In this document: in pieces, positions 1 through 64,000 of the stretch
How positions within the stretch are numbered: position 1 is the first letter of the stretch
Layout: every line of letters starts with the position of its first letter
DNA from: Escherichia coli O157 typing phage 4
Reading direction: 5' to 3' (one strand)
Length of the DNA stretch: 64,000 bases
Sequence record: KP869102
Notes under the pieces: model-generated
Databases searched by the model: none
What the model was told of the DNA's origin: nothing
Seen by the model: only the letters and a program-made list of their open reading frames with translations
Translations under genes and position numbers: made by a program

Positions 1-499
1 TGGTTATTTCAGCCTTAATTCCCTGAAGATCCTCAAAAGCCCCAATGTCTGTTTCAACAAACCTTACGTTAAATGTCAGCATCACAGTGGCTCTATTTTC
101 ATACGTCTGCTTATTCAACGGCACTCTTTGAGGTGAGATTGTTGAATTGTTAGAGTAGGCAAAGCACGATCCCAGAGGGAAATACTTGTCATAAAACATT
201 GGAAGGTTTATTGCTTGCAATACTCTGCTAAGTGCAGCATATGCCCTGCCACGATAAGCTGTTAACAGATAAGTAACAGTGTAACTGTGGGTGACGTAAG
301 CATTACCCTCCGCATCTTGAAACTCATTATCTTCCCAAGTGGTGGGATTGATCGCCAAGGTTTGTAAAAGTACAAACTCACCTTCCGGCTTCGGTATGGT
401 AGAGCTTTCTGCCAGAACTACAGTTCTTCCTGTGGCAACCTTGACGAGCTTAGCAATGGTTGTTTCAAGATCAGAAAAAACTTTTTCGAAAGCTTCCAT
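1..499 (-). CDS. virion structural protein, partial (3-prime end lies beyond window start)
   Basis: Stop-free minus-strand frame from ATG at 499 to window edge; start overlaps upstream stop (TGATG); downstream of head genes. Confidence 0.45.
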   Translation of the reverse strand, partial: MEAFEKVFSDLETTIAKLVKVATGRTVVLAESSTIPKPEGEFVLLQTLAINPTTWEDNEFQDAEGNAYVTHSYTVTYLLTAYRGRAYAALSRVLQAINLPMFYDKYFPLGSCFAYSNNSTISPQRVPLNKQTYENRATVMLTFNVRFVETDIGAFEDLQGIKAEIT

Positions 500-924
500 C
501 AGTTTTCTCCTTCAGGCTCTTCTACCACAAAAAATCTATATCTCCCACCACCAGAGGTAACATATGCATCGCATTTTAAAACAGTAAACCATTTCAAGTC
601 ACCACGGATGTCAGGCAGCTGAATTTGGTCAGCCATTGCATATGTTCCTTCGTCCGGACTATACAACTTGGTTGAGGAGTAAACTGTAAAAGCCTCGTAC
701 TGTCTGTCACCTTCAGGGTTTATTTGAGAGGAGTAATCTTTAGCTGCCCTTCCTGTCAACGGCTGCACAACACAATCTAAGACATCAAACTCTTCATACT
801 CAAGTTCTAACCCCTCGTTGGCAAAAGGGCCACCAACTGTTTTGTTATACACTCTGTGGCGACCTTTGAATGTTTTACGAGGTATTAGTCTGTTCTTTCC
901 TATCAGCTTATAACCTGCTGCCAC
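499..924 (-). CDS. hypothetical virion/head-tail joining protein
   Basis: 141-aa ORF co-oriented with and downstream of capsid genes. Confidence 0.45.
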   Translation of the reverse strand: MAAGYKLIGKNRLIPRKTFKGRHRVYNKTVGGPFANEGLELEYEEFDVLDCVVQPLTGRAAKDYSSQINPEGDRQYEAFTVYSSTKLYSPDEGTYAMADQIQLPDIRGDLKWFTVLKCDAYVTSGGGRYRFFVVEEPEGEN

Positions 925-940
925 TCAACCCCCTTATTTT

Positions 941-1411
941 TTACTGTCCGATTTTAAAGGTTGCAGATTCAAGCAGCACATCGTAATGCCGCATAGCCTC
1001 GTTGAAGCCTTTCTCTTGTGCCCACTGCTCGCTAACAGTAGGATTACTAAACTGCCCAGCCTCAATAACAAACTGGATAGCTTTGGCCCCTGTGTCCCCC
1101 ATCTGCTTAAGAATAGCCTCTGCACTTGATCCCCTAGCCATAGCTCTCAACAATTTTTCTGTCAAGGTCTGTAGTTGAGTGCTGTGAAATGCAAAAGCTG
1201 TCTCCATGAAATTGCGAACAGGCAGCCCGTTCCAACCGAAGTTGTGAATGGCTGCCAATGTTGCCATATTTAAGCCTGACGGGTGAGGTTCGTCATAAAA
1301 GCCGTAGGTTATTGTTTTACTTTCAAGTCTCACAAGTTCTTTGTAGAAGCGATCTAAACGCTTTAGGTTGAAACTTGTTTGACATTTAACCTTTAGCATT
1401 ATATTCCTCAC
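941..1411 (-). CDS. hypothetical virion protein
   Basis: 156-aa ORF in structural gene string. Confidence 0.45.
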   Translation of the reverse strand: MRNIMLKVKCQTSFNLKRLDRFYKELVRLESKTITYGFYDEPHPSGLNMATLAAIHNFGWNGLPVRNFMETAFAFHSTQLQTLTEKLLRAMARGSSAEAILKQMGDTGAKAIQFVIEAGQFSNPTVSEQWAQEKGFNEAMRHYDVLLESATFKIGQ

Positions 1412-1452
1412 TAATGTATTTTACCACAAAGATACATCAAAAGCAACAATTT

Positions 1453-2073
1453 TTAAAAACTGCGTTTGCGTCTTGGGTGGCGAGGAGGTTGATTATTTAG
1501 ACCACTGATAGGTGTAATCCCCTGAACATCGAACGGTCCGTTACTGTTTTCATTAAATTTAACCCGAATTCCTTCGTCTACACGAACACCACCAATGATA
1601 ATCATTCTGCTATAAGCATCTAGCTCAGAGTCTACATAATCTGGGTGTGCCAGCAGCCAATCAAGAAAATCTTTCCACTGAGCGTAGGAAGATCCACCAC
1701 GAATCTCTATGGTCTCATCACCTATTTTTTCCAGACGAGAAGTTATACTTGCATTACCACTGGAAACTTCCTGCATCATCAGCCACCGCACAAGCTGCAC
1801 AAGCACATTGTACTTAAGCAGGGGTAGCTTATCAGGGTCTGCCGGATAATTTAGTTTCAGCTTCTCCATGTCAAGGAATGTTTTAATTACCCCATCAGGG
1901 AGTGTTTCCTCATCAACATTTCCAAGCAATAACCTCATAATATCAATAAGAGGTTGGTCTGGATCAGGTTCTGGGGGCACAGGATCTTCTTTTGGTGGTT
2001 CTTCTGGGGTATCGACTACACCATCATGGTTAGGCGGTGACGGGATAATCTCTTCATCTTCATACCATGCCAT
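1453..2073 (-). CDS. hypothetical virion protein (Pro/Glu-rich N-terminus)
   Basis: ORF trimmed to internal ATG (MAWYEDEE) with GAGG RBS; track ORF 1453..2130. Confidence 0.4.
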   Translation of the reverse strand: MAWYEDEEIIPSPPNHDGVVDTPEEPPKEDPVPPEPDPDQPLIDIMRLLLGNVDEETLPDGVIKTFLDMEKLKLNYPADPDKLPLLKYNVLVQLVRWLMMQEVSSGNASITSRLEKIGDETIEIRGGSSYAQWKDFLDWLLAHPDYVDSELDAYSRMIIIGGVRVDEGIRVKFNENSNGPFDVQGITPISGLNNQPPRHPRRKRSF

Positions 2074-2132
2074 TTGAAAATACCTCGTAAAAATAAAGCC
2101 CCATTCCTGATTTGGAAGGGGCCTTAACAAAA

Positions 2133-2987
2133 TTATGCCAGTGCAGCCTCAAAATCTTTCATCATATTTTGGAAAGTTTTTGCCTTACTTAAGGTAACAC
2201 CGTGCTCTTTAGCGAAGGTTTGGAGTGCATCTTTCGAACCACTTTTGTCATCTTCGTTGTTAAGAGCTGAGGCTTGCTGTAGTATGGCATCAATATCATT
2301 ACCGGAAGATCTTGATTCTTGTGCCTGTTCAGGATCCTGCTTAGTTCCTTCCGTACCATCCGGTGCGGTAGGGCCTGGTGATTCCTCACTGCCACCACCA
2401 GGTTCAGTAGGACCTACAGGTGGCTCCGGCTCTGGTTCAGGTTCTGGGGCTACTGTAGAAGTCAGCCCAAGATTTACAACCTGAGAACGTTTCTTAGGCC
2501 ACTCAATGGTGAAAGTCTGGGTATCTTCTGCATAAGCAACATCGCATTGCTCATCGTTTATGGTCACTTTTTTGGGCATCCCTTCAGGGTCCCACAGATG
2601 ACCTTCTGCTACGGAAACCTTGAAAGCAGCATCTACCTCTTTAAACACCGAAGGAGTGAGTGTAATATTGACATCACCGCTTTGAAGTGTTAAAGTGCTT
2701 TCATCAAGATTTTCTGTGAAGAACAGAAGAATAACACCCATACGGATGGTTGAAATGCCTGTATCAATTGGCAGGCCTGTGTGTTTTGCAATCTTCTCGA
2801 AGAAGTCTACAATCGTTCTGCATGGATAGTGAACACTTCCAATAACGAACTCTGTTGGTGGAAGCAGGGCTGATAAACCAACATTGATTTCTGGATTGTA
2901 TTGTGCTAAAAATTGATAAAAACTTAACTGATTGTTGAAAACTCTTAATAGAGGATCATACTCGACTGGATATACGGCTCTCTTCAC
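2133..2987 (-). CDS. virion structural protein with PEPEPEPEP linker
   Basis: 284-aa ORF directly downstream of major capsid gene; two domains joined by Pro-Glu repeat. Confidence 0.5.
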   Translation of the reverse strand: MKRAVYPVEYDPLLRVFNNQLSFYQFLAQYNPEINVGLSALLPPTEFVIGSVHYPCRTIVDFFEKIAKHTGLPIDTGISTIRMGVILLFFTENLDESTLTLQSGDVNITLTPSVFKEVDAAFKVSVAEGHLWDPEGMPKKVTINDEQCDVAYAEDTQTFTIEWPKKRSQVVNLGLTSTVAPEPEPEPEPPVGPTEPGGGSEESPGPTAPDGTEGTKQDPEQAQESRSSGNDIDAILQQASALNNEDDKSGSKDALQTFAKEHGVTLSKAKTFQNMMKDFEAALA

Positions 2988-3068
2988 GGGACACTCCTGT
3001 TAAACCCTAATAAATAAAAAAGGGGAGGGGAGAACCCCCTCCCCATATGGGATGAATCACATTAGTGA

Positions 3069-4091
3069 TTATTCACTTTTCAGAGTTACTTTAACAACCA
3101 GCTCTGGGCGGGTGTTAACTGCCAGCATGGAAGTTTCAGATTCGATTTTCTGTTCTCTCAGGTAGGCAGAGTGTTTATACCACATATACAGCTCTTGAGC
3201 TGGGGTATTTGCATCTTCCAGAGTGTCAGCCGGAGCAAAGTGCAGCTGGAACATCTGATCGATACCCATAGGCATCAGACGAGCCTCACCGTCCGGAATG
3301 TTGCCAGAGATGTCTTCGATGAAGGTCATACCCTTGTGTTCAAACACACGGTAAATGCTCTGTTCACCACCTGCACCCAGACGACGACGCAGCGGTTCCT
3401 GAGAAGAGCTGTAGTAGGTGTAAGCCAGCTCTACCAGCGGGTGATGAACCAGTGCTGAGAAGAATTTCGGAGAGCACAGCGCGATGATGTTATAAGCACC
3501 AGCGTTGTCACCAGCCTGCAGAGCAATGTGCAGACGTGCATCTTCGATTACTTCCATCGGGTCCTGTGCTGCATTTTTAGGATCGATTTCGATAGATTTC
3601 TGGGAAACGCCCCACAGTTTGTAATAGTCATACTGACAGGTGGTGTCGCCAGGGGCATATGATTTACCCAGAACTGCAGCAAACAGCGCTTTTTCACGCA
3701 GAGTTTCGTGGGTCAGACGGATACGACGAACCACACGGGTAACTACGTCCTGAACAGTTTTCGGTGCATCAGGGGTGAAGTAGCGACGGAAGTTCTGAAC
3801 ATCCGCAGCGGTGATGCCTTTATCCAGCGGGAAGAACGGGATGTTCAGGTTTTTGATCTGAGCACGTTCGCTACCAACGTAGTTACGTTCACCACCACGG
3901 CGACGTGCAGCAATATCACCAACCACTTCATCTACACGTTCAATCTGTGCGATTGTTGAGGTGCCTAGATGAGTTTCAAACAGATCCATACCAGTGATCA
4001 GTCGGAATTGGCGCGGAACCAGTTCAAGAGTAGCACCTAAATCAACAATACCAAAATCATCTTTACGGGTGTTAGCCATTATTTTCTCCAA
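3069..4091 (-). CDS. major capsid protein
   Basis: 340-aa ORF at the lambda gpE position (portal-scaffold-decoration-capsid order); GC-richer codon usage than surroundings. Confidence 0.75.
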   Translation of the reverse strand: MEKIMANTRKDDFGIVDLGATLELVPRQFRLITGMDLFETHLGTSTIAQIERVDEVVGDIAARRRGGERNYVGSERAQIKNLNIPFFPLDKGITAADVQNFRRYFTPDAPKTVQDVVTRVVRRIRLTHETLREKALFAAVLGKSYAPGDTTCQYDYYKLWGVSQKSIEIDPKNAAQDPMEVIEDARLHIALQAGDNAGAYNIIALCSPKFFSALVHHPLVELAYTYYSSSQEPLRRRLGAGGEQSIYRVFEHKGMTFIEDISGNIPDGEARLMPMGIDQMFQLHFAPADTLEDANTPAQELYMWYKHSAYLREQKIESETSMLAVNTRPELVVKVTLKSE

Positions 4092-4125
4092 ATAACTTTA
4101 AAATTTATTTCCCAAAGATCTAGGA

Positions 4126-4500
4126 TTATTCCTGAACTTTGTTGCCTTTGGCTTCAAGCGCTGCCAGAACTGCTTCAGCTGCCGCTGTGCCGCCAGCAAC
4201 TTTCAAATGAGCTTTAGCGAAGGTTACACCGCGAACAGCAACAACCAGCTTGTACTTCTCGCCAACTTTCAGCGGTTCTGCAAGATTTACACGACCAGCA
4301 GAGTCGGGCAGAAGCGCACGGTCAACCAGCACACCAAAGGTGTCTGAACCATCTTGATTAGCCAGAGTACCGGTTTTGGTAACTACTGCGCCAGCAACGT
4401 GATCAGCAGTGAGAGTGATTTCAATTTCTTTAAAGTTGAAACCTGCATCGCTAGAATCAACTTTGCCGAGCACGATATCAGAATATTGAGTGGTGATCAT
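4126..4500 (-). CDS. putative head decoration protein
   Basis: 124-aa ORF between scaffold and capsid genes (lambda gpD position); sequence itself not clearly gpD-like. Confidence 0.45.
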   Translation of the reverse strand: MITTQYSDIVLGKVDSSDAGFNFKEIEITLTADHVAGAVVTKTGTLANQDGSDTFGVLVDRALLPDSAGRVNLAEPLKVGEKYKLVVAVRGVTFAKAHLKVAGGTAAAEAVLAALEAKGNKVQE

Positions 4501-4521
4501 TATTTTCCCCTATTAAACAAA

Positions 4522-5502
4522 TTATTTATTGGATTCTTTACGTGCGCGAGCCAGAGCTTTAGCGACGTTTTCAGCAATAATGTCTTCAGCAGATTTAGCA
4601 ATGTCGTCCACCACGACATCACCATCTTTACCTTGCTCTGTGGTTGCGAACTCTTCTTTAGCTTTTTCAACTTTAGCTTCCAGTTCAGCAATACGAGCTT
4701 GAGCTTTTTCCAGCAATTCAACAACAGGGGCGTTAGCTTTATCCAGCATGAATTCGACCAGAGGTGCGTGGTCTTCTTCAGTGGTGAAGCTTAACGCCTG
4801 AGCTTTTTCCAGCATTTTAGCTTTTTCAACTTCTACCTGAGCCTTGATGATTTCTTCAGCTTTTTCATTGGTAGCTTTCAGTTCTTCGAACTGTTTCAGC
4901 AGGTCCAGGTACTCTTGAGACTTGGTTACGTCTTCCACCGGATTCTCCTCGGTATTTGCGGATTTATCAACATTGTCCACAGCGTCTGTAACAACTTCTT
5001 CTGTGGTTTCCTGTGCCGCTTTAATAAGTTTCCCTTCTTCATCGAAGAGATCAGCGGTCATCTGCTCAAAAACTTGTTGGGTTTTCAACAGAGTGTATTG
5101 GTCAACAATACTTAAATCTTTACCTTCTTTAGCAGCTTTGTGAATGGTTACGTTATCACAACGTTCTTCTAACCACTGCACACAAGCCTCTGCATCAGCC
5201 TGTGCCCACTCCCAATCTGGGTGTTCTTTTGCCCAAGCTTCTTCCTCAATCTCGAACCCAAGCAGGTGAGCCAGTGCCTTAGCATCGTCATACCACATAT
5301 CGAAAAAACGACGCAGGTATTCTTCAAAGCTAAGTTCAACAGTAACTTGGCGAAGAGCCTTAACGATATCCTCTGTTAACTGCTCGGGCTTAAGATCGCT
5401 CTTCATTAAAAGAGATACAGGCCTATTGTTAGCGCTATAGCCTTGCGCCTTGTGGCACAGGGCAATCCCTTTCTCTTTAATAGTGATTGTTTTTTCAGAC
5501 AT
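4522..5502 (-). CDS. putative capsid scaffolding protein
   Basis: 326-aa acidic, coiled-coil-rich protein (AELEAKVEKAKEE) upstream of capsid gene. Confidence 0.5.
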   Translation of the reverse strand: MSEKTITIKEKGIALCHKAQGYSANNRPVSLLMKSDLKPEQLTEDIVKALRQVTVELSFEEYLRRFFDMWYDDAKALAHLLGFEIEEEAWAKEHPDWEWAQADAEACVQWLEERCDNVTIHKAAKEGKDLSIVDQYTLLKTQQVFEQMTADLFDEEGKLIKAAQETTEEVVTDAVDNVDKSANTEENPVEDVTKSQEYLDLLKQFEELKATNEKAEEIIKAQVEVEKAKMLEKAQALSFTTEEDHAPLVEFMLDKANAPVVELLEKAQARIAELEAKVEKAKEEFATTEQGKDGDVVVDDIAKSAEDIIAENVAKALARARKESNK

Positions 5503-5933
5503 TACTCATTGCCCTCTTCTACAACACTGATCCCGAAGTTTACGTTGGTGATCTCGCCAGTTTCTTCATCAACATTGCCAGTTGCCTGAATGCTTAGTCC
5601 ACCAACAATGCCAGCCTTCTTAGCTTCCCATAATTCAGGATTGTTGTATTTAACTTTAGCAACCCAAGAGCCAGCCTTGATGACCTGCTCAGTACCAATT
5701 ACCACAACATCAAACTCTTCTTGAATCCACGTCTTTTCAATAGTGAATGCATCTGTGGAGGTCAAGTGGAAAAGGTTTTCAGAAACTAGGCCTGCGGCGT
5801 ATGCTGCGTCCCAATTATCTTTAGCCTTTTTGATGGTGTCTTTACTCATCCACTCACCGTGAGCGTCTTTAGTGTCCGGTTCGTAGATGATTTCGTAGGA
5901 AATCATTTCTTCCTGTGGCATCTTATTCCCCAT
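5502..5933 (-). CDS. hypothetical head morphogenesis protein (protease position)
   Basis: ORF between portal and scaffold; trimmed to internal ATG to avoid portal overlap. Confidence 0.3.
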   Translation of the reverse strand: MGNKMPQEEMISYEIIYEPDTKDAHGEWMSKDTIKKAKDNWDAAYAAGLVSENLFHLTSTDAFTIEKTWIQEEFDVVVIGTEQVIKAGSWVAKVKYNNPELWEAKKAGIVGGLSIQATGNVDEETGEITNVNFGISVVEEGNE

Positions 5934-5988
5934 GTGGATTATTTTATCACGCCAAAGGAGGTTTTGCAACCCCCTGTGTTGATAATTT

Positions 5989-7545
5989 TTAATTTTCCAT
6001 GTTGGATATGGAATTATCTCTGGTTGATGACATCTTAGAAGTGCCGTTGCCAGTGGATCCTGCAGCCATACCATCACCAGCCCTGCTGATATCCTGGCCC
6101 AAGAGCTTCATCAGCTCTTCTTGATCCATGTCTTCGTCAAATCTTTCATCAAACCCGCCTACTTCAAGAATCTTATTAATTACTGCAGGAGTTTTTGGCA
6201 AGTAACCTACAGCACCGATCCTCTGGACAAACTTGGAGAAGCTCTCCATGTCCACTTCTTCAATCAGACCAGGTTTCAGTTTAGGCATATCATCATCTTC
6301 AAGGATGATACCATTCAATGCCAGAAGCTGTGGAATAAGATCCTTATTGAAGGCTTCAGTGATAATATCTATATCACGCTGAACAAAATGACCATGGATA
6401 GACTGTTTTGACTCAGACAGAGAGAAGGATCCAACGTTATCGTTACCGAGGTTAATAAAGCCAGCACCGAAACGGTCAAGAATCGCCTTCTTACGGGCAT
6501 CGATCAAATCTTTAGTGGAATATTGCTTACCCATACCGTCAACCCCCTTCAGGGTCATGGAGTAAAGCTCTTTACCAGACTTATCTCTATCAGACGGAAG
6601 TATAAAGAAACTTTGCTCACCACTATGGGCGTTTGCTGCGTCAAGCATAAGGTCTGCAACCATTCTCCCTTCCATTGAATTCGGGTCAATACTGGCCTTG
6701 TTCAAAATATTGGAAGGAATTTTCAGCTCAAGCACCCCACCAAGGTCTTTGGAACAGCCAACAACCTCAAGGTTTTCAATCAGAACTTTCTCACGGAAAG
6801 ATCTGTAGCAACCTATCATCGGTGACACACCTGCAGGGTTAGATTCTGTTCCTGACAGGGTCATGAGCATAAGCTTTTTAGCAGGGATGAAAATTTCAGG
6901 CTCATTAAAGCCTTTTGAAGGCATTGCAGCAAGAGGTCCAGCCCAGCGTGCATTCTGAGTGTTTAGAAATGCATTAGGTGACTGATAAATACCTGTCAGT
7001 GTTCTACTATTCTTGTCAAAGACAAACGGCTCTGATCTGGACAAACTGGCCTGAGGTCGGAATGCAATTTTATCAATAAGAAGCATCCCGGCATATTTAC
7101 CTTCTTTCTCTCTGCGGTATACTTTCTCAAACAGTGAAAAACCATACTCGTTAAAGGTAGCTGCGCTTCTTGCAATATCCCGAAGGGTTTGTTGGTTTGC
7201 CAAATTACGCAAAGAATACTCTATAAGCTCGGCAGCTTTCTTAGAGTCTTCACTTTTAACATTATAAAGGATCTTAAAATCATTGAATGCTTTCGTGATG
7301 AAAACATATTTTGTATCTAAGGCAGTAGCAACTGTGGAATCACATTTCATAGTCTCCACTGTGGCAATCAGCTGAGGCCAACGCAATTCCTCAACCATCA
7401 TAGATTGCGATTCTGCCATAATTTGGGAAAGTGCGCCAGAACCGATCTCACTCATACGAACATTATGAGTTGGTGCGCCTGCGTTCCCAGATTTATTCAC
7501 AGTTTTGGCTGTGGCGTTGTGTTTCCTGCGGTTCTTTTTGGACAC
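5989..7545 (-). CDS. portal protein
   Basis: 518-aa ORF immediately downstream of terminase large subunit; size and synteny. Confidence 0.65.
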   Translation of the reverse strand: MSKKNRRKHNATAKTVNKSGNAGAPTHNVRMSEIGSGALSQIMAESQSMMVEELRWPQLIATVETMKCDSTVATALDTKYVFITKAFNDFKILYNVKSEDSKKAAELIEYSLRNLANQQTLRDIARSAATFNEYGFSLFEKVYRREKEGKYAGMLLIDKIAFRPQASLSRSEPFVFDKNSRTLTGIYQSPNAFLNTQNARWAGPLAAMPSKGFNEPEIFIPAKKLMLMTLSGTESNPAGVSPMIGCYRSFREKVLIENLEVVGCSKDLGGVLELKIPSNILNKASIDPNSMEGRMVADLMLDAANAHSGEQSFFILPSDRDKSGKELYSMTLKGVDGMGKQYSTKDLIDARKKAILDRFGAGFINLGNDNVGSFSLSESKQSIHGHFVQRDIDIITEAFNKDLIPQLLALNGIILEDDDMPKLKPGLIEEVDMESFSKFVQRIGAVGYLPKTPAVINKILEVGGFDERFDEDMDQEELMKLLGQDISRAGDGMAAGSTGNGTSKMSSTRDNSISNMEN

Positions 7546-7647
7546 AAGCTTTACCCCTCAAAACAGTATAACAAAATAGCCCTCGTGTTAGAGGGCTAGT
7601 ATCTCCGATTACTCTATTCTACCACATCTAATTAAGATTGGCAACAC

Positions 7648-8736
7648 TTAGATAAAACGCTTGAACATAGAAGGTGATGAGATTGATGGAATCACACAAG
7701 GAAGTGCTACCTCCTCTTTCTCCAGGAAATTAATCGCAGAAGCTACACAGTCGGCCCAGTCGTCTTTCCTGTTAAATGTTGATCTTTCCCCGTTGAATTT
7801 TTCAAGTTCAGTCAGAAATGCTTCCAGAGTATCAGGATGGAAACTGGATTTTACAATCCTAACCATTCCTTGTTGGGCAAGATTGGCAAAAGGTGAGAAC
7901 CTTGTCAGTTTAGATTTGTTGGAAGGCATTGGGTCTTCTTCAACCCTAAACCCTTCGGCGAGCAAGGATCTGGAGGATGTTAAGAACTCACTCTTACCTG
8001 CCTGACCGGGGTCCACAGAGAATACGATTATACAATCATCACCATCAAACTGCGCCTGTTTCCTGATGATCACATCTCGTTCACCAGCCTTTTTACAGAA
8101 CTTGCCTTCCAGACCTGTGGAATACCTCCCGTCATCCACGTTCTCAGGACAATAATCACCGGACAGGTAATAAAAGCCGTCGCTATCTTTACTTACCTTA
8201 ACACTGGCGGTAAAGTCAGGAAATTTATTACCGGAAGTTCTCTCGGTTCCTGCCTTATCCCATGCCCTGCAAGATACTGATCCAAGGGGTACTCTATCGG
8301 CATCACGAAGGAAAGATCTTTGAAAATAGTTTGCACCCTCAGGCTTTGCAAACCAGTTGCCATGAAGAAGCTGGGCTTTTTCAAGCTCGGGCAGACCTTC
8401 AAGAAAAGCAAGGTATTCTGGGTTGTCTCTCAAGCAGACAGGATTATCGAAGATTGTTGCGCCTATAAACGAGAATGACAACGGTCTTGGCTTGATCTCT
8501 ACACCAAGTCCGTTAACCGTGGTGTATTTCTCTATCAACTCTTCCTTAGAGTCTCCCCAAATAAATTCACCGTCGCGTCGGATAAAATATCTTTTCTTAC
8601 CGCATTTCTCCGGATCTGGATACCCTTCATCGTCCAACCACCATCTAACCAGTTTGGCAAGCATGTGTTCTGAATCTGGGTTACAGCTGATAACCATTCT
8701 TGATGGATACTTTGACTGAGATCGCAGACGAGACAT
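7648..8736 (-). CDS. terL: terminase large subunit, C-terminal nuclease part (exon 2 or separately translated half)
   Basis: 362 aa with terminase-like VISCNP segment; continues the Walker A/B-containing ORF at 9650..10078. Confidence 0.75.
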   Translation of the reverse strand: MSRLRSQSKYPSRMVISCNPDSEHMLAKLVRWWLDDEGYPDPEKCGKKRYFIRRDGEFIWGDSKEELIEKYTTVNGLGVEIKPRPLSFSFIGATIFDNPVCLRDNPEYLAFLEGLPELEKAQLLHGNWFAKPEGANYFQRSFLRDADRVPLGSVSCRAWDKAGTERTSGNKFPDFTASVKVSKDSDGFYYLSGDYCPENVDDGRYSTGLEGKFCKKAGERDVIIRKQAQFDGDDCIIVFSVDPGQAGKSEFLTSSRSLLAEGFRVEEDPMPSNKSKLTRFSPFANLAQQGMVRIVKSSFHPDTLEAFLTELEKFNGERSTFNRKDDWADCVASAINFLEKEEVALPCVIPSISSPSMFKRFI

Positions 8737-9649
8737 CAGGTAGTCTATCTGTTCCCATTCGAATTGTGTCGTTTATGTTCAGGCAAGGTCGCTAGTCTTG
8801 CCCCGCCATTTTCAGGCAGCTGCATGTCTCCATGCAGACCAGACTATATCTTATGAATGTGTAAATACTCTGCCGCTCTAAGAATAGTTTCCTCATCTTC
8901 TTGGAAGAAACCTAAAGCTCTGTTGCATTTATCACAAAGCAACCCTCTTACAGCACCAGTTTTATGGTCATGATCAACACAAAAGAAATCTCTGTACCCT
9001 TGCGTCCTATACTCATCGAGAGATATTCTACAAATGGCACACTTATGATCTTGATCTGAGAGTAGACGATAGTATTCATCTTTTGTTATGTGAAATTTCT
9101 TCTCAATCTGATAAAACTTTTCACACATCTTACACCTGTTCGTAACCAGATATACTTTACCATAGTCACGTTTTGTGTAAAAACTATCAGCGAGCATACT
9201 TTCATGACAAGATTTGCATTCAAAAAGTTCACCTTTCTTCAGCAAGTCTTGAATAAATAATGCTGCGTCATCTCTCTTAACCATATTTTTGTTTTTACGA
9301 GATCCACCCTTCCTGTAGTACATATAGCATTCCTTGCATGTACCTGAGTATCCATCCTTGCTCTTAGATGATAAAAAGAAATCATCAATAGGTAGAACTC
9401 TTTGGCAATCCATACATTTTTTAGTATTACACATTCACCCTCCCGTTTCGAATCGCTTGATTCTACGTCTTTCGACTAGTCGTTGAACGTTCATCCTCTC
9501 GGATGCTTCGCTGCGGATTATCTAAACTAACACACTGTTACCATACCTTCGATCTCTCTTCGAAGCCTCTATCATGTTACCATGACAGGTTGGTGGTGTC
9601 AATAATAAAGATTTCCCCGCAATTAGGGAGGTTTTACGAGAGCTACAAA
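8737..9649 (-). mobile_element. intervening sequence in terL: candidate group I intron (or free-standing HEG insertion)
   Basis: ~910 bp between the two terL halves; contains endonuclease ORF flanked by 215-nt and ~107-nt non-coding segments. Confidence 0.6.
8844..9434 (-). CDS. homing endonuclease, endonuclease VII/HNH family
   Basis: Cys-rich N-terminus plus CVDHDHKTGAVRGLLCDKCN motif (Endo VII-type HNH). Confidence 0.75.
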   Translation of the reverse strand: MCNTKKCMDCQRVLPIDDFFLSSKSKDGYSGTCKECYMYYRKGGSRKNKNMVKRDDAALFIQDLLKKGELFECKSCHESMLADSFYTKRDYGKVYLVTNRCKMCEKFYQIEKKFHITKDEYYRLLSDQDHKCAICRISLDEYRTQGYRDFFCVDHDHKTGAVRGLLCDKCNRALGFFQEDEETILRAAEYLHIHKI

Positions 9650-10078
9650 TTAACCCTCATCGAAGCAAACCATGGTGTACTCAAGCCCTTGATGGTTAAG
9701 CTTATCTTGTACATACTCCATGTGGCAGTATTTTACAACAGCTCCCTTTTTGCTTCTATCCCACTTGCCAGTGTTCGGATCAAACCGTGGAAAAATGAAC
9801 TTATGATCCTTCTCTCTGAACTTTGGCTTAATGTTTTCAGGCAGATCGCTATAAATAGCTACTGCTTTAGGCCATAGTCCACCCTCACCTTCCAACTGTG
9901 GGGTTGTTCTTCGGAACATAACCACAGAGCTGTGGGGGTCATCAATAATTTTAAGTGGCATCAACTGCAAGAGAAACGACTTGCCAGACCCTGCGGCACC
10001 GCCGATTACCAAAATATCTGCATCGTTTTCGAGGATCATCTTCTGCTTTTCAGAACACGGTCCGTAAATCTTAGACAT
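9650..10078 (-). CDS. terL: terminase large subunit, N-terminal ATPase part (exon 1)
   Basis: Walker A GGAAGSGKS and Walker B VCFDE; ORF ends at a stop right after Walker B. Confidence 0.8.
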   Translation of the reverse strand: MSKIYGPCSEKQKMILENDADILVIGGAAGSGKSFLLQLMPLKIIDDPHSSVVMFRRTTPQLEGEGGLWPKAVAIYSDLPENIKPKFREKDHKFIFPRFDPNTGKWDRSKKGAVVKYCHMEYVQDKLNHQGLEYTMVCFDEG

Positions 10079-10365
10079 TAACCTCTCTCCTTTGGAAACA
10101 GTGTTCTAATATAGTCTTGCAAAATGATCAATTTAGCTCTATCATTGCTACAAGACAAATTATTATCCCTCATAATGCCAGAATTTACTGCATCTGGAGC
10201 ACCTTTCTTCAAAGGCATAGCTTTAGCAGGTGGTTTCATGGCACCTTCCGGGGGTTTAACAATCAACCTTCCTACATCTGGAGGGTCAATCTTGTATTCT
10301 CTCTCAACGCTGGTTGCACACCCACATAATAAAAAGCACACAATAAACAGTGCAGCAACTCTCAT
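10078..10365 (-). CDS. o-spanin (Rz1-like outer membrane lipoprotein)
   Basis: Signal peptide with lipobox LLCGC, Pro-rich body; 4-bp overlap with upstream i-spanin. Confidence 0.55.
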   Translation of the reverse strand: MRVAALFIVCFLLCGCATSVEREYKIDPPDVGRLIVKPPEGAMKPPAKAMPLKKGAPDAVNSGIMRDNNLSCSNDRAKLIILQDYIRTLFPKERG

Positions 10366-10760
10366 CGATCCTCCTGATTGATACTCTCATTATAAATATC
10401 TATAAGCTGATCAGGGAGTGTTGACTTCTTACCTTCAGGTGATTGGAGGTAGATAATCTGCTTTTCTCTACCTGCCCTCTCAGCTATATTTAATTTATCC
10501 TGCAGATCAGAAAGAGATTTTTCAAGGTTTTTAACCTCCTCTGCGTGGCCCATTTTAATCTTGTCGGCCTGCTTTTGTTGCTGATCAAGGATCCGTTCCC
10601 ACTTTAACTCTGTTGCTGACACACCCTCCTGGTAGGCATCATTAAGCTTGGAGTTAAACCAATACACGGCCCCAAGATAAGCTGTACCTATCGCAGCTGC
10701 AAAAACTAAACCTTTTATGATCCCTTTATACCTACTCAGCCATGTTAAAACTGAAATCAT
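10362..10760 (-). CDS. i-spanin (Rz-like)
   Basis: N-terminal TM helix followed by coiled-coil periplasmic domain; paired with lipoprotein gene. Confidence 0.55.
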   Translation of the reverse strand: MISVLTWLSRYKGIIKGLVFAAAIGTAYLGAVYWFNSKLNDAYQEGVSATELKWERILDQQQKQADKIKMGHAEEVKNLEKSLSDLQDKLNIAERAGREKQIIYLQSPEGKKSTLPDQLIDIYNESINQEDR

Positions 10761-10769
10761 TTTAAGGCT

Positions 10770-10806
10770 CCAGAAACGAAAAAACCCCGCAGCTATGCAG
10801 CTAACG
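10770..10806 (-). terminator. rho-independent terminator
   Basis: On minus strand: CCCCG stem / 15-nt loop / CGGGG followed by TTTTTT. Confidence 0.5.
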
Positions 10807-10865
10807 GGGCGGGTTAAAATTGAGTAACCTAAATAGATCGAAACTAACTAAAAGGAGACTAATAC

Positions 10866-11135
10866 TTATCGAGGCACTCGGTGGATGATTCTAACAGTAA
10901 CTGCATTTTCATTCATCAAGTATGCATCTACATCTCTGTAAATATAAAACTTCTGCTCACTATCAACAACACAAGCTACTGCCCCTTCAGAGTTGTCTTC
11001 AAAAAAGACCACCACTGCATCGCAGCTGAGTTCATGATATGACTCTCGAAGATTTACAGCCAGAGGATTGAAATCGTCACGAAAATCTACGGTATGGGTT
11101 GGATTTACACGCTCTACAATTTTAAGTGTATACAT
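10866..11135 (-). CDS. hypothetical protein
   Basis: ORF trimmed to ATG at 11135 (AAAGGA RBS) so it does not overlap tRNA-Pro. Confidence 0.4.
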   Translation of the reverse strand: MYTLKIVERVNPTHTVDFRDDFNPLAVNLRESYHELSCDAVVVFFEDNSEGAVACVVDSEQKFYIYRDVDAYLMNENAVTVRIIHRVPR

Positions 11136-11181
11136 TTTAAAGGTTCCTTTTGTTTGTATATGTTTAAAGTATAACTGAAAG

Positions 11182-11258
11182 TGGTCTCCACGGAGTGATT
11201 CGAACACTCGACCTCCTGATCCCAAATCAGGCGCTCTACCAAGCTGAGCTACGCGGAG
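11182..11258 (-). tRNA. tRNA-Pro (anticodon TGG)
   Basis: Cloverleaf folded by hand: C1-G72 acceptor, T-arm GAGTG-TTCGAAT-CACTC, anticodon loop TTTGGGA, CCA encoded. Confidence 0.75.
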
Positions 11259-11269
11259 TATTCATTATT

Positions 11270-11344
11270 TGGTGGCCCTGGGTGGAATTGAACCACCGTC
11301 TGGCGATTATGAGTCGCTTGCTTGAACCTTCCAGCTACAGGGCC
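11270..11344 (-). tRNA. tRNA-Met/Ile2 (anticodon CAT)
   Basis: Acceptor GGCCCTG/CAGGGCC, T-arm GGTGG-TTCAATT-CCACC, anticodon loop CTCATAA, CCA encoded. Confidence 0.7.
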
Positions 11345-11345
11345 A

Positions 11346-11421
11346 TGGTGCTGATGGCAGGACTTGAACCTGCAACCTATTGATTACAAATCAATTGCAC
11401 TACCAATTGTGCTACATCAGC
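11346..11421 (-). tRNA. tRNA-Thr (anticodon TGT)
   Basis: Perfect acceptor GCTGATG/CATCAGC, T-loop TTCAAGT, anticodon loop TTTGTAA, CCA encoded. Confidence 0.75.
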
Positions 11422-11426
11422 AAAAA

Positions 11427-11517
11427 GGTGCTAGGTGATGGAGTCGAACCACCCGAATCGCAATGATAACAGATTTACAGTCTGCCCCGCTACCCCTACG
11501 GAATTAACTCACCTAAA
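11427..11517 (-). tRNA. tRNA-Tyr-like (anticodon GTA), long variable arm; possibly aberrant
   Basis: Anticodon arm GCAGA-CTGTAAA-TCTGT, T-arm GGTGG-TTCGACT-CCATC, variable hairpin; acceptor stem pairs imperfectly. Confidence 0.45.
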
Positions 11518-11643
11518 TACTAATATTTAAATTCTTTTTAAAATAGCTAGTGTTCTCACCACTAACTATGAGGTATCGGTAAAGTGGTTACCGCCACTTG
11601 CCGAAGATTTACTCTGCTAAAGTAAGCTACATTAAAAAGAACT

Positions 11644-11718
11644 TGGCACCCCGTACTGGACTCGAACCAGTGTCAACGGCTTAGAAGGCCGCTGCTTTAT
11701 CCACTAAGCTAACAGGGC
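11644..11718 (-). tRNA. tRNA-Arg (anticodon TCT)
   Basis: Acceptor with two G-U pairs, T-arm ACTGG-TTCGAGT-CCAGT, anticodon loop CTTCTAA, CCA encoded. Confidence 0.7.
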
Positions 11719-11814
11719 ACTGGGTGGCTTTCTTTTACACCTTAGCCGCCAGAAAAGGTGGGAGACCATGTTTACAATATTACACTGTTAAGCAAAGTTT
11801 GTCAAGAAAATATT

Positions 11815-12153
11815 TTAGCTATTGCTAACAGGCTGTATTTCTGTGGTAAACGGCATAAAAGGTGCTGGTTTTTCAGCCTCTTCTACTACCACCTCTTCCT
11901 CTTCACCAAACATCTCATCATATTCTTCCTGCATTCGGTCTGCCTTATCAAGAACATACTCTGCAATGCTTTGACGAATATTTTGTTTGGTTTTCGGGTC
12001 CAACATCAGCTCTCTTAAAACTTTGTGAGCTTCTGGAACCATCGCTATAAAAGATTCCTTCATATCAAGGATGTTCTTCTCTAGCTGAATGGCGTTGGAC
12101 TCCTCTTTCAGAGGTCTGCCTCTACGGCGACGCTTTTTAGTTGTATCCGCCAT
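11815..12153 (-). CDS. putative terminase small subunit / DNA-binding packaging protein
   Basis: 112 aa from ATG at 12153 (GGAGGA RBS); basic N-terminus KKRRRRGRP, acidic C-terminus; upstream of terL. Confidence 0.4.
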   Translation of the reverse strand: MADTTKKRRRRGRPLKEESNAIQLEKNILDMKESFIAMVPEAHKVLRELMLDPKTKQNIRQSIAEYVLDKADRMQEEYDEMFGEEEEVVVEEAEKPAPFMPFTTEIQPVSNS

Positions 12154-12501
12154 GTTTCCTCCATTATCACGTGATAGGTGGATTTTATCACAGCAAATAC
12201 TGATTGTCAAGTTCGCCGCAGGGTGGTGTTCCCTGCGACTTGTCCAGCGTCCTGGACCAGCAAGACCCAACAAGTGGGTTTTCCAGCTATACCCATTACC
12301 GCGCTCAGGCTCGACCTTATTACAGGTTGGCTGGGGTCACATCGTCATGTGCTGGCTGCCCCTACCATTTTAAGTGTGGTGCACTATCAAGCCCTCTAAG
12401 GGGAACTCAGTCTTCTCCGAACCCTGTTTCAAAGCATCCGGAGATAAAGCCATCAAATTCATCTTTAAATTGGATATTCATCATGATACACGAAAACAAC
12501 C

Positions 12502-12744
12502 TCATTGTAAAGCGCAAATAAATAAAACATACTTAATTTGTTTGTTATCAGGCTCAGGGTAGAAGTAGAAGATCTTGCTATCACCGATCTGAACACCACC
12601 ATCCCAACAGCATAGCCCATAACCTGTATTCATACAAGCTAAGTCGTTGGCAAAATCTATTGCATCATCCAGTGCACGAAATTCACCTTCATCTTCTAAA
12701 TAATCCTCATTCATGGAACGAAAAACGAGCTTAACCTTAAACAT
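12502..12744 (-). CDS. hypothetical protein
   Basis: 80-aa minus-strand ORF. Confidence 0.35.
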   Translation of the reverse strand: MFKVKLVFRSMNEDYLEDEGEFRALDDAIDFANDLACMNTGYGLCCWDGGVQIGDSKIFYFYPEPDNKQIKYVLFICALQ

Positions 12745-12820
12745 AGCATTACCTGTAGACCTCGTAAGTTAAAATTGTAGCACATCATATTGCAGATCTT
12801 ATCAGGTAACACTGTTTTTG

Positions 12821-13030
12821 TCAACAGATTCCGGCCTTATCTCGCCTGTCTGCGTATTCTTTAATCGCAACCTCATCTGCATTAGTGACCAGGTCTTCAA
12901 AGTAACTCTCAAGCTCCTCGTCAATGTCAGGAGACCAGCTCTTTTTCCTGTCAGTGTGAATTGCAGACTTGTTGAACTTATTACAGTTCTTTGCTACCGG
13001 GTTATTCATTAAGCGCTCCTCAGCGTTCAT
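12821..13030 (-). CDS. hypothetical protein
   Basis: 69-aa acidic ORF, short overlap with upstream gene. Confidence 0.3.
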   Translation of the reverse strand: MNAEERLMNNPVAKNCNKFNKSAIHTDRKKSWSPDIDEELESYFEDLVTNADEVAIKEYADRRDKAGIC

Positions 13031-13598
13031 AGTAAATTTTATTTAACATTACCTCATCCTTTGCAGAAAGAATACCGAGATATGCATCACCGAATCTACC
13101 TGCAACAACCTCTGCATGATACATTACTTCGTTAATATCGTCAAGAGTGATAACTGGATGACCGTATCTCTCTGAGTATTGTCTCAGAGTGCGATGTAGA
13201 GAGTCATCATCATAGGCAGACTTTTTAATATCACAAACACGACGAATAGCCTTGATGTCGAAAAACCCTGTACGATACCAACCAAGAAAAAGGTTTCGTG
13301 CAGTGTCAACATCTACATCAATACCATCAAGAACCTTATCTACAAGATAGCTATCATCCTTTGGACTCGCTTCCTTAGTGCGGATATAGTTGCCATCTTT
13401 TCCAGGTGACAGCTCCTTCTCATCACCAGCCTTCATGTCATCATTTGGCGGGGTTAGCCACTTATCCGGATGCTTACGATCACGAGCGTTAGAATGATTA
13501 CGCTGGAAACCTGGCTGCCACTTGAAAGTTTTCTCCATCTGTTCTTCATTCTGATAACGTTTTGCAATCTTTTCACGGTCATCTTTGCGTGAACTCAT
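13020..13598 (-). CDS. hypothetical protein
   Basis: 192-aa ORF. Confidence 0.5.
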   Translation of the reverse strand: MSSRKDDREKIAKRYQNEEQMEKTFKWQPGFQRNHSNARDRKHPDKWLTPPNDDMKAGDEKELSPGKDGNYIRTKEASPKDDSYLVDKVLDGIDVDVDTARNLFLGWYRTGFFDIKAIRRVCDIKKSAYDDDSLHRTLRQYSERYGHPVITLDDINEVMYHAEVVAGRFGDAYLGILSAKDEVMLNKIYYER

Positions 13599-14102
13599 AG
13601 CTGCCTCCTCTTCAAGTTATAGAAAAACTCACTGTATCGCTTTGTAACGAGCTTTTCTATCAAACTGGTGCGATTGCATTACTTGGTATGGTTTATATAG
13701 CTGTGGAGCGATTTAGGGTCCTTCTTGTCCGTTTCCACACATAAACTTTATCCAAACTCGCGCGGGAGGCTCTCAACCGACTCCTTACGGCGCTGGCAAG
13801 CTTTCGTCGGTGGCCCACATTAGTGCTCGGCCTTTGGCCTGCGCTATCGCTTCGCTCCCACACATGTTAACAGACCTGCATGTATGCACTTCTGTTATTG
13901 TGTGCACTATGGAGGCCCGGCATCTCGCCCCTCGTAGGCGAGTGCCAATGAAGGGCCGACACTACCCATAGTAAGTAATAAATTTAAAACATGGTACTTA
14001 GGATCTAATATATTCTACATAAGTTAAGTATATGTACTTTAGTACCATAAGTACTAGATCTTTTATTTTTTATTATTCAGTTATTTTAGTTATATTCTTT
14101 AT

Positions 14103-14170
14103 GTGTCCGTATCACGGACAGTTAGTGTCCGTATTACGGGCAGTAGTGTCCGTATCACGGACAGTTAGTG
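14103..14170. repeat. three tandem palindromes TGTCCGT-N3-ACGGACA (candidate operator or origin sites)
   Basis: 18-bp inverted repeat present three times at ~21-23 bp spacing; middle copy degenerate. Confidence 0.6.
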
Positions 14171-14238
14171 GACTCTGTTCCAGAGCGAACATAAAACATA
14201 CGAATCCTTATAGTACAGATATTTAAGTTTTTACTGGT

Positions 14239-14589
14239 CTAACCAGTTGTTGACATCCGAATAACCTCTTCTGGTGGCAAAACTTTGGAAAATGTGCATC
14301 TTTTACCTCTCCCTTGTGTGGATGTTTCAACCACCCCCGCACACTCTAAAGTTTTAACGCACGCTGCTGCTTTTGTTTTCTTTATCCCAACATCTGCTGC
14401 AATTTTCCTTGTGCTTGGTGTGAAGCGTGAATTTCCTCCAAGCTTATACCAGTTGTGCAGGTAGCAGTATACAATCTTGTCATACAAGTCAAGAACAACA
14501 ACCTCTCCAGTTGTGTCATTCAAAACTTTTGACATAGACAGTATTTCAAGGGGGACTTTAAGATATAGCAGCTTATCCCCATCTTTCAT
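14239..14589 (-). CDS. putative HTH DNA-binding protein
   Basis: 116 aa with helix-turn-helix-like segment TRKIAADVGIKKTKAAACVKTLECAGVV. Confidence 0.45.
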   Translation of the reverse strand: MKDGDKLLYLKVPLEILSMSKVLNDTTGEVVVLDLYDKIVYCYLHNWYKLGGNSRFTPSTRKIAADVGIKKTKAAACVKTLECAGVVETSTQGRGKRCTFSKVLPPEEVIRMSTTG

Positions 14590-14636
14590 ATCTCCTGATT
14601 CTCCTTGTGTGGCAATTTTCTTTAAAATAGCAGGGA

Positions 14637-15191
14637 TTACTCCCCGCTGTCAATAGCAAAACTCATTGCAATACGGTATGCTTCTTCTAATGGTAAGAGT
14701 CTCCCCCACACATCCCAACCGACATCAAGCTGCCTGCCAAACAACTGTTGTGTGGTTCCGTGAGCATGACCGAACAGTTGGACTGATCCATGAGGCTTTC
14801 TGTTCCACTTTGCAAACTGGTAATGGCTCATACAGATCAAATTCTTGTTGTGGCGAAGCTCGTAATAATCTACAACCTCGTGATAGAACTCTTTCATAAT
14901 TCTGACAGTCGTCCTTGTGTCATGGTTGCCACGAACAAGAATAATATGTCCGTTCAACATATTTAGAATATCCGGGAGTAAGTTGTTGATATTCTTATCA
15001 TTAGTGCACGCAATATCTCCCAAGTGGAACACAGTGTCTGCAGGTGACACAACAGAGTTCCACTCGGCGATGATTCCTGCATTCATACTGTCAAGATTGT
15101 GATCATACTGAGATCTGTGTTTTTGACATGAATCAAACTCCATGACCCGCTGGTGGAGAAAGTGTGTGTCGCTTGTTACAAAGTATTTCAT
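14637..15191 (-). CDS. calcineurin-like metallophosphoesterase
   Basis: Motifs DTHF, GDIAC, GNHD; start trimmed to ATG at 15191 with GAGGA RBS. Confidence 0.7.
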   Translation of the reverse strand: MKYFVTSDTHFLHQRVMEFDSCQKHRSQYDHNLDSMNAGIIAEWNSVVSPADTVFHLGDIACTNDKNINNLLPDILNMLNGHIILVRGNHDTRTTVRIMKEFYHEVVDYYELRHNKNLICMSHYQFAKWNRKPHGSVQLFGHAHGTTQQLFGRQLDVGWDVWGRLLPLEEAYRIAMSFAIDSGE

Positions 15192-15198
15192 ACATTCC

Positions 15199-15609
15199 TC
15201 ATTTAAGTTTAATGCAGTTTTTAAGCTGGCGTTCCATACGATCCACAACCCTGTCTGGAACATCATGAATGCTTTTATTACCGTGGCGGTTTTCAACCAC
15301 GATCACGGTATAACTATACCCATGACTGATTGCCATGTCAACATATTCCTGCACATGTTTTTCTTTTGTAAACGTATTACTTACCACGATACGGTCGTAT
15401 CCCATACGCATCATATCTTCTACGTTATCTTTGCACCATTTTGCTGCGAGTGTTACTTTACTTGCATCCCAGTTGTAATTGCCGTCATCGTCATACCAGA
15501 ACATGTCGTTCTCAAAATGTGGATACAGACCTTCTAAAGATAGCGCATTTGCCAGTGTTGATTTGCCAGACCCTGGCAGACCACGCACGATATATAGCAT
15601 TTTAGACAT
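15199..15609 (-). CDS. P-loop kinase (polynucleotide kinase-like)
   Basis: Walker A GLPGSGKST near N-terminus; start at ATG 15609 with GGAGGA RBS. Confidence 0.6.
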   Translation of the reverse strand: MSKMLYIVRGLPGSGKSTLANALSLEGLYPHFENDMFWYDDDGNYNWDASKVTLAAKWCKDNVEDMMRMGYDRIVVSNTFTKEKHVQEYVDMAISHGYSYTVIVVENRHGNKSIHDVPDRVVDRMERQLKNCIKLK

Positions 15610-15709
15610 AGCAATCCTCCGTTTTAATTTTAATGATAGTATACCTAACTGTTTTGTTAATTTCAAGTGTTGACACTAGGTTATTTGTGTGGCAGGATAG
15701 ACTGACAAA

Positions 15710-16645
15710 ATGACAAATGAGGAACGTATGATGAAGTATTTTAATGCAGACGATCTAGTTGACAAAGGTCTTGTAACCAGCAGATATTACCCAGATCTTG
15801 GATTAAAGATTTATAAATATGCCAGAAAAGTATTTTACAACAATTTATGGCATTTGTCCCCTCGTTTGCTGGAGTGCCGAGGCATTGTTGTCGGTAATGA
15901 AGGAAATGTTGTGGCATGGCCCTTCACAAAAGTGTTTAACTTGGGAGAAAATCACACCAACCTGCCTGACAATAAGCTTGTGACGGCGGTAGAGAAAAAG
16001 AACGGATTCCTCGGTGTGGTGTCATCTCATAAAGGTGAACTATTGTTCTCAACAACCGGATCTCTTGATTCCCCATATTGTAACCTCGCAAAGGAAACCA
16101 TCCGGGAGCAATGTGGTAATTTAGATCTTATCAAGAAGGTTATGGGCAATGAAAACATGACATTCATGTTTGAAATTTGTCACCCTTCAGATCCGCATAT
16201 TGTTCAGGAAGATCATGGCGCATATTTGATAGGTTGCAGATATAATGATTCTGGAATAATGCTACCAGAAGCAGCTTTAGATGGGATTGCCAAATACCTT
16301 GGCGCAAAACGTCCTCACACTGTGCGTGAAATTCCGTTCAGCTATGCAAAAGAATTGGCTGCAGAAACAAGAGGTGAAGGGTATATGATTCGTAAGCCTT
16401 ACTACCCTTATGATCTGCAGCTGAAGATCAAGTCTCCATACTATCTGGCACGGAAGGCCGTAATGAGGGGTAAAGCTTGGAAGATTTGGGATGATGATAT
16501 CTTTAAACGTGTTGACGAAGAGTTTTACGGCATGGTAAACTTCATTCGTAGCAATTACACAGAAGATGTGTGGAACTGCCTACTGGAGCAGGAACGCAGG
16601 GAGATACTCGACCACTATTTCCACAACGAGGACTATATGCAATGA
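15710..16645 (+). CDS. putative RNA ligase (nucleotidyltransferase superfamily)
   Basis: Lysine motif VEKKNGF (KxNG) in 311-aa protein; divergent from flanking kinase/phosphoesterase. Confidence 0.5.
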   Translation: MTNEERMMKYFNADDLVDKGLVTSRYYPDLGLKIYKYARKVFYNNLWHLSPRLLECRGIVVGNEGNVVAWPFTKVFNLGENHTNLPDNKLVTAVEKKNGFLGVVSSHKGELLFSTTGSLDSPYCNLAKETIREQCGNLDLIKKVMGNENMTFMFEICHPSDPHIVQEDHGAYLIGCRYNDSGIMLPEAALDGIAKYLGAKRPHTVREIPFSYAKELAAETRGEGYMIRKPYYPYDLQLKIKSPYYLARKAVMRGKAWKIWDDDIFKRVDEEFYGMVNFIRSNYTEDVWNCLLEQERREILDHYFHNEDYMQ

Positions 16646-16992
16646 AGAAGTTGATTGTGTGGCTGGATGATTTGAGAGATCCGTCAAATTATGGACTCCC
16701 AGACGCTGTTTGGCTGAAGAATTCCTCCGAGTTTATGGATTTTATTAACGATAAGGGAAAGCTCTACAGACGCGTTTCTGAGTGGCATATGGACAACGAC
16801 CTAGGAGAAGTATTCGAAGGATATGATTGCCTATCCATGTTGGAGGAAAAATTTGTATTCGGTAAGCCTCCCGTGGTTGACAACGTGAAGATTTTCGTAC
16901 ATACTTCTAATCCATCAGCGGCTCGTAAATTCATGCTTGCAGCTGACTCGTTTAAAAAGTTTGGAATAGAGATTAAACAAAACATCTACTGA
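16642..16992 (+). CDS. hypothetical protein
   Basis: ATGA overlap with ligase stop; 116 aa. Confidence 0.4.
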   Translation: MKKLIVWLDDLRDPSNYGLPDAVWLKNSSEFMDFINDKGKLYRRVSEWHMDNDLGEVFEGYDCLSMLEEKFVFGKPPVVDNVKIFVHTSNPSAARKFMLAADSFKKFGIEIKQNIY

Positions 16993-17000
16993 GGACACTT

Positions 17001-17762
17001 ATGCGACGACTGATTATTATCTCCGGTGCTGGTTTGAGCGCTGAATCTGGTATTCCCACTTTCCGATCTGGTAGCACTGCAATGTGGGAGAATTTCAGCA
17101 TCGATGAGGTGTGCAACATCCACACCTTTGCCAAGAACTACTATAAGGTGCATGACTTTTACAATGCACGTCGCGTAGCTCTGGGCAGTGTTGATCCTAA
17201 CCTTGCACATCTTCGGATCGCTGAGTGGTATTCCCGCTGGTCTGGTCGTGTGATCAACCTTACCACCAATGTAGATGATTTGCTGGAGCGTGCTGGTGTA
17301 AAACATGAAGATATTTTACATGTCCACGGGTATTTGCCTGAAATCACCTACGAAGATGCTGAAGGTAATGATGTAATTAAAAATATCGGATACACGGAGG
17401 TAGATACAGGCAAGTATACCTGGGTTAAGCCCAATGTAGTGTTCTTCGGTGAGGTTGCTCCTAAGTATACAGACATGTATGACCTGTTGACATCTCTCAC
17501 AAGCAATGATATGGTGATCCTGGTAGGTTGTTCTAACACAGTTATTAATTTTAACTGGGAATTGTTTCCTGCTACTTGTAAAGGCACAAAACTGCTGATT
17601 GTAAACAAGTATGATTCGCAGAGTGCAGATGGAAGTGGCATTTCACGTAGCGACCTTTATCAATATGAGGATCGCGGGATCCCTGTATGGTTTAACGGTG
17701 CTGTTGACGCTTTCTCTGATAAAGTATTTATTGAAACTGTAGAAAACTTTATGGAACTTTAA
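17001..17762 (+). CDS. Sir2-family NAD-dependent deacetylase / ADP-ribosyltransferase
   Basis: Sirtuin motifs GAGLSAESGIPTFR, NxDxL-like TTNVDDL and HG. Confidence 0.7.
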   Translation: MRRLIIISGAGLSAESGIPTFRSGSTAMWENFSIDEVCNIHTFAKNYYKVHDFYNARRVALGSVDPNLAHLRIAEWYSRWSGRVINLTTNVDDLLERAGVKHEDILHVHGYLPEITYEDAEGNDVIKNIGYTEVDTGKYTWVKPNVVFFGEVAPKYTDMYDLLTSLTSNDMVILVGCSNTVINFNWELFPATCKGTKLLIVNKYDSQSADGSGISRSDLYQYEDRGIPVWFNGAVDAFSDKVFIETVENFMEL

Positions 17763-17775
17763 AAGGAGACCTTTA

Positions 17776-18489
17776 ATGCTGAATACTAAACTGATCGACA
17801 ACCTGGAAAAACTGTCTCAGCCTGAAAACTACCTTTGGTCTGCCAACTGGGTGGAAAACTGGAACCGTGTGGCAGCTAAGGTGAAAAAATCATACACACC
17901 ATTCGAATTACAGCTTAGCTTCATTGAGGAAGAGTTCAATGAAGTTTTGGAAGAGCTGGAGAAAGGTGATGGTGGAGATCACTTGCTAAAAGAGGCCTGC
18001 GATCTTCATGTTGTCACAAGTTATGCCGCTTATCTTGTTAATGACAATCACGAAAAGTGGTCAAACCTGTTTGATAATCCACGAGGTATTAAGTTCAAGA
18101 TTGGTGAGTTCTATGATACACTGATCGCTGCGAAAAACACCTCTAAGCAAAGAGCGTCTGCTTACCGCTTAGCAGAGTTGTCAACAGCTTTGCTGTTCCA
18201 GCTTCGCGGCGATGTGTGCGGGATGATGCGTAAGGTTCTCAAATCGAATGACAGCAAGTTTGCACGGGTCAACCATCTACGGTATTCACACGGTGCCAGT
18301 GCAGATATGCCTGCTGAACAACTCATCGAGTTGGAGATTAAAGATCTTGAGCGACGCTTTGATGGTCGATATGAAGGTTTTGTTGCTAAGGAAGAATTCT
18401 ACAACGGTAATAAAGTTATCATATTCCTTGACAGTAAAGGTAAGATCATGAAGCCTTCAAGCTTCAAGGATGTAACAGAGTATATTTAA
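17776..18489 (+). CDS. putative MazG-like nucleotide pyrophosphohydrolase
   Basis: EEEFNEVLEELE...EACDL resembles the MazG EExxE motif; weak. Confidence 0.35.
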   Translation: MLNTKLIDNLEKLSQPENYLWSANWVENWNRVAAKVKKSYTPFELQLSFIEEEFNEVLEELEKGDGGDHLLKEACDLHVVTSYAAYLVNDNHEKWSNLFDNPRGIKFKIGEFYDTLIAAKNTSKQRASAYRLAELSTALLFQLRGDVCGMMRKVLKSNDSKFARVNHLRYSHGASADMPAEQLIELEIKDLERRFDGRYEGFVAKEEFYNGNKVIIFLDSKGKIMKPSSFKDVTEYI

Positions 18490-18522
18490 CAACATAGCCG
18501 GGATCACCCGGCTTTACTTGTT

Positions 18523-18861
18523 GTGGAAAGTATGCAAGTGAGGCAGATAGTTATGTACAAGCACTCTAGAGATCTTGAAAACGATGCTGTGTTTGGGGAT
18601 CAGATGAAAGAGTTGGTTAAACTCATAGGCAGGATAGAGGATAAGTTTGACACTAAGATCTACATCGACAGCAAAGTATTCAACCACAAAATATGGACAA
18701 ATCTGTGTGTTGGACTACATGGAGATAAAGATGTTGTAAATTTAGTTGTAATTAGGTTCATAGTGTGGCAGAATAAAACTATAAATTATTACGATCCACA
18801 CCTGCTTGTTTACCCGATAAAAGACCTATTAGATAAGGAGGACTGCAATGCCGTTATTTAA
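18523..18861 (+). CDS. hypothetical protein
   Basis: 112-aa ORF. Confidence 0.4.
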   Translation: MESMQVRQIVMYKHSRDLENDAVFGDQMKELVKLIGRIEDKFDTKIYIDSKVFNHKIWTNLCVGLHGDKDVVNLVVIRFIVWQNKTINYYDPHLLVYPIKDLLDKEDCNAVI

Positions 18862-19117
18862 TCTTGCTAAACCTGTAGAAGCACACCAGTTTGACGGAAG
18901 CTCTTCATCAGTATCTGATCTGCAACGGTGGATTGATACAGGTGTGTTTACATCGTCACCTGTTCGGACCAGAGATCTTCGTCGTATGTGTGAGCTTGTA
19001 GAGCCGTTTGGTAACCTAGTCTTGTACCAGGGTGATTGGCTTGTTGATTTTATGGGGGACTGGTTGGTAATGAGTAAAGAAGAGATGTTTAAAATTTTTA
19101 AGGAAGAGGTAGAGTAA
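18848..19117 (+). CDS. hypothetical protein
   Basis: 89-aa ORF overlapping neighbours by a few nt. Confidence 0.4.
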   Translation: MPLFNLAKPVEAHQFDGSSSSVSDLQRWIDTGVFTSSPVRTRDLRRMCELVEPFGNLVLYQGDWLVDFMGDWLVMSKEEMFKIFKEEVE

Positions 19118-20400
19118 TGCATCAAATCAAAACAACACTGTACGCACTGAACAAAGATGGCAGCTACCAACAGTGGAAAGTATTCACGGATGGTGATAAG
19201 GTTATCGTAGAGTTTGGCAAGCTTGATGGTAAACTGCAATACAAAGAGACGATCTGCACACCTAAGAACGTAGGTCGTGCCAACGAGACTACAGCTGAGC
19301 AACAGGCCGAGCTTGAGGCTATCAGTAAGTGGGAAAAACAAGTCCGTCTGGGGTATGTTGAAAACATGGAAGATTGCGAGCAGGGTGTTGACCTTTTACC
19401 CATGCTGGTGCATGACTATCTGAAGCGTGGCAAGGCACTTAAATTACCTTGCTGGATCTTGCGTAAGTTAGATGGCCTTCGTCTGCTTGTTGTTTTCCAA
19501 AATGGTGAGCCTAAATTTATTTCCCGTGGTAATAAGTCCTACCCTATTCAAGGAAAGCTTTTAGAGCAACTTCGTTCTTTCCATTCTACCACTGGGATTA
19601 AACAACTTGATGGGGAACTATACATTCATGGTCTTCCTTTGCAGAAAATAGTGTCTCTTGCTAAACGGTGGCGCACACAGGAAGAGATTCAGGCCGAGAT
19701 CGATAAAGACTATGAGGCAGATAAAAAACGCCGTCATGCCGCAATTAAGGCAGGCTTATCAACATACAAAAACTTCAACAAGGTAGATATTCCTGTCGAT
19801 GTTGATCCTGTTCGTGATGATTTGCGTTACGGTGGGTACTGTAGCTACGATCTGGAGTATCACATTTTTGATATTCCTAGCGACAAGGTGTGGTGGGATC
19901 CAGAAACAGAGTCTGGACGCTGCAAGGATCTTATGGATGCAGAGGATACCGTTACCACTCTGATGCTTGACCATATCAAGGTTGTTGACGCAGAGCTTGC
20001 GTACACAGTTGATCATTGCGAAGAATCTGTTGGTATATTCATGTCCGAAGGATATGAAGGTACCATTATGCGTAACTTCTGTGGTAAATATGAGTACGGT
20101 CAGCGAACATCTGAAGCATTGAAATGGAAAAAGTTCAACGACGCAGAGGTGAAAGTTATTGACGTTGAGAAAGATAAGAATGATGAAGGTGTTCTTATCT
20201 GTGTTGACAAGGAAGGTATTGTTGTTAAAATGAAGATGAAAGGTACGCACGAGGAGCGTAGCTATGACAGAATGCAGGAAATGATCGGCAAGTTTGTCAC
20301 CTTCAAATATCAAGCAAGGACAGAAGACAACAACTACCAATTCCCTGTCGGTATCTGCGTCCGAAATGTTAACCCAGACACTTGGGAGGTGCTGGAATAA
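19117..20400 (+). CDS. ATP-dependent DNA ligase
   Basis: Adenylation motif I RKLDGLR (KxDG) and EGTIMR motif; 427 aa. Confidence 0.75.
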   Translation: MHQIKTTLYALNKDGSYQQWKVFTDGDKVIVEFGKLDGKLQYKETICTPKNVGRANETTAEQQAELEAISKWEKQVRLGYVENMEDCEQGVDLLPMLVHDYLKRGKALKLPCWILRKLDGLRLLVVFQNGEPKFISRGNKSYPIQGKLLEQLRSFHSTTGIKQLDGELYIHGLPLQKIVSLAKRWRTQEEIQAEIDKDYEADKKRRHAAIKAGLSTYKNFNKVDIPVDVDPVRDDLRYGGYCSYDLEYHIFDIPSDKVWWDPETESGRCKDLMDAEDTVTTLMLDHIKVVDAELAYTVDHCEESVGIFMSEGYEGTIMRNFCGKYEYGQRTSEALKWKKFNDAEVKVIDVEKDKNDEGVLICVDKEGIVVKMKMKGTHEERSYDRMQEMIGKFVTFKYQARTEDNNYQFPVGICVRNVNPDTWEVLE

Positions 20401-20542
20401 TTTAGGTATGTTTAGTAGCCAATTGAATAAGTGTTTTCAATTTGCACCTACATATGCCCTGATGTATGAACTGTGCAACCTAGCCACACCACACAGTGGT
20501 GCTGATCGGGGCTCGTTATGAGTGAACTGGAGAGTATGAAAA

Positions 20543-21013
20543 ATGAAACTTGATAAAAATGTTCAACGAAAGGCTTTCTTGGATATGATCGCATATTCGG
20601 AAGGCACAGATAATGGTAGACAACCTACCAAGGATCGGGGATACGATGTCATAGTCGGAGGCAAGCTGTTCAGCGATTACAGCAAGCATCCCGGTGTTTA
20701 CGTTAAGCTAAATGCTAAACTTACCTCCTCCGCTGCTGGGCGTTACCAGGTTTTGGAGAAGTTTGCTAAACACTACATGGAACAGTTAGGATTGCCAGAT
20801 TTTGGCCCTGCCAGTCAGGACAAGATTGCGTTGCAACTGATCCGTGAGTGCAAGGCTCTCGCCGACATTGACGAAGGGCGTATCCACGAGGCTATCCATA
20901 AATGCCGTTCCCGCTGGGCTTCGTTACCTGGTGCTGGATATGGTCAGCATGAACAGAAGATCGAGAAGTTGATCGAGGTGTTTAAAAAGGCAGGCGGTGT
21001 TGTCCTTGATTGA
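20543..21013 (+). CDS. endolysin, lambda R-type lytic transglycosylase
   Basis: Near-colinear similarity to lambda R recalled from memory (QRKAFLDMIAYSEGTDNGRQ, GRYQ, WASLPGAGYGQHE, FKKAGG). Confidence 0.85.
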   Translation: MKLDKNVQRKAFLDMIAYSEGTDNGRQPTKDRGYDVIVGGKLFSDYSKHPGVYVKLNAKLTSSAAGRYQVLEKFAKHYMEQLGLPDFGPASQDKIALQLIRECKALADIDEGRIHEAIHKCRSRWASLPGAGYGQHEQKIEKLIEVFKKAGGVVLD

Positions 21014-21076
21014 TCATTGACATAACCACACGGACGTGGTATTGTTACCTCATAAAATGTTTAGGAGGGTTTAACC

Positions 21077-21283
21077 ATGAAAGATTTTCTGTTGGCAATT
21101 TTGTTCATGGCCGCATGTCTGGCCTGTGGTGTCGTGTTTGCAGGTGAAACAGCGTATCTTGTCGATGTATACCGGGACAATGGTAAACGTATTTGCCTTT
21201 ATGAGACAAGCCAAGGTGAGCTCTACGAGCTTGTGAAACAAGGTGAGGCAGGTTCCTGCCCTCGCACCCATTTCTTTGAATGA
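21077..21283 (+). CDS. small secreted or membrane-anchored protein
   Basis: N-terminal hydrophobic segment LLAILFMAACLACG; 68 aa. Confidence 0.35.
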   Translation: MKDFLLAILFMAACLACGVVFAGETAYLVDVYRDNGKRICLYETSQGELYELVKQGEAGSCPRTHFFE

Positions 21284-21311
21284 GGGAGAACACGTGGAAG
21301 ACGGACGTTTA

Positions 21312-21758
21312 ATGAAGTCTGAACGCAGGCTTATTGTGCAACTGATCCCAGAAACAGCTTGGTATAATAACCTCCGAAACGCTGTGAAGAAGGGTGAGTG
21401 GGATAAGATCCGCAAGAAGTGCTATAGAGAAGCCAACTACACCTGTGAGGTGTGCGGCGGTAAAGGCAGCAAACACCCAGTGGAGTGTCATGAACTTTAC
21501 ACTTTCGAAGAGGGAGTGATCCGGCTTGTCGGACTGATAGCGTTGTGCCCAGATTGTCACACATCGGTGCATCCTGGGTTAGCAAATATCCGTGGAAAGT
21601 ATGCTCAGGCAGTTAATCAGTTGGCTAAGGTGAATAAGATCACCAAAGGTATGGCAGAGGCGTATTACCGAGACTGCTTTGCAGAGTGGCGTGAGCTTAG
21701 TAAAGTTCCAGAATGGAAGACTGACTTTTCGTGGATAGAGGGTTACCTTGATGGCTAA
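21312..21758 (+). CDS. putative HNH-type nuclease
   Basis: CEVCG...ECHELY...CPDCH zinc/HNH-like arrangement; start trimmed to ATG 21312. Confidence 0.45.
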   Translation: MKSERRLIVQLIPETAWYNNLRNAVKKGEWDKIRKKCYREANYTCEVCGGKGSKHPVECHELYTFEEGVIRLVGLIALCPDCHTSVHPGLANIRGKYAQAVNQLAKVNKITKGMAEAYYRDCFAEWRELSKVPEWKTDFSWIEGYLDG

Positions 21759-22041
21759 GAGACCTGTAAAAGAGAAATTTGATAAGACAGCTTTTGTATT
21801 CGATACACCTTTGGACGATATCATCAGAGGTATGCAAGCTTTGTATCGGAAGGCTGAATCGGAGCAGCTGTCAGAATCAGAGCTTTACTGGTTGGGTTGG
21901 TGGGAGCTTAATCTACCTAAAGCTGAAAGATCTGATCTAAAAACCGTTAAAACGTGTGCCCAAGAAAATGCTGCACTTGGAATTTACCACAAAAGAAAAA
22001 GATCAACAAAAAGCTCTCCAAGAAAGACTAAAAAGTCTTGA
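21748..22041 (+). CDS. hypothetical protein
   Basis: 97-aa ORF with basic C-terminus. Confidence 0.35.
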   Translation: MMAKRPVKEKFDKTAFVFDTPLDDIIRGMQALYRKAESEQLSESELYWLGWWELNLPKAERSDLKTVKTCAQENAALGIYHKRKRSTKSSPRKTKKS

Positions 22042-22067
22042 CAAATGAGTCTCTGATCTGATATTAT
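22038..22067 (+). promoter_or_regulatory. sigma70-like promoter
   Basis: TTGACA - 18 nt - TATTAT upstream of gene at 22101. Confidence 0.5.
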
Positions 22068-22100
22068 CAGTTAACTATTTATTAACTAGGAGAACTAGGT

Positions 22101-22409
22101 ATGCTTAAAATTTTCATTGTTGAAGATAAAGATATCGTCCAGTTGTATGCAAATGAGAATCACAAAGGTATGATTCTGAAGAAGGCAAAAAACCTTCATG
22201 AAAACACAATTCAACCGGGCGATGTAATTAAGATCTGTGGTTATATGATACCAGACTCCTTGATGAAAATAACCTACCACTGGGGGTCTAATCCGTTCCT
22301 TTTTGAAAAGTATTGGGATGTTGAGTCACTTATTGCAGAGAGTGATGATGCATTCCATTACAGCATCCAACCATCTTGCAGAATAACTAACAGGAGGGTC
22401 TTTGAGTAG
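22101..22409 (+). CDS. hypothetical protein
   Basis: 102-aa ORF with AGGAG RBS. Confidence 0.4.
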   Translation: MLKIFIVEDKDIVQLYANENHKGMILKKAKNLHENTIQPGDVIKICGYMIPDSLMKITYHWGSNPFLFEKYWDVESLIAESDDAFHYSIQPSCRITNRRVFE

Positions 22410-23541
22410 AGAATATCCACTTATTGAGTCCATAGATTGTCTGGCTGATCTTCTTGAACCTGACGCTATAGTTTATTATGACTTCGATCAGGTTGCATAT
22501 CAAGCTGCAGCAAGTTGTGAAAAAAGGACAATTGAGGTAACACACAAAGCCTCCGGACGTAAGAAGATGTTTAAAACACGAACAGAGTTCTGGGGGCGGC
22601 AGAAGAACACCGTTGGTGGTTGGTTAAAAGCTGAGAATACCAACCGTGAAGCTGCATGTAAAAAGGCTGGCAAGGAGTTTATTCCGTGGACACGGGAAGA
22701 TTTCGATGTCTTGGATATCCAAACCCCTGATCCTGTAGAGAACTGCTTGCACACAATTAAGTGTAAAGCTAATGCAGTCCTTAATTATCTCGGTATTCCG
22801 GAAGATCGGTGCGTGGGGGTACTTGGAGGCACAGGTAATTTCAGACTAGATCTTCCCATGCCGGAAAGATATAAAGCCAACCGTAACAATACTCTTCGAC
22901 CACTGCTGCTTGGAGATGCAAGACAGTATCTCCAAAAGCAGTATAATGCTCAAGTGATCAACGGTATCGAGGCTGATGACTGGTTAGCTATCCAGCAATT
23001 TGAAGGTTGGAACCACTACCAAAAAACAGGTAAGTTCAACAAGTTTATTATCTCTATTGATAAGGACCAAAGAACACTACCGGGGCTTGTGTTCGATCCC
23101 ATGCGAAACGATAAGGGAGATTTTGTAAGGGAAACCCCTATGCTGATCGATAACGGTATGGGTAACATCTTCATGAAGCCTAATGGAGAGGTTGGTGGTT
23201 ACGGAATGCTGTTCTTCGGATACCAAATGCTGTGTGGTGACTCTGCTGACAACATCAAGCCGTATCAAGGACTTATCGGTAAGGGTAAGTTCGGGGATGC
23301 CTCAGCATTCTACCTGCTGTCTCAGTGCAGCACTCCAAAGGAGATGTGGGTGGCTATTATTGATCAGTACAAGAAGTGGTTCCCGAAAGGTGTTGTTAAG
23401 TATACTGATTTCAATGGTATTGATCGTAGAATTTCCGTAGGTCAGTGGATGAGTATAATTTTTGACTGTTTGTATATGAAGCGAACATTCAATGATCAAA
23501 CAAAACTTGTTAACGTTCTTAGAAATGTTGGAGCAATTTGA
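22402..23541 (+). CDS. 5-prime-3-prime exonuclease / flap endonuclease
   Basis: GIEADDWLA motif typical of FEN/Pol I 5-prime nuclease family; 379 aa. Confidence 0.55.
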   Translation: MSREYPLIESIDCLADLLEPDAIVYYDFDQVAYQAAASCEKRTIEVTHKASGRKKMFKTRTEFWGRQKNTVGGWLKAENTNREAACKKAGKEFIPWTREDFDVLDIQTPDPVENCLHTIKCKANAVLNYLGIPEDRCVGVLGGTGNFRLDLPMPERYKANRNNTLRPLLLGDARQYLQKQYNAQVINGIEADDWLAIQQFEGWNHYQKTGKFNKFIISIDKDQRTLPGLVFDPMRNDKGDFVRETPMLIDNGMGNIFMKPNGEVGGYGMLFFGYQMLCGDSADNIKPYQGLIGKGKFGDASAFYLLSQCSTPKEMWVAIIDQYKKWFPKGVVKYTDFNGIDRRISVGQWMSIIFDCLYMKRTFNDQTKLVNVLRNVGAI

Positions 23542-23873
23542 TGACTAAAAACTCTGTAGATAGTGCAATTATGGAAGCTGTTTTTGAGGATGATCATACA
23601 ACAGGGGCCCTTAAAACAAAAAATACATTCGTTGTTGCCACAGGTATGTGGCGGTTGTATGAAGATGACACCATTTCATACATCCTGTACACAGATGATT
23701 ACGCAGATGACCGTGTATGGTCTGCTGTTTTAAAAGAGGATTGTGAGTTGATTGAGGGCGAGCGGTTATGCATGTTCACCAGTGTGGAAACAGATGTTAA
23801 GCTTTGCTCTCTCGTCTTGTTCAAAGATAAGGCTTATGCTCCTGATGAAGGAGAGGAGGATGAGGAAGCATGA
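23538..23873 (+). CDS. hypothetical acidic protein
   Basis: 111-aa ORF, ATGA overlap with upstream gene. Confidence 0.4.
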   Translation: MMTKNSVDSAIMEAVFEDDHTTGALKTKNTFVVATGMWRLYEDDTISYILYTDDYADDRVWSAVLKEDCELIEGERLCMFTSVETDVKLCSLVLFKDKAYAPDEGEEDEEA

Positions 23874-24499
23874 GAGAGCGTCTATTATCCATAGACCAGT
23901 CGTTGACACACACAGCTTGCGTTGTATGGGACGATGGAAAGCCTGTTCACAAGGTTGTGTTACGAACTCAAAGCTCATCTGCAAAAGAGAAGAAACCAGG
24001 GACGGTTTCTTTTGCAACAGCTGCTGAGCGTATTGACTGGATCTGCAAACAGGTCAGATATTATATCCACACGCACGGCGTTGACACCGTGGTTATGGAA
24101 GGGCTTTCCTTTGGATCACGCGGGGATGCCACACGTGAACTGGCTGGGTTGTTTTACGGTCTTGAAGTTATGCTTTGGGATGCTTTGGCTGATTGTGAAA
24201 ATGACGGCCTGTTTAAGGTCCACACAGTGACACCAACAACTGCCAAAAAGTTTGCTCGTAGTCATCTTCCTGAGGAACTTGCTTTTGAGGAGAAGAAAAA
24301 GCTTGACAAAAAGACAGGTAAAGAGCATACTGTGAAGAAACCTGTTACGATGGATAAAAAGTTGATGGTTAAGGCCTGCGAAGTATCTGAACCTGGGTTC
24401 CTAGACGGGATCAATTTGGTACAAGGTAAGGCCGATCTCGCAGATGCTTATTGGATAGGCAGGGCGCATCTGGAGGGATTATCGCAAAGCGTAAAATAA
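23870..24499 (+). CDS. RuvC-like Holliday junction resolvase
   Basis: LSIDQSLTHTACVVW (catalytic Asp) and MEGLSFGSRGDA segments resemble RuvC fold motifs. Confidence 0.5.
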   Translation: MRERLLSIDQSLTHTACVVWDDGKPVHKVVLRTQSSSAKEKKPGTVSFATAAERIDWICKQVRYYIHTHGVDTVVMEGLSFGSRGDATRELAGLFYGLEVMLWDALADCENDGLFKVHTVTPTTAKKFARSHLPEELAFEEKKKLDKKTGKEHTVKKPVTMDKKLMVKACEVSEPGFLDGINLVQGKADLADAYWIGRAHLEGLSQSVK

Positions 24500-25056
24500 G
24501 AAAGAAAGCTGTCAAAGCACCCGTTCATAACGGGTGGCTAAAAGATTCTAAGGACATAGCCAACTTTCGAAAAGAATTGTCAGAGGAGCAGGATGGTCTT
24601 GATCCGATCTTGTGCGAGCCACTTCGTAAGCCTTGTTTAGATCATGATCATCTGACTGGTCGTTGCAGGGGTGTTTTGTCTCAGTGCACTAATACCTTTG
24701 AGGGGTATGTGCTTAAATACTGGATGAAATACTGTAACGAGTATACAGATTGCAGTTTATCAGAGGCGTTGCGCCGGATGGCTGACTATTTGGAGAAAGA
24801 CTACAGCGACTTCCCGCTCCACAAAAACTACAGAGATGATATGACAAAGTTCTTGAGGAGATGCTCTAAAGCTACGATCATTGCACGAGCAGAATCAGAT
24901 CTCAATCTTGTCATTAATCCAGAGTGCACCAAGCATGAGGCTATTGAGCTCTACATGCAGGAGTTTATAAAGAAAACTGAGGAGAGAGATTTCTATGGGG
25001 ATGAAAAAGGTATTCAATCCTTGCGACTCAGTCCTGATCAGGATGAAATACCGTAA
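24451..25056 (+). CDS. endonuclease VII-family protein
   Basis: CLDHDHLTGRCRGVLSQCTN motif; 49-nt overlap with upstream gene suggests a later non-ATG start. Confidence 0.5.
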   Translation: MDRQGASGGIIAKRKIRKKAVKAPVHNGWLKDSKDIANFRKELSEEQDGLDPILCEPLRKPCLDHDHLTGRCRGVLSQCTNTFEGYVLKYWMKYCNEYTDCSLSEALRRMADYLEKDYSDFPLHKNYRDDMTKFLRRCSKATIIARAESDLNLVINPECTKHEAIELYMQEFIKKTEERDFYGDEKGIQSLRLSPDQDEIP

Positions 25057-25216
25057 CTGGAAAGGTGTTGTTGCAGATCGCTGCGTTACTGAGCCCAATT
25101 TATGGTTTGGCTCTACAGAGTATCATAAAGAAGAGCAGTGGTTGATGCGTGCCTTCGATGTAGACAAGGGCGAATATCGTGACTTCGCTTTAAAAGACAT
25201 TCTTCAGTTTTACTAA
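25043..25216 (+). CDS. hypothetical protein
   Basis: Short ORF from internal ATG of track ORF 24995..25216. Confidence 0.3.
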   Translation: MKYRNWKGVVADRCVTEPNLWFGSTEYHKEEQWLMRAFDVDKGEYRDFALKDILQFY

Positions 25217-25228
25217 GGAATCTTAACG

Positions 25229-26212
25229 ATGATGACAAAGTTAACTCTTGAGCAAATTTTAACACTAAAGCAACAAGGATACACTAATAGACAAATTGCT
25301 CGTGAATTTTTAGGCCGTGAGTCACGTGAGAGCTGGATCCGACTACAGCTTAAACGTGCACAAGAGAATATGTCAGAGATTGTAGGAGAAGCAACGGAGC
25401 GCTTCCTTGAAGAGCACAAAGGTGCTAAAGTTTGGGTGTATGATACAGAGACATCCCCAACAAACGGCTGGTTCTTTGGGCACTATAAGACCAACATTCA
25501 AACCTGTGGTATTGAAGTTATGCCCTATATGCTAACTTTCGCAGGTAAGTGGTTAGACAGCCCTAGTGTGGTTGACTGCGCTCTTCCAGATTACAAAATG
25601 TGGGATGAGGATATTCACAATGATCTCGAATTGATTCAGGATTTGTGGTATTATCTGGATAAATGCGATGTCGCAGTAGCCCACAATTCAGGTTTTGACT
25701 GCGGGTGGGCCAACCAACGATTTGCATTTCACGGGTTGCCTCCAACAAGCCCCTACAAAGATGTTGACACCCTTAAAATGATCAAAAAGGCATTCCGTTT
25801 GAATGCAAACACTTTGGAGTATGCATGCAAATACTTCCAACTGGCCCGACAGAAACTTATTGATCACACATTTGAAATGTGGATCAAGTGTGTCCATGGT
25901 GATCTTGAGGCATTTAAACAGATGCGGGAGTATAATGTTGGTGATATCCTGTCTCTGGAAGGACTGTATTTGCTGGCTCGCCCGTTTGCTAAGCAGCACC
26001 CAAACATGTCATTGTACTACCAGGACGAGGAGCCAAAGGTTCGTTGCCCACGCTGTGGTGGAGAACACCTTCACGAGGAAGAAGCTTTGGCATATACTCA
26101 GCTGAGTGCATTTAAAACATACCGCTGTGAAGGTTGTGGATCTGTTGTTCGTGATCGTAACAACATCCGTACCCGAGAAGAGATGAAAAACACCCTGATT
26201 CAGATAATCTAA
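25229..26212 (+). CDS. DnaQ-like 3-prime-5-prime exonuclease with N-terminal HTH
   Basis: Exo I VYDTETS and Exo II HNSGFD motifs; C-terminal zinc ribbon CPRCG...CEGCG. Confidence 0.65.
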   Translation: MMTKLTLEQILTLKQQGYTNRQIAREFLGRESRESWIRLQLKRAQENMSEIVGEATERFLEEHKGAKVWVYDTETSPTNGWFFGHYKTNIQTCGIEVMPYMLTFAGKWLDSPSVVDCALPDYKMWDEDIHNDLELIQDLWYYLDKCDVAVAHNSGFDCGWANQRFAFHGLPPTSPYKDVDTLKMIKKAFRLNANTLEYACKYFQLARQKLIDHTFEMWIKCVHGDLEAFKQMREYNVGDILSLEGLYLLARPFAKQHPNMSLYYQDEEPKVRCPRCGGEHLHEEEALAYTQLSAFKTYRCEGCGSVVRDRNNIRTREEMKNTLIQII

Positions 26213-26220
26213 CAAGTATA

Positions 26221-26245
26221 GGGAGGCGCAAGCCTCCCTTTTCCT
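26221..26245 (+). terminator. rho-independent terminator
   Basis: GGAGGC-GCAA-GCCTCC hairpin followed by T-rich run. Confidence 0.7.
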
Positions 26246-26257
26246 TTTGGAGGCACT

Positions 26258-27076
26258 TTGAGTAAGAAAGAGTCCAACGACAAATATTACACAAACCCTG
26301 AGTATGCAGAATATCTTGTTGGTAAAGTAAAAGATAAGTATGGGAATTGTGCATACGTTGAGCCTTCTGCTGGAAGAGGTTCTTTTTCAAAACTATTTTC
26401 AGAGATACTGTCGTACGATTTAGTACCAGATCCTGAATTTGAAGGACCAACACCGTGCATTCAGGCAAACTTCTTGGAGGTGCACCCCAAGGCAGATGTC
26501 TTCATAGGTAACCCACCGTTTGGTAAGAATTCATCTTTAGCTTGCAAATTCTTTAACCATTGTGCATCATTGCTAGAGCTTGGCGGGGCTATAGCCTTCA
26601 TCTTGCCACGGACATTTGAAAAAATATTTTTTTCAAACAAACTGGACATGTCTATGCACCTTGTCTACAGCGAAAGGTGCCCTAAGAACTCGTTTTTACT
26701 TAATGGCAAACCTTATGACGTGCCATGTGTTTTCCAAATTTGGGAGAAAAAGGCGTGCAATAGGGATCCTGTAGATATTGGAGAGAATAAGTTATTTTCT
26801 TTTAGCACACCGGATGACTACGACTTCTGTGTAAGACGTGTTGGGTATAACGCTGGAAAAGTATTGGGTGATGATGATCCAAAATCTGAAGAATCTACAT
26901 ATTTCATAAAATCTTTAGTTGACGGTGTTGACAGAGTGTTTGCTGAATGCTATTCTTCTTTTCAAGAAGAAGCAGGTAAGACTGCTGGAATGAAGAGTAT
27001 AGGCAAGAAAGAACTACAATACATTTTGGAGACCCGGTATGATCAAAAGCATAGACTTGACCAAAGAACTTACTGA
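26258..27076 (+). CDS. DNA N6-adenine methyltransferase
   Basis: Motif I EPSAGRGSF and motif IV IGNPPFG; apparent TTG start. Confidence 0.7.
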   Translation: MSKKESNDKYYTNPEYAEYLVGKVKDKYGNCAYVEPSAGRGSFSKLFSEILSYDLVPDPEFEGPTPCIQANFLEVHPKADVFIGNPPFGKNSSLACKFFNHCASLLELGGAIAFILPRTFEKIFFSNKLDMSMHLVYSERCPKNSFLLNGKPYDVPCVFQIWEKKACNRDPVDIGENKLFSFSTPDDYDFCVRRVGYNAGKVLGDDDPKSEESTYFIKSLVDGVDRVFAECYSSFQEEAGKTAGMKSIGKKELQYILETRYDQKHRLDQRTY

Positions 27077-27497
27077 TGCAAAAGCTTTTGGTGAGACAGC
27101 GGTACAAAGAGGCCAGGCTATGGGACTGGCACTACCTTTCGTCTTAAAAGAGCACTTTACAGATTTTCAACTTATCAAGGGTGATAAGGGAATTCTTATC
27201 CTGGAGCATAAGTTGAGTAAGAAACGCTATAAAGTTGTTTTTAATTCTAAAGCTCCAACAAAACTGGGATTCAGAACTTACAATCTTAACCCATCCTACA
27301 CTAAGGGTGTAGGAAGAGTAGAACAACAGCATTTCAGTGCTAGAGCTTCTTTAGCTCCCTTGATGCTAAATTTTTCAGGGGTGGCTTTAGGATACCTTGA
27401 CAAGAAAAGAGTTCTTCATGTCCGTTTCACAGACTTTGTAACGCTTTTAGCTAACAATGAGGTAGATGAAAAGGGACGTGTAAAAACAAACTTCTAA
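27039..27497 (+). CDS. hypothetical protein
   Basis: 152-aa ORF. Confidence 0.4.
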   Translation: MIKSIDLTKELTDAKAFGETAVQRGQAMGLALPFVLKEHFTDFQLIKGDKGILILEHKLSKKRYKVVFNSKAPTKLGFRTYNLNPSYTKGVGRVEQQHFSARASLAPLMLNFSGVALGYLDKKRVLHVRFTDFVTLLANNEVDEKGRVKTNF

Positions 27498-27512
27498 TAA
27501 CGCATAGTATGA

Positions 27513-27716
27513 TTGGAGACCGCAATGACACTAAAGTTAACAGTTCCAGACAGCTTTTCAGAAAACTTTATCCCAGAAATGATGGATAAGATGCGATCAT
27601 TGCTTGATCAGATTGAAGAGGCTGTTTGGGAAGACGATGCTGTAGTGGCTAACGAGCTGGTAGATAAGTGTAAAAGTATTATTGATGCAGTTGAAGAATA
27701 CCACGGAGGTTTTTGA
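27513..27716 (+). CDS. hypothetical acidic protein
   Basis: 67-aa ORF. Confidence 0.4.
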   Translation: METAMTLKLTVPDSFSENFIPEMMDKMRSLLDQIEEAVWEDDAVVANELVDKCKSIIDAVEEYHGGF

Positions 27717-28330
27717 TGGATATTATTGTTCTTAACGCCCCACCTAGTAGTGGTAAGGATCACATTGCAGATCTCTTGTTGGAAGCTATTCCTAACTCAC
27801 ACCATCGTGAGGTTAAGGAGATGCTCTTCAGCGTGGCAATTAAGGCAGCTGGTGTAACTCCTCAACTCTGGAATGCACTTTATGACCGCCACTACAAAGA
27901 AGAGCCTTGCCCTTTCTTAATGATAGACGGTAAGCATGTTTCTCCGCGAGAGTGGATGATCCATTGTAGTGAAAATCTGATTAAACCTATCTTTGGTGAA
28001 GATGCTTTCGGTAAGGCCGCAGTCACATCCTTGAAGAAAGATTTCCCTAAAGGTAAAGGGGTTGTTGTTTACTCCGATGGTGGATTCAAAGAGGAGCTGG
28101 CATGCCTTAGTGAGTACGCATACAGCACAGGTGGAGATCTGTTGTTGTTCCGTATTCACCGTGTTGGATATGACTGGGGAAATGATTCCAGAACCTATCT
28201 AAGTCTGGAAAAGAACGGAATAAAAGGGATTGAGTTCGATGTTGTAAATCCTGAAGGTGCACCTTGGGAATGTGCATCGGAGATTGTGTGCAAGTATATT
28301 GATGCTAAAGAGGCCCAAGAAGAATGTTAA
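27713..28330 (+). CDS. putative deoxynucleoside monophosphate kinase
   Basis: N-terminal P-loop NAPPSSGKD; 205 aa. Confidence 0.5.
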   Translation: MMDIIVLNAPPSSGKDHIADLLLEAIPNSHHREVKEMLFSVAIKAAGVTPQLWNALYDRHYKEEPCPFLMIDGKHVSPREWMIHCSENLIKPIFGEDAFGKAAVTSLKKDFPKGKGVVVYSDGGFKEELACLSEYAYSTGGDLLLFRIHRVGYDWGNDSRTYLSLEKNGIKGIEFDVVNPEGAPWECASEIVCKYIDAKEAQEEC

Positions 28331-28918
28331 TCGGAATTGATGTAGATTTGACACTGGTAGATTCAGGAACAGCATGGTGGGAGTGGTTGGAGCGTTTGTA
28401 TGGTCCAGCCAGTAAGACAGTCGTTAAACCTTCTAATGGGCTGATGTATTACGATCTGTCAAAGTATTGGCCTGATCGCCCCAAAGAAAACATCATAGGA
28501 CCTTTTGATTTCTGGAGTGATCCGTTCCTCTACGACTTTCTTAAGCCTGAAGAGGGGGGCTATTGAGGTTATGAAAGATTTGGTGGCTCGCGGTCACAAG
28601 CTCGCATTTATCTCGGTATGCAAGAAAGGTCACCTTGCATCTAAATCAAGGTTCTTAAAGCGTTGGACCAGTGATTTTATGGATCTGGATGATCACACCC
28701 AGGGTCACGGCTTCTACGCCACACATTTTAAAGGAAATGTGGCTGTAGATGTTATAATTGACGACAGGCATGAATACCTGAACCAATTCGCTTCACGACC
28801 TGAAGTTATTAAAATCCTAAAAGATACGCCTTATGAGCAATTTGAGGAGTTAAAGGTCAGTGTTGACTATACCGCTGATAGCTGGTATAAAATAGGAAAG
28901 TTTTTAGAAGGTATTTGA
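28324..28918 (+). pseudogene. HAD-family hydrolase interrupted by a frameshift at a G-homopolymer
   Basis: Motif I IDVDLTLVDS in frame A stops at 28566; continuation (GAIEVMKDL...VIIDD) in another frame; GGGGGG run at ~28552-28557. Confidence 0.55.
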
Positions 28919-28919
28919 A

Positions 28920-29120
28920 ATGGGCAGATGTTCTAAAGGTGGCGATCCTGTAGTCAGATACGGTGACTGGCTAGAGGTGTATGATCTGGGAGGTAAGCTA
29001 GTGTATGCCTCCAGGATCACCCAAGATATGTGCTCTGACATGTTTAACAGATACCTTGCATTTAAGGCCAACATAAACCCAGACGAAATTTCCAAAATTA
29101 AAACAAGGAGAGCTAAATAA
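28920..29120 (+). CDS. hypothetical protein
   Basis: 66-aa ORF. Confidence 0.4.
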   Translation: MGRCSKGGDPVVRYGDWLEVYDLGGKLVYASRITQDMCSDMFNRYLAFKANINPDEISKIKTRRAK

Positions 29121-30103
29121 TGCTAAAACTGTGCACTGCAAAGATTATTGCTGACAGCATTTCCGAGAAAGGTAAGCGTATCACCACTTTTGAACTAGAG
29201 TATCCTCGAATTATTCACTCAGAGCTTATGACGCACCGAGTGTTCAGCCGAAACGCCATGTCTTCCCGTGCAGTGCCTGTCGGCAAGATGCTGCAACAGA
29301 TTGTGGAGAATCCGGCAATGCCAGTTCGCTTCGGTGTAAATAAGCGAGGGATGGAAGATGGTGGGGAACACGATCAAAAGATCCGTGTAGAGTACACTGA
29401 CATGGAGTTAACTCCTGAAGAGTTTTGGAAAGAAGCTGCAAAAAACGCCGCTTGGCATGCAGAGAAGTTCGCCCTTGCTGGTTACCATAAGCAAGTATGT
29501 AACCGTTTAGTGGAGCCGTTTCAGCGCATGAAAACAGTTGTAACAAGCACAGAGTGGAATAATTTCTTCCATCTCCGTTGCTGGCACGATGCTGACCCTA
29601 CTATTCAGATGTTAGCGAATTGCATGTGGGAGGCTCTTATGAATAGCACTCCTGAAATCCTTAAACCTGGTCAATGGCACACACCATATGTAGAGCACGT
29701 TTATTTGGACGGCGAGTTTAACTATGCTGTACGTGACACAGAAGGAAAGCTTTGCATTCTCGATACTGGAGAAGCTCTGTCTATTAGTGCTAGTTGCTGT
29801 GCACAAGTATCTTATCGAAATATTGACAGCACGTTTGAAAAGGCAGACAGTGTGGCTAAAAAACTAATTGGTGGGGATCGTATTCATGCAAGCCCTTACG
29901 AGCACCAGGCAACACCTATGGATCATGATAACGCAATGGAACGTTTAAACTACTACCTGTCTTCATGTGAAATCACACAAGACATTAGTACTTGGCAGGA
30001 AGGTGTAACCCATCAAGACCGTGATGGTAAATTCTGGTCTGCCAACTTTTGTGGGTGGGTTCAGCACAGACAGCTGCTTAATAACCACTTCGTGAAAGGT
30101 TAA
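29120..30103 (+). CDS. thyX: flavin-dependent thymidylate synthase
   Basis: ThyX-like MTHRVFSRNAMSSR segment and TEWNNFFHLR segment; 327 aa. Confidence 0.7.
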   Translation: MLKLCTAKIIADSISEKGKRITTFELEYPRIIHSELMTHRVFSRNAMSSRAVPVGKMLQQIVENPAMPVRFGVNKRGMEDGGEHDQKIRVEYTDMELTPEEFWKEAAKNAAWHAEKFALAGYHKQVCNRLVEPFQRMKTVVTSTEWNNFFHLRCWHDADPTIQMLANCMWEALMNSTPEILKPGQWHTPYVEHVYLDGEFNYAVRDTEGKLCILDTGEALSISASCCAQVSYRNIDSTFEKADSVAKKLIGGDRIHASPYEHQATPMDHDNAMERLNYYLSSCEITQDISTWQEGVTHQDRDGKFWSANFCGWVQHRQLLNNHFVKG

Positions 30104-30132
30104 TCCTATCACAGCGATAGGTAACTTTTGTG

Positions 30133-30161
30133 TTGACTAATAGTATCAGATAATCTATAAT
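30133..30161 (+). promoter_or_regulatory. sigma70-like promoter
   Basis: TTGACT - 17 nt - TATAAT immediately upstream of gene at 30163. Confidence 0.6.
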
Positions 30162-30162
30162 A

Positions 30163-30663
30163 ATGGCTCACTTTGTTAGTGAGCCAGAAATGGAGACAGA
30201 TATGAGTAATGTTATGATTCCTAAAAAGACATTTATTTCAGTTACTTTGGATTTCCTATCTACCGTTCCCGGGTTTAACGTTCGCACACGAAACGGTCTC
30301 CGAGCTGCACTCTTTGCCGTAGGGTTTGATTTAAAAAGTATTGATGTTCTTCGTGGAAAAAACGTTCGATGCAAAAATAAGCCAACACATTATCGAAAGG
30401 CAGATGTATTTGCTGGTGTCATGCGTGCAGACTTTAGATACCCGCAAATGTATAACGGTGTAGATATTTTAGATGTAGATAAAGCACCCGGTGAGGCAAT
30501 GCTTGTTCAAGATCTTCCGTATGATATCCCTGTGGAGGATCGTGTTAATGTAAGAAAGTATACAAAACAATCTGAAAAGGCTGAAGATATTCATATTGTT
30601 GATGAACCTTTCAATTTTGAAGATCTGCATCGCCTGGAAAAATTATTCGGTATTGAAAGCTAA
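30163..30663 (+). CDS. hypothetical protein
   Basis: 166-aa ORF. Confidence 0.45.
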   Translation: MAHFVSEPEMETDMSNVMIPKKTFISVTLDFLSTVPGFNVRTRNGLRAALFAVGFDLKSIDVLRGKNVRCKNKPTHYRKADVFAGVMRADFRYPQMYNGVDILDVDKAPGEAMLVQDLPYDIPVEDRVNVRKYTKQSEKAEDIHIVDEPFNFEDLHRLEKLFGIES

Positions 30664-30673
30664 GGTGGTGAAG

Positions 30674-30904
30674 ATGAGTCATAACTCCAAGTGGAAGGAT
30701 CTTGGTTTTGCAAGTCGGGCAGAGTATGTTGGTTGGCTTTGGTTCAATGGCCTGACAAACGATATTAAAATGTATGATGATGTCTATTATGACGAGTATA
30801 CAGGTAAAATTATAAATATCTCTGTAGAAGAGGATACTTTTATCCAGCAAGATACTGATACCTGCCTTGATAAATACGTTAGTGAAGTGGAGGAAGCAAA
30901 TTGA
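30674..30904 (+). CDS. hypothetical protein
   Basis: ATG at 30674 with AAGGTGG RBS; 76 aa. Confidence 0.4.
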   Translation: MSHNSKWKDLGFASRAEYVGWLWFNGLTNDIKMYDDVYYDEYTGKIINISVEEDTFIQQDTDTCLDKYVSEVEEAN

Positions 30905-33216
30905 TCACCAAGGTAATTAAAAGCAACGGATGTGAAGTGGCATTCGATCCAGAACGTTTAAATAAGGCAGCTATTTTCGGTGACGACGGTAACGGCAATT
31001 GGTCACACATTGCACTGGATGCATACAAACGACTGTATGATGGATGTACAACCAAAGAAGTTAACCAAGCTATCATAGACTCCTGTGTTAGCCGTAAAGA
31101 CGAAGCACATTCCCGTATGGCTGGTCGTGTTCTTATTGGTCAGATTTATAAAGAGGCTTTTGGAGGGTTTACAAAGATCCCTTCCTTACCATCATTTTAC
31201 AATACCATGGTTGAGAAAGGGTATTGGGAGGATATGGGATATAGCTTTACCGAGCTAAACACTTTAGACGCTGTTATTGACCACAGTAAAGATCTCGGTT
31301 ATGGCTATGCAGTCCTTAAACAGTTTCGCGACAAATACGGGATCAAGGATACTCTTAAAGACACCTTGTTTGAATCTCCCCAGATGATGTTTATGGGGAT
31401 AGCAATGGCTGTCATGAAGAATATGCCGAAAGAACGTCGTATCAACGATGTTGTAAAATTATACACTTATCTGTCCGACTTAAAGATCAATGCCCCAACA
31501 CCGTACTTAAACGGGCTGCGCACAGGTAAGACAGGGTATGCATCTTGTTGTGTAATAAAAGCTGACGATACAGCAAAATCTATTGGTGTGGCACGTGAAG
31601 TTGCGTACACAATGACGGTTAACCAAGCAGGTATCGGCTACTATTTATCATCAAGATCTGCAGGCGATGGTGTTCGTGGTAACACTATTAAACACATGGG
31701 TAAGATTCCATATTATCGAGGTATTGATGCTGGGGTTAAGGAGAACAGACAACAATCACGTGGCGGTTCTGCAACAGTATCATTCCTTGCACTAGACCCA
31801 CAGATTGATGAGCTAATCCGTTTGAGAAACCCTATGACTGTTGCTTCAAAAAGAATCAACACCATGGACTACTCTATAGGTATTAACAGGTCGTTTATCA
31901 ACCGTGTGGCTAAGAATTTAGATTGGATGCTTGTTTCTTATAAGCACGCGCCTCAACTGCATGAAGGTATCTTCACCATGTCTATGGAGGAGTTTGATGC
32001 AGAGGTTGATCGTATCGCTAAAGATGACAGTATTCCTAAAACATGGATCCGAGCTAGAGATCTTGCTGTTGAGCTGATCACGCAGCGTACCGAAGTGGGA
32101 AGGCTGTACGTATACTGGACAGATGAGATGAATAGACATACACCTTTTAAAGATGTGATCTATTCAAGTAACCTGTGTGCAGAAATAGCCCTCCCGACAA
32201 AAGGCTATTCAGATATGCGTAATATCTTCAAGTACGATGTTGATGATGGTGAGGTTGCATTGTGCTTCCTGTCATCTCTTGTAGCTGGAAGGGTTACCCC
32301 AGAGGAGTATGAGGATGTTGCATACTATACGGTGCTTATGATTGACAATGTTATGGAAATCATGACATATCCATATGAAAATATGGAGAGCACTGTTAAA
32401 AAACGCAGATCCATCGGGGTTGGCCTTACCAATGTTGCACATTTTATTGCCAGCCACAAGGTTACTTACGGATCTCCTGAAAGTAAACAGCTTGTTCACG
32501 ATCTTGCAGAACTTCACAGCTACAGCTTGCATAAGGCAAGTTTACGGTTGGCAAAAGAGCGTGGTGTCTGCGAGTGGATGCATAAAACAAAATATCCAGA
32601 AGGTTGGTTACCAATCGACACCTATAACAAAGAGGTAGATAGCGTGGTGAAAGATCCTTCTCTTAAACAGGATTGGGAAGGGTTACGTAAAGAAATCATT
32701 GAAAATGGTGGGCTACGTAATAGCGTTCTTGAAGCATATATGCCTAATGAAAGCTCTTCGCTGGCAACAAACACCACTAATGGGGTTTATCCTGTCCGTG
32801 AGCACATCATCTTTAAAAAATCGCCACAAGGGCAGGTGCTGTTTATCGTTCCTGACTATGATGAGTTGAAAGAGTATTACACCTCGGCTTGGGACGTTGA
32901 TACTAACGACATGATCGATATGTATGCTGTGATTCAAAAATTCACAGGTCAGGCAATCAGCGCGGATTTATACATAGACTACACCAAGTTGAAAGATGGT
33001 AAAATTTCAATGAAGGAGCAGCTAGGGTACCTTATCCGTGCCACTAAATTTGGGATGAAGACATGGTATTATTTAAACTCTAGGGTTGGTGCTGGTGACT
33101 CCTTGGCAGAGGAACTTCATGCCAAGAAACAGGCTGAAGATGAAACCAGAAAGAACTACCCTTTGATTGCAGATAGTTCAGTTGAAGATCCGTATTGCGA
33201 AAGCTGTGCACTATAA
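30901..33216 (+). CDS. nrdA: ribonucleotide reductase class Ia large subunit
   Basis: 771 aa, N-terminal ATP cone, active-site NLCAEIALPT; apparent TTG start. Confidence 0.85.
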   Translation: MITKVIKSNGCEVAFDPERLNKAAIFGDDGNGNWSHIALDAYKRLYDGCTTKEVNQAIIDSCVSRKDEAHSRMAGRVLIGQIYKEAFGGFTKIPSLPSFYNTMVEKGYWEDMGYSFTELNTLDAVIDHSKDLGYGYAVLKQFRDKYGIKDTLKDTLFESPQMMFMGIAMAVMKNMPKERRINDVVKLYTYLSDLKINAPTPYLNGLRTGKTGYASCCVIKADDTAKSIGVAREVAYTMTVNQAGIGYYLSSRSAGDGVRGNTIKHMGKIPYYRGIDAGVKENRQQSRGGSATVSFLALDPQIDELIRLRNPMTVASKRINTMDYSIGINRSFINRVAKNLDWMLVSYKHAPQLHEGIFTMSMEEFDAEVDRIAKDDSIPKTWIRARDLAVELITQRTEVGRLYVYWTDEMNRHTPFKDVIYSSNLCAEIALPTKGYSDMRNIFKYDVDDGEVALCFLSSLVAGRVTPEEYEDVAYYTVLMIDNVMEIMTYPYENMESTVKKRRSIGVGLTNVAHFIASHKVTYGSPESKQLVHDLAELHSYSLHKASLRLAKERGVCEWMHKTKYPEGWLPIDTYNKEVDSVVKDPSLKQDWEGLRKEIIENGGLRNSVLEAYMPNESSSLATNTTNGVYPVREHIIFKKSPQGQVLFIVPDYDELKEYYTSAWDVDTNDMIDMYAVIQKFTGQAISADLYIDYTKLKDGKISMKEQLGYLIRATKFGMKTWYYLNSRVGAGDSLAEELHAKKQAEDETRKNYPLIADSSVEDPYCESCAL

Positions 33217-33223
33217 TTTTAAA

Positions 33224-33242
33224 GGGGCTTCGGCCCCATTTT
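33224..33242 (+). terminator. rho-independent terminator
   Basis: GGGGC-TTCG-GCCCC hairpin followed by ATTTT. Confidence 0.6.
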
Positions 33243-33254
33243 AGAGGTAGAATA

Positions 33255-34343
33255 ATGGCTGTATTTAATGCTGAGAACACCGCTCATAAAACTGGTGACT
33301 ATCCGCTGTTTCTGGGACAGCAAATGGGTATGTACGACTCTATCAACAAAAAATATCCACAACTGTTCGAACTGTACAAAAAACAAAAAGAACAAGACTG
33401 GGCAGAGGATGAAGTGGATTTGTCGCAATCTATTTCAGATTTTGTAACATGCTCCAAGTCAACTTATGATGTGATGGTGCAGACCTTGATGTGGCAATGG
33501 GAGGCTGATAGCGTTGCGGCAAGATCGATCATCTGCCTCTTTTCACCATTCATCACTAATAGTGAGCTTTTCACTCTATTGATGAAACAGTCAGAGATTG
33601 AAGTTCTTCACGCACTAACTTACTCAGAGATTGTTAGACAATGCCTCCCCAATGCCCGTGAGATTATAGAAGAGATTCAGGAAAACCAAAACGTTCTGAG
33701 CAGATCTGGCGTTATTGTCAAATACATGCAAGAGCTTGAGGTTATTGGTGCAAAATACCGACTGGATCCTTCTAGTGTTGAAGAAGATATTGTGCGGAAA
33801 TGCATTCTTAGAGCGCTTTTTGCACTTTTAGCCCTGGAAAGTATTGAGTTTATTGCAAGTTTTGCATGCACTTTCGCAGTAGCTGAACAGGGTATTTTTG
33901 TTCAGGTGGCGCAGCTTGTTCAAAAAATCATGCTTGACGAAATGCTACATTCGAAAGGTGATTTTGCCATCATTGATATCCTGCTTAATGATCCGGCATG
34001 GGAGAAAAGCTTCCTTGAGATAAAAGGGGAGTTAAAAGAGATTCTTGATGAAGTACGAACCAAAGAGTACGGTTGGAGTGACTATATTTTCAGCGAAGGA
34101 AGAGCGATTATAGGTCTTAACTCACCGTTGCTTAAAGAATGGGTTGACTATAACTGCTCACCGATTTATGATTACTACGGCATCGACAAAGACTTTGTGC
34201 CGCCAACAAAGGACCCTCTACCGTTTATGCAGGTGTGGATGAAACCTTCATTGCAACAGACGGCGAACCAAGAAATGTCGAACACTGACTACCGCGTCAA
34301 CACAACTGTTAATGACGCTGAAGAAGAAATTTGGGAGTTTTAA
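33255..34343 (+). CDS. nrdB: ribonucleotide reductase class Ia small subunit
   Basis: Follows nrdA; ATG at 33255 with GAGG RBS; ferritin-like di-iron protein length. Confidence 0.8.
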   Translation: MAVFNAENTAHKTGDYPLFLGQQMGMYDSINKKYPQLFELYKKQKEQDWAEDEVDLSQSISDFVTCSKSTYDVMVQTLMWQWEADSVAARSIICLFSPFITNSELFTLLMKQSEIEVLHALTYSEIVRQCLPNAREIIEEIQENQNVLSRSGVIVKYMQELEVIGAKYRLDPSSVEEDIVRKCILRALFALLALESIEFIASFACTFAVAEQGIFVQVAQLVQKIMLDEMLHSKGDFAIIDILLNDPAWEKSFLEIKGELKEILDEVRTKEYGWSDYIFSEGRAIIGLNSPLLKEWVDYNCSPIYDYYGIDKDFVPPTKDPLPFMQVWMKPSLQQTANQEMSNTDYRVNTTVNDAEEEIWEF

Positions 34344-34346
34344 TAC

Positions 34347-34625
34347 ATGAGCTGTGAAAAATCTTTTTTCTTTATTATTTACGGTAAAGATAACTGCCCA
34401 CATTGTGTAAGAGCAAAAGAATTTGCAGTCAGTAAAGGTCTGCCTTTTGTATATAAGACACTTGGCGAGGGTTACACAAAAGAAGAGCTTATCGAGAAGT
34501 GCAGTCCAATCGTACCCAGAACGTTGCCGCAGATCTTCTTAGAAAGCAATCTTGAAAGTGTCCATATAGGCGGTGCCGACGATTTCATCTCTTTTGTTAA
34601 GAATGGTTTTGGAGAGAAAAAGTGA
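34347..34625 (+). CDS. glutaredoxin / NrdH-like redoxin
   Basis: CPHC active-site motif in 92-aa protein between RNR genes. Confidence 0.65.
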   Translation: MSCEKSFFFIIYGKDNCPHCVRAKEFAVSKGLPFVYKTLGEGYTKEELIEKCSPIVPRTLPQIFLESNLESVHIGGADDFISFVKNGFGEKK

Positions 34626-36745
34626 AAGTTGTAAAACGGGACGGTAGAGAAGAGGTCTATAACGGAATTAAGGTGATCAAGGCGGCAGAGTCCGCCTTAC
34701 TTGAGTCTGGACATACTGAAGAAGAAGCTTACCGGATCGCCTGCGCGGTTAATGAAGTTGTTGCTAACAATCTACCAACCGACCAGTGCACGATCTCTGT
34801 AAAAAATATCCATATCCTTGTTGAAGACGCTCTTATGGATATGGGTTTAAAATGTGCAGCCAGAGAATACATCCAGTATAGGCAGACAAGAGATAATAAC
34901 AGAGAGGCAGGTGGAAAACTGCTTGCAGATATTAGTGGCTTCTTGGATCGCACTTGTGATGAATTTACAAAAGAAAACGCAAATAAGCCTACCAATCATG
35001 TACACACTCATCGTGACCTGCTTGCAGGCATCCTTAGCAAACACCTTGCATCAACACAGATCCTGCCAGACCGTGTCTCAGAAGAGCACAATAAAGGCTT
35101 CATCCATGTGCATGATCTTGACTACTTGATCAGTCCGTTAACAAACTGTTGTTTGGTAAATTATCCAGATATGTTGGAAAACGGATTCAACATTGGCAAC
35201 GCCCATGTCAGTAAGCCGAAGTCAATAGGGGTTGCAACAACAATCCTTAGCCAAATCTCTAGTGCAGTAGCTAGTGCTCAATATGGAGGTCAGACTATGA
35301 GCCATATTGATCATTATCTGGCACAGTATGCTGAGGCGACCTATGAGAAGAATCTTAAATTTTGCCAGGAACACTGGTTGCCAGATGCTGAGACTGTTGC
35401 AATGCAAATGACAGATAAAGACGTATTTGACAGCATGCAGACTTTGCTCTATCAAATCAATACGTTAACCTCTGTCAACGGGCAAACTCCATTCATCACA
35501 TTAAGTTTAGGACTGGATACCTCGGTCTTTGGTAGAATGATTACCAAAAACTACTTGAAAGTCCACAAAATGGGTCTTGGTGAAGAACGTATCACACCTG
35601 TGTTCCCTAAAGTGCTGTTCTTCCTAGAAGAGGGTGTCAACATGAGCCCTGGAGATCCCAACTATGATTTGAAACGATTAGCTCTGGAATGCTCTGCAGA
35701 GCGGATTTATCCTGACTTTGTTTCTGTTCCACTAAATCGTAAAGTGACAGGCTCGACAGATGGCAAAGTAACGAGCATGGGTTGCCGGAGTTTTCTTAGC
35801 AAATACAATGACTTGGAAACAGGCGAGGAGAAATACCTTGGTAGATTTAACTTAGGCGTTGTTAGCCTTAACCTGCCAATGATTGCGGCAAAAGCTAAAA
35901 CGGAAGGTGTTGATTTCTTTGCAGTTCTTGACGAATACCTGGATCTTGCATACGAGGCTCACCTTGTAAGGGTTAACCGTCTAAAAGGAACAAAGGCAGG
36001 GCAGAACCCTATCATGTGGTGTGAAGGCGCTCTTGCTCGCCTGGATCCTGAAGAGAGTATTGATAAACTCTTCTATGACGGGTACGCTTCCATCAGTATT
36101 GGGTATATTGGTGTGTATGAAACCTGTCAGATTTTGGGCAGGGAGGGTGACAAGGCTTTAGCTCTTGGAATACTCCAGCACATGAGAGATGCTTGTGAGC
36201 GATACAAGAAGGAAAGTAGACTAGCGTTTAGCTTGTACGGCACCCCTTCTGAGAGTCTATGCTATAAAGCTGCAACCTGTCTGGATCGTGAATATCCTGA
36301 AGTGTTGAAGCATGAGCATGAATACCTCACCAACAGTTTCCATCAGCCAGTATGGATAAATAGCTCTCCTTTTGATAAGTGGGAATACGAGGAAGGTTTT
36401 GCTATGATCTCCTCTGGTGGCAACATCGGATACGTAGAGACACCAAATCTGAAAAACAACTTAGATGCTTTAGAGGCTCTTGTTGACTTCGGGTATAAAC
36501 ACATTATGTATTTTGGTATCAACCAGCCTGTGGATAAATGTCTTAAGTGTGGTTTCTCTGGTGAGTTCAGTGCAACAGCTAAGGGATTCGTATGCCCGGA
36601 GTGTGGAAACCATGAAGAGGGAACGATCAGTGTGATCAGACGTGTATCCGGGTACCTGTCTAGTCCAAACTCCCGTCCTTACAATAAAGGTAAGCAAGCG
36701 GAAGTTATAGAACGGGTTAAGCACTACGGAAGTTGTGGTTGCTGA
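34622..36745 (+). CDS. nrdD: anaerobic ribonucleoside-triphosphate reductase
   Basis: 707 aa, C-terminal glycyl-radical-like RRVSGYLSS and Cys cluster; followed by activase gene. Confidence 0.8.
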   Translation: MKVVKRDGREEVYNGIKVIKAAESALLESGHTEEEAYRIACAVNEVVANNLPTDQCTISVKNIHILVEDALMDMGLKCAAREYIQYRQTRDNNREAGGKLLADISGFLDRTCDEFTKENANKPTNHVHTHRDLLAGILSKHLASTQILPDRVSEEHNKGFIHVHDLDYLISPLTNCCLVNYPDMLENGFNIGNAHVSKPKSIGVATTILSQISSAVASAQYGGQTMSHIDHYLAQYAEATYEKNLKFCQEHWLPDAETVAMQMTDKDVFDSMQTLLYQINTLTSVNGQTPFITLSLGLDTSVFGRMITKNYLKVHKMGLGEERITPVFPKVLFFLEEGVNMSPGDPNYDLKRLALECSAERIYPDFVSVPLNRKVTGSTDGKVTSMGCRSFLSKYNDLETGEEKYLGRFNLGVVSLNLPMIAAKAKTEGVDFFAVLDEYLDLAYEAHLVRVNRLKGTKAGQNPIMWCEGALARLDPEESIDKLFYDGYASISIGYIGVYETCQILGREGDKALALGILQHMRDACERYKKESRLAFSLYGTPSESLCYKAATCLDREYPEVLKHEHEYLTNSFHQPVWINSSPFDKWEYEEGFAMISSGGNIGYVETPNLKNNLDALEALVDFGYKHIMYFGINQPVDKCLKCGFSGEFSATAKGFVCPECGNHEEGTISVIRRVSGYLSSPNSRPYNKGKQAEVIERVKHYGSCGC

Positions 36746-36748
36746 TAC

Positions 36749-36780
36749 TTGACAAAAGCCACAAGGATGTGGCATATTAT
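36749..36780 (+). promoter_or_regulatory. sigma70-like promoter with embedded palindrome GCCACAAGGATGTGGC
   Basis: TTGACA then inverted repeat then ATATTAT; near-identical element at 43.7 kb. Confidence 0.5.
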
Positions 36781-36808
36781 TGACACACAGTGAGCTAGGA
36801 GGTACAGT

Positions 36809-36925
36809 ATGTCTACAGGTATTTATAAAATTTGCAAGTGTGGTTGTCGTTGCAATCTTCGTTGGTGCAAGGCACTGGACGATTTTATTTGGCATTGCCC
36901 TAAATGTGATGCGGAGTATCTATGA
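36809..36925 (+). CDS. small zinc-ribbon protein (38 aa)
   Basis: AGGAGG RBS 7 nt upstream; CKCGCRC...CPKC; ATGA overlap with nrdG start; too short for the ORF track. Confidence 0.4.
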   Translation: MSTGIYKICKCGCRCNLRWCKALDDFIWHCPKCDAEYL

Positions 36926-37395
36926 ATATTGCCGGATACACAGAAATATCTTACACCGAAGGGCCAGGTATTAGAACTGCCTTATGGGTATCTGGGTGCC
37001 CACACGCTTGCCCTGGTTGCTTTAATCAGGCATTTTGGTCAAAAGATAAGGGGAGAGAGTTTACTGAAGAAGACTTGCAAAAAATCTTGTCAGATTTAGA
37101 TAACCCGTCTGTGTGCGGTATCTCTCTGCTGGGTGGAGAACCCTTAGCATACTATAATGAGCCAGATATTATTAGCCTGATGGAGAAAATTAAGGAAAAA
37201 TTTGGTGACAAGAAAACTATTCTTGTATATACTGGGTTCACATTTGACCATATCTCTAGTGATGTTCTTAAACTGGCTGATATCATCATTGACGGTAAGT
37301 ATGTAAAAGATTTACCAACCAAGAAACCGTTCCGAGGCAGTGATAACCAAAGAATGTTTAAAAAAGTATCAGGCGGTTGGGTCCAGGTAGACTAG
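36922..37395 (+). CDS. nrdG: anaerobic ribonucleotide reductase activating protein (radical SAM)
   Basis: CPHACPGC radical-SAM cysteine motif; downstream of nrdD. Confidence 0.8.
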   Translation: MNIAGYTEISYTEGPGIRTALWVSGCPHACPGCFNQAFWSKDKGREFTEEDLQKILSDLDNPSVCGISLLGGEPLAYYNEPDIISLMEKIKEKFGDKKTILVYTGFTFDHISSDVLKLADIIIDGKYVKDLPTKKPFRGSDNQRMFKKVSGGWVQVD

Positions 37396-37398
37396 CTG

Positions 37399-37429
37399 TT
37401 GACAAAGCTTTGTTTAGATAGGTATAATT
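37399..37429 (+). promoter_or_regulatory. sigma70-like promoter
   Basis: TTGACA - 19 nt - TATAAT. Confidence 0.5.
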
Positions 37430-37459
37430 ATCGTAAAATGAAAGCAGAGGAGGTGCCAA

Positions 37460-37573
37460 ATGGCTAAAAAAGCCTTGAAGAAGGCGTACAAAAAAGAAAT
37501 TGCGCTTGAGCTCAAGAAAAAACACAAGCGTGAAAAGAAACATCATGAGGATGAAGAGGGGGTGCAACAGTGA
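37460..37573 (+). CDS. small basic protein (37 aa)
   Basis: GAGGAGG RBS; Lys-rich peptide; GTGA overlap with next gene. Confidence 0.3.
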   Translation: MAKKALKKAYKKEIALELKKKHKREKKHHEDEEGVQQ

Positions 37574-37920
37574 CACAAGAACGTATCGATTTGGCTAATA
37601 AGTTTGTAGATCTCATTTTGCCACGGTTAGTTACTCAACATGCAGACGCTATTTCTACTAATCTTGATGGCTTACGCCTAATGCTGAATCGCACAGATGA
37701 CCCTCGTATTCGGGCTGATTTAGAAGCCTCTGCCAACAAACTGGAAAAGTTCTTGCAAGTAGACACGCAAGAAGCCTTACACAAGATTATGGTGGAAGGT
37801 TTCTCTAAAGAATTTACCATTAAAGAGCTTAAGGAGCTGATCCACCAAGAAGAGATGAATATCCGAGTTCAGGCTGTTGCAAGCAGCATGGAAGCGGCTA
37901 TTGAAAAACTGTTGCAGTAA
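37570..37920 (+). CDS. hypothetical protein
   Basis: 116-aa ORF, apparent GTG start. Confidence 0.45.
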   Translation: MTQERIDLANKFVDLILPRLVTQHADAISTNLDGLRLMLNRTDDPRIRADLEASANKLEKFLQVDTQEALHKIMVEGFSKEFTIKELKELIHQEEMNIRVQAVASSMEAAIEKLLQ

Positions 37921-37958
37921 AAGTACTTGGCACATCTCAATCTGAAAGGAGTCCCAAC

Positions 37959-38747
37959 ATGGGTCGAGCTAAAGAAACAAAACGCATGCGTGATGAAGCT
38001 AGAGAGGCTCGCAAATCTGATCGCCTGCGTAAGGCTGCTGAGAAATTTGCTGACGAAAGAGAGCACACCGCTCCAGCTCTCCGACCAATGAATAAGAAGC
38101 AGCAAAAGTATCTTGATTATCTAGGGTCACGTAAGATTATCATTGTAAACGGTGTGTTTGGATCTGGTAAGACATTCATGGCATCTGCCTATGCAGGTGA
38201 TCTTCTGCGTAAGAACGAGATTGATAAGATCATTGTTGCACGTCCTTACGTTCAGACAGGAAAGACTTCAGGATTTAAACCTGGAAATGCAATGCAGAAA
38301 CTGTGGCCCTATCTTCGAAGCATGATGGACACGATTTGTCGTCGTGTTGGCAAAGGTGCTTTTGCCGCAATGCTGGGAGACGGTCAGAACAGCCGTATCG
38401 AGATTTGTGAGGTTGAAAGCATTCGTGGTCGTAGTTTCGATGAGCGATGCTTTGTCCTGATTGACGAGGCACAGCAAACTAACCCTGAAGAAATGTTGTC
38501 AATTATCACAAGGATCTCTGATCAGGCCACCCTTGTAATTATGGGCGATAATAGCCAACGTGACATCCCTGGTAAATCTGGCCTTGCATGGGTGACGGAT
38601 TTCTTTACTCGTCATCCAGATCCTGAGGTTGGAATGATCAGCTTTGATAGTCCAGACGATGTTGTTCGTTCCGGGTTGGGTCGTCAGATTGCACTCAATC
38701 TTATTGAGGATCGTGCAAATCATATTTGGACCCCTGTTTCCGAGTAA
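37959..38747 (+). CDS. phoH: PhoH-like ATPase
   Basis: Walker A GVFGSGKTF and Walker B VLIDEAQ in 262-aa protein. Confidence 0.8.
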   Translation: MGRAKETKRMRDEAREARKSDRLRKAAEKFADEREHTAPALRPMNKKQQKYLDYLGSRKIIIVNGVFGSGKTFMASAYAGDLLRKNEIDKIIVARPYVQTGKTSGFKPGNAMQKLWPYLRSMMDTICRRVGKGAFAAMLGDGQNSRIEICEVESIRGRSFDERCFVLIDEAQQTNPEEMLSIITRISDQATLVIMGDNSQRDIPGKSGLAWVTDFFTRHPDPEVGMISFDSPDDVVRSGLGRQIALNLIEDRANHIWTPVSE

Positions 38748-38791
38748 TACAGAAGGGTGGTTATTCCACCCTTAGATATCTAAAACAGTTG

Positions 38792-38820
38792 TTGACAAAC
38801 AGGTAAGATTTAGATATTAT
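38792..38820 (+). promoter_or_regulatory. sigma70-like promoter
   Basis: TTGACA - 17 nt - TATTAT upstream of gene at 38851. Confidence 0.55.
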
Positions 38821-38850
38821 TACCGGACAAGACAAGGAGAAGGAGATAGT

Positions 38851-39162
38851 ATGGCTACAATACAAGAGAGACTGAATAAAATATACTGCCTGTTTGTCTA
38901 TAACGGCGAGACAATTTTGGCAAATAAAGGATCCAAGAATGTGTGGATCAAGGACAGGGGTGGTAATATAATCAACTTAGCGTTGCTACGTGAGCGCCGA
39001 CACAGATTCTTTATCGAGTCTCGGATTATTGAAAGCAGCACCTGCTACAGAACAGGCGATAAAGTAATTGTTGACAATGATACGTGGTATGTGGTAGACT
39101 GGCAATCATTGAGCTGTGATGCTTCTGACAATCGTAAGTATTCCCTAGTGATTGCTAAATAA
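38851..39162 (+). CDS. hypothetical protein
   Basis: 103-aa ORF with GGAGAAGGAG RBS. Confidence 0.45.
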   Translation: MATIQERLNKIYCLFVYNGETILANKGSKNVWIKDRGGNIINLALLRERRHRFFIESRIIESSTCYRTGDKVIVDNDTWYVVDWQSLSCDASDNRKYSLVIAK

Positions 39163-39222
39163 AGGTAAATGTGAATCAGGTTTAAATAAATAGCTTTCAA
39201 CTTCCAATATTAAGGATTTCTC

Positions 39223-40272
39223 ATGAATTTAACACCTCGCAGCACCATGGTACACGGCATGAAAGAAAAACAGAACGGTTTCGAACCTATGAGTAATAAA
39301 ATGTTTGGTATGCCGGGTGGTATTATGGAAACATACAGCTACCCAACACCTGTTGTTGACCACGTTCTTTATATCGACGATTTGGAAGACTTACAAGATC
39401 ATATGTCTCGTCTGCAGACGATCCGTATGGCTCAGCCGGAAGAAAGCATTCGGGTGATCATCAATAGCCCTGGGGGTTGCGTGCACATTGCAATGGCTTA
39501 TCTGCAGGCATTCCGCGAGTCTCAGGCAAGCGTTGTTGCACATGCTGAAGGGATGTGCTGCTCTGCTGGAACAATCTTATGGCTTGGTTGTAAAGAACGT
39601 ACTGTGGCTCCGGACACAGAGTTTATGTTCCACTACTATCAAGGTGGCACTTATGGTAACGGTGTGAACATGAATACTCAGGTCAGCTACTGGAAAAAAC
39701 GTTTTGAACGCCTGATCGAAAAATACTACGGTGGGGTGCTGACAGAAGATGAGATCGCATCCATCACAGCTGGTGGCGAAGTGTGGTTGGACGGAGAAGA
39801 GCTGGCAGCACGCACTGGAGCTATTATTCTGGATGAAGGCAACATACAACGCATCCAGAACGGACAAAAACCGAAAAAGCTTCTGGCAAAAGGTGATGAA
39901 GAAGGCGTGTTAGGTGAAGCAGGTCTTCCGGAGATTCACCAGTGCACATCTTTAGATGAGTTAGTTCATGCTGTTGAATCTGCAAAAGCGGGTGGTTCGA
40001 AAGGTGATGTTCACACTGTGTTCCTGAATCTGCAGATGGAAAGTGGCGAGACCGTCAGAATTGCCCTGGGTGAGATTACTTCAGAAGATCTGCAGAGATT
40101 CTCTGTCGTTGAACTTCAGGATATTCTGTCTCAATTGAAGACTACTCTGAACGGCGGTGAAGAGGTTAAGGTGAAAGATAAGACGCGCAAGCGTCTGGTG
40201 GACAATATTATTAAAACAGCAAAAGAGCTCAATGAAAAAATCCTGGGTGCAGGAATTGTCGAAGAAGCTTAA
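39223..40272 (+). CDS. ClpP-like serine protease with C-terminal extension
   Basis: INSPGG and CCSAGT motifs (ClpP/S14-like) in N-terminal ~200 aa; ~150-aa acidic C-terminal extension. Confidence 0.6.
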   Translation: MNLTPRSTMVHGMKEKQNGFEPMSNKMFGMPGGIMETYSYPTPVVDHVLYIDDLEDLQDHMSRLQTIRMAQPEESIRVIINSPGGCVHIAMAYLQAFRESQASVVAHAEGMCCSAGTILWLGCKERTVAPDTEFMFHYYQGGTYGNGVNMNTQVSYWKKRFERLIEKYYGGVLTEDEIASITAGGEVWLDGEELAARTGAIILDEGNIQRIQNGQKPKKLLAKGDEEGVLGEAGLPEIHQCTSLDELVHAVESAKAGGSKGDVHTVFLNLQMESGETVRIALGEITSEDLQRFSVVELQDILSQLKTTLNGGEEVKVKDKTRKRLVDNIIKTAKELNEKILGAGIVEEA

Positions 40273-40284
40273 ACATTAATTCTA

Positions 40285-40307
40285 AAGCCCTCTTCGGAGG
40301 GCTTTTA
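40285..40307 (+). terminator. rho-independent terminator
   Basis: AAGCCCTC-TTCG-GAGGGCTT hairpin followed by TTT. Confidence 0.7.
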
Positions 40308-40323
40308 TGATCTGGAGATTTGC

Positions 40324-40857
40324 ATGACTTGTGCTAGAAAACCTGATGAACAACGTAACGCCTACGATGAGTATGTGACACCGGAGTGGTGTGCAGAAGG
40401 GCTGTATGACCTTATTCCGTTCCCAGAAGACTGGACCTACTTAGAGCCTTGCAGGAATAGTGCCTCAGGTGTGTTCTACTCCCGTATGCCGTTAGGATCT
40501 GCATGGGGAGAAATCCAAGAAGGTGTTGACTATCTGAATACAGAATACAACCATGTTGACTGTATTATCACCAACCCGCCGTACAGCCTGGCTCGTGAGT
40601 TTGTGGACAAGGCGTTGAAAGATGCCGACGTAGTTATTATGCTTTTGCGTCTTAATTTTCTGGAAAGCAAGGCCAGATTTGAATGGTGGCTTGATAATGC
40701 ACCTACCACTGTGATCACAATATCTAAGCGCCCGTCATTCCAATCCAATGGTAGAACGGATGGGCAGGCATATGCATATTTTGTATGGGACAAGAAAAAC
40801 CGTCTAGACTTGCCGCCATTTATGTGGTTGGCACCACCAGAGGCAGATTTGAAATGA
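40324..40857 (+). CDS. DNA methyltransferase (NPPY-type, N6-adenine or N4-cytosine)
   Basis: IITNPPY motif; 177 aa. Confidence 0.6.
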   Translation: MTCARKPDEQRNAYDEYVTPEWCAEGLYDLIPFPEDWTYLEPCRNSASGVFYSRMPLGSAWGEIQEGVDYLNTEYNHVDCIITNPPYSLAREFVDKALKDADVVIMLLRLNFLESKARFEWWLDNAPTTVITISKRPSFQSNGRTDGQAYAYFVWDKKNRLDLPPFMWLAPPEADLK

Positions 40858-41138
40858 AAATGAGTGCTAAGGACAAGTTGCACCAGTTAGCGCTAAAACG
40901 TCCTGTAACGCTCCCTGACGAGCTTAACTCCATTTATGATGCGATTGTAGGGGAGATACAAAATAAAGCGTTAGCAGGCTTTCTGGGATGCGGATTTTCG
41001 ATAAATCTACCCTCACATCTCTCAGATTACTTCCCGCATATTGTTGGGGATTTGAGGGCAGGAGGTCTGCAGGTAGATGTTGTTGGCATCTCTCCAGAGA
41101 AAAATAACACGGTTGCCTACTTGACAGTAACCTGGTAG
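40854..41138 (+). CDS. hypothetical protein
   Basis: ATGA overlap with methyltransferase stop. Confidence 0.4.
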   Translation: MKMSAKDKLHQLALKRPVTLPDELNSIYDAIVGEIQNKALAGFLGCGFSINLPSHLSDYFPHIVGDLRAGGLQVDVVGISPEKNNTVAYLTVTW

Positions 41139-41140
41139 TT

Positions 41141-41413
41141 ATGTATTGTTGTTCTCAACAAGGGGGGTCATTTATGTACAAGTCATTTTCAATTTACTCA
41201 AGACAGGCGAAACACTACACAGAGATCCTGATTACTCAGAAAAAATCTGTAGAAGGTGAGTGGGAATATCACCATAAAATGTTGCGTCCAGATTGGGTTT
41301 TTGATAGACTTATTGCTATGATCCCTCTTGGAGAAGTATACCCTCTGACAGGTCATAGGGATGCTTGGGATTTAATTGATTACATAGATTCATTTAAGGA
41401 GCCCAGTGTATGA
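41141..41413 (+). CDS. hypothetical protein
   Basis: 90-aa ORF. Confidence 0.4.
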   Translation: MYCCSQQGGSFMYKSFSIYSRQAKHYTEILITQKKSVEGEWEYHHKMLRPDWVFDRLIAMIPLGEVYPLTGHRDAWDLIDYIDSFKEPSV

Positions 41414-41808
41414 AGATTGAGATCACTAAAGAAGGTAAGAAAGTGTCTGGAGACTATGCAACAGTAATTCGAGATTTAATGTTTGAAACCACCAAGTTCG
41501 GCACATCTAAAGTTGGTCAAACGGTGAGTGTGCAAGGTAATATCACCTCAGGAGAGAAGATAATCATCGTGATCAAAGGACAAGATCCTGTGGAAGGAAC
41601 AGTGGGCCGAGGAGGCTACCTGTGCATTTCTGAAGAACCGCGCATGCTGGTTGCTGATGACTCCACAGGTAAAAAGCGGGTATGTAACACTGACGAGGTG
41701 ATGATTATCTATCCAGTCAACCCAGATGATCCTGCAACATGGATTGTGGGGAATGAAATCTTCTCTTTAGAAGAGTTATCATTCCCAGCTCCGCGCTCTG
41801 TTCAGTAA
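41410..41808 (+). CDS. hypothetical protein (MKIEIT N-terminus)
   Basis: 132-aa ORF; N-terminus resembles other small proteins in this region. Confidence 0.45.
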   Translation: MKIEITKEGKKVSGDYATVIRDLMFETTKFGTSKVGQTVSVQGNITSGEKIIIVIKGQDPVEGTVGRGGYLCISEEPRMLVADDSTGKKRVCNTDEVMIIYPVNPDDPATWIVGNEIFSLEELSFPAPRSVQ

Positions 41809-41847
41809 TAATTTATCTTACCAGGGACGGTAGAAGTAGGAGGTAGC

Positions 41848-42081
41848 ATGAAAGTTAAATTTCTTACAGATTTAGGGTACCCTTCCTTGGTTGACTGCGT
41901 TGGTAAAATTGTGGAAGCAAAACGACTATCTGCAAACGATAATGTTGTCATGGTTAAGGGAAAAGATTTACTATCTGCAGGTGCAGAGTCTGGCAGGATC
42001 TCTCCTGACTATACGTATTACCTGTCTTTAAGTAATCTACCAGAACGAGGCGGCAAAGGCCTTGAAGTTGTGGAGGAGTGA
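41848..42081 (+). CDS. small acidic protein, KGxDLxxAGA paralog family
   Basis: MKVKFL start, VKGKDLLSAGA motif, acidic C-terminus VVEE. Confidence 0.45.
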   Translation: MKVKFLTDLGYPSLVDCVGKIVEAKRLSANDNVVMVKGKDLLSAGAESGRISPDYTYYLSLSNLPERGGKGLEVVEE

Positions 42082-42605
42082 CAGGTATGCTACTGGTTGA
42101 TTGGAAAGATTTTTATGGCGATAAAGACCCGAAAGCATTTATATATAAGCCTTGGAGATACTCAGAGAGTCAAATTGCTGCAATAAACCTTACAGCAAAG
42201 CGCCGAAAAATTATTGAAAGTAAATATAGATACGCCCAGCTAGTGGCTGGTGTTTCTCCACAGGTAGAGGGTTTTGTACTTAAACTGTACGAAAAGTTTA
42301 TGAATTACGATTTGTCATTCGTGAAGGTGGGCGAGGATTTATCCCCTGGTAACAACGTAACTCGTTGGAAAGTTTCGTGTGACAAAAAACTCCCGATCAG
42401 TATTGAGGTGTGTCGATACTGGGGGTATCATGATTGTGGATTGTATGACTACCATGATGTGGAAATAAAGCCACGCAATCATCTAAGCGACACAGAAAAA
42501 GATTACTTGAAGCATGTGATTCTTTCCATGTTTGGAGGGTATATCACAGAGAAAAATAGCGAAGACAGAGTATCCTTTCTTAACAGTTTGAACCAGGAGA
42601 TGTAA
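42078..42605 (+). CDS. hypothetical protein
   Basis: 175-aa ORF. Confidence 0.45.
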   Translation: MTGMLLVDWKDFYGDKDPKAFIYKPWRYSESQIAAINLTAKRRKIIESKYRYAQLVAGVSPQVEGFVLKLYEKFMNYDLSFVKVGEDLSPGNNVTRWKVSCDKKLPISIEVCRYWGYHDCGLYDYHDVEIKPRNHLSDTEKDYLKHVILSMFGGYITEKNSEDRVSFLNSLNQEM

Positions 42606-42606
42606 T

Positions 42607-42843
42607 ATGGCCATAGATACTGTGTTGGTTTGGTATTGCGCATTGACCTTTCTGACAATGGTTGTTTTAGCAACTCTTTGCATCATATCTTGTAGAAAAA
42701 TTAAGTTTGACGACTTTATAACTATAATCACTGCCGCACCTTTTTGGCCTGTCGTTCTCTTCATTGTTGTTATGTGCTTGGTAGATCACTGTAAAACCGT
42801 CAGAAAAATGAAGGAGGCAGATAAGAATGGTAACAGTGACTGA
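42607..42843 (+). CDS. small membrane protein (two predicted TM helices)
   Basis: Two hydrophobic stretches in 78 aa. Confidence 0.45.
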   Translation: MAIDTVLVWYCALTFLTMVVLATLCIISCRKIKFDDFITIITAAPFWPVVLFIVVMCLVDHCKTVRKMKEADKNGNSD

Positions 42844-42957
42844 AACTGTTTATACTGTTCTTAGGGAGATTGCATTCTATACAGACCTTAGTTCAGTATC
42901 TTCATGGGAAAAGAGTGTGTATTTAAAATGGTGCGTGAAATTAGAGGGGACCTTCTA

Positions 42958-43077
42958 ATGTTTCAAGCCATGTTTATTGAAATGCTCTCCGGAGTATTAC
43001 TGCTGGTAGCCATTTTGGGTGGTGCGGCACTAATGTATAATTATCTTGAAAAAGGAGACAGCAATGGTAAAAAATAA
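42958..43077 (+). CDS. small membrane peptide (39 aa)
   Basis: Hydrophobic core SGVLLLVAILGGAALM; AGAGGGGA RBS; overlaps the next call, so one of the two may be wrong. Confidence 0.3.
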   Translation: MFQAMFIEMLSGVLLLVAILGGAALMYNYLEKGDSNGKK

Positions 43078-43249
43078 ATCTTTAGAGCAGGCTGAAAACC
43101 TTCTCCACGAGCTGGTAAAGGAGTGGAAAGTTGAATACTCAGATTTTAATGCACGAGAGGGTGAAGATTATTGGCCTACGGAGCGCTCAGAGGGTGAATG
43201 GTATCAAGATTTTATAGAGTGGTTATATCAGACGTGCGATGAGGGGTGA
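43064..43249 (+). CDS. hypothetical protein
   Basis: ATG at 43064 with AAGGAG RBS (track ORF 43046..43249). Confidence 0.4.
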   Translation: MVKNKSLEQAENLLHELVKEWKVEYSDFNAREGEDYWPTERSEGEWYQDFIEWLYQTCDEG

Positions 43250-43707
43250 CGATGTTTGTTAAATATGTAAAAACGTGCCTCAACAGCCTTGGCAGAGAGC
43301 ATTGGTACACCTTGCTTGAAAAAGGAGAGATTTTAACAAAATCTGGAAAGATAACTTTGATACCTCTTGACAGTAAAGACCCGTCACTACTTGTTATAGA
43401 TGATTACGTTACAGGTGTGACGTTCGAGGTCTCTGTGGAGAGGTTAATACGCAGAGCTGGCGGCCCTTGTGATCAAAGAGAGTATGTTTTCGATTCCGTT
43501 ACAGAGAGGGATCATCCGTCTTTAATGTTCAGGATGGTAATCAGAGATATGAGGTCATCTATAGATAGGATCGTAAAGGACATTAAGGAACCTTTTAGAG
43601 TAAAAGTTAAGAAGTTTTTTGATTCTAAGATTAACATACTTGCCGTTGTGCTAGGCGTAATTCAACTTCTGTTAATTTTGCACTATTTTGAACTGTTGTC
43701 TAAGTAG
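43246..43707 (+). CDS. hypothetical protein with C-terminal TM helix
   Basis: 153 aa, C-terminal ILAVVLGVIQLLLILHYF. Confidence 0.45.
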   Translation: MTMFVKYVKTCLNSLGREHWYTLLEKGEILTKSGKITLIPLDSKDPSLLVIDDYVTGVTFEVSVERLIRRAGGPCDQREYVFDSVTERDHPSLMFRMVIRDMRSSIDRIVKDIKEPFRVKVKKFFDSKINILAVVLGVIQLLLILHYFELLSK

Positions 43708-43767
43708 TGTGCAACAAGGCACAAAGGATGTGCCATAATTAAACAAATTAAGAAAGAGGTAGAGAGA

Positions 43768-44115
43768 ATGTCAAAGATTAAATCGATATTAATGTGGGTA
43801 GCTGTTGTGGCTTTTATAGGGTACTGGGTTTGGGAAACTGAATTAAAAGATATCGGATATACCAGTCTTGAGAGCAAGGCGTGCATTGGCATAACCGATG
43901 CGTTCAGGCAAAACGCTATGGATCACGAATGTGTTGATGCAGATATAGATGAGAAACTGTCTAAGGACAAAGATTTTTACCATGGGCATGCTTTGCTTGA
44001 TAGTGGTGACACTGTAGAGTTCTGGTCGTGGTTCCGTGAAGATGGAACAATAAAAACAGCAGTAAAGATCTCTAACAAAGAGTTAATGCTGTTGCAGCAG
44101 AAGGAGGCTCAATGA
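43768..44115 (+). CDS. hypothetical protein with N-terminal TM helix
   Basis: 115 aa, AGAGG RBS. Confidence 0.45.
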   Translation: MSKIKSILMWVAVVAFIGYWVWETELKDIGYTSLESKACIGITDAFRQNAMDHECVDADIDEKLSKDKDFYHGHALLDSGDTVEFWSWFREDGTIKTAVKISNKELMLLQQKEAQ

Positions 44116-44399
44116 TCTGGATATCCTATACTGATGGCACCATGCTGTATACTGCAGGTACCCGATATGAGGTTCAGGAGGACGATAAAAAATTTATCGT
44201 AAAAACATTTGACAAGGACGACAACCTTTTGCTAGAATTGACTTACAAGGTTGGAGAGGTATCCGATATCCAATTGGATTGTGGTCATAAAGATAATCCA
44301 CTCAAAAAACCTGGAATAGGCAAGGCTTCAGAAGAACGTTTGTCTCGTATTGCAGAAAGCGTTTCTCCCCAAAAATCTAAGAAGAGGAGTAGAAAATGA
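44112..44399 (+). CDS. hypothetical protein
   Basis: 95 aa, ATGA overlap. Confidence 0.45.
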   Translation: MIWISYTDGTMLYTAGTRYEVQEDDKKFIVKTFDKDDNLLLELTYKVGEVSDIQLDCGHKDNPLKKPGIGKASEERLSRIAESVSPQKSKKRSRK

Positions 44400-44596
44400 G
44401 TGACAAAATTCTTAAATTTAATACCTACTATGAGAATGATTTGAACGATCTGTATTATATAGTGCGTAGCGAAAACCCGAATGTAGTACTGTTTTGCCGA
44501 GAACCTTTCAAAGGAGAGGAGATTGAATCTACCATGAATGTGGATCAGATTTCACACCTGCTGCTCCTTGGATCATTAAAAGAGGCTGTATTCTAA
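44396..44596 (+). CDS. hypothetical protein
   Basis: 66 aa, ATGA overlap. Confidence 0.4.
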   Translation: MSDKILKFNTYYENDLNDLYYIVRSENPNVVLFCREPFKGEEIESTMNVDQISHLLLLGSLKEAVF

Positions 44597-44615
44597 ACCA
44601 GGGTGGAGGGTTTTT

Positions 44616-44801
44616 ATGAAGCACTATTGTCTGTCTGGTAGAATGGGTGCAGATTGTGATTGGGTTTTCTTAAAACTTGTCAGTATTCGAGAGTTCATTC
44701 CAGAGGAAGAGCAAGAAAGTGAGCTGATGTCATGGATCAACCATTACGGTAACACTTTTCGGCATGTTAAGGTGGAAGAGTTGCCAAGCGAGGCTGATTG
44801 A
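44616..44801 (+). CDS. hypothetical protein
   Basis: 61 aa. Confidence 0.4.
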   Translation: MKHYCLSGRMGADCDWVFLKLVSIREFIPEEEQESELMSWINHYGNTFRHVKVEELPSEAD

Positions 44802-44803
44802 CT

Positions 44804-44893
44804 ATGATTGCATCAATATTAACGTTTATGGGTGGCGTGGCATTCGGATTCATTGTTTGCCTGTTTATAGTGATTATGTCTATGCGAGGCTGA
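44804..44893 (+). CDS. small membrane peptide (29 aa)
   Basis: Fully hydrophobic peptide filling the gap between neighbouring genes. Confidence 0.3.
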   Translation: MIASILTFMGGVAFGFIVCLFIVIMSMRG

Positions 44894-44896
44894 ATT

Positions 44897-45190
44897 ATGA
44901 AACTTTTTGAGTGGTTTAAAAAGTTTAAATATAAAGCTGTAGCCATCGTGCCGTGGTCCATTCAGTGGGTGGACGATGAGGGATTACCAATTCCAGGTGA
45001 TAAAGACACGGGATACTGGATCATGCTTGAGAACGGGTTCGGTAAACGGAAATATTCCTGCACGGATACCTCAGGAGCATCTTTTAGGAGAATTCCTGGG
45101 TATAAATGTATGATTGTGTGGAAGATGTCTGGTGTACCTCCGGCCAATGCACAATATCTTACTACCAATCCAACCACAGAAGAGGACTAA
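44897..45190 (+). CDS. hypothetical protein
   Basis: 97 aa. Confidence 0.4.
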   Translation: MKLFEWFKKFKYKAVAIVPWSIQWVDDEGLPIPGDKDTGYWIMLENGFGKRKYSCTDTSGASFRRIPGYKCMIVWKMSGVPPANAQYLTTNPTTEED

Positions 45191-45193
45191 GTA

Positions 45194-45475
45194 ATGAAAA
45201 AGATTTGCGATACAGATGTGGAGTTCAAGGTGTGTAGTAAGGAGACCTATTGGGAAGTGAGACAAAAGGTATATTTGTTTGGACTTATCCCATATTGGTC
45301 TAAATTCTACTGGGGAGCAGATGAATTAGGGAGATATGCCACCAAAGCTATGGCGCTTATAGGTATAGCTGAATATATTGCTGCTAGGGACAGGGCTGGA
45401 AAAACCTGCTACTACACTGCTGACGAGATTCGTAACAGTGTTTACGTCCCCCAACCACCTGAAGGAGACCGTTGA
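45194..45475 (+). CDS. hypothetical protein
   Basis: 93 aa. Confidence 0.4.
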   Translation: MKKICDTDVEFKVCSKETYWEVRQKVYLFGLIPYWSKFYWGADELGRYATKAMALIGIAEYIAARDRAGKTCYYTADEIRNSVYVPQPPEGDR

Positions 45476-45699
45476 TGAAAGTTAAAGTTTTAGATTCAAG
45501 CTTCTATATTGGTCAGGAGCCTTTAGTGGGTAAAGTGTTTACCGCTGTCCCTAACGAAGATTATCCTGATCTTTTAAAAATAAAGGGCGCAGATCTTATT
45601 GCCGCTGGTGCATCTCAGGACTGCTTTGACAGCCAGTGGACCTACAACTTTGCCCTAGGTGAGGATGTAGAGATAGTGGAGGATGATCATGAAGGTTAA
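45472..45699 (+). CDS. small acidic protein, KGxDLxxAGA paralog family
   Basis: MKVKVLD start, IKGADLIAAGA motif, acidic tail. Confidence 0.45.
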   Translation: MMKVKVLDSSFYIGQEPLVGKVFTAVPNEDYPDLLKIKGADLIAAGASQDCFDSQWTYNFALGEDVEIVEDDHEG

Positions 45700-45943
45700 A
45701 ATTCTTGACTCTAACGTCTACTTGGGGCAATCCTTCCTGAAAGGAAAGGTCATCCCTGCGGTATACTTTGAAGGGTTGCCGTGGGATGATCCTGTGCGGC
45801 AACATCACAGTTATGTAGGCCACAACGTGGTGTTTATCTTAGGATCAGACCTGATCACCGCTGGTGCACCTGAATATTATTTCGGGGAAGAGTCCTATTA
45901 TGCCTTTGGGGTAGGGTCAGATGCAGATATTGTAGAGCTGTGA
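45689..45943 (+). CDS. small acidic protein, KGxDLxxAGA paralog family
   Basis: MKVKILD start, GSDLITAGA motif; start chosen at ATG 45689 after GGAGGA RBS. Confidence 0.45.
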   Translation: MKVKILDSNVYLGQSFLKGKVIPAVYFEGLPWDDPVRQHHSYVGHNVVFILGSDLITAGAPEYYFGEESYYAFGVGSDADIVEL

Positions 45944-45955
45944 TGGGTAACCGTT

Positions 45956-46354
45956 GTGAAAAATAAACTGTTCAAAGTTACAATGAAAATTCGCGGAGCT
46001 TGGAGCGTAAAGCAAGGGCGTATCCCAGAATTTGAGAAAGATTTCTACGTAGTCTCCACCTCGGAGGAGGCTGCATGCTGGCAGGCTGGCTATGCCTATG
46101 CAAGAACCTGGTACGAAGGATACCAGACTGGGGGCTATGACGGAGAAATTATCAGCAAGGGTGTAGAAGAAATTAATGTGTTGACAAGTGAAAAAGTTTT
46201 TGTTATAGTGCATCCAGATTCCAGAGTGAAGCATTACTGGAATGCCAGAACAAAAACTTGGACACCGTTTGCAGATTCTGCTACGCCACTTTTAAACCAG
46301 AAAGCTCTTGACTCTGCCCCAAGTTATGGGGTTGTTGAAGAAAAGCTAAACTGA
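45956..46354 (+). CDS. hypothetical protein (paralog of 48165..48560)
   Basis: Shares HPxS...YW...WTP segment with 48165 gene; apparent GTG start. Confidence 0.45.
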   Translation: MKNKLFKVTMKIRGAWSVKQGRIPEFEKDFYVVSTSEEAACWQAGYAYARTWYEGYQTGGYDGEIISKGVEEINVLTSEKVFVIVHPDSRVKHYWNARTKTWTPFADSATPLLNQKALDSAPSYGVVEEKLN

Positions 46355-46371
46355 AACAGTGAGGTGTCACC

Positions 46372-46662
46372 ATGATGGATTTAATTCTAAATATTGATAA
46401 CGCAGAAGAATTTAAAGACGATGGTGTAACAAGCATGGGCAAACCATGCTCTGCTAAGGTTGACTCAAAATGGACCTACAAGTTTGACGGAGAGATCTTC
46501 GCAAATGATGAGAAGGTTGTAGATGCTGCAGCCATTTTAAACGCTCTAGGGTACGACCCTGTGAATTCTTTGATCAAGGATCCTGTTGAGTTTGCAGAGT
46601 ATGTTCGAAAAATGGCAGATCTTGCTGTGGATATTTTAAAAACTATCGACAACAAGCTGTAA
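46372..46662 (+). CDS. hypothetical protein
   Basis: 96 aa. Confidence 0.45.
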   Translation: MMDLILNIDNAEEFKDDGVTSMGKPCSAKVDSKWTYKFDGEIFANDEKVVDAAAILNALGYDPVNSLIKDPVEFAEYVRKMADLAVDILKTIDNKL

Positions 46663-46668
46663 AAACTG

Positions 46669-46697
46669 TTGACACAACGCTTCAGATTTAGTATCAT
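46669..46697 (+). promoter_or_regulatory. sigma70-like promoter
   Basis: TTGACA - 17 nt - TATCAT upstream of hpf-like gene. Confidence 0.55.
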
Positions 46698-46744
46698 TGT
46701 TTTCAAAGAGGGTTTGGTTCCCTCTTCTTTAAAAGGAACATGTT

Positions 46745-47062
46745 GTGCAAATTGAAATCACTGGCAACGTAGAGATCACTGAAGGTATGGTGTCTTTCAT
46801 TTCCCACAAAATGTCTAAGCTGGAGCGTTTGCACCCCTCTGCCAACTATGCACGTGTGAGTGTAAAAGTTGAAAATGATCACCAGGAAGTCATGGCGTTC
46901 ATTTTTGACACTTCCGGAAAAGAAGTTATTGCCAAAGCTAAAGGCAGTAACGCTTACGAGGCAACTGACCGTATGGTAGATGTTGCAGCACGTCAGTTGG
47001 CTAAATGCGGTGGAAAGAAAGGTAAAGGGAAAGGCAAAGTAAAGATTGACTTTGGAGAATGA
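46745..47062 (+). CDS. hpf: ribosome hibernation promoting factor homolog (HPF/RaiA/YfiA family)
   Basis: N-terminal MQIEITGNVEITEGM and overall pattern match the HPF fold family; Lys/Gly-rich C-terminus; GTG start. Confidence 0.6.
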   Translation: MQIEITGNVEITEGMVSFISHKMSKLERLHPSANYARVSVKVENDHQEVMAFIFDTSGKEVIAKAKGSNAYEATDRMVDVAARQLAKCGGKKGKGKGKVKIDFGE

Positions 47063-47071
47063 GGTGCTACA

Positions 47072-47173
47072 ATGGGCGTGATTAAGAAATTAGTCCCAAA
47101 TGTAGAGATTGCATGCTTTGAAATTATGTTTGCAATCGCAGTTGTAGTTAATGTGTTAGGTTACGGCTATTAA
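47072..47173 (+). CDS. small membrane peptide (33 aa)
   Basis: GAGGTG RBS, hydrophobic core FEIMFAIAVVVNVLG. Confidence 0.3.
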   Translation: MGVIKKLVPNVEIACFEIMFAIAVVVNVLGYGY

Positions 47174-47199
47174 TATCAAATAATTGAGGAGACCTCTAA

Positions 47200-47469
47200 A
47201 TGAAAATTAAATTATTCAAAACTGAGCTGGCAGACAAAAACTGTGGACTGGTTGAAGGCATGATCGTTGAAGCACAACCAGTGGACTACATGAAGGTAGT
47301 TCGTGATGCCTTGGGTGAAGGCTTTGATCTGATGGAGCCAGCTCTGCGAGAAGATGTTATCGAGATGGCTAAAAAGCACACACCTGAAGGCTTGGTGGTG
47401 TTTGTTGCACCGGGTAACGGAGAAGAGTTGATTGTAACTCCTGATGTGTATGAGATTGTAGAAGAGTAA
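47200..47469 (+). CDS. small acidic protein (MKIKLF N-terminus)
   Basis: 89 aa, acidic tail IVEE. Confidence 0.45.
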   Translation: MKIKLFKTELADKNCGLVEGMIVEAQPVDYMKVVRDALGEGFDLMEPALREDVIEMAKKHTPEGLVVFVAPGNGEELIVTPDVYEIVEE

Positions 47470-47564
47470 TCCTGCTCGGATTAGCATACTTCTCTCAATA
47501 AAAAGAAAAGTTTGTAATTATTTGTGGGAAAGGAATCCCCATCTCTTGCCAGAGGTGATACTAT

Positions 47565-47828
47565 ATGATTGTTTATTTTAAAACTTCAGGTGGATACCCT
47601 GATTCTCAAAGCTTGATCGGAAAAACGTGCACAGCATACTCACCTCTTGATGAGGAGGTAAGCGATATTCTACGAGATATGTATCGGATTGATCCCCAAA
47701 AAGCTTTTGATCAAAACCTTGTATTTGTCAAGGGCTCAGACATGAAGTCTTTGGGAGCATTCCCTGAAGCAGATGATGATGCCGTTTATTCGTTCATGAC
47801 TCCTTTTGAAGCTATGGTTGTTGGGTGA
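47565..47828 (+). CDS. small acidic protein, KGxDLxxAGA-related
   Basis: VKGSDMKSLGA motif; 87 aa. Confidence 0.45.
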   Translation: MIVYFKTSGGYPDSQSLIGKTCTAYSPLDEEVSDILRDMYRIDPQKAFDQNLVFVKGSDMKSLGAFPEADDDAVYSFMTPFEAMVVG

Positions 47829-47832
47829 GAAT

Positions 47833-48165
47833 ATGAAAGTACGATTTATTGGTGAAACAATTCCTGTGCATCTCCGGTCGCCTGAAGATTCTGCAGATCT
47901 TGCATCTCAGAAGGCGAGAGGTTATGATAAGAAAGTAATCTCAAACGCTGTAGAACTTGAGGCTACTAGTTTACCTGACCCTGCCGCATTCTTTAATCAT
48001 TATGGATACTATTTCAGCAATCTGATGAATATCGGTGAGCTTGTGTTTATTAGTGGTGGAGAAATTGTTAGCAAGCTTGGCGGCGATCCGGATGTCTTTC
48101 ATGAAACCTGTCCTTTTGCATTTGTGGTAGGTTCAGATGTGGAAGTTATTGAGGAGGTGCGGTAA
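47833..48165 (+). CDS. small acidic protein (MKVRFIG N-terminus)
   Basis: Start at ATG 47833; acidic tail VEVIEEVR. Confidence 0.45.
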   Translation: MKVRFIGETIPVHLRSPEDSADLASQKARGYDKKVISNAVELEATSLPDPAAFFNHYGYYFSNLMNIGELVFISGGEIVSKLGGDPDVFHETCPFAFVVGSDVEVIEEVR

Positions 48166-48560
48166 TGGTAAGACTATACCGTGTTGAGTATAGCTCAGAT
48201 ACTGTATACAACGTAAGAAGCAAAGATCGCAGCGACAGAGTGCAAGAAATGTATGTTCTTGCCGACAGTCCGTTATCTGCAGCGTTCAAGGCAGGGTCTC
48301 TTGCATCTCGTTGGAAATTTGAAGGTGGATCTTTCTATGAAGAAACCCTTGAAGATTCTGTTGTTATTTCTTCTGCAGAGGTTTCAGATGACTACGAAGG
48401 GAAAAAGTTCGTAATGCGGCACCCACACAGCAACATTGCGTACTACTGGGATGTTCTGAACAACGAGTGGACCCCAGATCTTCAGAAGGCCACTGTGCTA
48501 ACACCGTTTTTGGCAGATAAGTTTCCACCAGAAGGTAATTTATCCGCACTGTTTCAGTAA
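48165..48560 (+). CDS. hypothetical protein (paralog of 45956..46354)
   Basis: Shared motif RHPHSNIAYYW...EWTP. Confidence 0.45.
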   Translation: MVRLYRVEYSSDTVYNVRSKDRSDRVQEMYVLADSPLSAAFKAGSLASRWKFEGGSFYEETLEDSVVISSAEVSDDYEGKKFVMRHPHSNIAYYWDVLNNEWTPDLQKATVLTPFLADKFPPEGNLSALFQ

Positions 48561-48578
48561 TTTTCTTGCACACAGGTG

Positions 48579-48608
48579 TTGACAACGCCAACCCTGTGTG
48601 AAATAATA
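48579..48608 (+). promoter_or_regulatory. sigma70-like promoter flanked by inverted repeat CACAGG/CCTGTG
   Basis: TTGACA with -10-like AATAAT; palindrome arms bracket the -35. Confidence 0.45.
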
Positions 48609-48636
48609 CCTTCATCTTAACAAGACAGGAGACCGA

Positions 48637-48897
48637 TTGATGAAGATTAAATTGAAAAACCTTGAAACGGCAGAGATTCAGGACGGTGTGGATTTCCGTT
48701 CTAAAGATGGTGACATCTTAGAGGTAAATATTCCAACCTACGAGCTGATCAAAGGTTTTGGCAACGTCCCCGAGGAAGGTATCGCAGACGTTCTTATAAT
48801 GTTAATCGTTAGTGGGACAGTGTTCTTGGGGGAAGGTGAGAACGCTATTGCAATCCCAAGCCATTTTTATGAAGTAGTTGACGAAGAGGCGCTGTAA
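48637..48897 (+). CDS. small acidic protein (MKIKL N-terminus)
   Basis: 86 aa, acidic tail VVDEEAL. Confidence 0.45.
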   Translation: MMKIKLKNLETAEIQDGVDFRSKDGDILEVNIPTYELIKGFGNVPEEGIADVLIMLIVSGTVFLGEGENAIAIPSHFYEVVDEEAL

Positions 48898-49248
48898 ATG
48901 AAAGTAGAAATTACTGGTTTTGATGTGAATGTGGTTCCGGAAGATATTTTAGCTAAACTCCCGGAAGGTTTTGGTAACGGTGTTGTGGTGGATGCTGTTC
49001 CTCCTACCAAAGACATTCTGCTGCAGTATGGTGTAGCAGAGGAAGATGTTGATAAAGTTCTTACAATGATGGCAATCGATCGTGTTGTCGTTGTTAAAGG
49101 TCTCGATAATTTTGAGAGTGATCCTCTGATTATTCGTGGAGATGACTACAAAATCATCGATAATGAAGGCCAAGAGTTCTATGAGCCTTGTGCAGAAGAT
49201 ATTCTTAACTTATTACTGGAAGCAGGCACCGAAGAGGAGGACGAATAA
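48898..49248 (+). CDS. small acidic protein (MKVEITG N-terminus)
   Basis: 116 aa, acidic tail TEEEDE. Confidence 0.45.
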   Translation: MKVEITGFDVNVVPEDILAKLPEGFGNGVVVDAVPPTKDILLQYGVAEEDVDKVLTMMAIDRVVVVKGLDNFESDPLIIRGDDYKIIDNEGQEFYEPCAEDILNLLLEAGTEEEDE

Positions 49249-49577
49249 TGAAGATTGACCCGTTACTGAAGGCTCGTGCAGAAAAAGCGTACACCATTAA
49301 GCTGACCAACCTGGTTCCTACTTGTCATCCAGATGTAGGTTGGCCCGAAGGTTTGGTGGAGGGAACTGTAACAGCTGCATACCTTCCTAACATCAAATAC
49401 CTCATGGAGATCTTAGAGATGGATGAGGAAACTGCAGAACAGTTCCAGTTGGATATGAAACAGAGTGGGACTCTGGTTATTCACGGGTGGTATAATACTA
49501 AAGATGCAGAAGACCCTCTGGTAACTTCTAATCTGGCATATGAAATCTTAGGGCCTTTGAACCTGGAGGAAGACTAA
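49248..49577 (+). CDS. hypothetical protein
   Basis: 109 aa, overlapping start/stop. Confidence 0.45.
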   Translation: MKIDPLLKARAEKAYTIKLTNLVPTCHPDVGWPEGLVEGTVTAAYLPNIKYLMEILEMDEETAEQFQLDMKQSGTLVIHGWYNTKDAEDPLVTSNLAYEILGPLNLEED

Positions 49578-49864
49578 TGAAAGATCTGGTTAAGATTAAG
49601 ATTAAAGATACCAATGGGGAGCTCAGCCATTTTGGAATTAATGATGGTGACGAGCTGATCGCACACCTGCCTACCAAGGAGGTTGTAAGCAAAGCAGTTG
49701 CCGGAGAAGAAGCTGCAATGCAGGCTGCAGGTGTGGATGAAAACTATGTAGCTATGTGCATGTGCCGAGATCAGGTTGTTCTGTATAAAGCGTATCGACC
49801 AAACGGAGCCACGGAGTGGCTTGTATTCCGACCCGAAGGATATGAAATCTTAGAGGCACTATGA
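49577..49864 (+). CDS. hypothetical protein
   Basis: 95 aa. Confidence 0.45.
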   Translation: MKDLVKIKIKDTNGELSHFGINDGDELIAHLPTKEVVSKAVAGEEAAMQAAGVDENYVAMCMCRDQVVLYKAYRPNGATEWLVFRPEGYEILEAL

Positions 49865-49953
49865 TAAATCTTGCCAAGGTTGCAACGGCACTGTTAATTA
49901 TTTGCTGGTCAGTAACCTTAACACTGTGTCTTGTATTTCAGTGAGGTGCTTGT

Positions 49954-50217
49954 ATGAACATCCTGATGTGGGTTATAGCAGTGGCGTTTGTTGCATGTTT
50001 TTGCTGCTGGGTTGCGGTGAGGATTTCTGTAGCTACCCTTCGGAAGTTGGGGTTCTCAGAATGGGATATTAATATCCTTTCTTTTCGCAATGAGACAATA
50101 TCAGCCGCCCTGCTTTGTAAGAAATTCAAGTGGGAACCTTGTGAGGTCATGAACTATCTAAGAACGGGAGATATCCCTGAAAGATTTAAAAAAGTTCTTG
50201 ACGGTAAGGATAAATGA
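49954..50217 (+). CDS. small membrane protein
   Basis: N-terminal TM helix; 87 aa. Confidence 0.4.
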   Translation: MNILMWVIAVAFVACFCCWVAVRISVATLRKLGFSEWDINILSFRNETISAALLCKKFKWEPCEVMNYLRTGDIPERFKKVLDGKDK

Positions 50218-50245
50218 TAGTATAGTGACTAACAAGAGGTGAGGA

Positions 50246-50386
50246 ATGACAGATTTTACTGAAGCTTTAATGATGGCCTTGTCTGTTTTAGCGCTATCGG
50301 TGTGTTTTGGGGCGTTATTCACATCTCTGGTTAAAGTTTTACATACAGTATTATTACCCAAGGAGCGCAGTAATGACGAAGATTGA
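50246..50386 (+). CDS. small membrane peptide (46 aa)
   Basis: GAGGTGAGGA RBS; hydrophobic core; overlaps next gene start. Confidence 0.3.
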   Translation: MTDFTEALMMALSVLALSVCFGALFTSLVKVLHTVLLPKERSNDED

Positions 50387-50624
50387 CTTGAATGCTGGCG
50401 ACCATGTTGTTGTCAAATGCATCGGAGATTATCTTGGATTCACAATCGGCAATACTTACGAGGCGGTAGTGGCGAAGGTTTATCATGATAAAGTCCTCAG
50501 TCTTGTATTTGACTGCGATGATGATGGGGATGACCGATACGTCTGTGAGGTGCTGGCACGAGACGATAGTGAAGACCAGAAATTCCTGGTTATTGAACTG
50601 AACGGTATTTTTGTAGAACGTTAA
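50373..50624 (+). CDS. hypothetical acidic protein
   Basis: ATG at 50373 with AAGGAG RBS. Confidence 0.4.
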   Translation: MTKIDLNAGDHVVVKCIGDYLGFTIGNTYEAVVAKVYHDKVLSLVFDCDDDGDDRYVCEVLARDDSEDQKFLVIELNGIFVER

Positions 50625-50652
50625 TTTAAAACAACATAAGGAGACTCTTACT

Positions 50653-50958
50653 ATGGCTAAATCTAAAGTTGAACTGTTCACCTCTCTTCCTTCTGACACT
50701 GCAGAGCGTGATCGCCTTCGCAAAACAATCGAAGAACTGGTGGAACTCCAACTTCAGATTAAAGATCTGAAAGATGCCATCAAGGATATCATTCTTGTTG
50801 AGAAGCAGGATCATCTGTATTCTCCTAAATTCATCAAATCTCTGGTGGCTACCGAGTTCGATATTCGATATGAGGCTGAAAAACGTCGAGCTAAAATCGA
50901 AGAAGAGGTTGAGCACATGTCCGAGGCAGACATTCTGTTCAAACGCTCTGTAGAATAA
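50653..50958 (+). CDS. hypothetical coiled-coil protein
   Basis: 101 aa, AAGGAG RBS. Confidence 0.45.
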   Translation: MAKSKVELFTSLPSDTAERDRLRKTIEELVELQLQIKDLKDAIKDIILVEKQDHLYSPKFIKSLVATEFDIRYEAEKRRAKIEEEVEHMSEADILFKRSVE

Positions 50959-50964
50959 TGACAA

Positions 50965-50990
50965 AGAGAGGGGCTTGGGCCCCTCTTTTT
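50965..50990 (+). terminator. rho-independent terminator
   Basis: GAGAGGGGC-TTG-GGCCCCTCT hairpin followed by TTTT. Confidence 0.7.
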
Positions 50991-51013
50991 ACTATCTATG
51001 AAGGAGATTTGAG

Positions 51014-51340
51014 ATGGGTATACCGATCACTGTAAAAGAATTGAATGAACGTGATGCAGGTGGTCTATGGCCTGCACGAAAAATACGCTGCGTCTACATG
51101 AAAGAGAACCTTGAACATCTTGATCAACAGATCAAGGTCGGTGATATTTTCGAGGTCTTCTATTCCAATCGTCGCAACTGGGAAACCATTCAGCCTTCTG
51201 GTTTTGTTCTTGCCAAACTTGACACTGGAGAAGTGATTATCCCAGGGTTGGATATTGTCTTCGAAATTATCCAGGAGTGGGATCCGGATAAGATTAGATA
51301 TGAAGAGTTATTCGGTGAAGGTATTATCAAACCTGTGTGA
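51014..51340 (+). CDS. hypothetical protein
   Basis: 108 aa, AAGGAG RBS. Confidence 0.45.
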   Translation: MGIPITVKELNERDAGGLWPARKIRCVYMKENLEHLDQQIKVGDIFEVFYSNRRNWETIQPSGFVLAKLDTGEVIIPGLDIVFEIIQEWDPDKIRYEELFGEGIIKPV

Positions 51341-51648
51341 GGTGGATTATGTCTACAAAGACGGCTAAATACTCCTACATGCCATCAACCTCTGCAGAGG
51401 TAGATTTTAGTTTCGATGTGTTTCCACTGTTTGAGGTGGTTCTGGCATACCCAACAATACTATCTACTCCGGAATCACTTGTGCCTGTTAAGTTGCAGAA
51501 CGCCATGCATTCTATGCACTACAACAATAAATGCAGGCACAGATGGTGTCAGGACGAGGAAAAAGATCTGGATAGTTTGAGAGATTTTGACAGTCACCTT
51601 TTGACACCTTTCAGCTACTCCAACCTTGATAAGCCATCATGGGTATAG
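51337..51648 (+). CDS. hypothetical protein
   Basis: 103 aa, ATGA overlap. Confidence 0.4.
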   Translation: MRWIMSTKTAKYSYMPSTSAEVDFSFDVFPLFEVVLAYPTILSTPESLVPVKLQNAMHSMHYNNKCRHRWCQDEEKDLDSLRDFDSHLLTPFSYSNLDKPSWV

Positions 51649-51861
51649 CAAAATATCAAATTTAAGACACCTAGGACGCTCTGTGGCGTCCTTTTCTTTA
51701 TCTGGTGCACGATTGCATACCTTGGACAGATAATCTCCTTACAGAGCGTTTAAGAGCTTCCTACAAACAACTCTCTTTTTCGAGCGTAGCGAGAACGCAC
51801 GTCCGTTTTGACCAAAATCACCATACGCTCGGATTTTAACCAAACCCTCGCGGCGTTTCTG

Positions 51862-51891
51862 TTGACACATTGCCGCTCCAGTGATAATATC
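51862..51891 (+). promoter_or_regulatory. sigma70-like promoter
   Basis: TTGACA - 18 nt - TAATAT. Confidence 0.5.
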
Positions 51892-51910
51892 CACACATCA
51901 TTTGGAGAAT

Positions 51911-52012
51911 ATGGAATACACAATGAAAACATTGTCCGAAGTTTTAGTGGTGATCCTGATGATCATTACGTCCATAGCGGCTGTTGCCGGAATACTCACG
52001 GGTGGAACATGA
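51911..52012 (+). CDS. small membrane peptide (33 aa)
   Basis: GGAG RBS; hydrophobic LVVILMIITSIAAVAGIL; ATGA overlap with next gene. Confidence 0.3.
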   Translation: MEYTMKTLSEVLVVILMIITSIAAVAGILTGGT

Positions 52013-52221
52013 TCAACACACATGCATCTGAAGAGACATCAAAAGGAGTGACTATATGTCCCTTGGCTGAGCCAGTGAAAGAGGAAAACTTCGATTCTGA
52101 AGATTCTCCATCTTCGCTCCAGGTAGACCCTGAGGCTGATGACCTAACGTGGGAAGACATCGTAGATATCTGGTTCTCTGTTATGCCTGAGCACGAAGAG
52201 TTCAGGGGTGGTAGACTATGA
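52009..52221 (+). CDS. hypothetical acidic protein
   Basis: Internal ATG of track ORF 51808..52221; the upstream part of that ORF would run through the promoter. Confidence 0.35.
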   Translation: MINTHASEETSKGVTICPLAEPVKEENFDSEDSPSSLQVDPEADDLTWEDIVDIWFSVMPEHEEFRGGRL

Positions 52222-52342
52222 AGCACCGAGCCCACACAAGTTCCTCATGCTAAAGCATGGCCTGAAGAGGCAAACGTGCATAATTCCTGTGCATCGGAAC
52301 GTATGAAACCTTGTTCACACTCTCATTTCCAGAGGAGATTTT

Positions 52343-52558
52343 ATGAAGATAGAAATATTTGGTGGAGCTGACAACACTCGTGGCCTGATTTACCTTGAAT
52401 TCGATGAATCATACCTACCAGAGGTGTTAAATATAGACTCTGTTGCGGAGGCTTTGGGAGTAAACCCTAAAGAACTCCACTCTTGTGCTGAGATCGATGG
52501 TTGGGAAGAGACCATGAACATTGATTTCAGTGAAGTAGAGGATGAACCGCTGGACTGA
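52343..52558 (+). CDS. small acidic protein (MKIEIFG N-terminus)
   Basis: 71 aa, GGAG RBS, acidic tail. Confidence 0.4.
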   Translation: MKIEIFGGADNTRGLIYLEFDESYLPEVLNIDSVAEALGVNPKELHSCAEIDGWEETMNIDFSEVEDEPLD

Positions 52559-52793
52559 CACACAATTAGCTGCCCGGCTAAAGTGCTGGAAGCACCTATA
52601 ACACATCTTTCAACTAAATTTCCCACCACAACAATCACTTACCTCCCATACATGACTGTTTGCTTGTTTAGTGAGCAGTCATGCCTTGACATTCTTGCCT
52701 ATCCTGATAAAATTAAGTTCTTCTCTTTTCTTTTACCGAGTAATTCGGGTTTTCTGTTCTCTTCGGTTTGAAGGGGTATGGAGATACACCTGA

Positions 52794-52893
52794 NNNNNNN
52801 NNNNNNNNNNNNNNNNNNNNNNNNNNNNNNNNNNNNNNNNNNNNNNNNNNNNNNNNNNNNNNNNNNNNNNNNNNNNNNNNNNNNNNNNNNNNN
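52794..52893. other. assembly gap (run of N)
   Basis: 100 consecutive N. Confidence 0.99.
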
Positions 52894-52944
52894 TTAGTGG
52901 CGGGAAGTTTTCCCGCCTGTGTTTTTAATTATACTTATTGAGAT

Positions 52945-53205
52945 TTACTTGTCAACACTATTTTTTAAATTATTGTGGCGCAAAATGTTTAAAATCTCTT
53001 CAACGTCATCAACACGGCGGCAATTTTTAAACGCTACCAATTGCCCCATGATTTTAATCACTGGGCGGCCTTGCCAGTGCCCCTGGAGAAAGCGCGCCTT
53101 GACTTTATCAGTGGAACTATCACGCCACCAAACGGCCTTGTTATTGCAGTAGTAAAAATTATTCAGGACAATATCAACTTTATCAAAATTTTTTAATTTA
53201 CGCAT
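52945..53205 (-). CDS. hypothetical protein
   Basis: 86-aa minus-strand ORF. Confidence 0.4.
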   Translation of the reverse strand: MRKLKNFDKVDIVLNNFYYCNNKAVWWRDSSTDKVKARFLQGHWQGRPVIKIMGQLVAFKNCRRVDDVEEILNILRHNNLKNSVDK

Positions 53206-53413
53206 AGTGTTTACTCCTTCCTTCTTGCTTTGATGTGGTTAGTATATCCGGACTATTCCAAGGTGTCAAGCTTTAAATAAAATCACTGTCAATGATATTT
53301 TTAACACCATAAAACGGCCCTGGGTGATGTTTTCAGGCTAAGAAAGGGGATTGCATAGGTAGGGGCTTTTGTGGCGTTTGTGGGGCCAACCAGGGGCGCT
53401 ATTCGTAGGATAG

Positions 53414-53442
53414 AAATAAAAAGCCCCGCACAATGGCGGGGC
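53414..53442 (-). terminator. rho-independent terminator
   Basis: On minus strand GCCCCGC-CATTGT-GCGGGGC followed by TTTTTATTT. Confidence 0.55.
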
Positions 53443-53531
53443 GTTGGTTGTTATTTGTCTTTATGGCGGTATCGTTCCGCTTGTCGTTCACGTTCCAAAA
53501 GTAGGCCCGGCAATTTACGATCATAATGATT

Positions 53532-53633
53532 CCNNNNNNNNNNNNNNNNNNNNNNNNNNNNNNNNNNNNNNNNNNNNNNNNNNNNNNNNNNNNNNNNNNN
53601 NNNNNNNNNNNNNNNNNNNNNNNNNNNNNNNNN
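53532..53633. other. assembly gap (run of N)
   Basis: About 100 consecutive N. Confidence 0.99.
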
Positions 53634-53949
53634 TGGCCTGAATCGCCCGGATACGGCGTTTTATAACCTCCTGATCCGTGCAATCGTATCCCCAAAAGTC
53701 TACAATTTTCGCGCCGCCAGCTTTTAAGCGGTATAATGTTTCTTGCATTTTGTAAGCTGGGATCGGTCGCGGTGTTACCTGGTCGCCTTTTTCATCCTTG
53801 TACTTGATTATGTAGTCCTCGTTGTCGTTGAATACCCAAAAAGGGTACTCTGTAAGGGCGTTGCTTTCTTTTTCGTTTTTAGATTGGATCTTGTTTACAA
53901 TTAAAGCCGTAGCAATAGCGCCAATAATAAAACTAGCCCCGCTGATCAT
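53634..53949 (-). CDS. hypothetical protein with N-terminal TM helix, partial (runs into gap)
   Basis: Minus ORF from ATG ~53949; 3-prime end lost in N run. Confidence 0.35.
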
Positions 53950-54024
53950 GTTACTTTCTCCTTTCATTGTGTTGATAAACTATCTTTATAGATGGCCCTG
54001 TTACCAGGACCACCGAAAAAATAA

Positions 54025-54270
54025 CTATTTCACAATGCCTACAAAACAGATCCCGCCTTCACCTATATAGGCAATATCGGTAATTTTATAATTTGTCAAG
54101 ATCCGCGTGTTCAGATCATTAATAAAATCGGTCATCGCGTTGGTGTAGTTGTCTTCCGTGTCTAAGGCATAATCCCAGGTGTAAACCTTTTTACGTCCGA
54201 AGCCTTTTACCATGATACGGGCGCTTTTGGTGTTGGTAGGGGCATAATATTTGGTGATTAGTGCTGCCAT
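54025..54270 (-). CDS. hypothetical protein
   Basis: 81 aa, AGGAG RBS. Confidence 0.4.
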   Translation of the reverse strand: MAALITKYYAPTNTKSARIMVKGFGRKKVYTWDYALDTEDNYTNAMTDFINDLNTRILTNYKITDIAYIGEGGICFVGIVK

Positions 54271-54359
54271 GGTTTTAACTCCTCTGAATTAGTTCAGTGT
54301 TAACAGTATAAAGTTTACTTTATTGATGGCCCTGAAGTCAAGGCCATCTAAAAATAAAC

Positions 54360-54701
54360 TTACTCGTTTTCTTCCAGCTCCGCAAGCTCTTCTTTTGCTT
54401 CTTCTAACTCTGTCTGTAGTTCCTGGTATTCTTCATCGTCCTCAATATCCAGGCTGTCGATGTAGTCGCTAAATCCGCAGCGGTAAGCGATAGGATCTAG
54501 CTCCTTGAGGATACGCGACGGAAGAAAAGAAATGTTTCCGATCATAATTTCGCCGTAGATCTCGTCTAACCATTCATCATAGTTTTCGTCGTACTTGTCC
54601 TCGTCGATTTCAAAGTTATCGATCTTGTTCTCAAGGTCTGCGATCTGTTTTTTCAGCGCGGCGATCTGCATAGCTTTTTCTGCGGCGGTCATAGTAGTCA
54701 T
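54360..54701 (-). CDS. hypothetical acidic coiled-coil protein
   Basis: 113 aa, AAGGAG RBS. Confidence 0.45.
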   Translation of the reverse strand: MTTMTAAEKAMQIAALKKQIADLENKIDNFEIDEDKYDENYDEWLDEIYGEIMIGNISFLPSRILKELDPIAYRCGFSDYIDSLDIEDDEEYQELQTELEEAKEELAELEENE

Positions 54702-54980
54702 GGTGTTTTCTCCTTTTGTGTGCTCTGGGAAGTTTTCCCGTTTACGTGTTTAAGTATAGCGATCTAAGTTAGTTTGTCAATTAAAAATTTAAGAAAAATT
54801 TTGCAAAACTGTTAGCGCTACTCATTAACATTTGCGCCAGGATGTAACCAATGATGCAAACGATAATAGTTACCTTTGTGTGCTGGCGTGTAGTACTCAT
54901 CTTTAAGCCCCCCTTTCCGCTCAACTGTGGTTAGTTTACTTTATTGATGGCCCTGGAGTCAAGGCCATCTAAAAATAAAC

Positions 54981-55376
54981 TCAGTACGTTTTCAGTACTT
55001 TCCCGTCCAACCTGTCTAACTGAATCTCAATAGCTGCAGAAAACCTATTGTAAACCACATCGCCCAAGGAGTCCAGCCAATCTATAACGTTATACACCTG
55101 CTCTTTATTCTTGCAAGTCCGGATCCGTTTCATTACGTAAGACGGATCAATATTAGTACTCCCGTTGTTGTGGTCATGCGCCTGGCCTGCTGCACTGGTT
55201 ATAGATTTTACAACCACCTGAAAGGGCTTTAAGGTGCCTTTTGCGTTCATCTCACGCGCTTTTGCGGCGCGGTTGTTATATGTTACACAACGGCGGCAAA
55301 TGTTGAATAAATGCATGTCAATAATTTTTTCATCGTTTGCCAGTTCGTTCATGATGCGGCGTACGTTCTTATTCAT
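54981..55376 (-). CDS. hypothetical protein
   Basis: 131 aa, AGAGGA RBS. Confidence 0.45.
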   Translation of the reverse strand: MNKNVRRIMNELANDEKIIDMHLFNICRRCVTYNNRAAKAREMNAKGTLKPFQVVVKSITSAAGQAHDHNNGSTNIDPSYVMKRIRTCKNKEQVYNVIDWLDSLGDVVYNRFSAAIEIQLDRLDGKVLKTY

Positions 55377-55460
55377 AGCTTTTCCTCTGTGTTGGCGGGA
55401 TGTTTCCCGCCTTTTGTGTCTAGTTTACTTGAATTTTGCAGCGTGTCAATAATTTTTTTT

Positions 55461-55859
55461 TTATTCGTGGGCACATGTTACAATGTGCTTTTTATAGCCC
55501 AGGTGGGCAGCAAGTGCCGCCAAAAACTCATCTTCATAGATCCAGCCGTTGGCAGTGATCCCCATAGCATTTAATGCGCTCTCAAGTGCTGCGTTAGCTT
55601 TATCATAACCGTGACCGCTCGCCTTGCCGCCAGTATAACCGTACTTATTGTTCTTGTTGTCGTGTATCCAAAAAACGCAGTAGTTAGTGTTACCGCTGGC
55701 GGCGGCATAGTACCGGATCTCCGCTACTTCGTGCAAATTATTATCATCGTCCAGGCCAACCAGATTATAAGCCTTGTAAAATCCACGATCACGGCGGCAG
55801 TTCTTGACATCAGAAAAAGAGAAGTCGGCATTGTCAAAATTAAAGGTTGTGGTTTTCAT
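55461..55859 (-). CDS. hypothetical protein
   Basis: 132-aa ORF. Confidence 0.45.
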   Translation of the reverse strand: MKTTTFNFDNADFSFSDVKNCRRDRGFYKAYNLVGLDDDNNLHEVAEIRYYAAASGNTNYCVFWIHDNKNNKYGYTGGKASGHGYDKANAALESALNAMGITANGWIYEDEFLAALAAHLGYKKHIVTCAHE

Positions 55860-55923
55860 GATTTTATCCTCTTAGTGTCTTTTGTGATTTCAGTATATTT
55901 TGTGTCGGGGCGTATGTCAATAC

Positions 55924-56121
55924 TTATTTTTTATTAAACCAGTGATTGATCTGACCTTTTGTCAGGGCGCAACGATTAAGCTGTTGCAGGGTATAGCTAT
56001 GACCGCGACGAAATTTATAAAGGCCTTGCCCGTTGTTGATGGTTACATCCACCAGGCAAACCACTTGATCGGTGACCACCTGGCGAGTGTTGCGACGTAC
56101 TTTGATTCCGTATGCGTTCAT
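55924..56121 (-). CDS. hypothetical basic protein
   Basis: 65-aa ORF. Confidence 0.35.
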   Translation of the reverse strand: MNAYGIKVRRNTRQVVTDQVVCLVDVTINNGQGLYKFRRGHSYTLQQLNRCALTKGQINHWFNKK

Positions 56122-56209
56122 GATTTTTTATCCTCTCTGTTAATTAGTGTGGTGTTGTTCACCTTGCGAGGATAAGAATAACAAGAACTGTCCGAGCTGT
56201 CAACCATTA

Positions 56210-56362
56210 GTTAAAATTATTTTTGCCCCTGCCAGGTTAACCATCATTTTTTCGTACTCTTCTTTATGTTCCAACGCTCCCGCCATAGCCTTTTCAACCA
56301 GGGCGATAGCCTCAGCGTCATTAATAGCTACATTTTCCAGGGGGATCATATTACCTTTCATT
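56210..56362 (-). CDS. small hypothetical protein (~50 aa)
   Basis: Minus ORF MKGNMIPLENVAINDAEAIALVEK... with AAGGGGAGG RBS; below ORF-track length cutoff. Confidence 0.3.
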
Positions 56363-56544
56363 TTTGTACCTCCCCTTCAATTGTTACCTATCCTATAGCA
56401 TAGGCCCACCAGGTTTACAAGCCTTCATTCTCTCCTGCCTGGTCAGTTAGGTCCTGCCAGGCTGGCCCCGCCAGGTTGCAGCGGTTAGCGCATCAGGTTA
56501 GAAAAATTTTTTGAAAAGTGTTGACAGCGGCCCCGCCAGGTGGC
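56231..56544. repeat. iteron-like array of CYGCCAGGT motifs (about 7 copies)
   Basis: cctgccaggtt, cccaccaggtt, cctgcctggtc, cctgccaggct, ccccgccaggtt, catcaggtt, ccccgccaggtg read directly. Confidence 0.55.
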
Positions 56545-56894
56545 ACAATATACCTATCGAAAGGACGGCAGGCACCGGTGACGGGGGAGGCAACCACCGG
56601 GGATGGACGCTGCATAAAATGAGAACGGTTATCATTATCATTTAAAAATTTATGCAAAAAATCCTTGCTTTCTTTGTCCTGTGTGATACTATAATAACAA
56701 GCCGGGGCAACAGGGGCCGGGAGACAATCACCGGGCCTGCCCGTTATTCTGCAAACGAGAATGATTATCATTCAAAATTCTAAATGAGAACTCCTCGCAT
56801 TTAATAAATTTAATTAGCATGCTAATTACCCTCCGTAACAATTTCCTATAAAACAGTATCCCATAAAATATTTCCATATAGAAATTTTAAAAAT

Positions 56895-57069
56895 CCATTT
56901 CTGAAAACGAAAAATCGATTTCGTCCCCAAAAATTTCAGGTCGAGATCCGGAACGATTTCCAGAAAATCCGATTTAGAAAACGAAAAACAGATCGAGTAC
57001 TGAGAAATTTATCGAGAAAAATTTTCAGAAAATTCAATCTTTGAAACGAAAAACAGATCGAGTACCTGG
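56895..57069. repeat. AT-rich direct repeats (unit ending GAAAACGAAAAACAGATCGAGTAC), two full copies and one partial
   Basis: Near-identical ~44-bp copies at ~56957-57000 and ~57023-57066, partial copy ~56895-56925. Confidence 0.6.
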
Positions 57070-57377
57070 AAAGCTGCACTGCAACTTCAAGATAGTGGTT
57101 AGATTATTACCATAAAAGGTCAAGGGTAAGTGGAGGAAGTTCTAGTAGAAGGATGTGAGCATGTGTGGGAAATCTATAATGGTGGCCTGGAATATGGTGC
57201 AAACGATAGGATGAGTTATTCAGCTTGTCGCGCCTACTCTGAAAAATCCATTTTAGTTTTCGATCCATTTTCTGATTTTCTAAGAATTTTAAAATATCCA
57301 GCCCGGTGAAATATCAAAAGGAGGAAATCCATTTTAGAAATCCCCCTTATACTTGATATGCCAGGAATTTTCAAGTA

Positions 57378-57707
57378 TCAGTTGTCTTTGTTTTTAGGTT
57401 TGTACATGCGCAGAGGTATGGTCTTTGTAACATTCCATTTCCTCAACCCTTCCCAGCTCCAGTTGTGGGCGTGGTATCCGGTTATGCATGCACTACTGGA
57501 GTGATCGTAAGCATAAGAGAACGCTAAGCGCACCAGGTGGGGCCAGTCCTTCCATGGTTGTGGACCGTAAGCTTTTCTCCAACACCGACACAAACTAAAT
57601 GTCTCAAGGATAGGAAGGATAACAAACCCATACACTGTCACCAAAATAGTCAGTGCAATGATTGTCAGGAACACATACCCTGCAGTTGAAATGATGATCT
57701 CTGTCAT
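57378..57707 (-). CDS. membrane protein
   Basis: N-terminal TM helices; 109 aa. Confidence 0.4.
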   Translation of the reverse strand: MTEIIISTAGYVFLTIIALTILVTVYGFVILPILETFSLCRCWRKAYGPQPWKDWPHLVRLAFSYAYDHSSSACITGYHAHNWSWEGLRKWNVTKTIPLRMYKPKNKDN

Positions 57708-57907
57708 TTGTCGTCCCCTTTCTTACGGATATAGATGTGAGAACCTGCCTGTATATAAATTTCTCGACCATCTTCTGCGAAGATGTGGAATACACGGTCA
57801 CCTTCGTACTCAATACGAGATATCTTCATAATGGTCTTTCCACCTGGGATACGGATCTCGTCCCCCACAGCGATGTTCCATGCAGATTTAAGCTTAAACA
57901 TCTGCAC
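57704..57907 (-). CDS. hypothetical protein
   Basis: 67 aa, overlapping stop/start. Confidence 0.4.
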   Translation of the reverse strand: MQMFKLKSAWNIAVGDEIRIPGGKTIMKISRIEYEGDRVFHIFAEDGREIYIQAGSHIYIRKKGDDK

Positions 57908-58139
57908 CCTCCTTTGGGAACTTGAACTCTGGCATAGCCATATACGCTACAACAGGGTTGTGATCAAAGTAGAACTGACCGTTAATTATCCCGGTTTTAC
58001 TCACATAGTTACCAGATCCTGCAAGAACAACCTCGCAAGCTCCGAAATCTACATTGCCATCCTCATCAGCCATGGCTACGATATACTTTCCTAGAGGCAT
58101 GTTTTTAACGCCGTCTACAAATGTCCACCCTTTGTTCAT
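57894..58139 (-). CDS. hypothetical protein
   Basis: 81 aa. Confidence 0.4.
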   Translation of the reverse strand: MNKGWTFVDGVKNMPLGKYIVAMADEDGNVDFGACEVVLAGSGNYVSKTGIINGQFYFDHNPVVAYMAMPEFKFPKEGADV

Positions 58140-58159
58140 ACTTTATCTCCTGCACTTTC

Positions 58160-58492
58160 TTAAGGTAACCAGTAAACAATCTCGCCTTTCAGCTTCATGT
58201 CGTTTCCAACATAAATTTCCCAGCCATCCATCTTAGCAACTGTAGGCCCAAAGTCATCCGCACCCCTTACCTCTTTCCAGGCTCCGTAGTCAGGTTGCCA
58301 GATATAGAATCCACCTTCTTTGTCCCATGCTCCGTACACTACGTTTAACAGGTTTCCCATTGCAACAATGGTGGGCCGTGGGAATAATACATCTACAGAT
58401 GCGCCACAATTTCGGGTATCTTTTAAGTTGCAATCCCAAAAGATGTCTGCCAGTGTGGCGGCGATAGCTTTACGTCTTTCCAATGTTACCAT
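58160..58492 (-). CDS. hypothetical protein
   Basis: 110 aa. Confidence 0.4.
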   Translation of the reverse strand: MVTLERRKAIAATLADIFWDCNLKDTRNCGASVDVLFPRPTIVAMGNLLNVVYGAWDKEGGFYIWQPDYGAWKEVRGADDFGPTVAKMDGWEIYVGNDMKLKGEIVYWLP

Positions 58493-58502
58493 GGCACGAT
58501 AC

Positions 58503-58694
58503 TCACTTGTTGTTAATAAGTTCTAAAACTTTCTGTCTTACTTTGTCAAGGTCTGTTGATTCAAAAACTGTGCGATATCCCCAACTTTGCCCATAGGAGT
58601 GACTGCAATCTCCGTAGCACCATTGCTCAATTTGATAGTATTCAAGGAAGGGGTGCTGTCTAACTATGATGCCATCCCGGTTAAAAATTACCAT
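58503..58694 (-). CDS. hypothetical protein
   Basis: 63 aa. Confidence 0.35.
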   Translation of the reverse strand: MVIFNRDGIIVRQHPFLEYYQIEQWCYGDCSHSYGQSWGYRTVFESTDLDKVRQKVLELINNK

Positions 58695-58757
58695 AATACG
58701 TCGCTCTCTGTTAGTCTGTGCGTATATTATACACTGTAGTTTTCAGATGTCAATCTT

Positions 58758-59009
58758 TTACAGGTTACTCCAGTATACTCGGCATTTACATTTCGGGCAA
58801 TGAGGCTCTTTTATGTAATAACCATCAGTCTTTGGAACACTTTTTGGTGCAGTTTTAAGATTGTACCGAGTAAAACACCGGAAGCAGGTTACCTCTCCAA
58901 CCTGTTGATCGTTTATCCACTCGCCAGAGTAAAGCTCTCTCTTGTTTCTCATAATTCTCTCCCAAATCCTCTGCAATCTTATACCAAAATCTCCAGCCAG
59001 AAAGCACAC
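58758..59009 (-). CDS. zinc-ribbon protein
   Basis: CFRCFTRYNL...HCPKCKC Cys pairs. Confidence 0.4.
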   Translation of the reverse strand: MCFLAGDFGIRLQRIWERIMRNKRELYSGEWINDQQVGEVTCFRCFTRYNLKTAPKSVPKTDGYYIKEPHCPKCKCRVYWSNL

Positions 59010-59202
59010 GGGAACACTTTGATGATTGAATCTTTACCTGGTTCAGCAGTTCTTTTTCCGTAGGGTAGGTAGAAATACCCTCCTGCAGATTCGAACACAG
59101 CCCCTTCGGTTGTATCTATCACAGCCAGAATTAAGATTTTAGTCTCCATAGTGCTCCCTCTCTCAATCGTTGTGGTGACTATACCATCTCAAAAACCCGC
59201 TG

Positions 59203-59760
59203 TCAACACTTTTTGTACTCCACCACGATAATATTCATATCAAAAGTGGCAAGGTTAATAACGTCCTCTACGTGCTCCCACTTCAAACCGCCTATGCCGC
59301 ACCCGATCTTAGGGATGTAGAATGGTAAAGTCGATCCACTGAATACCTCATTGACTAGCTCAAAGCCTTTCAGGATTGAGAAATATTCAGCATTAGGTCC
59401 TGGGTAGAACTGAGTATACAGATTGATTCCGTAGACAATACCTCTCGGAGATAAGTGCTCCCATCGGGAGAACGCACCCAGTTTACTTAGGCAACCGTGT
59501 CTGGTCTCTTTGTCAGCTGCCAATGCTTGAGGGAACTCACGGGCAATCTGTTTTGCTATCCCCTTGCCCATTGTGTGGAAGCAGTTACAACCGTGGATCA
59601 GGTGACCAGCACCGCTCTTAAAAAGGGAGATTAAATCTCCCTCTACAGTATCAATAATCACGGTATGCCAGCTCCTCTTCCGCAATTTCAAAAAACTCAT
59701 CCCAACCTTGTGGCATATTTGAGTTGCCGAAGTGGCTTTCATAGTAAAGGTTCTCACCAC
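59203..59760 (-). CDS. macro-domain protein (ADP-ribose binding/processing)
   Basis: HLIHGCNCFHTMGKGIAKQIAREFP resembles the macro-domain core; true start probably an internal ATG. Confidence 0.55.
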   Translation of the reverse strand: MVRTFTMKATSATQICHKVGMSFLKLRKRSWHTVIIDTVEGDLISLFKSGAGHLIHGCNCFHTMGKGIAKQIAREFPQALAADKETRHGCLSKLGAFSRWEHLSPRGIVYGINLYTQFYPGPNAEYFSILKGFELVNEVFSGSTLPFYIPKIGCGIGGLKWEHVEDVINLATFDMNIIVVEYKKC

Positions 59761-60076
59761 TTGGGAGATAGAAATCTGTTACCTCGTAGAATCCACAATC
59801 GTCGCACTCGCCTTCTTCAAACTTGGCCTCAACCTTAATACCGAGGAAGGTGAAAAGTTTATGAATATCTTCAGTTTCGAACTCCCAGTGAATGTTGTTT
59901 TCCGCATCGGTGTAGAACTGGATCAGCAGACCATTGTCCAGTTTACCAAAATACTCTGTGAAGTAACTTCCTTCCCAGAAATCTCTATGACAAATAATAT
60001 CCATGCGTTTGCCCATAATAATGGTGTGAGCGTTTTGGGCATCGTCGCGAATCAGTTTTGGCATTTCATAGATCAT
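59651..60076 (-). CDS. hypothetical acidic protein
   Basis: 141-aa ORF; 3-prime end overlaps macro-domain ORF. Confidence 0.4.
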   Translation of the reverse strand: MIYEMPKLIRDDAQNAHTIIMGKRMDIICHRDFWEGSYFTEYFGKLDNGLLIQFYTDAENNIHWEFETEDIHKLFTFLGIKVEAKFEEGECDDCGFYEVTDFYLPSGENLYYESHFGNSNMPQGWDEFFEIAEEELAYRDY

Positions 60077-60144
60077 CTTAGTTCTCCGGGTTCAACAGGT
60101 GGTGGTGCTACAGGAAGATCATAAAACATAGCTATCACAGTCTC

Positions 60145-60342
60145 TTACACAGGAATTGCTTCAAACAGGCCGTTATCTATACCGTCCTTCAGATAGAGAT
60201 TATATTCTATATCGGTATCTGTATAAAGGGCAGCATCCAGCATTCTATCTGTGAGTCCATCCATTGGGTGGAGAAACCACCACCCACGCCAGTCAAAGTA
60301 ACAGCCTGGTGCATCTTCTCTTACACGGATTCGATAAATCAT
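60145..60342 (-). CDS. hypothetical protein (gene A; second copy starts at 61334)
   Basis: 65 aa; identical N-terminus seen again at 61285-61334. Confidence 0.4.
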   Translation of the reverse strand: MIYRIRVREDAPGCYFDWRGWWFLHPMDGLTDRMLDAALYTDTDIEYNLYLKDGIDNGLFEAIPV

Positions 60343-60438
60343 GGGCAGTGGCCTCCTGTTAGTTATACATCCCAGTTTTCTTCGTTCATCGCGTCCTCCC
60401 GTTATATGAAGTTATAATTGCACACCTTTCAACCTGTG

Positions 60439-60855
60439 TCAACAGAAAACTTCAACAAATTCTTCCACAGTTTTAATGTCGTGGGAAAAAGGTTTACGGC
60501 TATAACGGGCAATAGCACTATCAACCACCGCCCGGTACTCCAAATCTTCAGAATATTTCATGAAGCATTGCAGCGTCTCTGGGCAGATAGCTAAATAGCT
60601 CCACCACCCTTCTTCAGATTGGTAGTCGAATCCCATACTCTCCAACCATGAAGCATATACTCCTGCACCCTCAAGCCAGTGAGTATTTTCATCCAGAAAC
60701 TTGTTAATAGACATGTGAGCTTCTAAGCATTTATCTAGCTCTTTTCCGTTAACCAGCCACGCACTGACCGTGGCGCATCCAAGGTCTACAGATTGAGTTG
60801 ACAGGTTGTATTGGTCATAGTTCTCAGGTTTAACAATGATATCTTCTAATGTCAT
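60439..60855 (-). CDS. hypothetical protein (gene B, copy 1)
   Basis: 138 aa; ~98 percent identical to 61431..61847. Confidence 0.45.
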   Translation of the reverse strand: MTLEDIIVKPENYDQYNLSTQSVDLGCATVSAWLVNGKELDKCLEAHMSINKFLDENTHWLEGAGVYASWLESMGFDYQSEEGWWSYLAICPETLQCFMKYSEDLEYRAVVDSAIARYSRKPFSHDIKTVEEFVEVFC

Positions 60856-60874
60856 TTTTCAGATCTCCTTATAC

Positions 60875-60903
60875 AAAAATGCCCCACCCTTTCGGGCAGG
60901 GCT
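60875..60903 (-). terminator. rho-independent terminator (second copy at ~61867-61895)
   Basis: On minus strand GCCCTGCCC-GAAA-GGGTGGGGC followed by ATTTTT. Confidence 0.65.
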
Positions 60904-60917
60904 ATGTTAACTAATTG

Positions 60918-61184
60918 TTAAAAAGGGATGTCATCATCAAAGGAGTACTGTGCTGGATTCTGATCCATTGGGTCATCTTCCTCATCATTTACAGGAGGAG
61001 CGTCTACAGTGTTTTGCTGTGGAGCTGCTTCCTGTTTGGTAGCCTGAGGTTCTTGATGGTCAGTTGACCCAGCACCGTTCTTGATCCAATCGTACAACGG
61101 CTCAGCCAGATTAGTCAAGACATCTTTTGCTTCTGCAGTAATTGCCGCTGCAAAATCATCAACTTTCGTTTTCTTGTCAATACG
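60918..61184 (-). CDS. SSB-like protein, C-terminal fragment ending DDDIPF (5-prime part lost in gap)
   Basis: Gly/Pro/Gln-rich linker then acidic tip ...PAQYSFDDDIPF-stop. Confidence 0.4.
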   Translation of the reverse strand, partial: RIDKKTKVDDFAAAITAEAKDVLTNLAEPLYDWIKNGAGSTDHQEPQATKQEAAPQQNTVDAPPVNDEEDDPMDQNPAQYSFDDDIPF

Positions 61185-61284
61185 NNNNNNNNNNNNNNNN
61201 NNNNNNNNNNNNNNNNNNNNNNNNNNNNNNNNNNNNNNNNNNNNNNNNNNNNNNNNNNNNNNNNNNNNNNNNNNNNNNNNNNNN
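61185..61284. other. assembly gap (run of N)
   Basis: 100 consecutive N. Confidence 0.99.
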
Positions 61285-61430
61285 TCAAAGTAACAGCCTG
61301 GTGCATCTTCTCTTACACGGATTCGATAAATCATGGGCAGTGGCCTCCTGTTAGTTATACATCCCAGTTTTCTTCGTTCATCGCGTCCTCCCGTTCTATG
61401 AAGTTATAATTGCACACCTTTCCACCTGTG

Positions 61431-61847
61431 TCAACAGAAAACTTCAACAAACTCTTCCACAGCTTTAATGTCGTGGGAAAAAGGTTTACGGCTATAACGG
61501 GCAATAGCACTATCAACCACCGCCCGGTACTCCAAATCTTCAGAATATTTCATGAAGCATTGCAGCGTCTCTGGGCAGATAGCTAAATAGCTCCACCACC
61601 CCTCTTCAGATTGGTAGTCGAATCCCATACTCTCCAACCATGAAGCATATACTCCTGCACCCTCTAGCCAGTGGGTATTTTCATCAAGAAATTTATTCAC
61701 CGACATGTGTGCTTCCAGGCACTCGTCAAGCTCTTTTCCGTTAACCAGCCATGCACTGACTGTGGCGCATCCGAGGTCTACAGATTGAGTTGACAGGTTG
61801 TATTGGTCATAGTTCTCAGGTTTAACAATGATATCTTCTAATGTCAT
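61431..61847 (-). CDS. hypothetical protein (gene B, copy 2)
   Basis: 138 aa; differs from copy 1 at a few residues. Confidence 0.45.
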   Translation of the reverse strand: MTLEDIIVKPENYDQYNLSTQSVDLGCATVSAWLVNGKELDECLEAHMSVNKFLDENTHWLEGAGVYASWLESMGFDYQSEEGWWSYLAICPETLQCFMKYSEDLEYRAVVDSAIARYSRKPFSHDIKAVEEFVEVFC

Positions 61848-61909
61848 TTTTCAGATCTCCTTATACAAAAATGCCCCACCCTTTCGGGCAGGGCTATGTC
61901 AGTTAGGTG

Positions 61910-62533
61910 CTAAAAGTATTCATAGAGGTATCCATCGGGAGCTGGAATTTTTTCATGAATGTAGTAATCAACACATATTCCGGTTTCTCTTCTACAAGAA
62001 TTGTGGGATACCCATTCTTTAAGAACGTTGCCATTCATGTCCAGCCTCCTTACATTTTTACACCGTCTACCGCTGGTGCTTCTATGCAACAGAATATCCT
62101 CCGTCTGCTTGTCTTTATTTTCTCCCCAGGTCGTTAAACGGATATTATCAAAAGAGTACCCTTTGAAATCATCTATCCTGTCACAAGAAGGCTTTTTCCT
62201 TTTGTCGTATCCGCTGGCTACCCACTGGTCATACAACTCTTTGTAACCGTTCAGGTATAGCCACTCCTTAAACTCTTTTTTGGTGTAAGTCGGAGGAGGG
62301 TGACCTCTTTGCTTGCTGTTGCACTTTTGAGCCTTGTACAACACGCGTATTACACCTTTTTCTGAAGAGTCGTGGGAAAACTGGTCAGCCTCCCTACTGG
62401 CCTTCTTACAACACTCTTTGCACTTATTAAGATGACCGTCAGACATCTTTGGGTGTTTGTAGAACTCGGAGAGGTTTTTCACCTCTCCGCACTTGATGCA
62501 TCTCTTACAATGCGTAGATTCTACTTTTGCCAT
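61910..62533 (-). CDS. putative HNH-type homing endonuclease
   Basis: N-terminal Cys cluster [13 protein letters not shown]...CKEC, SFDNIRL...GEN segment; present only in copy 2 of the duplicated locus. Confidence 0.5.
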
Positions 62534-63027
62534 ATTGCAGACCTACCGGAGCGAAAGGAATGTCATCACAGAAGTCATACTGTGCTGGATTCTGATCCAT
62601 CGGGTCATCTTCCTCATCATTTACAGGAGGAGCGTCTACAGTGTTTTGCTGTGGAGCTGTTTCCTGTTTGGCAGCCTGAGGTTCTTGATGGTCAGTTGAC
62701 CCAGCACCGTTCTTGATCCAATCGTACAACGGCTCAGCCAGATTAGTCAAGACATCTTTTGCTTCTGCAGTAATTGCCGCTGCAAAATCATCAACTTTCG
62801 TTTTCTTGTCAATACGGCGACAAGCGTTCAACACCGCATTACCGACACTGGCACCTACTTCATCTTCAGTTCGGTTGGTGGCCTGAGCATACTCTTTCTT
62901 AAGCTCAATGGTGACTACGTGCAGTGTTTTAGCCACGCCCAGTGGGTCGTCTACCTTAAACCCGCGATCCAGGATGATCTGCAACGCATTGATGCTATGC
63001 CCCGTTTCCACACCGATAGGGTCGTAA
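62505..63027 (-). CDS. SSB-like protein (copy 2), partial, with C-terminal extension past DDIPF
   Basis: Same linker and acidic tail as 60918 copy but frame continues ...[23 protein letters not shown]; N-terminus lost at gap. Confidence 0.4.
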
Positions 63028-63127
63028 NNNNNNNNNNNNNNNNNNNNNNNNNNNNNNNNNNNNNNNNNNNNNNNNNNNNNNNNNNNNNNNNNNNNNNNNN
63101 NNNNNNNNNNNNNNNNNNNNNNNNNNN
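63028..63127. other. assembly gap (run of N)
   Basis: 100 consecutive N. Confidence 0.99.
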
Positions 63128-63416
63128 TTACGACCCTATCGGTGTGGAAACGGGGCATAGCATCAATGCGTTGCAGATCATCCTGGATCGCGGGTTTAAG
63201 GTAGACGACCCACTGGGCGTGGCTAAAACACTGCACGTAGTCACCATTGAGCTTAAGAAAGAGTATGCTCAAGCCACCAACCGAACTGAAGATGAAGTAG
63301 GTGCCAGTGTCGGTAATGCGGTGTTGAACGCTTGTCGCCGTATTGACAAGAAAACGAAAGTTGATGATTTTGCAGCGGCAATTACTGCAGAAGCAAAAGA
63401 TGTCTTGACTAATCTG
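63128..63416. repeat. inverted duplicate of 62738..63027 (probable assembly artefact)
   Basis: Reverse complement of 63128-63416 matches 62738-63027 with one mismatch; arms flank an N gap. Confidence 0.7.
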
Positions 63417-63516
63417 NNNNNNNNNNNNNNNNNNNNNNNNNNNNNNNNNNNNNNNNNNNNNNNNNNNNNNNNNNNNNNNNNNNNNNNNNNNNNNNNNNNN
63501 NNNNNNNNNNNNNNNN
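63417..63516. other. assembly gap (run of N)
   Basis: 100 consecutive N. Confidence 0.99.
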
Positions 63517-63585
63517 GAAATGGGCAAAAAAGATGCAGAGGACAGCTCAATTCGGGAGTCATATCTACTACAAGGAGCGCAATAA

Positions 63586-64000
63586 ATGATTGTAAACAGT
63601 AATGAAACTAAAGCAGTACTAACCGGAAATATGGAGGTCACCAGGGGCTCAATTTCTCTGAACAAAGAGACTTTTGGGCTAATCATTAAAGGGATTTACG
63701 AAGATAAGGTGCTGGCAAGCTGCCGTGAACCAATCTTCAATGCTGTGGACTCCCATGTTGAGTCTGGACGGGGTGATGTACCGATCATCATTCACTCTCC
63801 TACAGACCTTGAACCATACTTCTTTGTGCAGGACGTTGGATTGGGCATGTCGGAAGAGATGGTCCGCAACACTTTCATGAACCTCGGGGAGTCAACCAAG
63901 CGCAACAGCAACGCTCTGGTAGGTAATAAAGGTGTAGGTTCAAAGGCCCCGTTCAGCATGGTGGACACTTTCGATGTGATCAGTGTGCACAACGGTGTTG
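63586..64000 (+). CDS. GHKL-type ATPase (Hsp90/MutL/GyrB-like ATP-binding fold), partial at window end
   Basis: AAGGAG RBS; N-box EPIFNAVDSH, G1 box QDVGLGM, G2 box GNKGVGSKAPF; no stop before window end. Confidence 0.5.
   Translation, partial: MIVNSNETKAVLTGNMEVTRGSISLNKETFGLIIKGIYEDKVLASCREPIFNAVDSHVESGRGDVPIIIHSPTDLEPYFFVQDVGLGMSEEMVRNTFMNLGESTKRNSNALVGNKGVGSKAPFSMVDTFDVISVHNGV

Follow-up and report, generated by a model that had tools for sequence, protein, structure and literature searches.

When the 64,000-nucleotide stretch of DNA analysed here (the window) is read frame by frame, the gene for the large terminase subunit, terL, appears in two pieces with an endonuclease gene between them, raising the question of whether a single functional protein can arise from this locus and by which route. 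The window shares 100% identity with Escherichia phage JES2013, an rV5-like member of the genus Vequintavirus, whose database record alone lists two separate terL coding sequences (ORF65 and ORF63) and has the endonuclease ORF called shorter, from position 9323. A preliminary description of the locus had considered either a self-splicing group I intron or a free-standing endonuclease gene that splits terL into two separately translated polypeptides. Judged from sequence comparison, profile searches and RNA folding, it is almost certain that terL is one gene here that contains a mobile group I intron with a putative homing endonuclease. Both parts of terL and the sequence between them lie on the minus strand, and coordinates are those of the window unless stated otherwise.

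In the upstream ORF (10078..9650, 142 amino acids), GAAGSGKS at 10000..9977 represents Walker A and MVCFDE at 9673..9656 Walker B; right after the latter, the frame ends with a glycine codon and the stop codon TAA (9652..9650), just as initially noticed. The observation that the downstream frame is open for only twelve codons (TTQFEWEQIDYL) before the ATG at 8736 also holds; the ORF starting there (8736..7648) encodes 362 amino acids. Inspection of the sequence before this ATG revealed no Shine-Dalgarno motif, and in a comparison with relatives the 11 codons upstream of it proved to be conserved, with synonymous differences only. According to the profile matches, both ORFs are parts of one protein, as the preliminary description had assumed, and not of unrelated ones: when searched separately they match positions 2-104 and 117-211 of the Pfam profile Terminase_6N with E-values of 1e-5 and 2e-6, and the joined protein yields a single match over positions 2-211 with an E-value of 6e-20. 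The joined protein is furthermore matched by Terminase_6C (E 2.6e-6), such that both terminase domains would reside in one spliced polypeptide. The break does not, as proposed, separate the ATPase from the nuclease; it falls within the ATPase domain, the remainder of which is encoded together with the nuclease in the downstream ORF.

The exact borders of the insertion are provided by the intronless terL genes (1548 nt) of phages MaxTheCat and FV3, which align to the window as nucleotides 1-425 and 427-1548 and place the insert exactly at 9652..8770. The exon-intron junction is fixed because these intronless alleles share about 97-99% nucleotide identity with the window; both exons are free of frameshifts. 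Exon 1 (9653..10078) comprises 142 codons, the last of which is GGT and contributes U9653 as the 5' splice-site U. Exon 2 (7648..8769; 373 codons plus stop) opens with ACA CAA TTC (TQF...) and precedes the ATG at 8736 by 33 nt; it encodes what remains of the ATPase domain along with the RNaseH-like nuclease (Terminase_6C). The TAA that closes the upstream ORF is formed by the first three bases of the intron itself. Removal of the intron restores a predicted 1548-nt ORF reading ...MVCFDEG-TQFEWEQIDYLMSRLRS..., which equals the uninterrupted terL of the sister phages MaxTheCat and FV3 in length and agrees with it residue by residue over the junction (DEG-TQF). The predicted ligated exons read ...GATGAGGGT-ACACAATTC... 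on the nucleotide level, with ...CFDEGTQFEWEQ... as the junction peptide. Alignment against uninterrupted homologs, one of the checks suggested at the outset, thus located the insertion site.

The 883-nt insert (8770..9652) opens with the in-frame stop UAA, closes with a terminal G at 8770 and is a group I intron. The covariance-model search that had likewise been suggested was positive: positions 9662..8820 match the full Rfam model RF00028 (1-253) with 46.5 bits and an E-value of 2e-10. This score falls 3.5 bits short of the gathering score of 50 because a 0.56-kb ORF-bearing insert occupies the P8 loop, and the ORF-less alleles of the same intron, with 84.9 bits in rV5 and 84.3 bits in JohannBauhin, exceed the gathering score of 50. 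When all 64 kb were scanned against Rfam by E-value, no second intron was detected, the other matches being four tRNAs. An intein or a group II intron was ruled out because the insert opens with stops in every frame and matches the group I core.

In P1 (9638..9658), the exon sequence GAGGGU and the intron bases UA (9658..9651) pair with the guide UAGCUCUC (9645..9638) at 8 of 8 positions, and U9653 at the 5' splice site forms a U·G pair with G9643. Intronless alleles carry C at the position equivalent to U9653. P10 can form between UGU (9647..9645) and the first exon-2 bases ACA (8769..8767); all three positions pair, and the helix has 3 bp only. A helix check showed P2 to be absent from the intron. 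The 5' part of the catalytic core (9439..9631), identified by helix check and minimum free energy (MFE) folding, consists of P3 (9631..9626 with 9444..9439), P4 (9621..9616 with 9517..9512), P5 with an extended P5a/b arm (9611..9521), P6/P6a (9511..9487), the 5' strand of P7 (GACUA, 9481..9477), P7.1 (GUC-GAAA-GAC, 9476..9467) and P7.2 (GAAUC-AAGC-GAUUC, 9463..9450), all by helix check. The 10-bp stem of P8 (8855..9436) is formed by GAAUGUGUAA (9436..9427) and UUACACAUUC (8864..8855). In the 3' part of the core (8770..8846; helix check and Rfam alignment), the helix check identified the 3' strand of P7 (UAGUC, 8846..8842), P9 (8837..8820), P9.1 (8819..8803), P9.2 (8802..8782) and the 3' tail UGAACAUAAACG with the terminal G8770, which directly precedes the first base of exon 2. 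P3 to P9, including the P3/P7 pseudoknot, are fully complementary except for P5 (4 of 6 positions paired), and MFE folding of the intron trimmed of its ORF reproduces the helices at -116.9 kcal/mol. In P5a/b, five variable pairs all keep pairing across the relatives, one of them by a double change from C-G to U-A in rV5; the depth of this covariation is low, with all available intron copies being at least 96% identical. MFE folding of the 3' piece by itself suggested a few further pairs (UUCA with UGAA), but these are broken in relatives and were dropped from the model. P7.1 and P7.2 lie between P7 and the 3' strand of P3, the arrangement that defines subgroup IA; we classify the intron as IA-like, a designation that, with P2 absent, does not discriminate between IA1 and IA2.

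The EndoVII/HNH reading frame already recognized in the interval extends from 9434 to 8844 and encodes a candidate homing endonuclease of 196 amino acids. Its family assignment rests on Pfam Endonuclease_7 (PF02945; E 2e-21, 76 bits at a cut-off of 23.6), on PHROG endonuclease VII families, of which phrog_1035 spans residues 3-195, and on the PDB matches Hpy99I (1e-5) and T4 endonuclease VII (6e-4), which align across DHDHKTG...CDKCN. Two N-terminal CxxC...CxxC modules are followed by a C-terminal EndoVII-type His-Me finger (HNH-like; VDHDHKTG...CDKCN). Most of the ORF is held in the P8 loop, and its ends are interlaced with the ribozyme: the Shine-Dalgarno sequence GGGAGG (9444..9439) is the 3' strand of P3, the AUG lies within the P8 stem, and the stop codon UAG is situated inside the conserved AAGAUAUAGUC element, where it overlaps the beginning of the 3' strand of P7. 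The flanks of the ORF measure 215 nt (9649..9435) and 107 nt (8843..8737), as reported before; the latter was taken as non-coding over its whole length, but exon 2 begins at 8769, so the intron's own 3' non-coding part amounts to 74 nt (8843..8770). The location inside a predicted self-splicing element and the sporadic occurrence among close relatives are hallmarks of homing endonucleases.

About 119 related records contain terL. The intron is present in about 52 of them, and 29 independent records have the endonuclease-bearing 883-nt arrangement, with 95-100% identity. The endonuclease ORF is missing from about 90 of the 119, some 67 of which are intronless while some 23 carry the ORF-less intron. 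The Vequintavirus terL site therefore exists in three states, empty, with an ORF-less intron, or with intron plus endonuclease, between exons that are about 97-99% identical. The ORF-less allele measures 319 nt, opens with the same in-frame UAA, resides at the identical site and is carried by phages that have been isolated, among them rV5 and JohannBauhin. Compared with the endonuclease-bearing form, the whole P8 segment is swapped for the short hairpin UAAGCGAUUGUUGUCGCUUA; what distinguishes the two forms is thus an exchange of the complete P8 hairpin and not an insertion into its loop. An insert with an in-frame UAA in a packaging gene of isolated phages would be tolerable only if it is spliced out. 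The first of the two possibilities originally put forward, the group I intron, is favoured by this 319-nt allele, by the full-length match to RF00028, by the canonical helices with their U·G pair at the 5' splice site, by the terminal G, and by borders that intronless alleles define independently and that restore the uninterrupted 1548-nt terL exactly.

It could nevertheless be argued that a free-standing homing endonuclease gene was inserted into terL and that polypeptides of 142 and 362 residues reassemble without RNA splicing. Genes split by free-standing endonucleases are known from T4-like phages, an ATG is available at 8736, and the record of JES2013 itself annotates two terL coding sequences. 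Yet the terminase would be severed in the middle of its ATPase fold, directly after Walker B, initiation at ATG 8736 would have to proceed without a Shine-Dalgarno sequence and at the cost of the 11 conserved upstream codons, and the ORF is surrounded by a complete group I core with correct splice-site features. Nor can a free-standing endonuclease explain an endonuclease-less insert at the identical site. We therefore regard this second possibility raised by the preliminary description as very improbable.

Still less probable, in our view, is that the embedded HNH/EndoVII protein serves as a packaging partner of the terminase, as in HK97-like phages, instead of being a selfish homing enzyme. 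HNH proteins encoded next to terminase genes can indeed stimulate packaging (Kala et al., 2014, cited in PMC7344957), but many of the roughly 90 close relatives without the ORF have been isolated and propagated, so that it appears dispensable, and both the location of the ORF within a ribozyme loop and its pattern of presence and absence are typical of homing endonucleases. The slightly subthreshold Rfam score of the window might finally be taken as a sign of a decayed, non-splicing intron in a terL pseudogene or of an assembly artefact. The probability of such an explanation is close to nil: JES2013 is an isolated and propagated phage, the core helices are all intact, the exons have retained their reading frame and their near-identity to intronless terL, and the same arrangement recurs in independent records.

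For the interrupted terL gene with its mobile intron, we propose the following course of events. The primary transcript would contain exon 1, intron and exon 2 in this order, and the intron RNA would fold into the group I core. Exogenous guanosine would attack after U9653, U·G-paired in P1, and the 3'-OH of exon 1, once freed, would attack after the terminal G8770. Ligation of the exons would yield a TerL protein of 515 amino acids (...MVCFDEG-TQFEWEQIDYLMSRLRS...), and the UAA opening the intron would halt ribosomes on unspliced RNA. Folding of the ribozyme probably limits translation of the endonuclease because its ribosome-binding site and its start codon are located in P3 and P8. A cut introduced by the endonuclease into an intronless terL gene would lead to copying of the intron during repair (homing). 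The most likely targets of the putative endonuclease are intronless terL alleles of co-infecting relatives. At the insertion site these alleles have the codons GGC ACG CAG where intron-bearing ones have GGT ACA CAA, and the three synonymous differences could make intronless alleles uncleavable. A more far-reaching scenario, in which the endonuclease and P8 move as a module between ribozyme backbones by recombination in core sequences and translation is at the same time gated by ribozyme folding, is possible but rather doubtful. If it were true, a tractable E. coli system would be at hand that covers a full cycle of endonuclease gain and loss.

The core elements AAUUGCGGG, UAAUCCGCAGC, GUUCAACGACUA and AAGAUAUAGUC of the terL intron align to the RF00028 consensus. 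We take the same elements to be shared by the introns of T4 td, nrdB and nrdD and by those of SPO1 and Twort, in which, presumably, the endonuclease ORF is likewise looped out from a peripheral helix and the insertion likewise sits at a highly conserved catalytic motif. The terL intron would differ from these classical phage introns by its host gene, by the lack of P2 and by its EndoVII-like His-Me enzyme, as opposed to what we assume to be a GIY-YIG enzyme in td. In BLAST searches the P6-P7 core matched unannotated sites in Bacillus and Staphylococcus phages.

The arrangement as such is already known, having been described and annotated in close relatives. Introns in terL of rV5 were published in 2013 (Kropinski et al., section 'Introns in terminase', PMC3606486), and the terL coding sequence ORF64ABC is annotated as a three-piece join in the rV5 record (DQ832317). 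The rV5 intron resides in the same gene at the same site (after GAT GAG GGT) and has a nearly identical ribozyme backbone outside P8; in rV5, however, this intron measures 319 nt, lacks the ORF and has a short hairpin for P8, and rV5 possesses a second intron of 982 nt with another HNH gene, after about nucleotide 740 of the uninterrupted coding sequence, which is absent from the window. The identical 883-nt intron with its 591-nt endonuclease ORF occurs in the BASEL Vequintaviruses DrSchubert, HeinrichReichert, WalterGehring and MaxBurger (Maffei et al., 2021, PMC8594841), which show 98-99% identity to the window with few point differences; the GenBank record of DrSchubert contains a two-piece joined terL and an embedded 'putative homing endonuclease'. 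An intron-disrupted terL has also been reported for LL12 (PMC6658697). In the Pectobacterium phage CB7 (Certrevirus, Vequintavirinae), splicing of a terL intron has been shown by RT-PCR and sequencing (PMC7344957). This intron is likewise group I-like (Rfam E 5e-7) and bears an HNH ORF at Walker B, but it is a different intron: it interrupts terL 6 nt further upstream, separating D from E in Walker B, and has another 5' start. According to PMC3606486, the one earlier group I intron in a phage terL gene is that of Lactobacillus phage LL-H (Mikkonen and Alatossava, 1995). LL-H is an unrelated siphovirus of a Gram-positive host.

Other loci in the window were inspected as well. A seemingly split nrdD (ORF107 plus the tiny ORF108, 36809..36925) was rejected as a further case, NrdD being complete up to the RRVSGY motif at its C-terminus and ORF108 being devoid of a Pfam match. 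Small ORFs annotated as 'HNH/transposase/endonuclease' at 21294..22409 and 24778..25056 gave no Pfam matches.

For the JES2013 record (NC_022323/KC690136) it follows that ORF65 and ORF63 should be merged into a single joined terL coding sequence, 10078..9653 plus 8769..7648 in the window, corresponding to 60222..59797 plus 58913..57792 in the record, and that the start of the endonuclease ORF should be at window position 9434 instead of 9323. The locus adds a further case of a mobile group I intron at a catalytic motif, here Walker B, of an essential phage gene, a pattern already established for rV5-like and other phages, and does not introduce a new principle. The three-state polymorphism of the Vequintavirus terL site could, however, provide a convenient E. 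coli model for the gain and loss of introns and their endonucleases.

The terminase large subunit gene (terL, minus strand) is almost certainly interrupted by a group I intron, with exon 1 at 10078..9653, the intron at 9652..8770 and exon 2 at 8769..7648; splicing is inferred. Three consecutive ORFs occupy the locus on this strand, and their coordinates and flank lengths in the preliminary description proved right. The first (10078..9650, 142 aa) carries the Walker A and B motifs GAAGSGKS (10000..9977) and MVCFDE (9673..9656), ends with glycine followed by TAA and corresponds to positions 2-104 of the Pfam profile Terminase_6N. The middle one (9434..8844, 196 aa) matches Endonuclease_7 (2e-21), and the last (8736..7648, 362 aa), with twelve open codons (TTQFEWEQIDYL) 5' of its ATG at 8736, covers Terminase_6N positions 117-211 and Terminase_6C. 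The joined terL protein yields one Terminase_6N match (6e-20, positions 2-211); the interruption falls within the ATPase domain and not, as originally proposed, between the ATPase and nuclease halves.

Splice sites were first predicted from the window sequence and then compared with the uninterrupted terL of sister phages. The predicted 5' splice site lies 3' of GGU (U9653) and the 3' splice site 3' of G8770, and splicing would create a 1548-nt ORF with the junction ...FDEG/TQFEWEQIDYLMSRLRS. In the related phages MaxTheCat and FV3, terL is uninterrupted, exactly 1548 nt long and has the same junction sequence. In BLAST, the uninterrupted sister terL aligns with the window in two blocks (1-425 and 427-1548), which locates the insertion exactly at 9652..8770 (883 nt).

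The Rfam group I intron model RF00028 matches over its full length at 9662..8820 (46.5 bits, E 2e-10; E 1e-8 when the whole window is scanned), with the conserved core blocks AAUUGCGGGGAAA, UAAUCCGCAGC, GUUCAACGACUA and AAGAUAUAGUC all aligned. The match falls 3.5 bits short of the gathering score (50 bits) because the model is penalised for a 0.56-kb insertion in P8. rV5 and JohannBauhin carry a 319-nt ORF-less insertion at the identical site, which has the same sequence as the window's intron except for a short hairpin as P8 and scores well above the gathering score (84.9 and 84.3 bits, respectively). Every helix was checked by complementarity: P1 (8/8 paired, U9653·G9643 at the splice site), P3 (6/6), P4 (6/6), P5 (4/6, with a long P5a/b arm), P7 (GACUA/UAGUC, 5/5), P8 (10/10) and P10 (3 bp) are formed, P6, P6a, P9, P9.1 and P9.2 are present, as are P7.1 and P7.2, the signature of subgroup IA, and the intron ends with G (8770). 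The same helices were recovered unaided by an MFE fold of the ORF-trimmed intron. Across the five intron copies compared, all five variable pairs of P5a/b remain paired, one through a double change (C-G to U-A), though such near-identical copies offer little evidence of covariation.

The preliminary description had offered two readings, a self-splicing group I intron or a free-standing endonuclease splitting terL into separately translated parts. The RF00028 match, the helices, the terminal G and the ORF-less allele at the identical site bear out the former, and the split gene was set aside on four grounds. That isolated phages have, in this packaging gene, a 319-nt insert with an in-frame UAA but no ORF makes sense only if the insert is spliced out; no Shine-Dalgarno sequence precedes the ATG at 8736; eleven conserved codons lie 5' of this ATG; and the ATPase fold would be broken directly 3' of Walker B.

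The P8 loop of the group I intron is taken up by the ORF at 9434..8844. The 3' strand of P3 serves as its Shine-Dalgarno sequence (GGGAGG), its AUG falls within the 5' strand of P8, and its UAG stop, inside the conserved AAGAUAUAGUC element, overlaps the first bases of the 3' strand of P7. The predicted product belongs to the His-Me finger nucleases (EndoVII/Hpy99I type) and has two CxxC...CxxC modules in its N-terminal part. PHROG alignments extend to residue 3 and so favour the long ORF over the shorter one in the record of Escherichia phage JES2013. Copies at least 95% identical occur only in 29 Vequintavirus records; all other matches are less than 60% identical, many of them proteins of unrelated phages labelled endonuclease VII.

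About 119 phage records contain the terL junction region, about 52 the 5' half of the intron (at least 95% identity) and 29 the endonuclease ORF; roughly 67 sites are empty, 23 hold the ORF-less and 29 the endonuclease-bearing intron, counts that take in GenBank/RefSeq duplicates. Intron-bearing alleles read GGT/ACA CAA at the insertion site (CAG in HdK5) and intronless ones GGC ACG CAG, all differences being synonymous. The U at -1 of the intron-bearing alleles is the base required by P1; the remaining differences may reflect co-conversion or endonuclease immunity. In eighteen GenBank records (MG0656xx) labelled 'Campylobacter phage' and giving Campylobacter jejuni as the host, terL shares 97-99% identity with that of E. 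coli Vequintavirus phages, and several have the same intron and endonuclease as the window; these host labels look doubtful.

An intron in terL of rV5-like phages is already known. In the publication on the rV5 genome, one section is headed 'Introns in terminase' and D. Shub is thanked for the definition of the intron (PMC3606486); the rV5 terL CDS is annotated as a three-piece join, and the terL of LL12 is reported to be disrupted by an intron (PMC6658697). BASEL phages possess exactly the window's 883-nt arrangement, annotated as a two-piece join plus 'putative homing endonuclease'. For the related Pectobacterium phage CB7 (Certrevirus), splicing of the terL intron was demonstrated by RT-PCR and sequencing (PMC7344957). 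This is a different, HNH-bearing group I-like intron (385..1340 of the CB7 sequence, L008). Its insertion point separates the D and E of Walker B and lies 6 nt upstream of the site used in the window, so that Vequintavirinae terL is targeted at nearly the same position by two different introns. Some relatives have a second, 982-nt terL insertion with a different HNH gene (rV5, L004 1782..2763; HdK5, L003 2346..3327) that is absent from the window, where its site would fall near 8455 (-), between nt 740 and 744 of the intron-free coding sequence. Matches of the rV5 copy to RF00028 are weak (35.2 bits, E 5e-7), and HdK5 combines this insertion with the 883-nt intron.

Four tRNA genes (Pro-TGG, Met-CAT, Thr-TGT, Arg-TCT; 11182..11718) lie upstream of the genes for spanin and terL. 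The 'hypothetical protein' ORF68 (10866..11225, -) overlaps the 3' part of tRNA-Pro (11182..11258, -), has no match in Pfam and was probably called as a gene in error. A hairpin resembling an intrinsic terminator (7573..7597, -), located in the gap between terL and the start of the portal gene (7545), reads AGCCCUC uaacac GAGGGCU followed by AUUUUGUU; terminators are annotated in the equivalent gap of the rV5 and HdK5 records. The portal-like ORF62 (518 aa, GTG start 7545) overlaps the downstream ORF61 ('DNA methyltransferase', 5502..6074) by 86 nt (5989..6074, -), and the start of ORF61 may be miscalled. A Cys-rich 38-aa ORF between nrdD and nrdG (36809..36925, +) is annotated 'ribonucleotide reductase'; it has no match in Pfam, NrdD is complete without it and the label is probably wrong.

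The terL region is 100% identical to that of JES2013 (KC690136/NC_022323), an rV5-related Vequintavirus, in whose record window position x becomes x + 50144. There, 'terminase large subunit' is annotated as two separate CDSs, alongside one 'endonuclease VII'. The element itself having already been described, the corrected annotation of JES2013 is the sole new output of this analysis.

Follow-up and report, generated by a model that had tools for sequence, protein, structure and literature searches.

A GC-rich, non-coding stretch in the genome of Escherichia coli O157 typing phage 4 (KP869102) is predicted to encode a structured, pseudoknotted RNA in which a three-way junction is locked by two further pairings, A-A' and B-B', a fold that has strong comparative support. 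The RNA lies on the minus strand of the window, the 64,000-nt stretch of DNA that was analysed, and the collection of its homologues comprises 78 distinct versions in five groups: type A from T4-like phages, which occurs in a 'full' form and in a simplified Tequatrovirus form; type B from Vequintavirus, the window included; type C from a second group of rV5-like phages of 130–140 kb; type D from Klebsiella and Aeromonas siphophages of about 46–48 kb; and single versions from a contig with affinity to jumbo Salmonella phages of ~350 kb (Munch, for example) and from a GC-rich 158 kb contig (L109). The element is a candidate for a new class of structured phage RNA, and T4 itself is among its carriers. 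If this is true, T4, hundreds of therapeutic-type coliphages (T-even and rV5-like) and Klebsiella phages carry an RNA outside Rfam 15, the tRNA-cluster neighbourhood of which ties it to the long-open question of the non-tRNA RNAs in such clusters, and T4 provides a ready experimental system for the element.

The island and the predicted RNA architecture

The 1.1 kb around the island shows 100% identity to the rV5-like Vequintavirus Escherichia phage JES2013 and ~98% identity to phage rV5 itself and to over 100 further genomes of Vequintavirus. All genes here are carried by the minus strand, in the 5' to 3' order ORF75 (12744–12502), a 32-aa ORF, the GC-rich block, the promoter P74, ORF74 and tRNA genes. 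A first-pass annotation had described a GC-rich, non-coding island at 12160–12500; the enrichment is genuine, but its extent is narrower than claimed, covering 12211–12410 (56.0% GC, against a window mean of 42.6%), with a z-score of 2.8 among 190-nt windows, only 0.2% of which are as GC-rich. The claimed interval as a whole has a GC content of 47.8%, because it also takes in the promoter, the region of the ORF74 5' end and the small ORF, which has 37% GC and forms the AT-richer 5' third of that interval. The plus-strand ORFs reported in three frames are indeed present, as overlapping frames at 12089–12373, 12178–12399 and 12204–12521.

The small ORF (12407–12505, minus strand; MRLFSCIMMNIQFKDEFDGFISGCFETGFGED) matches phrog_6828 (E = 7.4e-9), and its AUG overlaps the stop codon of ORF75 (AUGA). 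It is intact in all seven type B copies examined, where changes are mostly synonymous, and is truncated to 8 aa in type C; judged from its sequence, it is the one part of the interval that behaves as coding. A promoter-like site, TTTACA-17-TATCAT (12483–12511, minus strand), lies upstream of both the small ORF and the RNA, is kept in all type B copies and may be the start of the transcript that carries the RNA. Directly downstream of the RNA is a near-consensus promoter of sigma-70 type with a TG, TTGACA-17-TAAAAT (12182–12210, minus strand), which carries the annotation P74 in the rV5 record. The gene that follows, ORF74 (11815–12153, minus strand), specifies 112 aa with an N-terminal KKRRRRGRP motif and an acidic tail, and is followed on the same strand by tRNA genes for Arg-tct, Thr, Met and Pro (11182–11718), so that the RNA heads the cluster. 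The earlier placement of the island in the 5' leader of a small-terminase (terS-like) gene is therefore only loosely right: the island is upstream of ORF74, but P74 stands between the GC-rich RNA and the ORF74 start, which leaves the island upstream of the promoter and outside the leader that P74 produces. Nor could the identity of ORF74 as a small terminase be demonstrated, as the protein matches phrog_3330 (unknown function), gives no match in a Pfam search and has a single relevant match in the PDB, the small terminase 7joq, which is weak (E = 0.06); the 'terS-like' label thus stands unverified.

The whole structured region of the type B RNA is placed between the 32-aa ORF and the ORF74 promoter, at about 12218–12402 on the minus strand (~185 nt, with approximate ends; 55.7% GC), and includes a conserved block common to types B and C. 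It is predicted to consist of a 5' module, a pseudoknotted core domain and three 3' hairpins, every helix of which was checked against window coordinates; all features below are on the minus strand. The 5' accessory module (12374–12402) comprises a hairpin CCC-UUAGA-GGG, a linker CUUGAUA and a hairpin GUG-CACCA-CAC; it also occurs in type C, where a second copy follows the core. The pseudoknotted domain (12283–12362) has the order A, B, hairpin, A', three-way-junction core, B', with strand A (GGGG) at 12359–12362, strand B (CCAGC) at 12351–12355, the hairpin CACAU-GACG-AUGUG at 12338–12351, strand A' (CCCC) at 12333–12336, directly 5' of the core, and strand B' (GCUGG) at 12283–12287, 3' of it. 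The window also offers B' a nested alternative partner, a second CCAGC immediately 5' of the core.

The core itself (12291–12331) is formed by helix C (GCCA / U-g-GGU, with one bulged G), the P4 hairpin ACCU-GUAAUA-AGGU (12314–12327), the P5 hairpin CGAGC-CUGA-GCGCG (12300–12313) and the junction GUAA (12296–12299). Across lineages, P4 reads ACCU-GURAWA-AGGU and P5 reads CGAGC-NNNN-GYGCG with an internal A-G, and the junction is again GUAA. The three 3' hairpins (12218–12279) are lineage-specific: ACCCA/UGGGU at 12265–12279, which is lost through a 10-nt deletion in one locus (L055), GUCCAG-GACG-CUGGAC at 12242–12257 and GCAGGG/CCCUGC at 12218–12236. The covariance model R1 matches 12289–12333 on the minus strand with 65.2 bits (E = 7e-19), and it finds nothing convincing elsewhere in the window; a second match of 21 bits at 19945–19988 lies antisense within a 427-aa ORF and is probably due to chance.

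Covariation and distribution across phage lineages

Covariation of helix C provides an unbiased test of the fold, because the core flanks lie outside the search pattern. Its three pairs are formed in 47, 47 and 46 of the 47 distinct cores, the first as four pair types (AU 28, UA 10, UG 6, CG 3), the second as five (CG 34, GC 6, UA 5, AU 1, GU 1) and the third as two (CG 34, GC 12). The covariation score of the helix is 0.285 against 0.100 in shuffles, does not exceed 0.069 when the partners are slid, and the fit becomes much worse when the helix is drawn without its bulge. The two pseudoknot pairings are likewise specific to lineage: B-B' scores 11.13 with its own partner against 6.99 with the partners of other lineages, and A-A' 12.67 against 9.00. 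None of 500 shuffles for helix C and none of 2000 permutations for either pairing reached the observed value, counts that overstate significance because related sequences are not independent. B-B' is found as 11 different sequences across lineages with complementarity kept (for example GCCAG/CUGGU, CGC/GCG, ACAC/GUGU, CUCGA/UCGAG, GAGG/CCUC and CGCCGA/UCGGUG), and the variants of A-A' include GGGG/CCCC, GGGAA/UUCCC, GGGAG/CUCCC, AAAGG/CCUUU, AAAGC/GCUUU, AAAGA/UCUUU and GGAAC/GUUCC.

The apparent invariance of P4, P5 and GUAA is partly a consequence of the collection scans, which required them; the evidence free of this pattern bias comes from BLAST matches and from flanking helices. Both hairpins nevertheless covary in diverged tandem second copies, which were found by covariance model or by eye, with an A-U to G-C change in P4 and with GCC/GGC to GUC/GAC, as well as GAGAC/GUCUC, in P5. 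The flanking helices covary across lineages, and in the siphophage form the hairpin loop CGGA pairs instead with a segment 3' of helix C, in a pairing that covaries (CGGUU/AGCCG), and a long outer stem closes the whole RNA. G-U pairs are frequent and are consistent on one strand only, which identifies the RNA strand as the minus strand of the window. When types B and C were aligned with MAFFT, RNAalifold recovered P4, P5 and helix C; this alignment is out of register at A-A' and was therefore excluded from the pair counts. Single sequences, folded with the pseudoknot outside the model, did no better than shuffles: the island has z = −1.6 and the 80-nt domain +0.9, and the same holds for either strand of the island and for the core, so that the case rests on the comparative evidence. 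Between the two candidates that the first-pass annotation had offered for the island, a packaging recognition site and a structured RNA, the second is thus strongly supported by covarying helices, by G-U pairs on one strand and by conservation across unrelated phage families.

BLAST of the island retrieved 679 phage records, of which 118 are full-length Vequintavirus copies and ~560 are of T-even type; the latter match the 45-nt core only (12290–12334), with 91–95% identity, in unannotated DNA. The core lies between an internal-protein gene and vs.8 in T2 and KRT47, and in T4 the element occupies the space between denV and the conserved start codon of vs.8 (about 64793–64938, complement). Among loci retrieved through the vs.8 protein, the element was carried by all seven further Tevenvirinae genera sampled (Gelderlandvirus, with two phages, Karamvirus, Winklervirus, Moonvirus, Jiaodavirus and an unclassified Klebsiella phage), in a non-coding gap of ~170 nt upstream of vs.8, and it lies directly upstream of this gene in 15 of the 15 T4-like loci retrieved in this way. 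The rV5-like phage Av-05 has vs.8 and the element together. A degenerate core pattern yielded 31 metagenome loci and 45 viral loci; a looser one gave mostly chance matches, with 2 of 68 new loci passing the covariance model.

The exact core pattern has no match in 185,579 bacterial and archaeal genomes (GTDB representatives), and the island has none in 5,426 complete E. coli genomes (blastn, E ≤ 1e-5), on which grounds a host origin of the island was rejected. At the level of sequence comparison, this distribution shows an element that is confined to phages and has moved horizontally between unrelated virulent phages of Enterobacteriaceae. That a 45-nt core has stayed almost unchanged while passing between unrelated families points to a strong constraint shared by them, which may be a conserved target in the host. 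The Rfam check proposed in the first-pass annotation found no RNA family in the island: at gathering score, the 4227 families of Rfam 15 gave only the four tRNAs in the whole window, and at E ≤ 10 the island matches in the region 11400–12900 were at chance level (traJ_5 with 17.8 bits against a threshold of 50, and sR38 with 11.9 bits). Literature searches found no description of the element, which may be listed anonymously in a 2023 catalogue of ~10,000 viral candidate RNAs.

Genomic context and possible functions

Every lineage that is not T4-like has the element in or beside a tRNA gene cluster on the same strand. In relatives from Mydovirus and Seunavirus, the syntenic position is taken by tRNA genes and the element is missing; their ORF74 homologues sit among these tRNA genes, and the RNA is not near ORF74 homologues in Mydovirus, Seunavirus or Avunavirus. 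ORF74 was accordingly rejected as the partner gene of the RNA. In type C, the element lies exactly between two strong sigma-70 promoters, TTGACA-16-TATACT and the ORF74 promoter. In L109, a hairpin of −18.5 kcal/mol with a U-tract follows ~20 nt after the element, giving the order element, terminator, gene. The siphophages have, in this order, a promoter, an array of small structured RNA units with a common closing stem, and tRNA-Arg and tRNA-Met, all on the strand opposite to the structural genes; one unit of this array is the RNA described here, as a closed unit ~350 nt upstream of the tRNAs, and another holds T-arm-like hairpins. In T4-like phages, the element sometimes occurs in tandem (upstream of vs.8 in Karamvirus-like phages), there is no terminator, and the ribosome-binding site is immediately preceded by a conserved 3' hairpin.

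Across the lineages, no protein gene is constantly associated with the element, and the downstream genes, which include a terminase-like ATPase, ORF74, tRNAs and a 78-aa ORF, share no function. The T4-like neighbour vs.8 encodes an uncharacterised terminase-ATPase-like protein that has been reported as a candidate Avs2 activator (bioRxiv 10.64898/2026.04.30.721860); against Pfam it gives only weak Terminase_6N and AAA matches. No vs.8 homologue was found in the window, so that this gene, too, was rejected as the partner of the RNA. The annotated T4 vs.8 start (219 aa) reads through the element, the conserved start gives 179 aa, and an in-frame stop is present at that place in 15 of 16 other vs.8 homologues; the annotated start is therefore probably misplaced, in that it runs through the RNA.

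The reading that we tentatively prefer is that the element is a discrete, stable non-coding RNA made together with the tRNA cluster, the invariant junction of which binds a conserved host macromolecule. Under this reading, a putatively abundant and stable RNA would be co-expressed with the phage tRNA cluster and released by its own promoter or terminator, or by processing; it would present the invariant junction to a host partner, most plausibly a protein that takes part in RNA processing, translation or transcription, which might be bound, titrated or redirected, and the outer helices and modules, which vary, would be no more than a scaffold. It is favoured because the element has its own promoter in one lineage, a terminator in another and closed-stem array units in a third, and because there is no common downstream gene. 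The constant place of the element directly upstream of vs.8 in T4-like phages is more leader-like and counts against a stable RNA.

The main rival, which we consider clearly less probable though still to be taken seriously, is a cis-acting leader, that is, an aptamer or a site bound by a protein or by RNA polymerase, controlling downstream genes of the same transcript (ORF74 and the tRNAs in the window, vs.8 in T4-like phages) as a riboswitch, an autoregulatory operator or a put-like processive antiterminator, with which RNA polymerase reads through terminators. The element is always upstream of, and co-oriented with, the downstream genes; its linkage to vs.8 is 100% over seven Tevenvirinae genera and Av-05, whatever gene lies upstream; and the tandem copies before vs.8 recall those of some riboswitches, just as the strongly conserved junction with a variable periphery is typical of aptamers. 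The T4-like 3' hairpin next to the ribosome-binding site and the order of element, terminator and gene in L109 point the same way. However, types B and C have a strong promoter that separates the element from ORF74, so that most ORF74 transcripts would lack the element, and a leader has to be reconciled with downstream genes of no shared function and with a siphophage copy that is closed off amid similar units well upstream of the tRNAs. No covarying alternative pairing with the ribosome-binding site or a terminator was found. One candidate for such a pairing, the conserved CCUCUCC stretch of a CU-rich hairpin in T4-like phages, does not covary with the variable ribosome-binding sites and was rejected as an anti-RBS sequence.

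We think it unlikely, though conceivable, that the invariant junction defines a new catalytic (self-cleaving) or small-molecule-aptamer RNA of virulent enterobacterial phages; in the aptamer case, a possible ligand would be a nucleotide-derived signal of host immunity, sensed or soaked up by the RNA. More specifically, a new class of self-cleaving or processing ribozyme that cuts a polycistronic precursor, for example to release tRNAs or to separate mRNAs, appears improbable. The compact pseudoknotted fold of the element with its invariant unpaired nucleotides, its helix order as in HDV-like ribozymes and its association with tRNA clusters, which recalls that of theta ribozymes in phages (PMC10879173), speak for such an RNA, but most lineages have U in place of the catalytic C required as the first J4/2 nucleotide, the equivalent of L3 is variable with no P1.1, conservation resides in the P4-equivalent domain that is dispensable in HDV-like ribozymes, and no Rfam ribozyme family matches even at E ≤ 10.

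It is scarcely credible that the island is a coding region read from a plus-strand ORF, or a functionless GC-rich remnant of, for example, decayed tRNA genes. Some GenBank records annotate a 'hypothetical protein' here and related genera have tRNA genes at the syntenic position, but the plus-strand ORFs have no PHROG match, and no frame on either strand stays open across homologues. All three antisense frames are open only in Vequintavirus, the copies of which differ by indels of 3, 4 and 10 nt, lengths that are not all multiples of three, and the other lineages have 1-nt indels inside the conserved core. The earlier view of the island as non-coding is upheld by these results, since no conserved frame was found that could represent a coding homologue, and the plus-strand 'hypothetical proteins' are probably spurious. 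As for a remnant, tRNA models give no match, ARAGORN and the Rfam models finding neither tRNA nor tmRNA in 12200–12500, and a decayed sequence would not hold a 45-nt core at 91–95% identity across families with its stems covarying. Equally implausible is a DNA-level signal, whether a pac or cos packaging site, a replication origin or a recombination hotspot: the large-terminase gene lies ~2 kb away in rV5-like genomes, the terminase-ATPase-like gene vs.8 adjoins the element in T4-like phages and the patch is GC-rich in an AT-rich genome, but compensatory changes keep RNA pairs rather than DNA sequence, G-U pairs would be A-C mismatches on the other strand, the island has no direct or inverted repeat arrays, and the core sits at unrelated map positions, from ~46 kb siphophages to the contig related to ~350 kb jumbo phages and often inside tRNA arrays; the packaging site that the first-pass annotation had considered is thus not supported.

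Comparison with known RNAs

Several resemblances of short stretches were followed or noted. A tmRNA mimic, suggested by presumed word matches behind the tag stop codons and within PK2, was rejected, as the element aligned locally with E. coli ssrA no better than shuffles did (z −1.7 to +1.9). Presumed likenesses to the 16S 530 loop (GCGGUAAU), to the SRP Alu domain (CCUGUAAU, GCGCGGU), to the anticodon and D arms of tRNA-Tyr and to lambda boxB are taken as leads only.

The closest architectural parallel is with the HDV-like ribozymes, including theta ribozymes, which share the nested double-pseudoknot order P1-5', P2-5', P3 hairpin, P1-3', P4 domain, P2-3'; the covariation-supported order A, B, hairpin, A', domain, B' of the element corresponds to it. 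Theta ribozymes adjoin tRNA genes in phages, and HDV-like ribozymes have their catalytic cytosine at the first J4/2 position, where a C-to-U change inactivates them (PMC10879173). In the element, by contrast, the first nucleotide after helix C' is U in T4-like and most Vequintavirus copies (UUUACAU, UAAAUA, UAUA) and C in a few. The equivalent of L3 is GACG in types B and C, GAUUCU in Tequatrovirus and a 35-nt hairpin in other T4-like phages; this loop has no conserved complementarity to the 2 nt after A', so that P1.1 cannot form. A further difference is that conservation centres here on the three-way junction equivalent to P4. The matches listed at E ≤ 10 included no Rfam family of HDV type (e.g. 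HDV_ribozyme). The mostly U-bearing J4/2 position, the variable L3 loop and conservation in the P4-equivalent together place the element outside the HDV-like family.

With riboswitch aptamers and the put RNAs of HK022, the element shares a conserved junction or core, variable outer helices and a location ahead of genes that are read in the same direction; in some of its lineages, the element is present in tandem or has a terminator behind it. It differs from riboswitches in that no ligand, covarying expression platform or common downstream gene was found for it. The put RNAs consist of two simple stem-loops and lack both a three-way junction and a pseudoknot. The pRNA of phi29 is a phage RNA built around a three-way junction that works with the packaging ATPase, and the T4-like copies of the element adjoin the terminase-ATPase-like gene vs.8. 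However, pRNA was not among the matches listed at E ≤ 10, and lineages B–D lack vs.8; T4 packaging in vitro is not known to need an RNA.

Among orphan structured RNAs, ROOL and GOLLD are often encoded by phages or prophages near tRNA genes; they differ from the element in being several-fold larger (about 500–800 nt), in occurring in Gram-positive and other hosts and in forming separate Rfam families, which have no match here. T4 species 1 and 2 (rnaC, rnaD) are, like the element, non-tRNA RNAs co-oriented in or near a phage tRNA cluster. There is no homology between them and the element, the best match of R1 to the T4 tRNA region with filters off having 9 bits (E = 0.46), and the T4 element itself lies ~6 kb from that region, upstream of vs.8. 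As stable RNAs within the T4 tRNA cluster, rnaC and rnaD are nonetheless the nearest analogue for the genomic setting of the element and for the mode of expression proposed for it here.

A second GC-rich island and palindromes near ORF79

A second GC-rich non-coding island (GC about 53%) separates ORF77 from ORF79, the gene for a GntR-like regulator, at 13690-13975 on the minus strand. Its predicted folding energy was -106.3 kcal/mol, markedly lower than the -90.1 kcal/mol of shuffled sequences (z = -3.1), and a search of Rfam returned no match to it. The island is 90-100% conserved in 118 Vequintavirus records, the only ones in which it was found, and is mostly left without annotation there, with a 56-aa 'ORF78' being called at this position in the related phage rV5. 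This island may represent another structured RNA. Directly downstream of ORF79, a palindromic motif (ACUGUCCGUGAUACGGACAC-like) occurs three times on the minus strand at 14100-14190, and the three sites look like operators.

Gene calls and record labels

In T4 (L012), the 219-aa CDS annotated for vs.8, the gene directly downstream of the RNA element in T4-like phages, starts within the element itself (L012 2793-2940; NC_000866 about 64792-64939). Since translation from the conserved start codon gives a protein of 179 aa, and 15 of the 16 other homologues carry an in-frame stop upstream of this start, the N-terminal extension of T4 vs.8 is probably an annotation artefact. Within the window, an unannotated minus-strand ORF of 32 aa (12407-12505) matches phrog_6828 and is predicted to be translationally coupled to ORF75 through an AUGA overlap; in the second rV5-like group (type C), this ORF is cut to 8 aa (MKDEFDGF), with a promoter in place of its 3' part. 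The large-terminase gene is split (9650-10078 and upstream), with three pieces joined in the rV5 record and only the 142-aa first piece forming an intact ORF in the window. A degenerate tRNA-like remnant (11437-11501, 22.9 bits) lies near the site of a tRNA-Ser annotated in the rV5 record. Separately, the name 'Campylobacter phage' is given to 18 phage database records (MG0656xx) with C. jejuni as their stated host, and in this part of the genome their sequences share ~98% identity with rV5-like coliphages, which suggests mislabelling or contamination.

Further copies of the element and small-RNA arrays in siphophages

The RNA element is present in two tandem copies upstream of vs.8 in four Karamvirus-like contigs (L058, L082, L087 and L088); in the second copy, the hairpin is simplified and P5 has diverged. 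The covariance model of the 45-nt core gave a weak second match in the window at 19945-19988 on the minus strand (21 bits; E = 3e-4 by a rough calibration), antisense within a 427-aa plus-strand ORF, and this match is probably due to chance. In Klebsiella/Aeromonas siphophages (L085 1720-2620; also L118 and L049), the strand opposite to the structural genes carries a promoter with small structured RNAs arrayed downstream of it; these units have one closing-stem 'frame' in common (AGUGCUCUU..GUUGUG ... CACAAC..AAGAGCA). One unit, not called as a tRNA by ARAGORN, contains two T-arm-like hairpins, and the array is followed by tRNA-Arg and tRNA-Met.

Follow-up and report, generated by a model that had tools for sequence, protein, structure and literature searches.

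A conserved hairpin island beside an origin-like region of rV5-like phages, with related modules in small plasmids of Escherichia coli

The island and its neighbourhood

The window analysed here, a stretch of 64,000 nucleotides from Escherichia coli O157 typing phage 4 (record KP869102), belongs to an rV5-like Vequintavirus and is 100% identical to Escherichia phage JES2013, position 13400 of the window corresponding to position 63544 of that record. Two minus-strand genes, ORF72 (13020-13598) and ORF73 (14239-14589), enclose a gap of 640 bp (13599-14238), in which the initial annotation had placed a GC-rich non-coding island at 13640-13990. Such an island does lie between these genes, with tighter limits: the segment as first drawn has a GC content of 0.50 (z 2.2, a level reached by 1.8% of windows of the same length), and the GC-rich core proper, 13756-13965, reaches 0.59 (z 3.8; 0.02% of windows as high) against a mean of 0.426 for the whole window. 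The locus is made up as follows.

13020-13598, minus strand: ORF72, 192 aa, phrog_12226, directly downstream of the island on that strand
13599-13690, minus strand: 5′ leader of ORF72 with a nearly invariant hairpin (arms 13619-13630 and 13649-13660; identity 0.98)
13691-13759, unstranded: variable pre-array segment (identity 0.88), with the first CCACACA at 13735-13741
13760-13819, plus strand: module A1, a 6-bp stem (13776-13781 with 13806-13811), ending in GGCCCACA
13820-13864, plus strand: module B, a GGCC-TTT-GGCC hairpin inside GTGC/GCGC, with its CCCACACA end at 13857-13864
13859-13904, plus strand: hairpin 2, with a CACACA/TGTGTG closure, a TAACAGA/TCTGTTA stem and a TGCA-TGTA-TGCA tip
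13905-13972, plus strand: module F, a nested hairpin with a conserved core at 13911-13960, GGAGGCCCG...GAAGGGCCGAC
13966-14102, unstranded: AT-rich stretch of 137 bp, 20% GC (z -4.2), with two GATC sites (identity 0.96-0.97)
14103-14170, unstranded: palindromes, three copies of the 19-bp TGTCCGTATCACGGACA, 21-22 bp apart
14239-14589, minus strand: ORF73, a 116-aa winged-helix protein, phrog_12838 'replication initiation protein'

ORF73 consists of a DNA-binding domain only; further weak matches are to HTH_36 and to the DNA-binding N-terminal portion of additional initiator families, and 78 of 118 phages have the protein at 99% identity or more. For ORF72, the AlphaFold model has a pLDDT of 51 and its top fold matches are winged-helix proteins at E ≥ 0.1, none of them significant, while its sequence finds no match in the PDB. 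Homologues of either protein outside Vequintavirus are absent from the phage collection. The 5′ UTR of ORF73 (window 14600-14612, minus strand) reads CCACACAAGGAG, in which the linker motif of the array is fused to a Shine-Dalgarno sequence. CCACACA occurs in the window at about twice its expected frequency, with 9 of its 20 sites within 13.7-16.7 kb.

In a BLASTN-type comparison with related phages, 118 Vequintavirus genomes proved to carry the island full length, holding 402 bp at 90-100% identity (95-99% in 104 of them), and because of this an assembly artefact or contamination, one of the outcomes that could have undone the initial annotation, is ruled out. An alignment of nine genomes gives 94-96% identity for the A1/B and F parts, 96-97% for the AT-rich part and 90-97% for the flanking coding sequence, i.e. 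the non-coding block is conserved about as well as the genes around it. The absence of a convincing ORF was likewise borne out: no frame is open consistently across 11 variants, from one to another of which the stop-free stretches differ in both length and frame, and the 56-aa 'ORF78' annotated in rV5, which falls within the island, is therefore probably not a gene.

Several parts of the island vary between lineages. The CCCACACA copy at 13857-13864 is the only copy of this motif conserved in all phage variants; the L142 lineage keeps the CCCACACA punctuation at one of three phage positions, and CCACACA at 13735-13741 is not conserved in the L093/L142 lineage. In rV5 and Pr121LW, hairpin 2 is shorter by 18 nt, with CACACATG-CATGTGTG pairing still possible (by inspection), and the innermost pair of its long stem is A-T, T-A or C-G depending on the phage lineage. 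In the ORF72-leader hairpin, an A.C mismatch of the plus strand corresponds to a G.U pair on the minus strand. The AT-rich stretch contains, at 14057-14069, the only perfect oriC 13-mer consensus GATCTnTTnTTTT in the 64-kb window and is a candidate DNA-unwinding element. The palindromes beside it, also given as GTGTCCGTATCACGGACAG (three copies), number four in most relatives versus three in the window, and are candidate binding sites of ORF73.

Other features of the window and of related records deserve mention in their own right. At 8820-9662 (minus strand), a group I intron splits the terminase large-subunit gene (CDSs 7648-8664 and 9650-10078); it matches Rfam Intron_gpI at 46.5 bits (E 4.9e-10), just below the gathering score of 50, and carries the 'endonuclease VII' ORF64 (8844-9323), with a weaker match at the same place, beside an HNH gene, in the divergent relative L093. 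A first GC-rich non-coding island at 12154-12501, in the ORF70/ORF69 gap (48% GC, z 1.6; minus-strand folding z -1.8), has no Rfam or E. coli match and no modules in common with the island described here or with the compared plasmid. Comparison of 11422-11643 with L002 1331-1818 shows JES2013 to be without the tRNA-Ser, the tRNA-Tyr and the atypical tRNA that phage nomine has between tRNA-Thr and tRNA-Arg; rV5 has tRNA-Ser and tRNA-Tyr. To the right of ORF73, at 14637-16645, lies a tRNA-repair-like set made up of the metallophosphoesterase ORF74, the AAA_33/polynucleotide-kinase-like ATPase ORF75 and the RNA ligase ORF76; the last is of the T4 Rnl1 type and divergently transcribed, and the phage tRNA cluster is situated 2-3 kb to the left. 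Positions 52600-53200 (within 52000-56000) are very AT-rich (27-29% GC) and coincide with the maximum of the cumulative GC skew of the window; they lie near a region of rV5 described as having 'no observable ORFs' (rV5 104013-106618) in the rV5 genome paper (PMC3606486). Among the related records, L091 (CP057073.1), a circular 'plasmid' (137.5 kb) from E. coli RHB39-C03, turns out to be the whole genome of a Vequintavirus, and 18 'Campylobacter phage' records, which in this region share about 95% identity with rV5-like phages of E. coli, may be mislabelled.

Folding and covariation of the hairpins

The island folds far better than shuffled controls on both strands, under RNA as well as DNA parameters (z between -2.95 and -3.3; -3.1 and -3.3 for the latter), and its folding energy shows no strand preference. 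Comparing phage with plasmid, three of the six pairs of the A1 stem are changed on both sides with pairing kept, and two pairs of the inner stem of module F are likewise changed on both sides (G-C to T-A), covariation that for A1 and F comes largely from one phage-to-plasmid comparison. Among the phages alone no covariation is seen, because their sequences are too similar. In plasmid module C, for which six variants are available, 98.6% of cells are paired and 9 of the 12 pairs are changed on both sides, with no one-sided (wobble) changes; no shuffle equalled these values, and slid controls collapse. The hairpins are selected for. Since G.T mismatches in the stems are about as frequent as A.C mismatches, neither strand is favoured.

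Perfect-stem hairpins with triloops abound in the plasmid modules, where 9 of the 29 distinct ones carry G-N-A on the plus strand; triloops of the complementary type number only three, two of them in a module that is inverted. The heptamer CCGAAGG, a mini-hairpin named in RSF1010 ssiA, occurs in plasmid module C. Triloops of the d(GNA) type are exceptionally stable in DNA and are found at the G4 priming site, in RSF1010 ssiA and in the N4 hairpin promoters (PMC3201870; PMC13037366). Taken together, covariation without wobble and the G-N-A triloops of the plasmids lean towards hairpins formed in single-stranded DNA, chiefly for the plasmid arrays. The G-N-A argument rests on the plasmid modules, because the four modules of the phage are without such triloops, their loops being TTT, TGTA and 7 nt.

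A scan of the whole window against Rfam 15 at gathering scores returned four tRNAs only, a permissive scan of 11700-14300 (E ≤ 10) added only a chance-level rli43 (24 bits versus a gathering score of 100), and three plasmid loci together with L093 gave nothing for the arrays or the island; the Rfam/Infernal check proposed with the initial annotation thus gave no family for the island even at this permissive threshold. A tRNA-like reading was rejected, as ARAGORN reports no tRNA beyond the four already known. The gap yielded neither a sigma-70-like promoter nor an intrinsic terminator. On the plus strand upstream of the island, inspection shows a possible extended -10 element (TGGTATAGT), which is not conserved in all lineages. 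Of the earlier suggestion of 'a structured RNA or regulatory DNA', what stands is a conserved, strongly structured and functional non-coding element, supported by the conservation, the folding z of about -3 and the compensatory stem changes; the RNA form is left without an Rfam match, a promoter or a strand preference.

Related arrays in small plasmids

Among 5,426 complete E. coli genomes, similar sequences are confined to unannotated regions of small plasmids, and the chromosomes hold no copy of the phage island or of either array type. The 'foreign-looking' character ascribed to the island therefore applies to its composition only, with no sign of an import from the host chromosome: E. coli chromosomes are without a match, and the relatives are arrays of small plasmids. 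At least nine plasmids of about 13.3-13.7 kb, one of them assembled as a trimer, carry related arrays (family members L003/L005, NZ_CP020521.1; L006-L009; L082-L085; L094-L098), and protein databases contain more than 45 Rep variants of the family, all on E. coli contigs, mostly of 13.4-14.4 kb.

The plasmid array is a mosaic of hairpin modules located between a divergent promoter region and iterons, each module ending in (C)CCACACA, with CCCACACA as the unit end. Modules are present, absent or reordered from one plasmid to another, and one is inverted in L008. The strongest of the few nucleotide matches between plasmids and the phage window are module A1 (82.5% identity over 63 bp) and module F (87% over 54 bp, in L003 and L094). 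The 24-nt loop of A1, TCCTTACGGCGCTGGCAAGCTTTC, differs between phage and plasmids at a single position. Most family plasmids are without F and several without A1, and the other plasmid modules (A2-type arrays) have no counterpart in 50,697 phage records. In the plasmids, the hairpin array is followed, in this order and orientation, by a 13-mer-like GATCTATTAATTT (one mismatch) and then by 4-6 iterons 23 bp apart; the iteron sequence differs between plasmids, and a Rep-like wHTH gene, whose product has no significant similarity to ORF73, is found nearby. DnaA boxes of L005 lie at least 0.9 kb from its iterons. Module T, the last of the array, resembles an intrinsic terminator on the plus strand, which suggests that the plasmid array may be transcribed; a weak plus-strand promoter precedes the array. 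In L003 (6300-6790) and at the equivalent place in L094, the two plasmids bearing F, this module is followed by about 330 bp and then by three palindromic repeats, which differ between the two (TATATCA..TTGATAT versus TGTGCTGCTATCGCACA); the order of F, spacer and palindromes mirrors that of the phage, as if the three parts were one cassette.

The plasmids also encode a major head protein, a Neck1/tail-completion protein, a Dit-like protein, a tape measure protein and HTH/Rep-like proteins. Their head protein is 23% and their neck protein 43-45% identical to the phage (Vequintavirus) counterparts, and no terminase is annotated or detected among their products. The neck protein has homologues in about 244 records of phages with many different hosts, those among the matches listed being large genomes (116-172 kb), including PVP-SE1, which is related to rV5. 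Judging from the head, neck, Dit and tape-measure genes, from the lack of a detected terminase and from the neck homologues in large phages, these capsid-encoding E. coli plasmids of about 13.7 kb are probably satellites of Vequintavirinae. Our literature search found no description of satellites of rV5-like phages or of these plasmids.

Further searches for relatives stayed within the phage genus. The module F pattern gave 59 loci in metagenomes, of which the five real ones are all Vequintavirus, and the A1 core had one match in IMG/VR, on a Vequintavirus contig. A motif scan of viral contigs for two CCCACACA copies plus CCCACA returned 71 loci, all low-complexity sequence or tandem repeats and none related, and the eight loci obtained with the module T pattern in genome contigs are unrelated terminator-like palindromes.

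An origin-like layout and its possible function

Read from ORF73 towards ORF72, the phage region consists of a wHTH gene, directly downstream of it three to four palindromes 21-22 bp apart, i.e. at least three helix-phased repeats beside an initiator-type gene, an AT-rich stretch with GATCTnTTnTTTT, and the hairpin island. The divergent relative L093 is a Vequintavirus contig whose ORF72 is 83% identical and remains coupled with the island. Its wHTH gene, its palindromes and its AT-rich stretch are replacements: the substitute wHTH protein weakly matches phrog_8102 and phrog_12838 (E 4e-6 and 0.006), and is accompanied by four copies of another 23-bp palindrome and another AT-rich stretch. L093 nevertheless keeps the order of the parts and the island up to the last base of F, the right-hand end of conservation between the two. 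The island is therefore separable from the specificity of ORF73, and the architecture is maintained. No island is present beside the ORF72 relative of L092 (51% identical). The minimum of the cumulative GC skew of the window falls about 1.5 kb to the right of the island, where it coincides with a switch in the direction of transcription; the rV5 genome paper notes the same skew switch, and skew analysis is its only attempt at finding an origin (PMC3606486).

This layout resembles that of iteron-type origins such as lambda ori and the oriV of pSC101, P1 and F, in which an initiator gene is likewise accompanied by three to five phased repeats; an AT-rich stretch that includes a GATCT 13-mer comes next, and the flank after it is palindromic or rich in GC. 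In lambda ori, for example, the iterons number four and are joined by an AT-rich region and a palindrome. In iteron origins, initiator and repeats are exchanged together between relatives, as they are between the phage and L093. The phage differs from them in that ORF73 has only 116 aa and no helicase-recruiting domain, in that its repeats are true palindromes, as in operators, and in the lack of DnaA boxes: no TTWTNCACA is found within 13000-15000, and a reading of CCACA as part of a DnaA box was rejected, as the TTAT half is not conserved. ORF73 and its palindromes could equally be a repressor-operator pair. 'Regulatory DNA' fits the island better than 'structured RNA', because the island forms the GC-rich arm of a region that is origin-like or operator-like.

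A second likeness is to the single-strand initiation (ssi) signals of RSF1010 oriV (ssiA/ssiB) and to the complementary-strand origin of phage G4, where GC-rich hairpins also stand beside the AT-rich or iteron part of an origin. Known ssi hairpins, which include G-N-A mini-hairpins, are active only as single-stranded DNA and expose a short unpaired stretch to a primase of their own (PMC13037366). The island has conserved hairpins that can fold as single-stranded DNA. In the phage it adjoins an AT-rich region with repeats that resembles an origin, and the plasmid arrays adjoin what looks like a bona fide iteron region, both of them predicted origins. Its differences from these systems are several: the phage's own modules are without G-N-A triloops; RSF1010 ssiA shares CCGAAGG with plasmid module C and no homology beyond this 7-mer; the CTG start triplet 3′ of the G4-type hairpin is absent here, where the hairpins are followed by (C)CCACACA; and RSF1010 has two 40-nt signals on opposite strands, whereas the island has four different hairpins on one strand.

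From this anatomy, together with the conservation, the stem covariation and the sharing of modules with plasmids, we infer origin activity, action as single-stranded DNA and priming, and we tentatively favour, as the best explanation though far from an assured one, a role of the island as the structured arm of a region resembling a replication origin, in which it would act as single-stranded DNA in the manner of ssi priming signals. ORF73, as a small winged-helix protein of the initiator type, would bind the three to four phased palindromes beside its own gene, upon which the adjoining 137-bp stretch of 20% GC, with its perfect oriC-type 13-mer, would melt. Melting would extend into the island, whose strands would then fold into the stable hairpins A1, B, hairpin 2 and F; these may keep the bubble open and serve as a structured single-stranded entry or priming site for the helicase-primase of the phage. 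The plasmids, carrying the same kind of array at the same position and in the same orientation beside an iteron origin of their own, would have acquired A1 and F from the phage. A more speculative and rather doubtful extension of this explanation is that the island represents the helper-side copy of a modular system of cis-elements, in which a hitherto undescribed class of plasmid-borne, capsid-encoding satellites of virulent Vequintavirinae would collect CCCACACA-punctuated hairpin modules (A1 and F from rV5-like helpers, the rest from further helpers) to capture the replication (or packaging) machinery of a helper when it infects; the island itself would then be a specific entry site for helicase-primase and a new component of phage origins.

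The main competitor, which we hold to be a genuine though uncertain possibility, is that the island works as a structured RNA, either as the leader or a processed stable RNA of a minus-strand operon running from ORF72 to the tRNAs, or as the RNA partner (antisense or sponge) of a plus-strand transcript of the satellite arrays, by which helper and satellite would influence each other. The island is probably transcribed, because every flanking gene is read from the minus strand, with no terminator between ORF73 and ORF72, and its retention with ORF72 when the upstream module was swapped would suit such an RNA, as would the G.U pair that the ORF72-proximal hairpin has on the minus strand only and the sole variable base of the A1 loop, which on that strand turns GUAA into GGAA, both GNRA loops. 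In the plasmid arrays, the terminator-like end hairpins on the plus strand, with a weak promoter before them, point the same way. The unpaired CCCACACA linkers between hairpins recall sponge RNAs (CsrB/RsmZ, CrcZ), in which variable hairpins also expose a repeated short unpaired motif; in those RNAs, however, the motif is GGA, whereas it is CA-rich here, the phage conserves one motif copy, and the RNA is a predicted one with no Rfam match. Stem covariation fits RNA equally well, but the covarying stems show no wobble intermediates and triloops, unusual for RNA, predominate. An RNA is further disfavoured by the want of an Rfam family for phage or plasmids and of a promoter-like site in the gap, the possible extended -10 TGGTATAGT not being kept in all lineages, by the equal folding energy of both strands and the inversion of one module in L008, and by the lack of counterparts in the 50,697 phage records for plasmid modules other than A1 and F.

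Packaging offers an unlikely explanation, by which the island would serve this headful phage as its pac recognition site, and satellites that have no terminase would have copied it to be packaged by that of the helper. In its favour, permutation is described for the rV5 genome (PMC3606486); no terminase is annotated or detected in the plasmids, which do have genes for head, neck, Dit and tape measure; their A1 and F are 82-87% identical to the phage while the shared proteins are only 23-43% identical; and the element is single-copy in the window. Preservation of hairpins by compensation would nonetheless be unexpected for pac, because terminase small subunits read duplex DNA; the island lies 4-6 kb from the terminase large-subunit gene, and F is missing from most family plasmids and A1 from several. 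No terminase small subunit was identified in the phage, the model of ORF72 being uninformative in this respect. Quite unlikely, too, is a REP/BIME-like cluster of palindromes spread as a cassette and acting as mRNA-stabilising hairpin, gyrase site or junction for module recombination. Like REP/BIME elements, the arrays are extragenic mosaics of GC-rich imperfect palindromes with short conserved linkers, in which modules come and go, are reordered and are once inverted; F sits exactly at the recombination boundary of L093 and at the edge of an insertion of about 500 bp in L003 and L094, and by inspection module A2 resembles the REP core (CCGGAT...CTTATCCGG). Yet REP/BIME are chromosomal repeats, copies of one family joined by a GTAG/CTAC linker, whereas here each hairpin is different, the linker is CCCACACA with no GTAG tetranucleotide, the 5,426 E. 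coli chromosomes hold no copy and the phage window a single array. No RAYT-like gene is present among the genes examined, the plasmid proteins scanned against Pfam and PHROGs giving no match to a RAYT-type transposase, and both the conservation of the island in 118 phages, comparable to that of coding sequence, and the nearly invariant 24-nt A1 loop argue for a sequence-specific role. That the island encodes a small protein is highly improbable: ORFs of 53-56 aa exist on both strands, including the one annotated in rV5 (ORF78), but the open frames vary in length and frame among the 11 variants, there are indels of 1, 3 and 18 nt, and no ribosome-binding site is seen before them (by inspection).

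To our knowledge, the replication origin of rV5-like phages, which are widely used in E. coli biocontrol and therapy, has never been located. The region described here provides a concrete candidate for it, combining an initiator-like protein, repeats, a putative unwinding element and a structured arm. If the plasmids are indeed satellites of a virulent myovirus that are kept as plasmids, they would represent a new satellite lifestyle, and the hairpin modules that they share with the phage would be their means of exploiting the helper.

Follow-up and report, generated by a model that had tools for sequence, protein, structure and literature searches.

In iteron plasmids such as pPS10, RK2, and P1, tandem iterons of 17 to 22 bp lie in helical phase beside an AT-rich element that is unwound, with the rep gene linked in cis; a GC-rich segment commonly lies beside the AT-rich region, and DnaA boxes are usual. 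These iterons are usually asymmetric and are bound by Rep monomers (WH1-WH2). The origin of phage lambda is built from four close repeats of about 18 to 19 bp with internal dyad symmetry, each occupied by a dimer of the N-terminal winged-helix domain of the O protein, and the AT-rich region that is unwound directly adjoins the repeats.

In the RepA_N plasmids of Firmicutes (pSK41 and pTZ2162), a dimeric winged-helix N-terminal domain binds semipalindromic iterons (PMC7145576). A protein of the same type is found in the PLE satellite of Vibrio cholerae: the structure 4RO3 is the dimeric, RepA_N-type N-terminal domain of PLE RepA (Barth et al. 2020, PMC7145576), and EMSA and deletion experiments showed that PLE RepA binds semipalindromic iterons that are required for PLE replication (PMC7145576). 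The PLE origin consists of three semipalindromic repeats of ~30 bp each (Barth et al. 2021, PMC8263062). The RepA_N domain of PLE covaries with its origin, and in phage ICP1 a copy of the domain has been put to use in the nuclease Odn (PMC8263062).

In this study, we describe a palindrome array in rV5-like coliphages, together with an adjoining AT-rich stretch and a neighboring gene, ORF73, and we ask how closely the locus compares with these systems. Some GenBank records mark the array as a "repeat_region," uninterpreted. In the open-access literature, we found no paper that joins the array, ORF73, and PLE RepA or that defines an origin for these phages, and searches of that literature for Vequintavirus iterons, origin, and transcriptomics yielded nothing relevant besides the rV5 genome paper.

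Results

The locus and its genes

The window is the whole 64,000-nucleotide stretch of DNA that was analyzed, and all positions given here refer to it. Between positions 13000 and 16000, it is 100% identical over 3 kb to Escherichia phage JES2013 (KC690136/NC_022323), a 136.9-kb Vequintavirus, that is, an rV5-like myovirus; window position 1 is record position 50145. Every gene leftwards from 15666 is carried by the minus strand, and there is a divergent transcription switch at 15666/15710. The array is housed in a 640-bp intergenic region between ORF73 and ORF72, and the features of the locus are as follows.

13020-13598, minus strand: ORF72, on the far side of the intergenic region
13692-13965: GC-rich block of 274 bp (53 to 62% GC), conserved, with long invariant blocks
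13966-14103: AT-rich stretch of 138 bp that abuts the array; putative DNA-unwinding element
14104-14163: array of three dyad-symmetric units; putative iterons
14164-14200: hypervariable spacer of 37 bp between the array and the ORF73 3' untranslated stretch, used as the local neutral-rate comparator
14201-14238: ORF73 3' untranslated stretch of 38 nt
14239-14589, minus strand: ORF73 (116 aa, stop at 14239), putative array-binding winged-helix protein
14624-14653, minus strand: sigma-70-like promoter just upstream of ORF73 (TTGACA-18-TATTTT plus an upstream TG; 10/12 consensus match)

The rV5 annotation has a promoter, P76, at the place equivalent to the ORF73 promoter. The ORF73 promoter would permit early expression by the host polymerase. 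At the other end of the intergenic region, a 14-nt inverted repeat (13678-13691 and 13966-13979) flanks the GC-rich block. A structured RNA in this block was considered and rejected: there was no Rfam match, the fold z scores were only -3.1 and -3.9, and no compensatory pairs were found among 10 sequences.

The palindrome array

An earlier note on this DNA had described three perfect 18-bp palindromes at 14103-14170. Tandem Repeats Finder returned exactly these coordinates (period 22, 3.1 copies, score 115) as the top-scoring array of the window; however, the unit, TGTCCGT-N3-ACGGACA, is 17 bp long (7+3+7), and the inverted repeats are perfect in two units only, the middle unit having one arm mismatch.

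14104-14120: unit 1, TGTCCGTATCACGGACA, perfect palindrome
14126-14142: unit 2, TGTCCGTATTACGGGCA, one arm mismatch
14147-14163: unit 3, TGTCCGTATCACGGACA, perfect palindrome

The unit starts are 22 and 21 bp apart, with linkers of 4 to 5 bp, in agreement with the spacing of roughly two helical turns that had been noticed, and the array doubles as a direct tandem repeat with a unit of 21 to 22 bp. Within each unit, the half-site reads TG(T/c)CCG(T/c), and 10 bp separate the half-site centers. The note was also right to place the array downstream of a gene for a helix-turn-helix protein (14239..14589): since ORF73 is encoded on the minus strand and the array begins 75 bp past its stop codon, the array is downstream in the transcription sense.

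When up to two mismatches were allowed, 0.11 ± 0.37 matches were expected in the 64-kb window and 4 were observed, 3 of them inside 60 bp; none of 100 shuffles gave 4 matches at this threshold. A motif search was run on the whole reconstructed 136.9-kb genome, where the three array units were the only matches at zero or one mismatch and thus mark one locus only. Searches of IMG/VR and metagenomes with the palindrome pattern were uninformative, giving only isolated chance copies and no arrays. Since the motif is nonrandom and confined to a single genomic locus, a dispersed intergenic repeat is excluded; the specific case of a dispersed REP-like repeat was likewise rejected, with one locus in 136.9 kb and no match in 5,426 Escherichia coli genomes. 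The possibility raised in the note as a counter-explanation, a common intergenic repeat with terminator function only, therefore does not hold, the motif being present once in the genome and followed by no U-tract.

The ORF73 protein

ORF73 is a single domain of 116 aa that terminates with the wing of its predicted fold, and it lacks a C-terminal recruitment domain. Its Pfam scores fell just under the cutoffs for HTH_36 (PF13730; 24.5 bits, cutoff 25) and DUF6945 (PF22182; 27.4 bits, cutoff 28), and there was no match to RepA_N (PF06970) at an E value of ≤1; the distant relatives P0011 and P0021 do clear the DUF6945 and/or HTH_36 thresholds. The PHROG search assigned it to PHROG 12838 ("replication initiation protein"); weaker matches were to the N-terminal winged helix-turn-helix regions of three further PHROGs of that name. 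RefSeq names it "replication initiation protein," whereas the GenBank submitters chose "putative transcriptional regulator."

Comparison with the PDB pointed to one structure. The single sequence matched 4RO3 by phmmer (E = 3e-6), and a family profile of 16 sequences matched it at E = 8.6e-11, with the second match at 6e-3; structures of the pSK41/pTZ2162 RepA_N type gave a weak sequence match (E about 0.8). AlphaFold run on the single sequence reached a pLDDT of only 39, and the 16-sequence alignment was required; the resulting AF2 model (pLDDT, 75.7; pTM, 0.71) predicts a beta-hairpin followed by a winged helix. In a Foldseek search with this predicted model, 4RO3 was the best match (E = 8.8e-6 over 101 columns), and only 4RO3 and 4PQL, the N-terminal domain of pSK41 RepA, were found at an E value of ≤1e-3. 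The next matches of the model were 4PT7 and 5KBJ (pTZ2162 RepA, free and on iteron DNA, respectively); 4PQL, 4PT7, and 5KBJ had E values of 7.5e-4 to 1.4e-2 over 84 to 108 columns. Based on these matches, ORF73 is a homologue of the iteron-binding N-terminal domain of PLE RepA, with a predicted winged-helix fold.

The family is very rare: among 1.84 billion representatives searched exhaustively with HMMER, ORF73 had only 8 matches. A profile search added a small clade of 182- to 217-aa proteins from uncultured phages, and searches of viral and genome contig collections with ORF73 or the family alignment gave no relatives. In the distant clade (L245, L246, L249, and L251), the ORF73 homologue is encoded third in an early operon, next to a divergent intergenic region of ~500 bp, in which an AT-rich stretch is followed by two copies of (C/T)AGGTACA 22 bp apart; one or two extra copies are present, and genes for a DNA polymerase and a primase-helicase are nearby. 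This layout echoes the design of AT-rich DNA and phased repeats described here, without proving anything. The idea that ORF72 is the missing C-terminal domain found no support; ORF72 showed no similarity in Pfam, PDB, or BLASTP searches, nor to the C-terminal parts of the relatives.

The AT-rich stretch and nearby signals

The AT-rich stretch contains 18 to 20% GC, compared with 43.6% for the genome, and is among the approximately six most AT-rich stretches of 100 to 130 bp genome-wide. Its internal conserved motifs include two GATC sites and four GTAC sites within 60 bp, and inverted arms of the ATGGTACT/GATCTAGTA type lie inside it. The stretch is conserved in sequence, beyond its composition, and may therefore contain further sites, for example, a phage-specific promoter. 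No sigma-70 match of at least 10/12 was found on either strand of the stretch, and the intergenic region as a whole showed no strong sigma-70 promoter; a late-type promoter had been predicted by software in the AT-rich DNA of one relative, and its motif is altered in JES2013 (ACTGAATA). Between 13599 and 14238, neither a DnaA box (TTWTNCACA) nor an IHF consensus was found, only a single 7-mer, TTATCCA. A terminator scan of 13400-14800 returned no hits, and no T-run follows any array hairpin.

The global cumulative GC-skew minimum falls at window position 15620, 1.46 kb from the array. This is weak evidence for an origin, because the minimum coincides with, and is explained by, the divergent transcription switch. 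In the rV5 genome paper, a skew-based origin search found no origin, and the skew changes were likewise linked to transcription (PMC3606486). A 2.6-kb gene-poor region at 52.5 to 55.2 kb was considered as another origin and rejected; it holds repeated terminator-like and promoter-like units and no iteron array.

The array across relatives

ORF73 and the array with its AT-rich DNA co-occur in the same 118 phage records, all of them Vequintavirus, and among 50,697 phage records neither was found outside those 118. The label "Campylobacter phage" is borne by 18 of the 118 records. The intergenic region had no match in 5,426 E. coli genomes. Other Vequintavirinae and related genera have neither the gene nor an array at the corresponding locus: in Klebsiella phage Seu621 and Escherichia phage Schickermooser, the gene order there is different, with no ORF73 homologue and no array. 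Therefore, the origin, if real, is genus specific.

The array region was read in 16 genomes, and 56 units, or 112 half-sites, were compared. Each genome has 2, 3, or 4 units; the majority, rV5 included, have four (R1 to R4, with spacings of 22, 21, and 21 bp). JES2013 is without R3, which in nomine has been removed via a different junction; V18 and bov10K2 have R2/R3 fusions that differ from each other; FFH2 is without R1 and BP9 without R4; and navn has just R3 and R4 left, that is, 2 units. At least two units are thus present in 16/16 genomes, whole units are always kept, and the 21- to 22-bp register is intact. The span lengths in a listing of 60 records are consistent with 2, 3, or 4 units. 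These copy-number differences are independent unequal crossovers, each preserving whole units.

The array and the AT-rich stretch had nucleotide diversities of 0.022 and 0.024, respectively; at third codon positions the values were 0.081 for ORF73 and 0.043 for ORF72, and the 37-bp spacer reached 0.16, with 46% of its columns variable. Relative to nearby third codon positions and the spacer, the array and the AT-rich stretch are thus 3 to 7 times less variable; the array is 7-fold less diverse than the spacer and 3.6-fold less diverse than ORF73 third positions, and by this comparison it is under purifying selection. Half-site positions 1, 2, 4, 5, and 6 are invariant in all 112 half-sites; variation is found only at positions 3 and 7 and in the 3-nt unit center, which is ATC, ATT, or GTG. 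The unit search pattern fixed positions 1, 2, and 4, and the alignment shows that no divergent unit was missed.

Discussion

The five invariant half-site positions, the 10-bp half-site spacing, and the two-turn unit spacing argue for sequence-specific recognition by a protein. It is likely, on the evidence of sequence, that the array is a binding site for ORF73 dimers. The array and the AT-rich stretch together may constitute an iteron-type replication origin of the rV5-like phages; this is the best-supported reading, and we assign it a probability of roughly 50%. The earlier note read the array as either an operator or an origin for a dimeric DNA-binding protein and tied it to the helix-turn-helix gene; this general idea fits the computational tests, and on the choice that the note left between the two functions, the evidence favors an origin over an operator without deciding between them.

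If the locus is an origin, we postulate that ORF73 would be made early from its sigma-70-like promoter and would dimerize as its homologues, the N-terminal domains of PLE RepA and staphylococcal RepA, do. The geometry of the sites suggests that one dimer would occupy each 17-bp unit, with its two recognition helices placed on the TG(T)CCG half-sites in successive major grooves. Since the units are two helical turns apart, bound dimers would lie on one face of the helix, and 2 to 4 of them could be stacked there. By analogy with the lambda origin and the iteron plasmids, the nucleoprotein complex would distort and open the 138-bp AT-rich stretch. A partner protein might then load the phage helicase and primase; we speculate on a partner because ORF73 is without the C-terminal recruitment domain of RepA-type initiators.

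The same absence counts against an origin: ORF73 is a DNA-binding domain alone, whereas RepA_N and PLE initiators need their C-terminal domain, as lambda O needs its P-binding domain. It also counts against an origin that the same domain serves a nonreplicative role in ICP1 Odn, that the Pfam scores lie below their cutoffs, and that the locus has no poly-A center and no DnaA or IHF sites. One conceivable, although improbable, reading is that rV5-like phages use a split or minimal initiator, in which ORF73 marks the origin through the 2 to 4 palindromic units and loading is provided in trans by another phage protein, such as the genus-specific ORF72 or the SF1B helicase; another form of the same idea is that the replicon domain was captured from a satellite-type element, much as ICP1 acquired one for Odn. 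In either form, this would be the first origin to be defined for Vequintavirus and, among large virulent coliphages, the first origin module of the RepA_N-like type.

The main rival reading, in our view unlikely, is that the array is an operator at which ORF73 acts as a transcription factor. Bound at the palindromes, it could turn up or shut down a promoter in the AT-rich DNA that serves the leftward genes (the GC-rich block, ORF72, the tRNAs, and the lysis and late genes), or it could act as a roadblock that keeps transcription begun in the early promoter region from running on into those genes. The conservation of the AT-rich DNA in sequence, its GTAC and GATC sites and ATGGTACT-type inverted motifs, and the late-type promoter predicted in one relative would all suit such a role; however, neither strand of the stretch offers a sigma-70 match that reaches 10/12, and JES2013 itself carries an altered form of the predicted late-type motif. 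The ORF73 promoter gives no indication of classic autoregulation, since it contains neither a palindrome nor a pair of half-sites. In addition, 2 to 4 in-register dyad sites beside DNA that ranks among the most AT-rich in the genome are the architecture of an origin, and the sole specific homologue of ORF73 is the domain of an initiator rather than of a repressor. A quite different reading, that the array forms RNA or DNA hairpins in the ORF73 transcript as a terminator, 3'-end stabilizer, or processing signal, seems very improbable. In its favor, the array is part of the 3' untranslated region of ORF73; a stem of 7 bp closed by a 3-nt loop is available to each unit (-8.2 kcal/mol as RNA), and folding is stronger than for shuffled sequences (z = -3.4 as RNA and -7.9 as single-stranded DNA). 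However, arms from different units compete with one another, which leaves the centroid structure without pairs, and neither a U-tract nor a scanned terminator is present. In the commonest asymmetric units, the mismatch is T.G when read from one strand and C.A when read from the opposite one, differing by unit, so that no transcript keeps all stems; arm mismatches on either strand thus point to recognition by a protein and not to an RNA hairpin. Hairpins would also have no need of a strict 21- to 22-bp register or of a 3-nt loop and linkers conserved as much as the stems.

The adjacency of ORF73 could be coincidental, with the array serving a different protein or process, for instance, as a terminase pac site, as a site for some host factor, or as target or decoy in a conflict with satellites; we regard this as improbable. 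Circular permutation of the genome implies a headful mode of packaging (PMC3606486), and the gene for the terminase large subunit is ~4 kb away, but spanin, tRNA, and several more genes lie between the array and the terminase genes. Phages and satellites exchange RepA_N-like domains (PMC8263062), and the distant relatives of ORF73 adjoin a different repeat, AGGTACA; since GGTAC-type motifs are also present in the AT-rich stretch of JES2013, these motifs could be the true ORF73 site. Against this family of explanations, the gene and the array occur together in 118/118 records, the dyad symmetry and 10-bp half-site spacing suit a winged-helix dimer, for example, of the RepA_N type, and the intergenic region is unmatched in the E. 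coli genomes. Least credible of all is a neutral tandem duplication without function. The instability of unit number between isolates is what such a duplication would show, but it is hard to reconcile with the retention of two or more units in every genome read (and, by span length, in the 60 listed records), with the invariance of 5/7 half-site positions, or with the low diversity of the array relative to the spacer and the third positions of ORF73.

Vequintavirus phages are isolated widely and find use against pathogens, among them E. coli O157. The reading of the locus as an origin offers a precise candidate, made up of 60 bp of putative iterons, 138 bp of AT-rich DNA, and a 116-aa putative binding protein, and with it an engineering handle for origin-dependent plasmids and replication-defective mutants. 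If this reading is true, iteron recognition of the PLE/RepA_N kind would reach beyond Gram-positive plasmids and a Vibrio satellite to a large virulent coliphage. The unusual feature of such a module would be, as far as the predicted protein indicates, an initiator reduced to its DNA-binding domain, which raises the question of how an initiator of this form recruits the replisome. If the module is an operator, it is an ordinary regulatory site.

By analogy, the layout of the locus, with dyad-symmetric phased repeats, an AT-rich neighbor, and a cis-encoded binding-domain gene, is that of the lambda origin with O and of the PLE replicon. The likeness to lambda lies in the architecture (four repeats in lambda and 2 to 4 here) and in the adjacent AT-rich DNA; unlike lambda O, ORF73 has no Phage_rep_O match in Pfam. 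The lambda origin is situated within the O gene, and the C-terminal domain of O binds P-DnaB, a domain for which ORF73 has no counterpart. The locus has in common with the iteron plasmids the helical phasing, the AT-rich neighbor with a GC-rich segment beside it, and a cis-linked gene, here for a putative iteron-binding protein, but its units are palindromic and a DnaA box is absent. The RepA_N plasmids supply, through 4PQL, 4PT7, and 5KBJ, the second-best structural matches to the predicted ORF73 model after 4RO3; ORF73 differs from their initiators in having neither a PF06970 match nor a C-terminal domain. Their iterons typically contain a poly-A tract, unlike the ATC/ATT/GTG center found here, and their origins sit within the rep gene, whereas this array is downstream of the gene. 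PLE RepA depends on the SF1B helicase of ICP1, and PLE is a helper-dependent satellite; the present array belongs to a virulent myovirus of 137 kb that has a polymerase, a primase-helicase, and an SF1B helicase of its own. Unlike ORF73, PLE RepA has a C-terminal domain that is thought to recruit the replisome, and the PLE iterons are ~30 bp long with subrepeats around an A-tract, whereas the units described here are 17 bp long with a spacing of 21 to 22 bp. What the two loci share is a small number (about three) of tandem semipalindromic repeats in noncoding DNA that adjoins the gene, which in PLE is NCR3.

Sequences flanking the palindrome array

Between the array and a GC-rich block lies an AT-rich stretch (13966-14103) that, at 13990-14060, is conserved at the sequence level, beyond composition. 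GTAC occurs four times in a 60-bp part of this stretch, with 109 occurrences across the whole 64-kb window; 13990-14060 also contains two GATC (Dam) sites and inverted arms of the ATGGTACT and GATCTAGTA type. These conserved motifs may be another group of protein-binding sites, or a promoter specific to the phage. The neighboring features are as follows:

13678-13691 and 13966-13979: 14-nt inverted repeat bracketing the GC-rich block
13692-13965: GC-rich block, 274 bp, 53-62% GC versus 43.6% for the genome

Long runs of the GC-rich block are without variation among 16 genomes, and rV5, a relative of JES2013, has an 18-bp deletion relative to it and an annotated 56-aa ORF78 within it. No Rfam match to 13692-13965 was obtained, the fold z-scores of the block were only -3 to -4, and zero compensatory pairs were found in it.

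Database labels and chance motif copies

Eighteen GenBank records (MG0656xx; e.g., MG065652, MG065677, and MG065644) are named "Campylobacter phage," with Campylobacter jejuni as the host; their sequences are about 97% identical to those of Escherichia coli rV5-like phages across 3 kb, and the records are probably either mislabelled or assembled from contaminants. L084 (IMGVR_UViG_3300042691_021677), a high-GC viral contig that is unrelated, contains a longer palindrome, CTTGTCCGTGCCACGGACAAGG, in three dispersed copies (2303-2319, 2650-2666, and 3405-3421), every one of which occupies a short gap immediately ahead of a gene. This palindrome looks like a distinct regulatory motif; the TGTCCGT/ACGGACA core is common to it and to the array by chance.

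Other noncoding and tRNA regions

About 52560-55150 (record 102.7-105.3 kb): gene-poor region, ~2.6 kb

This region coincides with the convergent transcription switch and the GC-skew maximum. The equivalent stretch of rV5 was reported to be without observable ORFs (PMC3606486) and is likely the "non-coding" box in Figure 2 of that paper. The region contains two 54-nt units and three copies of a 49-nt unit, each with a GATGGCCCTG...CAAGGCCATC hairpin between A/T runs, which is bidirectional terminator-like; neither an Rfam match nor an iteron-like array was found in it.

JES2013 carries four tRNA genes (Pro, Met, Thr, and Arg; 11182-11718) and, at 11437-11501, only a partial tRNA match that is weak and falls below the threshold. 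Relatives, inoa and rV5 among them, have extra Ser and Tyr tRNA genes between Thr and Arg, where inoa has one further "other" tRNA gene; the cluster has apparently been partly lost in JES2013.

Distant relatives and gene order

Distant relatives (182-217 aa) of ORF73, the putative array-binding protein, are encoded by uncultured phages in which the divergent early intergenic region comprises an AT-rich stretch, then two (C/T)AGGTACA repeats, 22 bp apart:

L245: 4480-4520
L246: 4480-4525
L249: 3275-3315
L251: 3485-3525

These loci have additional upstream copies and, ~50 bp downstream, a near-consensus sigma-70 promoter.

In Vequintavirus (window 14637-15666), the phosphoesterase and AAA-kinase genes and ORF73 are on the strand opposite the RNA ligase gene, whereas in Klebsiella phage Seu621 (Mydovirus) and Escherichia phage Schickermooser (L237 and L238) the phosphoesterase and AAA-kinase genes share its orientation. 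The ORF73/array module therefore occupies a segment whose inversion or rearrangement is specific to the genus.
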